A stretch of 16,519 nt of DNA from Promethearchaeia archaeon (lineage in GTDB: Archaea; Asgardarchaeota; Lokiarchaeia; Sigyniarchaeales; SOKP01): the NCBI GenBank assembly GCA_029856125.1, contig JAHQWJ010000132.1, forward strand, positions 1 through 16,519. The letters run 5' to 3'. Made by a program: the position numbers and the translations under genes. A model generated the notes under the pieces. That model saw only the letters and a list, made by a program, of their open reading frames with translations. It ran no database searches and was not told where the DNA came from. Below are positions 1 through 16,519 of the stretch, piece after piece (the stretch's first letter is position 1; every line of letters starts with the position of its first letter).

Positions 1-442
1 TGATATAAATAATAAAGTTCTTCAAATTGCGAAAAACCGCGAGATTCCTTCAGATAAGGTAATTTTTGTTCAAGATGATGTTTATTCATTAAATAAAATT
101 CAGAATAATTTTTCTGCAGGTTTTGCTAGTTTTTGGTGGTCTCATGTATTAAAATCCAAACTAAAAGGATTTCTTGCCTTATTTCAATCAAAACTTCAAT
201 CAGATGCTCTTGTTGTTTTTATTGATAATCGACGTGTGAAGGGAAGCTCTACCCCAATAAGTCGAATTGATAATGATGGAAATACTTATCAGATAAGGAA
301 ATTAGAAGACGGTCGAGAATATGAAATATTGAAAAATTTTCCTACTAAGAAAGAAATTCGCGAAACTATCGGAAATAAAGTTAAAAATCTTAAGATTAAA
401 TTTTTGACATATTTTTGGATTGTATCATATAATCTTGAATAA
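1..442 (+). CDS. Class I SAM-dependent methyltransferase, 5'-truncated by the window edge
   Basis: The frame of the listed 236..442 ORF is open from base 2: DINNKVLQIAKNR..VIFVQDDVYSL..FSAGFASFWWSHV..LVVFIDN..GNTYQIRKLEDGREYEILKNFP. The post-motif-I 'DIN..L.IA', 'F.Q.D.Y' and 'FWWSHV' segments match a family of class I methyltransferases. Confidence 0.8.
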   Translation, partial: DINNKVLQIAKNREIPSDKVIFVQDDVYSLNKIQNNFSAGFASFWWSHVLKSKLKGFLALFQSKLQSDALVVFIDNRRVKGSSTPISRIDNDGNTYQIRKLEDGREYEILKNFPTKKEIRETIGNKVKNLKIKFLTYFWIVSYNLE

Positions 443-649
443 TATGTTTCATTAACGGACTTATTTGACATAAAAAACCTCACATAAAAACAAATTTTTA
501 ATTTACAAAAAAATAGTTATATTTGATTTTGGGAAAAATTTTTTAAAATTACGGTTATAACCCAATTTTTATAAAAAAAAAAATTTAAACTATTATTAAG
601 ATTATTATAAGTAATTTTGAATAAAGCTACAAAATAATGGAGACTAAAA

Positions 650-1591
650 TTGTCTGATAAAAATGAATTTGACTTAGTAATTATTGGTGGTGGACCTGCG
701 GGATTAACCGCTGCAATTTATGGGGGACGAATGGGTTTAACGACTGCTCTTTATGAAGGTACAGGGTTTGGAGGCCTAGCTGGGACAGCTCCAAAAATTG
801 AAAATTATCCCGGATTTGAGAGTATCCACGGTCTTGAATTAACGGAAAAAATGAGGGAACAAGCGGGTAAATGGGGAGCTACCTTTTTTTATGAAAAAGT
901 ATCAGCAATTAATCCAAAGGAAATGACTGTAACTACATCTGCAGGTGATATAAAAGCGAAAGCTATCATAATTGCTACTGGTTCGAAACACCTAACACTT
1001 GGATTGCCCAATGAATTTGATTTAATAGGTAATGGAATATCTTATTGTGCTACTTGCGATGGGCCTTTATTTCGAGATCAAGTAGTTGCTACAGTTGGTG
1101 GTAGTAATGCTGCTGGTCTAGAAGTAATTTATCTTTCAGGTGTAGCAGAAAAAGTTTATCTTATTCATAGACGGCACTGTATGCGAGCAGAAGCATGTAT
1201 TGCAGATGAGGTTGATTCATTACCCAATGTTGTACCAATGTATAATTCTATTATTGAAGAAGCTATACCTAAAGACAACAGATTAGGAGAACTAAAAATT
1301 AAAAATATTGAAACTGGCGAAATAACTAATATAAATGTAAATGCTCTATTTATTGCTATAGGAGTTGAGCCACAGACCGAAATAGCAAAAAAAGTTGGCA
1401 TAGAAATTGATGATGATAAATTTATTAAAGTCAATAAGAAACAAGAAACCAATTTTCCGGGGATATATGCAGCAGGAGATGTAACCGGTGGAATACGACA
1501 GGTAACCACAGCAGTTGGTGAAGCAACAACAGCAGCGATGAATGCATATCTATTTATTAAAAAAGGATGGTATGGAGAAGGAGCGAGTTAA
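650..1591 (+). CDS. trxB: Thioredoxin reductase (low-Mr FAD-dependent disulfide reductase)
   Basis: GGGPAGLTAA FAD motif, IENYPG, IIATG, redox CATC, HRRxxxR, GIYAAGD. TTG start preceded by GGAG at 639-642. Confidence 0.93.
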   Translation: MSDKNEFDLVIIGGGPAGLTAAIYGGRMGLTTALYEGTGFGGLAGTAPKIENYPGFESIHGLELTEKMREQAGKWGATFFYEKVSAINPKEMTVTTSAGDIKAKAIIIATGSKHLTLGLPNEFDLIGNGISYCATCDGPLFRDQVVATVGGSNAAGLEVIYLSGVAEKVYLIHRRHCMRAEACIADEVDSLPNVVPMYNSIIEEAIPKDNRLGELKIKNIETGEITNINVNALFIAIGVEPQTEIAKKVGIEIDDDKFIKVNKKQETNFPGIYAAGDVTGGIRQVTTAVGEATTAAMNAYLFIKKGWYGEGAS

Positions 1592-1631
1592 TAAACAAAA
1601 TAAGGCTTTTTCTAAAATATATCCGAATATT

Positions 1632-1681
1632 AAATGTCATCTAGATATTACACCGTATTATGTAATATCACGATGTCATTT
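1632..1681. repeat. 21-8-21 bp inverted repeat; candidate tyrosine-recombinase core (dif-like) site or xerA operator
   Basis: AAATGTCATCTAGATATTACA-CCGTATTA-TGTAATATCACGATGTCATTT. The arms are complementary at 18/21 positions and the inner 9 bp are perfect. It ends 8 bp before the xerA ATG. The repeat is seen directly; its function is inferred. Confidence 0.65.
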
Positions 1682-1689
1682 CTTTTATA

Positions 1690-2616
1690 ATGGTAGACTA
1701 TAAGGTTTCAGACTTTATCGATGATTTTCTAATTTCAAAAGAAGTAGAAGAGGGATGTGCGCCATCAACTATTAAAGCGTATCGATACGATCTTGAAAAG
1801 CTTATTAGTCTTGTTGGTGATTTGAGTCTTGAGTCGCCAATGCTTAGGCAACGGATTAGGCTCTTTTTAAAACATCTTAAAGATTTAAATTATTCAAAAA
1901 AAGGGATCAGCAGAAAAATCGCCTCTTTGAGGTCTTACTTTAAGTTTTTAACTTTAAATGAATTTATTACTAAAAATCCAATGGCAACGATTAAATCTCC
2001 TAAAATTAAGATAGAGGAGAGTTTACCAAAATTTCTTAATGTTGAAGATATTGAGCTAATTTTTAACAAGTTGAAGGATAAAAAACTATTTTACTCCAGG
2101 AAGAGCCAGAGGTATTATTTAATTGTAAGATTACTTTATTCTACTATGGCTCGTGTCAGTGAGTTGTGCGACATCCAAATCAAAGATATTGATTTTAACA
2201 AAGGGTACATAAGATTAAAAGGAAAAGGAAGTAAAGAGAGGATTGTTCCGGTTGATTATCATACTTTAGAACTTTTCACAGAGTATCTAGAAAATCGAAT
2301 ATCTTATAGCTCCGAAGACTATCTTTTAGTCAATACGCGATTCCAAAAATTAAATCCCAGAGTAATCCAGGCAGATGTTAAAACGATTAAAGAGAAGTGC
2401 GGTTTCCCAGATTCAAAAATTATAACGCCTCATATTTTCAGACACACGGGCGCTACTCACCTAAGGCGTTCTGGAATGGATATCAGTGAATTGCAGGATA
2501 TACTCGGGCATAGCTCTCCAAATACTACAAGAATCTATGCAAAGAACGATATTACTAAACTAAGACAGTCTTACTCGGAAATGCATCCTTTAAACAAGAG
2601 CGATTTAAATCTATAA
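1690..2616 (+). CDS. xerA: XerC/D-like tyrosine recombinase (archaeal XerA type)
   Basis: N-terminal SAM-like domain (STIKAYRYDL, SRKIASLRSYFKFL, KNPM). Complete catalytic set: R (MARVSEL), K (KGKGSKER), HxxR (PHIFRH), LGH, Y (TTRIYA). Xer-type C-terminal helix LRQSYSEMHP. 308 aa with no arm-binding domain. Confidence 0.88.
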   Translation: MVDYKVSDFIDDFLISKEVEEGCAPSTIKAYRYDLEKLISLVGDLSLESPMLRQRIRLFLKHLKDLNYSKKGISRKIASLRSYFKFLTLNEFITKNPMATIKSPKIKIEESLPKFLNVEDIELIFNKLKDKKLFYSRKSQRYYLIVRLLYSTMARVSELCDIQIKDIDFNKGYIRLKGKGSKERIVPVDYHTLELFTEYLENRISYSSEDYLLVNTRFQKLNPRVIQADVKTIKEKCGFPDSKIITPHIFRHTGATHLRRSGMDISELQDILGHSSPNTTRIYAKNDITKLRQSYSEMHPLNKSDLNL

Positions 2617-2620
2617 TTGT

Positions 2621-2738
2621 AAGTTTAAAATTAATTACTTATATATCATTATAGAGGATACTTCTAATAATCCTCTAGAAAAAGTCAAAAGTATAAGAAA
2701 GTTTAAACTTAATTTGTTATATAATTACTTATATATCA
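2621..2738 (+). promoter_or_regulatory. Repeat-structured AT-rich region upstream of cdc6 (tandem TATA-containing repeats; candidate origin/promoter)
   Basis: TAATTACTTATATATCA occurs exactly twice (2632-2648, 2722-2738). AAGTTTAAA(A/C)TTAATT occurs twice (2621-2636, 2699-2714). Inverted repeat TAGAGGAT-N10-ATCCTCTA at 2652-2677. Confidence 0.55.
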
Positions 2739-2767
2739 CGAAAATTATAAATAAAAGTCGGTTAATC

Positions 2768-3958
2768 ATGGACGAGGAAGAATTTAGAAAGCATTTCATG
2801 ACAAAATCAGTGTTTAATCAAGCTAACTCACTTGACATGAGCTATGTTCCCGAAAAACTATATTGTCGCAACGAGGCAATTAATAACCTTATCTATAACT
2901 TTAGACGGATTCTTGAAGAAGAAGAACAACCGTCCGTAAACTGTTTAATTTTAGGTAAAGGTGGAATTGGAAAAACTTGTACGACAAGATATTTTGGTAG
3001 AAACTTTAAAACAATAGCGCTAGAAAAGGATGTAGATGTTTTTATTGAGTACTACAACTGCATAAATTTCCGCTCCAAAAGCAAAATAATTCGCGAATTG
3101 TTAGCAAAGTACACTCATGGAAGTGGACGGGGATTCTCGGACGACGAAGCTTTGAAGCTTATTTTAAAGCAATTAATCCGAGAAAAAGGATACATGCTAC
3201 TAATAATAGACGAAGTCCATTTATTAAGATCTGACGAAATTTTAGCATTTTTAGATATTGCTGAAACCTATGGACACCAAAACGCAAAACTCTCAATAAT
3301 TTTAATCTCCAGAAATAAAGATTGGATGACAGTAGAAACTGAACGGATTTTAAGTAGATTAAACGAGAAAATTAAACTTAAGCCTTATGATTACGAAGAA
3401 TCAAAACAAATTTTGGAATATAGAAGCGAGCTTGCCTTTAAAGAATACGTAATTGACGACGATATTCTAAATATGGTTAGTCAGATCGTTGCAGATCACG
3501 AAAATATGCGTCACGGAATAGAAATCTTGAGAAAGAGTGGATTATATGCCGACCGGGAAAATTTAGATAGCGTAAGTGCTGACATAATTAGAGCTGCATC
3601 TAATGACGTTTACCCCACATTTAGAGGAGAGATCGTAGACCAGTTAAACGATCAAGAACTATTTGCTCTCTTTGGAATTGCGCGATCATTGATAAATAAA
3701 GACGAGCCATTTACTCTAGTTGATGACGCTTTTGAAGAGTATCAGATCATAAGCGAGACATACTCAGTAGAACCACATGTGAAAATGAGTTTTCGAAAAT
3801 ATATCCGGACACTTAACCAATTAAAAATTATCGCATCTAAAACAGTCAGAATCGAAGAAGCAGAAAGAGGTAGACACCTCGAAATTACACTATTAGATAT
3901 ACCCGCCTTGAAATTGGAAGAGTTTTTAATCGAGATTTTTAACAAGAAATTTAGCTAA
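2768..3958 (+). CDS. cdc6: Orc1/Cdc6 family replication initiator (AAA+ ATPase plus winged helix)
   Basis: L.MSYVPEKL..R N-terminal motif, Walker A GKGGIGKT, YYNC, Walker B LIIDEVH, arginine finger SRL, KPY..E...IL..R, C-terminal winged helix ending RGR. ATG 2768 (MDEEEF) is preferred over TTG 2714, which lies inside the repeat/TATA region. Confidence 0.93.
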   Translation: MDEEEFRKHFMTKSVFNQANSLDMSYVPEKLYCRNEAINNLIYNFRRILEEEEQPSVNCLILGKGGIGKTCTTRYFGRNFKTIALEKDVDVFIEYYNCINFRSKSKIIRELLAKYTHGSGRGFSDDEALKLILKQLIREKGYMLLIIDEVHLLRSDEILAFLDIAETYGHQNAKLSIILISRNKDWMTVETERILSRLNEKIKLKPYDYEESKQILEYRSELAFKEYVIDDDILNMVSQIVADHENMRHGIEILRKSGLYADRENLDSVSADIIRAASNDVYPTFRGEIVDQLNDQELFALFGIARSLINKDEPFTLVDDAFEEYQIISETYSVEPHVKMSFRKYIRTLNQLKIIASKTVRIEEAERGRHLEITLLDIPALKLEEFLIEIFNKKFS

Positions 3959-3962
3959 TAAC

Positions 3963-3979
3963 TTTTTTAACTTCTTTTT
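3963..3979 (+). terminator. Oligo-T archaeal terminator after cdc6
   Basis: TTTTTTAACTTCTTTTT begins 5 nt after the stop codon. Confidence 0.5.
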
Positions 3980-4101
3980 AACAAATTTATACTTAAAAGT
4001 CAATTTTAGTTATGGGCATAAGAAGATATTAAACAAGTAATTAATTCCATATCTTAAGGGATATTTTTAACCGTTTTAGTTTGTTTTAGTTTAATTCTCA
4101 C

Positions 4102-4262
4102 ATGGTAAAAAAGAAAATTTTATTAAGGGAGCTTCAGGCACCGTTGGTAAAGAAGTCTTTAAAGAATTGTTAAGCCGGACTAATAAATACGAAGTTAGCT
4201 TATTTTTGCGAGGGTCTCCTAAGAACAAAAAGCTTATCAAACCTTATCCTAGTATTAAATGA
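4102..4262 (+). pseudogene. Frameshifted, truncated N-terminal fragment of an NAD(P)-dependent epimerase/dehydratase (extended SDR)
   Basis: ATG GTA AAA AAG AAA ATT TTA TTA, then AG (one base missing), then GGA GCT TCA GGC ACC GTT GGT. This reads MVKKKILL-[T]-GASGTVGKEVFKELLSRTNKYEVSLFLR..PSIK*, the Rossmann TGASGxVG beta-alpha-beta unit. It stops after about 53 codons. Confidence 0.75.
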
Positions 4263-4341
4263 TAAGAAAAATCCGATGTTTTGAGAAGAATTTAAACTAA
4301 ACTAAAAGGATGACACACTGGTTAATATAACTTGTATTTAA

Positions 4342-4572
4342 TCAGTAATTTTTTTTTTCATCCTTACTTTTACTATACCAATCGAGCCATTCTTTTCGAC
4401 GGTTTTTTGCTTTTGTTACTTCATCTGCGTCCGATCCGCGTTCATCCCGTATGTTACTCCAATAGTGATCTAATTCGTAGCGAGATAACGACAATCCGCA
4501 CGAACCACATACCATAAGACGATTGTCGGGATTGTATTTCATTTTACCGGCGCATTCAGGGCAACGAGCCAT
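4342..4572 (-). CDS. Small Zn-ribbon protein (CPEC..CGSC) with charged Trp-rich C-terminal helix; function unknown
   Basis: 76 aa with two CxxC knuckles in a TFIIB-type zinc-ribbon arrangement and a tail RRKEWLDWYSK. AT-rich TATA-like sequence lies directly upstream. Confidence 0.8.
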   Translation of the reverse strand: MARCPECAGKMKYNPDNRLMVCGSCGLSLSRYELDHYWSNIRDERGSDADEVTKAKNRRKEWLDWYSKSKDEKKNY

Positions 4573-4726
4573 AATTTTTTCTTAAATATTATAATTTTTC
4601 TTATCTCTAATTATTGTAGAATTATACACAATTAAAATAATTTCTGCTTGGTAAATAAACTCTAAATTTATTTCTAATGATGTATTACCTAATATTATTT
4701 TACAATTAACTCAATAACTATTTTTA

Positions 4727-5965
4727 ATGAGAAATATGAAATCAGACGTGCATTATTTTACAGCAAGAACCTTTAACCATAAGGAAAGTTTAAGCAGATT
4801 TAAGGGACCTTCGGCTCTGGAAAAAATTGGATTTAATAATAAAGTCCAGAAAGGAGATAATGTGGTAATAAAGACACACTTTGGTGCTTTAGAAAATGTA
4901 AGATATCTGCGACCGAGTTACATTAGATTTTTATGTGATTACATAAAAAGTTTAGGAGCAGTACCATCTGTAGCAGAATCTTGTGGATGGGGTGCTCCAG
5001 AGGAATTTACGGGCATTCATACCGAATATAGTGGTCGTGCTGCTGAAGTAGAATATTTAGAAACTGCTAAAATCCATGGTTTTACAGAAGAAACCATGGG
5101 AGCGAAACTGCTAATGCTTGATGGACACGTTGGTACAGATATAATAAAACAAACTGTTAATGGCAAACGATTTAATGAGGTTTTAGTTGCGGGGAGGCTT
5201 AAGGAATTTGATCATATGATCTTAGCGACCCACTTTAAAGGTCATGGGGGTTCCGGTTTTGGTGGATCCATCAAAAATCTTGGTATTGGTTGTGTTAGTA
5301 AAGGTGGTAAAGTTCAAGCACATATGGGAAAAAAATTCGAATTTAATTTTGAAGCACCGATTTCTGACTACGAAAATTGCTTGAAAATCTGCCCGACAAA
5401 TGCACTAAGGGAGGGGCCAGACGGAAAATTAATCCGAGATGAAGAAAAATGTAGATATTGCTACATGTGTAAATCAGTTTGCAAAAACAATGTTATAGAT
5501 ACTGGATCATCAACTCGAGAAGAATTCATTACACAAATGGTTGATAATGCCGCGGGAGTAGTAGAATATTTCGGTAAAGATAAAATATTTTATATTAATT
5601 ACGTGATAGATGTCACATGGCAATGTGACTGCACAGGCGGGTCAGATGTACCATTTGTAAGCGATATTGGTATTTTATCCTCGTTAGATCCAGTAGCTGT
5701 AGATCAATCAGCTGTGGATTTAATACACTTATCAAAGATGAATCCTCACTCAATTTTAGGGAACATGGGTAATTTTTCTAAAGAAAATTCTTACGATTGG
5801 TTATCTTATATACCCCGATTTGACCCCGAAACAGGTAAACTTGACTTAAATCCCGATGGAAAGGAATCTAGGTATTGGGAAATACAATTAAAAGTGGCTG
5901 AAGAACTAGGACTTGGCACACGAGATTACAATTTAATCGAAGTGAAAGCAGAAAGTAAGAAATAG
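4727..5965 (+). CDS. DUF362 family Fe-S protein with inserted ferredoxin-like domain
   Basis: VVIKTHFG, THFKGH..SGFGGSIKNLGIGC.SK.GK...H, CRYCYMCKSVC, CDC, DIGILSSLDPVAVDQ, ELGLG...Y. The start could be ATG 4727 or 4736. Confidence 0.85.
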   Translation: MRNMKSDVHYFTARTFNHKESLSRFKGPSALEKIGFNNKVQKGDNVVIKTHFGALENVRYLRPSYIRFLCDYIKSLGAVPSVAESCGWGAPEEFTGIHTEYSGRAAEVEYLETAKIHGFTEETMGAKLLMLDGHVGTDIIKQTVNGKRFNEVLVAGRLKEFDHMILATHFKGHGGSGFGGSIKNLGIGCVSKGGKVQAHMGKKFEFNFEAPISDYENCLKICPTNALREGPDGKLIRDEEKCRYCYMCKSVCKNNVIDTGSSTREEFITQMVDNAAGVVEYFGKDKIFYINYVIDVTWQCDCTGGSDVPFVSDIGILSSLDPVAVDQSAVDLIHLSKMNPHSILGNMGNFSKENSYDWLSYIPRFDPETGKLDLNPDGKESRYWEIQLKVAEELGLGTRDYNLIEVKAESKK

Positions 5966-6107
5966 AATCTATTTCCTTTTTATTTTTAATGTGTATTTGA
6001 GATATTTATCCTCTAATCTTAATAATCACCAAAAAACACTTTTTTGTAAATCCAGTTAATTTATATTATGGAAATAATTAAATTTACTCATTACCTTAAA
6101 AGGTTTT

Positions 6108-7841
6108 ATGATGAAGCCACTTTTAACTTTAGATGAAGTAAGAGATGCCTTGATTGGAAGGTATTTTACATTTCAAACTCCTTATGGAATGCGCTTGCTC
6201 ACATATGCAGATTACACGGCCTCTGGGAGATCACTCAAATTTATTGAAAAGTATTTAATAAAGATTCAAAGGGAATATGCCAATACTCATACTGAAGACG
6301 ATGTAACTGGTCGCCATATGACTAACCTTCTACATCAAGCAGAAAAATTAATAAAAAAAGCTTTTAATGCCGAATCTAACTGTAGAATTATCGCAATCGG
6401 TACAGGTGCGACAGGCGCTATAACCAAATTCCAAGAGATCATAGGTATCCGATTACCACCGGCAACAAAAAAATTATTACAGCAGTTAATGGATAAATCT
6501 TCAGAAGAAAAGGTTTTAGATCCAGCTCTAAGAAAAATCTATGATAAAGAGATCAACCGATTAAAGCCTGTCGTTTTTATTGGTCCTTACGAACATCATT
6601 CTAACGACATTATGTGGCGGGAAGCTATTGCGGAAGTAGTAGCTATACAACTCAATCCTGAAGGATACATTGATTTAGAAGATTTAGAAAACCAAGTTTC
6701 AGACCCGATATATAACGATAGGTTAAAAATAGGCTCTTTTTCAGCAGCATCAAACATCACAGGAATTAAAACACCCGTCTACCAAATTGCTCGTATTATG
6801 CATAGATATGGAGGGTTAGCATGTTTTGATTACGCTGCGAGTGCTCCATATGTAAAAATCAATATGAATAAAGACTCTGAAACCTTTTTAGATGCAATTT
6901 TTATATCACCTCATAAATTCGTGGGAGGGCCAGGATCATCGGGAATTTTAGTATTCAACGAAAGAATTTACGATCTTGCTCTCCCACCAACCACTGCTGG
7001 AGGAGGAACTGTTGATTTTGTAAGCGAAACTATAATCGATTATTCAAACGACATAGAAGTTAGGGAAAGAGCGGGTACTCCCGGAGTATTGCAAACCATT
7101 AAAGCAGCTTTAGCCATAGATTTAAAAGATGCTCTTGGAATTGACACTATAGCTTCTAAAGAAAAAGAATACATAAATAGTGCTTTGGAGAGATTATCGA
7201 AGCATCCAAATATCGAAATTCTAGGTCCTCACGAACGAAAAAACCGTTTAGCTATTGTTTCATTTACGATAAAACATGGAGATAAAAAGTTACACCCTAA
7301 ATTTATTACTAAACTTCTTAACGATTTATTTGGAATTCAAAGTCGAGCCGGTTGTATGTGTGCAGGACCCTATGGGCACTGCTTACTTCAAATAAGCGAA
7401 GAAAAATCACAACAATACAGCAAATTTAGTCAACAAGGAAATTTTAGTTTCAAACCTGGTTGGTGTCGCGTTAATTTCCATTATTTATTTTCAGAAGTAG
7501 AATTTCAATTCGTTTGCCAGTCGATAGAATTTATAGCAGATTATGGGTATCTCTTTTTAAAGGATTATTCTTTAAACATTAATACCGGAGAATGGGTCCA
7601 CATTAATTTCAAAGACACTTACTTATTCAATAAGCCAGATATTAAGACGGTATTATCAACAAATTTACAAAACTGTTTTGATGAAGAAACTATTGATCAG
7701 AAAAAAGAATTCGCTAAATGTCTAAAGTACGCTAAGGATTTAGTTCTTAATATTGGACAGGAAGAAGGATATCTTCAATTTGAGGATTCTGAGGTCGAAA
7801 AACTAAGATGGTTTAATTTTTCCCATACATCTGAAGATTGA
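6108..7841 (+). CDS. Aminotransferase class V-fold PLP enzyme (cysteine desulfurase/selenocysteine lyase-like, long form)
   Basis: YADYTASGR, YANTHT, GPYEHHSN..W, FSAASNITG, DYAA, PLP lysine in SPHKF.GGPG, GGGTV, E.AGTP, QSRAGCMCAGPYGH, KPGW.R.NFHY. Confidence 0.88.
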   Translation: MMKPLLTLDEVRDALIGRYFTFQTPYGMRLLTYADYTASGRSLKFIEKYLIKIQREYANTHTEDDVTGRHMTNLLHQAEKLIKKAFNAESNCRIIAIGTGATGAITKFQEIIGIRLPPATKKLLQQLMDKSSEEKVLDPALRKIYDKEINRLKPVVFIGPYEHHSNDIMWREAIAEVVAIQLNPEGYIDLEDLENQVSDPIYNDRLKIGSFSAASNITGIKTPVYQIARIMHRYGGLACFDYAASAPYVKINMNKDSETFLDAIFISPHKFVGGPGSSGILVFNERIYDLALPPTTAGGGTVDFVSETIIDYSNDIEVRERAGTPGVLQTIKAALAIDLKDALGIDTIASKEKEYINSALERLSKHPNIEILGPHERKNRLAIVSFTIKHGDKKLHPKFITKLLNDLFGIQSRAGCMCAGPYGHCLLQISEEKSQQYSKFSQQGNFSFKPGWCRVNFHYLFSEVEFQFVCQSIEFIADYGYLFLKDYSLNINTGEWVHINFKDTYLFNKPDIKTVLSTNLQNCFDEETIDQKKEFAKCLKYAKDLVLNIGQEEGYLQFEDSEVEKLRWFNFSHTSED

Positions 7842-7889
7842 GAAGAATAATCGGATTGCAAAAATATTAAAGAATTAAGGAAAAAAAAA

Positions 7890-9230
7890 TTAAGAGGATA
7901 CATTCAAATTATTAAACGCCATATAAGGATAGAGAGTATTTTCAATAAATTCTCGTTCTTTAGAAATATATACGCAATTTTTCACCATTTCAAGAACGTT
8001 ACCACTAACATTTCCAAGTTTAATTGGATTTTTGAGCTCACCATTTTTAATGTAATAGCCATTTCTTATTTCGGCTCCAAAATTACCCGAGACATCATCT
8101 GGATTTAACCAAGAAAACTTGTCGATGTAATAACCTTCCTTAATATCCGATATCATATCATCAAAAGATATGTCTCCCGGGAGAATCTTAAAATTGCTTA
8201 TCCAATTAACAACCGTGCCGCTTTCTGCCCTTTTTGCGTTTCCCGTTGATTGTTTCTCTTCTAACATTGCGTACTTTTGATCATATAATCTATTCTGAAA
8301 AACACCATTCTTTATAACTTCTGTTAACTGATGAGGATTTCCTTCGGAATCCCATGAATTAGAACTCAGACCACCTTCTAACAATCCATCATCAATAATA
8401 GTGATGTTTTCGCTTGCTACTACATCCCCTAAGTTGAAACGTGAAATTTTTTCAGCATGAGCTTTACCAAGTGCGTGAGTTCCAATGACGGGATTTATAG
8501 CTTGTTGTAAAACGCTTGGAGAAAAAATTACAAGGGCATTATCAGAAGGTTTAGGTTCTACTGCTCTAAGCGTATCCTTAGCTCGCCTAGCCCAACTTGA
8601 CACTCTCTCGTTTAAACTTAGGTGCTCTCTTTCTTTGTAATACCCTGCATCCCAGAACTCCGATAATTTACCATTTTCTTGCGCCTTTAAAGAAAATTCC
8701 ATAAAAAAGTAAGTCTTTCTCGCGTCTAACTTTAAATCATTGCTGTTTCTCAAAAAACGATGATTGCTATGTATCCTAAATCGCAAGAATGTAGGTACTA
8801 CATCTTTTTGTTGATTCACTTCAGAGATGAGAACTTCTGCTAATTCTTTCTTGATCGTTAGAGGATCGCTTAATATTCTTTTATCGGCCGTATTGATAGG
8901 GGAAATATTTACTTTTAAAGGAAAATCGTACTTAGAACTTGAATTAATTTTTGATAGTTGAACACATGTATCGATGTTTTTCTCGATTTGGCTAGACTCA
9001 AGTGAATTCCCTTTAACTACGCCTATACCAGTTTTATTTTCCTTTTGAGTAAGAATTCTTAGAAAATATTCAAAATCACTTATCTCGCGCTCATTCTCAG
9101 TCTTATCCTTTAAAAAAATAGATTCAAAAATACGCTTCTCGACAAAGAATATCTCAAATTCTTGGATATTTTTCGATTTTAAAACAGCTTCGATTCTATC
9201 TAACTTTTCAACTGACACTTCTTCATTCAC
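7890..9230 (-). CDS. pmbA: PmbA/TldE family protein (non-catalytic subunit of the TldDE protease)
   Basis: ITIIDDG....G..S..WDSEG.P, IKNGV....LYD, STGNA.R, NPDDVSGNF, GYYIKNGE...P; no HExxxH. Its start overlaps the tldD stop at 9227-9230. Confidence 0.88.
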   Translation of the reverse strand: MNEEVSVEKLDRIEAVLKSKNIQEFEIFFVEKRIFESIFLKDKTENEREISDFEYFLRILTQKENKTGIGVVKGNSLESSQIEKNIDTCVQLSKINSSSKYDFPLKVNISPINTADKRILSDPLTIKKELAEVLISEVNQQKDVVPTFLRFRIHSNHRFLRNSNDLKLDARKTYFFMEFSLKAQENGKLSEFWDAGYYKEREHLSLNERVSSWARRAKDTLRAVEPKPSDNALVIFSPSVLQQAINPVIGTHALGKAHAEKISRFNLGDVVASENITIIDDGLLEGGLSSNSWDSEGNPHQLTEVIKNGVFQNRLYDQKYAMLEEKQSTGNAKRAESGTVVNWISNFKILPGDISFDDMISDIKEGYYIDKFSWLNPDDVSGNFGAEIRNGYYIKNGELKNPIKLGNVSGNVLEMVKNCVYISKEREFIENTLYPYMAFNNLNVSS

Positions 9231-10618
9231 CCCGGACTCACCAATACATTTTTAGCTCTAATATAACTACCCCCTGATGTAACGGGAACCATATCTTCGC
9301 TACCTTTTCCACACGTCCCTCCATCAAGTTTCAAGGTATCCTTACTGACAGCATCGATATTTTTAAGCATCTCAAGAACGTCTCCACTTAAAGCAGTTGC
9401 TTTAAGAATTTTTGTTCGCTCTCCGTTTTCAATAAGGTAACCCTTTTTTGATGTGCATTGCATGCCTCCACCAAGTGGATCCTCCATTCCAAAATATCCA
9501 TGAACTAACATTACTCCTTCTTTAATTTCTGAAATCATTTCCTCTAGTTCGTAATCTCCAGAACCAAAATATGTATTAGACATTCTGACATTGACAGGAT
9601 GAGCAAAACTTTCTCGTCTGCCGTTTCCTTGTGGTGTAGCATCAAGTTCTGATGCTGTTCTTCGATCGTATATAAAATTTTTTAATATCCCATTTTCAAC
9701 TAAAATGTTGTGCCCAGCTATTATTCCTTCGTCGTCGAAAAAGTATGAACCTAATTTCTTTTCTAGAGAAGGAGTATCATAGATTGAACATATCTCAGAC
9801 GCAACTTGTTTATTAAGGTGTTGTTTCAAATAACTACGATCTCTAAGTATTTGATCGGCTTCTAAACCATGCCCAAAACTCTCATGAGCAATCAATCCAG
9901 TCATTTTTGGGTCTAAAATAATAGTTTTCCTTCCTGCAGGTGGTAATTCAGCTTTTAACATCTCAAGCGAATTCTTAACGACTTGGTCTAAAACTGCGTT
10001 ATCGATTGAATCGAAAATCTCAAATCCGATTTCTCCTGATTTAATGAAATAATCGTAATCTACTACGGATCCTTCTTTAGCGATAGGTATAACGAAAACA
10101 CGAGTCCTTGGAATTACTTGCCTTAATTTGCACCCTTCGTTATTGACGAATATACGCTCAATTAAAAGCTCTAAATACTTCACTTGAACATTGATAATTC
10201 TATCGTCCGAATTTTTGAGGTATGTATAGATTTCCCTTACTTTTTCAATCTTTTCATCAATAGGGACCTTAATAGGATCGATCTTAGGTTTAATTTCTTT
10301 GTTTAGACTCCAACCATCGAATTCAGCAATAAGGTTTCCTTTGTTAGATACTTTCGGTATTTTTGTTTTAATATTATTCAAATCTCCATTCGCTTCAATT
10401 GCAACTTCTTTCCACGAACCTAAAAAACTGCGAGCGACAATGCCCGATTTTTTTGTATTCACTGAAAAATTCTCAGCGGAAGGTGTTTTTGCAATAATTG
10501 TTGATGAAATGGAATCATATAAGATGTCAAAGTATTGATCGCTTCGATTATAATGGTTAGTTATCTCTTCAAAATCAGAAAAAATTTCATCGTGTGATTT
10601 GTTACTCATAAAAACCAC
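9227..10618 (-). CDS. tldD: TldD family metalloprotease subunit
   Basis: HESFGHGLEAD (HExxxH), SYFFDDEG, GNGRRES, VRMSNTYF, C-terminal GTCGKG..VPV..GG carrying the metal-ligand Cys. The start could be GTG 10618 or ATG 10609. Confidence 0.92.
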   Translation of the reverse strand: MVFMSNKSHDEIFSDFEEITNHYNRSDQYFDILYDSISSTIIAKTPSAENFSVNTKKSGIVARSFLGSWKEVAIEANGDLNNIKTKIPKVSNKGNLIAEFDGWSLNKEIKPKIDPIKVPIDEKIEKVREIYTYLKNSDDRIINVQVKYLELLIERIFVNNEGCKLRQVIPRTRVFVIPIAKEGSVVDYDYFIKSGEIGFEIFDSIDNAVLDQVVKNSLEMLKAELPPAGRKTIILDPKMTGLIAHESFGHGLEADQILRDRSYLKQHLNKQVASEICSIYDTPSLEKKLGSYFFDDEGIIAGHNILVENGILKNFIYDRRTASELDATPQGNGRRESFAHPVNVRMSNTYFGSGDYELEEMISEIKEGVMLVHGYFGMEDPLGGGMQCTSKKGYLIENGERTKILKATALSGDVLEMLKNIDAVSKDTLKLDGGTCGKGSEDMVPVTSGGSYIRAKNVLVSPG

Positions 10619-10767
10619 TTTTTTTCAAATTTAAGGTAGAATTAAGATATTTTTATTTAAATATAATTAATGTAAAGTAATATAACTAGAAATAAATAAG
10701 TTTAGAAGTTTTGTTCTTTTAATTTAAAAGGATCTACTTAATAAAATCCTCGATCTGCTCCCTCTTT

Positions 10768-11691
10768 TTACACAGATTCTATATCTCGAGATATCTTATC
10801 ATCTGTTGTTTTTTCTAAGTACTCTGAATTTTCTTCTATGTTTGTTAATCTTCTTTCTAGTATGCTCATTGTCTCGATTATGTTATTAATTGTAGTTTGA
10901 ATTTGCTTTACGCCATTCTGAAGTTCACCTATTTGATTTAAGATGAAAGAATTGACATCAGATTTTTTGACTGGCTCAACCAACCAAGAAAAGAGATTAT
11001 GTAAAAACTTCTGATTGTCTAGGGTATTAATACCGATATTATCATCGCTACAAAAAATGTCTATATCGCCTAAAGCAATTACCTTTCCCTGCCCGAATTT
11101 AGCATAAGCTGCTATGACATGCTGTTGCTCCTTATCTTTTTCCCATTCTTCTGATGAATTGTTGTAGATTTCTGACCAATTATTCAATTTATTGGTTTCG
11201 AGGAGAGCTCTAGCTCCCTTTTTTAAGTATAAAGAGCAGGTTCCACCAATTACTACTTCTCTTAATCCATTTAAAAAGTCAGTTTCTGGAAATTCGTGAA
11301 TGTGTAAGATGCTTGAACAATTTTGGTTTTTAGGGTTTTGTTCTTTTATGAGATTCTTCTCAAATAAAAAACCAAAATGATTAGTAATATCATTAAGATT
11401 TGTTTTTTGAAGGTAATCAGCTCCATACTCGCTAACAAGCAGTAAACTCCCTCCTAATCTAACGAAATTAACGATTTCTTTAATCTCGATGTTTGAGAAA
11501 TAATCGTCAATTGGATTACCTAATACTAGTACGTCTACATTTTCTAATACTTTTTTGGTTAAATCCTTATTTTCGTTTTTTTCAACCTTAAAATTTAGAT
11601 TATGGAGAAGTTTTAAAAAGTCGGTATAATCTTTGTCGAGCGTCAGCATTTCGTTATGAACAAGATCGAATAGAATTATTCTTCTCTGCAT
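10768..11691 (-). CDS. GIFT (GldG/IFT52)/DUF4350-like domain protein with C-terminal coiled coil
   Basis: ILFD..HNE, L..VDVLVLGNP, FS..EI..I..FV..GGSLLL..EYG, TNLN.I...FG, GQGKVIALGD.DIF, DNQKF..NLFSWL, followed by about 6 heptads. No signal peptide or TM helix is visible. Confidence 0.75.
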   Translation of the reverse strand: MQRRIILFDLVHNEMLTLDKDYTDFLKLLHNLNFKVEKNENKDLTKKVLENVDVLVLGNPIDDYFSNIEIKEIVNFVRLGGSLLLVSEYGADYLQKTNLNDITNHFGFLFEKNLIKEQNPKNQNCSSILHIHEFPETDFLNGLREVVIGGTCSLYLKKGARALLETNKLNNWSEIYNNSSEEWEKDKEQQHVIAAYAKFGQGKVIALGDIDIFCSDDNIGINTLDNQKFLHNLFSWLVEPVKKSDVNSFILNQIGELQNGVKQIQTTINNIIETMSILERRLTNIEENSEYLEKTTDDKISRDIESV

Positions 11692-11775
11692 TTTTACTAT
11701 AAAAAGATAAAAATACGGCTTTAAATATTATTCTAAAAATAAATCATTTCAGAAAAATTTTATAAACTTTAAAGA

Positions 11776-11794
11776 ATAATCCTTTTTGGATTAT
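11776..11794. promoter_or_regulatory. 7-5-7 inverted repeat in the divergent GIFT/purA promoter region
   Basis: ATAATCC-TTTTT-GGATTAT, with an extra half-site ATAATCC at 11818-11824. Confidence 0.35.
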
Positions 11795-11874
11795 GTTTTT
11801 GATTGTAAAATCTAATAATAATCCCCGACTAAATTTTTAAAATGAGTATGGTTAAGAAAATTAATGGATTGTGA

Positions 11875-13185
<1,311 letters not shown>

Positions 13186-13195
13186 TTTTACAACA

Positions 13196-13216
13196 TTTAT
13201 TTTTTTACTTTTTTTT
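13196..13216 (+). terminator. Oligo-T terminator after purA
   Basis: TTTATTTTTTTACTTTTTTTT shortly after the stop codon. Confidence 0.55.
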
Positions 13217-13357
13217 AAAATCATTAAAGATAAGTTTTACATCATAACTATTATACTGCAAACATATGTGAAGACATAAGCTTTTTTATAGAGCGAACAA
13301 TAAATAGAATATAAAAATAATAATTATTTCTTAGTTAGAAATTCATGAATTTGGTAT

Positions 13358-14011
13358 GTGAATAAAATGAAATTGTTAAAAGAAAAGAAAAATGAACTAT
13401 ATGAGGTTAACAAGGAATTCTTAGCCGAGACATTAAATGCCTCTGCTCTCTTACATGAAGCGCTCTCAACTTTTACAAATGACAAATTAAAAAAGGAATC
13501 CTTAAAAGGAGTCATTCAAGCAGAAAAGAAGTGTGATGAACTAAAAGATAAATTTACTCAAGTTCTTTTCAGGGATAAAAGAGCCCTTCCTTTTTTAGTT
13601 GAAGACAGGTATAAAATTCTGATGATGATCGATGCCGTAAACGATAAAATGGAGTTTTTTTCAAGATTTCTTGAAGTGTATCCTTTCAAGCTATATAAGG
13701 AAATCAAAGACGAATTCAAAAAATTATATAGCGCATGCAGTCAAGCTGTCGAAGAGCTAGTGAATTGTGCTGTATTAATTGAGACTGATTTTGATGGTGC
13801 TTACAAGAAAACCTTTGAAATTGAAGAGAGAAAGAGAGAAGCTCGAACGGCTAAGTTTAACTTACTCGGAAAATTATACAGAATGACAGACGATCCTACT
13901 AAAGTATACTTAACTTCAAAACTAGTAACCTATATGTATGATATTGTATCTTGGGCTGAAGAAACGTCAGATTATCTGAGAGGATTAATTATAAAATATC
14001 CAAGTAAATAG
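13358..14011 (+). CDS. DUF47/PhoU-like Pit accessory protein
   Basis: All-helical 217 aa with E.KCD..K, LPFLVEDR..., E.EE...R and E.TSD repeats. Sits 10 bp upstream of a PiT transporter, the usual DUF47-pit operon. The start could be GTG 13358 or ATG 13367. Confidence 0.8.
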   Translation: MNKMKLLKEKKNELYEVNKEFLAETLNASALLHEALSTFTNDKLKKESLKGVIQAEKKCDELKDKFTQVLFRDKRALPFLVEDRYKILMMIDAVNDKMEFFSRFLEVYPFKLYKEIKDEFKKLYSACSQAVEELVNCAVLIETDFDGAYKKTFEIEERKREARTAKFNLLGKLYRMTDDPTKVYLTSKLVTYMYDIVSWAEETSDYLRGLIIKYPSK

Positions 14012-14021
14012 AGAGGGATGG

Positions 14022-15017
14022 ATGGGTAAAATGGCGTTAGAATACATCTTAATCATATTTTTAATAATATCAATAATCATTAGCTTTGGAATTGGCGCTA
14101 ACGATGAAACGATGTCCCCGCTTTATGGATCACGAATTCTTAATATGAAACAAATTCTCATCTTAGCAGCGATTTTTGCGATCGCTGGAGCATTATTATT
14201 AGGGGAAGGGGTTTCTAAATCAGTAGGTGACAAAATCCTTTTATTAGATTATGAAGCTAGTGGTATGAACCAGAATGCTGTTGTTATGACCATTTTGATT
14301 TCAACTGCCATTGTGCTAATATTATCTAGTGCTTTTGGGCTTCCAATTTCGTCAACTCATGCTACAATAGGAGGAATTATGGGACTTGGGATGTTATTAG
14401 GAGGTGTAGATGGTGTAAATTGGAGTACGATACTAGAAATGAGTATTTGGTGGTTAGCATCTCCGATAGTAGGCTATACAGTAACTTATGGTGTTGTGAA
14501 GCTACTTAATAAACGCAAGCTCAAGACATTAAAAGGATTCCAAGACTTTGAAAGATCAGAGAACAAATATTCCTACATAATCTTAATTATAATATGTATT
14601 ACAGCCTTCGCTAGAGCAGGAAATGATTGTTCTAACGCAGTGGGAATAGTTGTTGGAGTTGGAGACGAGATCAATCTAACCTTATTATTGATCATGACTG
14701 GTTTTGGTTTAGCAGCTGGTGTGACGGTTTTGGGAAGAATCGTTATTAAAAATTTGGGTCACATGACAGAACTCCGTCCGAGTACGGCATTTGCCGTGCA
14801 AGTACCCACGGCAGCTGTGATGCTTATTGGGACCATTCAGAAAATCCCTCTTTCAGGTTCTCATTTGCTTGTAGCATCATTAGTAGGACTTTCAAAAGCA
14901 AGTAAAACACCAATGAAAAAGGGATTATGGAAAATCATCGCAATTTGGTTATTGACTTTTCCAATTGCAGCAATTCTTTCAATAATTCTATACTTTCCAA
15001 TTAATCTTCTAATTTAA
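14022..15017 (+). CDS. PiT (PHO4) family inorganic phosphate/anion transporter
   Basis: Hydrophobic 331 aa with the internal repeat GIGAND..GLPISSTHA..GG..G.G / GND.SNA.G..PLSGSH, plus W..SP and W..T.P. Confidence 0.88.
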   Translation: MGKMALEYILIIFLIISIIISFGIGANDETMSPLYGSRILNMKQILILAAIFAIAGALLLGEGVSKSVGDKILLLDYEASGMNQNAVVMTILISTAIVLILSSAFGLPISSTHATIGGIMGLGMLLGGVDGVNWSTILEMSIWWLASPIVGYTVTYGVVKLLNKRKLKTLKGFQDFERSENKYSYIILIIICITAFARAGNDCSNAVGIVVGVGDEINLTLLLIMTGFGLAAGVTVLGRIVIKNLGHMTELRPSTAFAVQVPTAAVMLIGTIQKIPLSGSHLLVASLVGLSKASKTPMKKGLWKIIAIWLLTFPIAAILSIILYFPINLLI

Positions 15018-15140
15018 TTTATTTTTCTGAAGTGAATCTCAATAAAATTTATCAAACCTCAAGATCTTCAATTAGAAATTCCAAATAAGTATCGAAACTA
15101 TTCGAGTTTCGGTCCGTACTTTATTCCCCTATTTGGTAGA

Positions 15141-16519
<1,379 letters not shown>

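Follow-up and report, generated by a model that had tools for sequence, protein, structure and literature searches.

Candidate dimer-resolution module made of xerA and a conserved palindromic site, next to an Orc1/Cdc6 paralog, in a family of Lokiarchaeia

Xer modules that rely on a single recombinase have been described in streptococci and lactococci (XerS/difSL) and in epsilon-proteobacteria (XerH/difH), and are reviewed, as are the xerA/dif modules, in PMC5357621. In Sulfolobales, the predicted dif sites are located close to xerA (PMC2958812), and in haloarchaea a dif-like site precedes the xerA operon; among the features of archaeal dif sites, the signature TAA-N6-8-TTA, located at the inner ends of the two arms, is the best conserved (PMC11840125). 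As regards the initiator family, Orc1-2 of Sulfolobales is described as a regulator of the DNA damage response (PMC12490963).

The window examined in this study, i.e., the whole stretch of 16,519 nucleotides that was analyzed, comes from a Promethearchaeia archaeon and contains a xerA gene followed head to tail, after 151 bp, by a gene coding for an Orc1/Cdc6 paralog (Table 1). In the first-pass annotation, an intact Xer recombinase and an Orc1/Cdc6 initiator had been recognized about 150 bp apart, and this is borne out by the equivalog scores, by the catalytic and Walker motifs, and by the distance between the genes. No Rfam matches and no tRNA genes were found in the window.

Table 1. Features of the xerA-cdc6 locus and of its surroundings (positions in the window)
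Feature	Position	Strand	Description
Thioredoxin-reductase-type flavoprotein gene	650-1591	+	Conserved upstream flank of the xerA module
Site A, conserved palindromic site	1632-1681	.	21-8-21 inverted repeat; candidate dif-type target of XerA, candidate operator of xerA, or both
xerA	1690-2616	+	Sole Xer-type tyrosine recombinase of the genome, catalytic set intact
xerA-cdc6 spacer	2617-2767	+	Hairpin, tandem duplication of ~78 nt, promoter-like block; 151 bp
Site B	2686-2713		Weak 11-6-11 repeat with TAA-N6-TTA, upstream of cdc6
Orc1/Cdc6 paralog gene	2768-3958	+	AAA+ motifs and winged helix intact
Decayed N-terminal remnant, NAD-dependent epimerase/3-beta-HSD-like	4107-4247	+	Marks a lost three-gene block
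Small zinc-ribbon protein gene, 76 aa	4342-4572	-	Linked to the cdc6 paralog in two families

The product of xerA combines a Phage_integrase domain (PF00589, 4.1e-39) with a SAM-like N-terminal domain (PF02899, 1.3e-10), and its score against the NCBIfam XerA equivalog NF040815 is 238.7 bits, above the cut-off of 220. Its best match among the solved structures is XerA from P. abyssi (4a8e, 121.8 bits). In particular, the catalytic set R-K-H-R-H-Y, with the motifs ARVSEL, GKGSKER, HIFRH, LGHS, and RIY, is complete, and its residues are aligned with and identical to those of P. abyssi XerA and of E. coli XerD (1a0p). The relatives likewise have one xerA per genome.

The Orc1/Cdc6 protein comprises the AAA+, Cdc6 lid, and winged-helix domains (PF22703, PF13401, and PF09079), scores 206.8 bits against TIGR02928 (cut-off, 181.3), and presents a Walker A motif (GKGGIGKT) and a Walker B motif (IIDEVH); its matches to solved structures are weak and ambiguous (1fnn, 82.8 bits; 2qby_A, 62 bits). 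The gene starts at the ATG in position 2768, where the relatives align, and the mechanically listed TTG in position 2714 is not a conserved start. The genome has at least three ancient Orc1/Cdc6 paralogs, of which this one is distinct both from the canonical Cdc6-1 (contig C63) and from the gene found on contig C84 (C84-type). Its orthologs occur in 101 of the 151 sampled Asgard genomes, most of which have just one match above the threshold, and in several other Asgard lineages they stay in the origin-proximal initiator cluster.

The comparison of synteny across relatives, which the first-pass annotation had indicated as a check, showed that the adjacency of xerA and cdc6 is conserved across the whole family (f1), and that the pair is syntenic together with its housekeeping flanks in nearly all members of the genus. 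In the genus g14, cdc6 is turned around with respect to xerA, the ends of the two genes being only 13 to 16 bp apart, and in one relative an extra integrase gene is located after xerA. The decayed fragment downstream of cdc6, previously read as a trace of past rearrangement, does mark a local deletion: it corresponds to residues 8 to 54 of a 339-aa NAD-dependent epimerase, the gene of which follows cdc6 in relatives (72% identity), and the three-gene block lost here remains in most of them.

The arms of Site A (1632 to 1652 and 1661 to 1681) are 21 nt each, are complementary at 18 of 21 positions, and are separated by an 8-nt spacer. The site contains a symmetric 11-6-11 core (1643 to 1670), with the invariant heptamers ATATTAC (1645 to 1651) and GTAATAT (1662 to 1668) at a centre-to-centre distance of 17 bp, and the arm complementarity is 9/11 in this register as well as in the 11-8-11 register (1642 to 1671). 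When folded as single-stranded DNA, Site A reaches -10.9 kcal/mol (z = -5.0 with respect to dinucleotide shuffles). It is unique within its own genome (153 contigs, 99% complete) and is kept across 18 distinct sequences of the genus, the flanks of which diverge. Moreover, in 45 Promethearchaeota MAG loci an exact copy was found, one for each genome; the exceptions to the single copy are represented by one bin with two copies, which looks mixed, and by one locus with an additional degenerate relic copy. In all 44 of the 44 loci that reach the gene, the site is located 19 to 23 nt upstream of the xerA ATG, and in 36 of these 44 loci cdc6 comes after xerA, 6 others being cut by the end of the locus and 2 being exceptions. 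The recombinase-core-like inverted repeat that the first-pass annotation had noticed before xerA is, in fact, conserved, unique in the genome, and of core geometry. In the sister family and in the genus g14, Site A was undetectable upstream of xerA; a profile search of this region in the family f2 and in g14 returned only nonsignificant matches (E = 1.5 to 9), at the expected place. The loose palindrome ATATTAY-N10-RTAATAT, searched with one mismatch in five genomes of the sister order, gave matches at about the control rate and was uninformative.

Seen against the described systems, Site A resembles the archaeal XerA/dif sites in being a single-copy, imperfect inverted repeat with arms of about 11 bp and 6 to 8 bp between them, and it lies upstream of xerA as do the sites of Sulfolobales and haloarchaea. 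Different from archaeal dif, it lacks the TAA-N6-8-TTA signature, which by inspection is absent from positions 1600 to 1700, and shows TTAC-N10-GTAA instead; its conserved bases occupy arm positions 3 to 9 and not the inner arm ends, and it overlaps the putative promoter at a constant 21 nt from the start codon. XerS/difSL and XerH/difH likewise feature a single Xer protein and a target, or candidate target, that adjoins its own gene and departs from the classic 11-6-11 consensus, whereas the protein considered here is an archaeal XerA, the site is unrelated in sequence, and recombination is only proposed. In the closed genomes of relatives, about 114 to 149 degrees separate xerA from the origin markers, a value near the 122 to 142 degrees reported for the dif sites of Thermococcales. 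The cdc6 paralog resembles Orc1-2 of Sulfolobales in being intact and having no recognizable origin beside it while other paralogs are near one, a likeness that concerns the genomic setting. Furthermore, the capture model for Sulfolobus oriC3/WhiP places recombinase and initiator-family genes side by side, as they are here, but the features of an integrated element were not found at the xerA-cdc6 locus.

The spacer between the two genes contains the same 17-mer at 2632 and at 2722 and, after the xerA stop, an 8-10-8 hairpin (2652 to 2677), and its halves align as a tandem duplication of ~78 nt, with copies at about 2613 to 2690 and 2693 to 2762; the alignment score was reached in 1 of 1,000 mononucleotide shuffles. 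The repeats that had been pointed out before cdc6 are present, but the origin-related meaning given to them was not supported. In fact, the 17-mers are limited to the window and to the relatives G007 and G010, the other members of the genus showing unrelated sequence at the first copy, and, judging from these alignments, the repeats are a recent duplication of the putative cdc6 promoter, confined to the window and to the two relatives closest to it. The sole conserved block of the spacer, which is near-unique in the genome, maps to positions 2693 to 2712 (ATAAGAAAGTTTAAACTTAA) and looks like a BRE/TATA promoter of cdc6. Among the intergenic motifs that had been proposed for comparison across relatives, Site A and this promoter-like block are conserved and the spacer repeats are not.

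The skew was computed at third codon positions, as plus-strand genes minus minus-strand genes, in two closed genomes, G032 and G038, which belong to the sister family and not to the family of the window; 28% of the sequence was sampled, in steps of 72 to 73 kb. This strand-corrected measure was used since, in G038, both the raw GC skew and the strand bias of the genes mainly reflect the direction of transcription. Both genomes showed one origin-like minimum, near the Cdc6-1 and C84-type genes (0.51 to 0.58 Mb in G032 and about 0.07 Mb in G038); in permutations, the observed range of G032 was reached in 0 of 5,000 cases, and for G038 p was 0.009. The orthologs of xerA and cdc6, 58 to 96 kb apart in these two genomes, lie 0.1 to 0.35 Mb from the skew maximum, i.e., from the inferred terminus; for xerA, this distance is 0.12 to 0.34 Mb. 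A skew analysis, which the first-pass annotation had suggested for locating origin and terminus, thus pointed to an origin elsewhere and placed xerA and cdc6 near the inferred terminus in these sister-family genomes. Within the genome of the window, a canonical ORB pair is present on contig C84 (77.61 to 77.79 kb), with two inverted 23-nt boxes and a spacer of 13.6% GC. The mini-ORB scan of this genome, weakly specific with its 30 matches at one mismatch or fewer, supports the C84 pair and gave one good box only beside Cdc6-1 on C63. The ORB-box pattern in G032 and G038 returned only two-mismatch matches, at about the control rate.

Since nothing found points to an origin, the locus is more likely to be a module for dimer resolution than a cassette for both starting and resolving, and we favor, with somewhat better than even confidence, a vertically inherited module of XerA and a dif-type Site A that is neither a replication origin nor a captured replicon. 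It is possible, although we consider it doubtful, that Site A is only the promoter of xerA with a palindromic operator, bound by XerA or by another regulator, in which case the true dif would be elsewhere and the adjacency of cdc6 would have no functional meaning. The fixed distance of 21 nt from the ATG is in keeping with this, as it places the right arm of Site A where a TATA box would be expected if the xerA transcript is leaderless, and the absence of the TAA-N6-8-TTA signature and the fact that dif does not adjoin xerA in Thermococcales (PMC2958812) point the same way. In addition, the two halves of Site A are unequally conserved, the right one being invariant together with the TATTA next to it and the four bases beside the left arm being free, and compensatory covariation between the 21-bp arms was not detected (the observed score was reached by 180 of 500 shuffles); because of these two observations, a pure promoter or operator role fits equally well. 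On the other hand, the geometry of Site A matches that of a recombinase core site, and its heptamers have stayed invariant while the proteins diverged to ~70% identity, which in our judgment is more than would be expected of a promoter. Nor did the search of the genome for inverted repeats bearing the TAA/TTA signature reveal another conserved dif candidate. In this search, 11-(6-8)-11 repeats gave 22 matches; of the 7 TAA-N6-8-TTA candidates examined, 5 lie inside coding frames and the rest look like low-complexity sequence. The best intergenic candidate (C60:4380) is not conserved among 30 genomes of the genus, and in relatives two three-mismatch matches close to cdc6 belong to the coding frame of the epimerase. 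That Site B is the real dif, between xerA and cdc6, and Site A a regulatory element, seems to us quite unlikely. Site B does carry a canonical TAA-N6-TTA, retained in 24 of 36 related genomes, with arms that by hand count are complementary at 8 of 11 positions in the window, and it is near-unique in the genome. However, its left arm is unconserved, TAA changing to TGG in several species and complementarity dropping to 3 to 5 of 11, and its conserved part, AGAAA-n-TTTAAAC, reads as a BRE plus a TATA box ~60 nt before the cdc6 ATG; moreover, the block is duplicated in the species of the window, where two active sites in direct repeat would not be stable.

The two broader readings put forward in the first-pass annotation, namely, an origin placed beside a resolution site and a domesticated replicon, both lost ground. 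Archaeal origins usually adjoin an orc1/cdc6 gene, and the spacer or the 380 bp that follow the cdc6 paralog might contain a secondary, noncanonical origin, with initiation and resolution forming one hub. The intact ATPase motifs and winged helix of the paralog, the family-wide conservation of its pairing with xerA, and a conserved block with the palindrome AAGTTTAAACTT upstream of cdc6 would agree with this. Divergent Orc1/Cdc6 paralogs can recognize noncanonical origin boxes, so that a weak or dormant origin would be compatible with the lack of canonical ORBs. Nevertheless, we hold such an origin to be unlikely: no TTCCAGTGGAAA-like ORB or mini-ORB box was found within two mismatches in positions 1600 to 4700, the locus showed no AT-rich unwinding element between inverted repeats, the spacer repeats are specific to one lineage, and what follows cdc6 is a decayed gene here and an intact one in relatives. 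Furthermore, no minus-to-plus skew switch was seen where the cdc6 ortholog lies, at 2.228 Mb in G032 and at 2.632 Mb in G038, and the inversion in g14 leaves almost nothing between the gene ends. Thus, of the marks of an oriC, neither ORB boxes, nor conserved intergenic repeats, nor a skew switch (the last evaluated in relatives and on sampled sequence) was found. As for the pair being what remains, in domesticated form, of a plasmid or virus that had integrated, with att site, integrase, origin, and initiator, Robinson and Bell reportedly proposed in 2007 that captured elements are a source of extra archaeal origins, and the local rearrangements, i.e., the three-gene deletion, the extra integrase in one relative, and the g14 inversion, might be taken in favor of this reading. 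Against it stand a XerA that is the only one of its genome and exceeds the equivalog cut-off, a cdc6 type widespread among the sampled Asgard genomes, housekeeping flanks conserved across the genus, and an ordinary composition (GC of 0.30 to 0.35 across the locus and 0.327 in the genome). Direct repeats of the att type flanking the xerA-cdc6 pair were not found. The XerA tree is congruent with that of the neighboring Cdc6, as expected for vertical inheritance, the two having 18 of 29 splits in common, with an RF distance of 22 of 58 compared to 57.4 for shuffled labels. Patchy presence, att repeats, odd composition, and a non-host integrase are thus all missing at the locus, and the stable synteny, together with the agreement of the trees, makes a captured replicon unlikely, to the point that we regard it as highly improbable.

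In the favored dimer-resolution module, two XerA monomers would bind Site A, the heptamers of which have the arm spacing of an 11-6-11 tyrosine-recombinase core site, and Site A would be the dif-type crossover site of the chromosome, where dimers may be resolved. Given that, for a leaderless xerA transcript, the TATA box would fall in the right arm, binding of XerA would also repress xerA. We infer, on these grounds, XerA binding and recombination at Site A and autoregulation of xerA. The cdc6 paralog would have a BRE/TATA-like promoter of its own, duplicated in the species of the window and without origin elements beside it, and, to judge from the closed sister-family genomes, it would lie with xerA in the terminus-proximal part of a chromosome with a single-origin pattern; we infer that its role is other than that of an initiator. 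A more speculative proposal, to which we assign a low probability, is that an ancient Orc1/Cdc6 paralog moved away from the origin-proximal cluster and became fixed beside xerA and its site, near the terminus, in one family. The pairing, together with the zinc-ribbon protein, could then be functional and serve the end of replication, e.g., with a back-up origin lying dormant at the terminus, or by coupling termination or a checkpoint to XerA resolution in cells without FtsK, which is not known as a partner of Xer proteins in archaea.

Of the prokaryotes known so far, Asgard archaea are the most closely related to eukaryotes, and our literature search found no experimental mapping of their replication origins, termini, or dimer-resolution sites. 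For one family of Lokiarchaeia, the present analysis provides a candidate XerA target, Site A, with a rival candidate, Site B, 1 kb away. The xerA-cdc6 pair should not be read as an origin, and the three Orc1/Cdc6 paralogs of the Asgard genomes considered here do not imply three origins; in the two closed genomes, the evidence is for one dominant origin and for a xerA located near the terminus.

The xerA-cdc6 pair described in the first-pass annotation was confirmed with all its features on a contig that constitutes the entire window (C132, 16,519 bp; parent MAG of 3.69 Mb in 153 contigs, completeness 99%, contamination 6%, GC 32.7%), and the inverted repeat, the two 17-mers, the hairpin and the decayed fragment were all found where they had been placed. 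The XerA protein scored 238.7 bits against the curated archaeal XerA model (cut-off, 220), it has all six catalytic residues when aligned with P. abyssi XerA and E. coli XerD, and xerA was the sole Xer-type gene detected in a search of its own genome.

Features of the locus and of related loci (window coordinates unless a locus, contig or genome is named)
Feature	Position	Strand	Remark
Thioredoxin-reductase-like gene (trxB)	650-1591	+	upstream of xerA
Site A, inverted repeat	1632-1681		before xerA
xerA	1690-2616	+	curated XerA model and catalytic alignment
Site B, 11-6-11 block	2686-2713		before cdc6
orc1/cdc6	2768-3958	+	AAA+, lid, winged helix
Decayed gene fragment	4107-4247	+	remnant of lost three-gene block
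Small zinc-ribbon gene	4342-4572	-	downstream of cdc6, opposite strand
DUF362 gene, then housekeeping genes	beyond 4572		
307-aa protein	10768-11691	-	match to IFT52 GIFT domain (PF23355, 1.5e-10); possible eukaryotic-signature protein
Three-gene block	L042:6623-9321 (G011)		between cdc6 and zinc ribbon; same place in most genus loci
454-aa ORF	L215:4370-5734 (CAYPFJ010000002.1)		weak Phage_integrase domain
Site A copies	L202:6556-6580 and 7938-7962 (JAHLWP010000007.1)		
Inverted ORB-like boxes	C84:77610-77790		
Ser/Thr kinase genes, family f2	L027:429-1457; L032:2715-3710; L030:2712-4142		
Cumulative skew minimum	G032 0.51-0.58 Mb; G038 about 0.07 Mb		
Cumulative skew maximum	G032 2.41-2.63 Mb; G038 about 2.38 Mb		
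C84-type cdc6	G032 0.71 Mb; G038 0.165 Mb		
Cdc6-1	G032 0.90 Mb; G038 0.0003 Mb		
Window-type cdc6	G032 2.228 Mb; G038 2.632 Mb		
xerA	G032 2.287 Mb; G038 2.535 Mb		

Site A, the palindromic site preceding xerA, occurs only once in its own genome and is kept in 18 distinct sequences of the genus, the DNA upstream of it being unalignable. In particular, ATATTAC and, ten bases on, GTAATAT are invariant in these sequences, together with TATTATG, CGAT and nearby right-side bases, and the left heptamer is flanked by four freely varying bases. The exact two-heptamer pattern was found in 51 stretches of GTDB contigs (one genome per species), 45 of which are Promethearchaeota-type MAG contigs with one exact match each; one bin, which looks mixed, supplies two of the Site A contigs. 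The six bacterial matches are scattered and were set aside as chance. In all 44 archaeal loci reaching the gene, the site ends 19 to 23 nt, nearly always 21 nt, before the xerA start codon.

The heptamers lie 17 bp apart, centre to centre, which is the spacing between the arms in an 11-6-11 recombinase core; in this register 9 of 11 arm positions are complementary, and the site folded as single-stranded DNA far better than its shuffles (z = -5.0). However, inspection of Site A against the criterion in the Methods of PMC11840125 revealed no TAA-N6-8-TTA core, its conservation is asymmetric between the halves, and no compensatory covariation was found between the arms, all of which weighs against a canonical dif. 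The dif-like reading of the inverted repeat is plausible and is strengthened by the conservation, though the site would be a non-canonical one. Because the distance to xerA is fixed at 21 nt, the right arm falls at the expected TATA box position of a leaderless transcript; it follows that a combined role as target and operator and a role as operator only would fit alike. We infer that XerA may bind Site A, recombine there and regulate its own gene.

In locus L202, a tandem duplication covers both the trxB-like gene and Site A; the upstream copy of the site has both heptamers degenerate, and a decayed xerA start lies behind it. If both direct copies were active, the gene in between would be deleted. 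Separately, bin22 (G001) contains the whole site-xerA-cdc6 module twice (contigs C42 and C221; JAGXNU010000138.1 and JAGXNU010000032.1), each copy about 74 to 80% identical to the window, and this bin probably mixes two species.

The xerA-cdc6 spacer measures 111 to 214 bp in the family, and just one block of it is conserved, AGAAA-n-TTTAAAC-TTAA, about 60 nt upstream of the ATG of cdc6, which reads as a putative BRE plus TATA box. An alternative way to read the same block is as an 11-6-11 repeat with TAA-N6-TTA (Site B), but several species have lost its left arm; among the 36 genomes compared, the signature is kept in 24 and arm complementarity falls to as little as 3/11. The two 17-mers, which had been noted in the first-pass annotation, belong to a tandem duplication of about 78 nt of the cdc6 promoter region, shared by the window with its two closest relatives only, and not to an ORB array.

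The proposal that the locus places an origin beside dimer resolution is not supported, since no ORB-like boxes within two mismatches occur in 1600-4700 and no origin-type skew switch was seen at the Orc1/Cdc6 paralog of the window in the sampled sequence of two closed sister-family genomes, G032 and G038. Moreover, most relatives carry an intact epimerase gene after cdc6. The textbook origin architecture is found elsewhere in the same genome, on contig C84, where a spacer of 13.6% GC is enclosed by two ORB-like boxes of 23 nt in inverted orientation (ACTCCTATTTTTCCAyTGsAAAA, 21/23 identical; dyad TTCCAnTGGAAA), with two cdc6-like genes in tandem about 15 kb away.

The two closed genomes were sampled for 20 kb in every 72-73 kb and, since raw skew tracks gene direction, third-codon-position skew was compared between plus-strand and minus-strand genes. 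The signal was clear in T-A and G-C in G032 (4.36 Mb; 0 of 5000 permutations reached the observed range) and in T-A only in G038 (4.32 Mb; p = 0.009). From the skew extrema and the gene positions, both look single-origin, a clean pattern hidden in raw GC skew, and the strand-corrected measure may also help with other Asgard genomes. In both, xerA and the window-type cdc6 are 58-96 kb apart and lie 0.1-0.35 Mb from the terminus-type switch, a placement that comes from the sister family and from sampled sequence.

The alternative of a captured, domesticated replicon is likewise not supported, since stable synteny, congruent trees and ordinary composition of the locus do not fit a recently integrated replicon. 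Across 20 loci of the genus, the order pyruvate-formate-lyase-like gene, trxB, xerA, cdc6, three further genes, zinc ribbon, DUF362 and TldD pair is kept, and the XerA and Cdc6 trees (32 genomes) have 18 of 29 splits in common, far above shuffled labels. Within the family, the head-to-tail pair is kept in genera g12 and g16 and in at least one g13 genome; in genus g14, the two genes are convergent, 13-16 bp apart. The decayed fragment does mark a past rearrangement, as first proposed, namely the deletion in the window's species of the three genes that follow cdc6 in most relatives (NAD-dependent epimerase/3-beta-HSD-like, DUF1295 and 3-oxo-5-alpha-steroid 4-dehydrogenase-like); the occurrence of steroid-type enzymes in an Asgard archaeon may merit attention. 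At two loci, the usual place of cdc6 after xerA is occupied by other ORFs, that of L215 and an unannotated one of at least 352 aa in L207, which may be insertions.

The genome contains at least three Orc1/Cdc6 genes, the window copy among them. The copy on contig C63 is of the canonical Cdc6-1 type (304 bits to S. solfataricus Cdc6-1, 288 bits to A. pernix ORC1) and the C84 copy best matches 1fnn (176 bits); the window paralog, which has intact Walker motifs, is more divergent (1fnn, 82.8 bits). It is 74-92% identical across the genus, a conservation about equal to that of Cdc6-1, and 101 of the 151 Asgard genomes sampled contain proteins 31-43% identical to it, mostly with one match above threshold per genome. 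The paralog is neither a recent nor a mobile addition. In other Asgard families with closed genomes, it lies 30-120 kb from Cdc6-1, and in one family a XerA-like gene lies about 175 degrees from Cdc6-1, which suggests a relocation of the paralog towards xerA in the Lokiarchaeial order.

A zinc-ribbon protein of 67-76 aa (39-48% identity) adjoins the window-type cdc6 in two families, its gene being downstream and oppositely oriented in the window's genus and directly upstream and co-oriented in the sister family f2 (L027-L033); the protein may function together with the paralog as its partner. Family f2 also has a gene for a eukaryote-like Ser/Thr protein kinase that is convergent with the paralog, 13-20 bp from the cdc6 stop codon.

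For Sulfolobales, published accounts place predicted dif sites near xerA (PMC2958812); for haloarchaea, they describe a dif-like site that precedes the xerA operon (PMC11840125); and for XerS and XerH, they describe xer-site modules (PMC5357621). The locus is best classed as a new case, from an Asgard archaeon, of the known kind in which a Xer gene has an adjacent site, here beside a non-origin Orc1/Cdc6 paralog.
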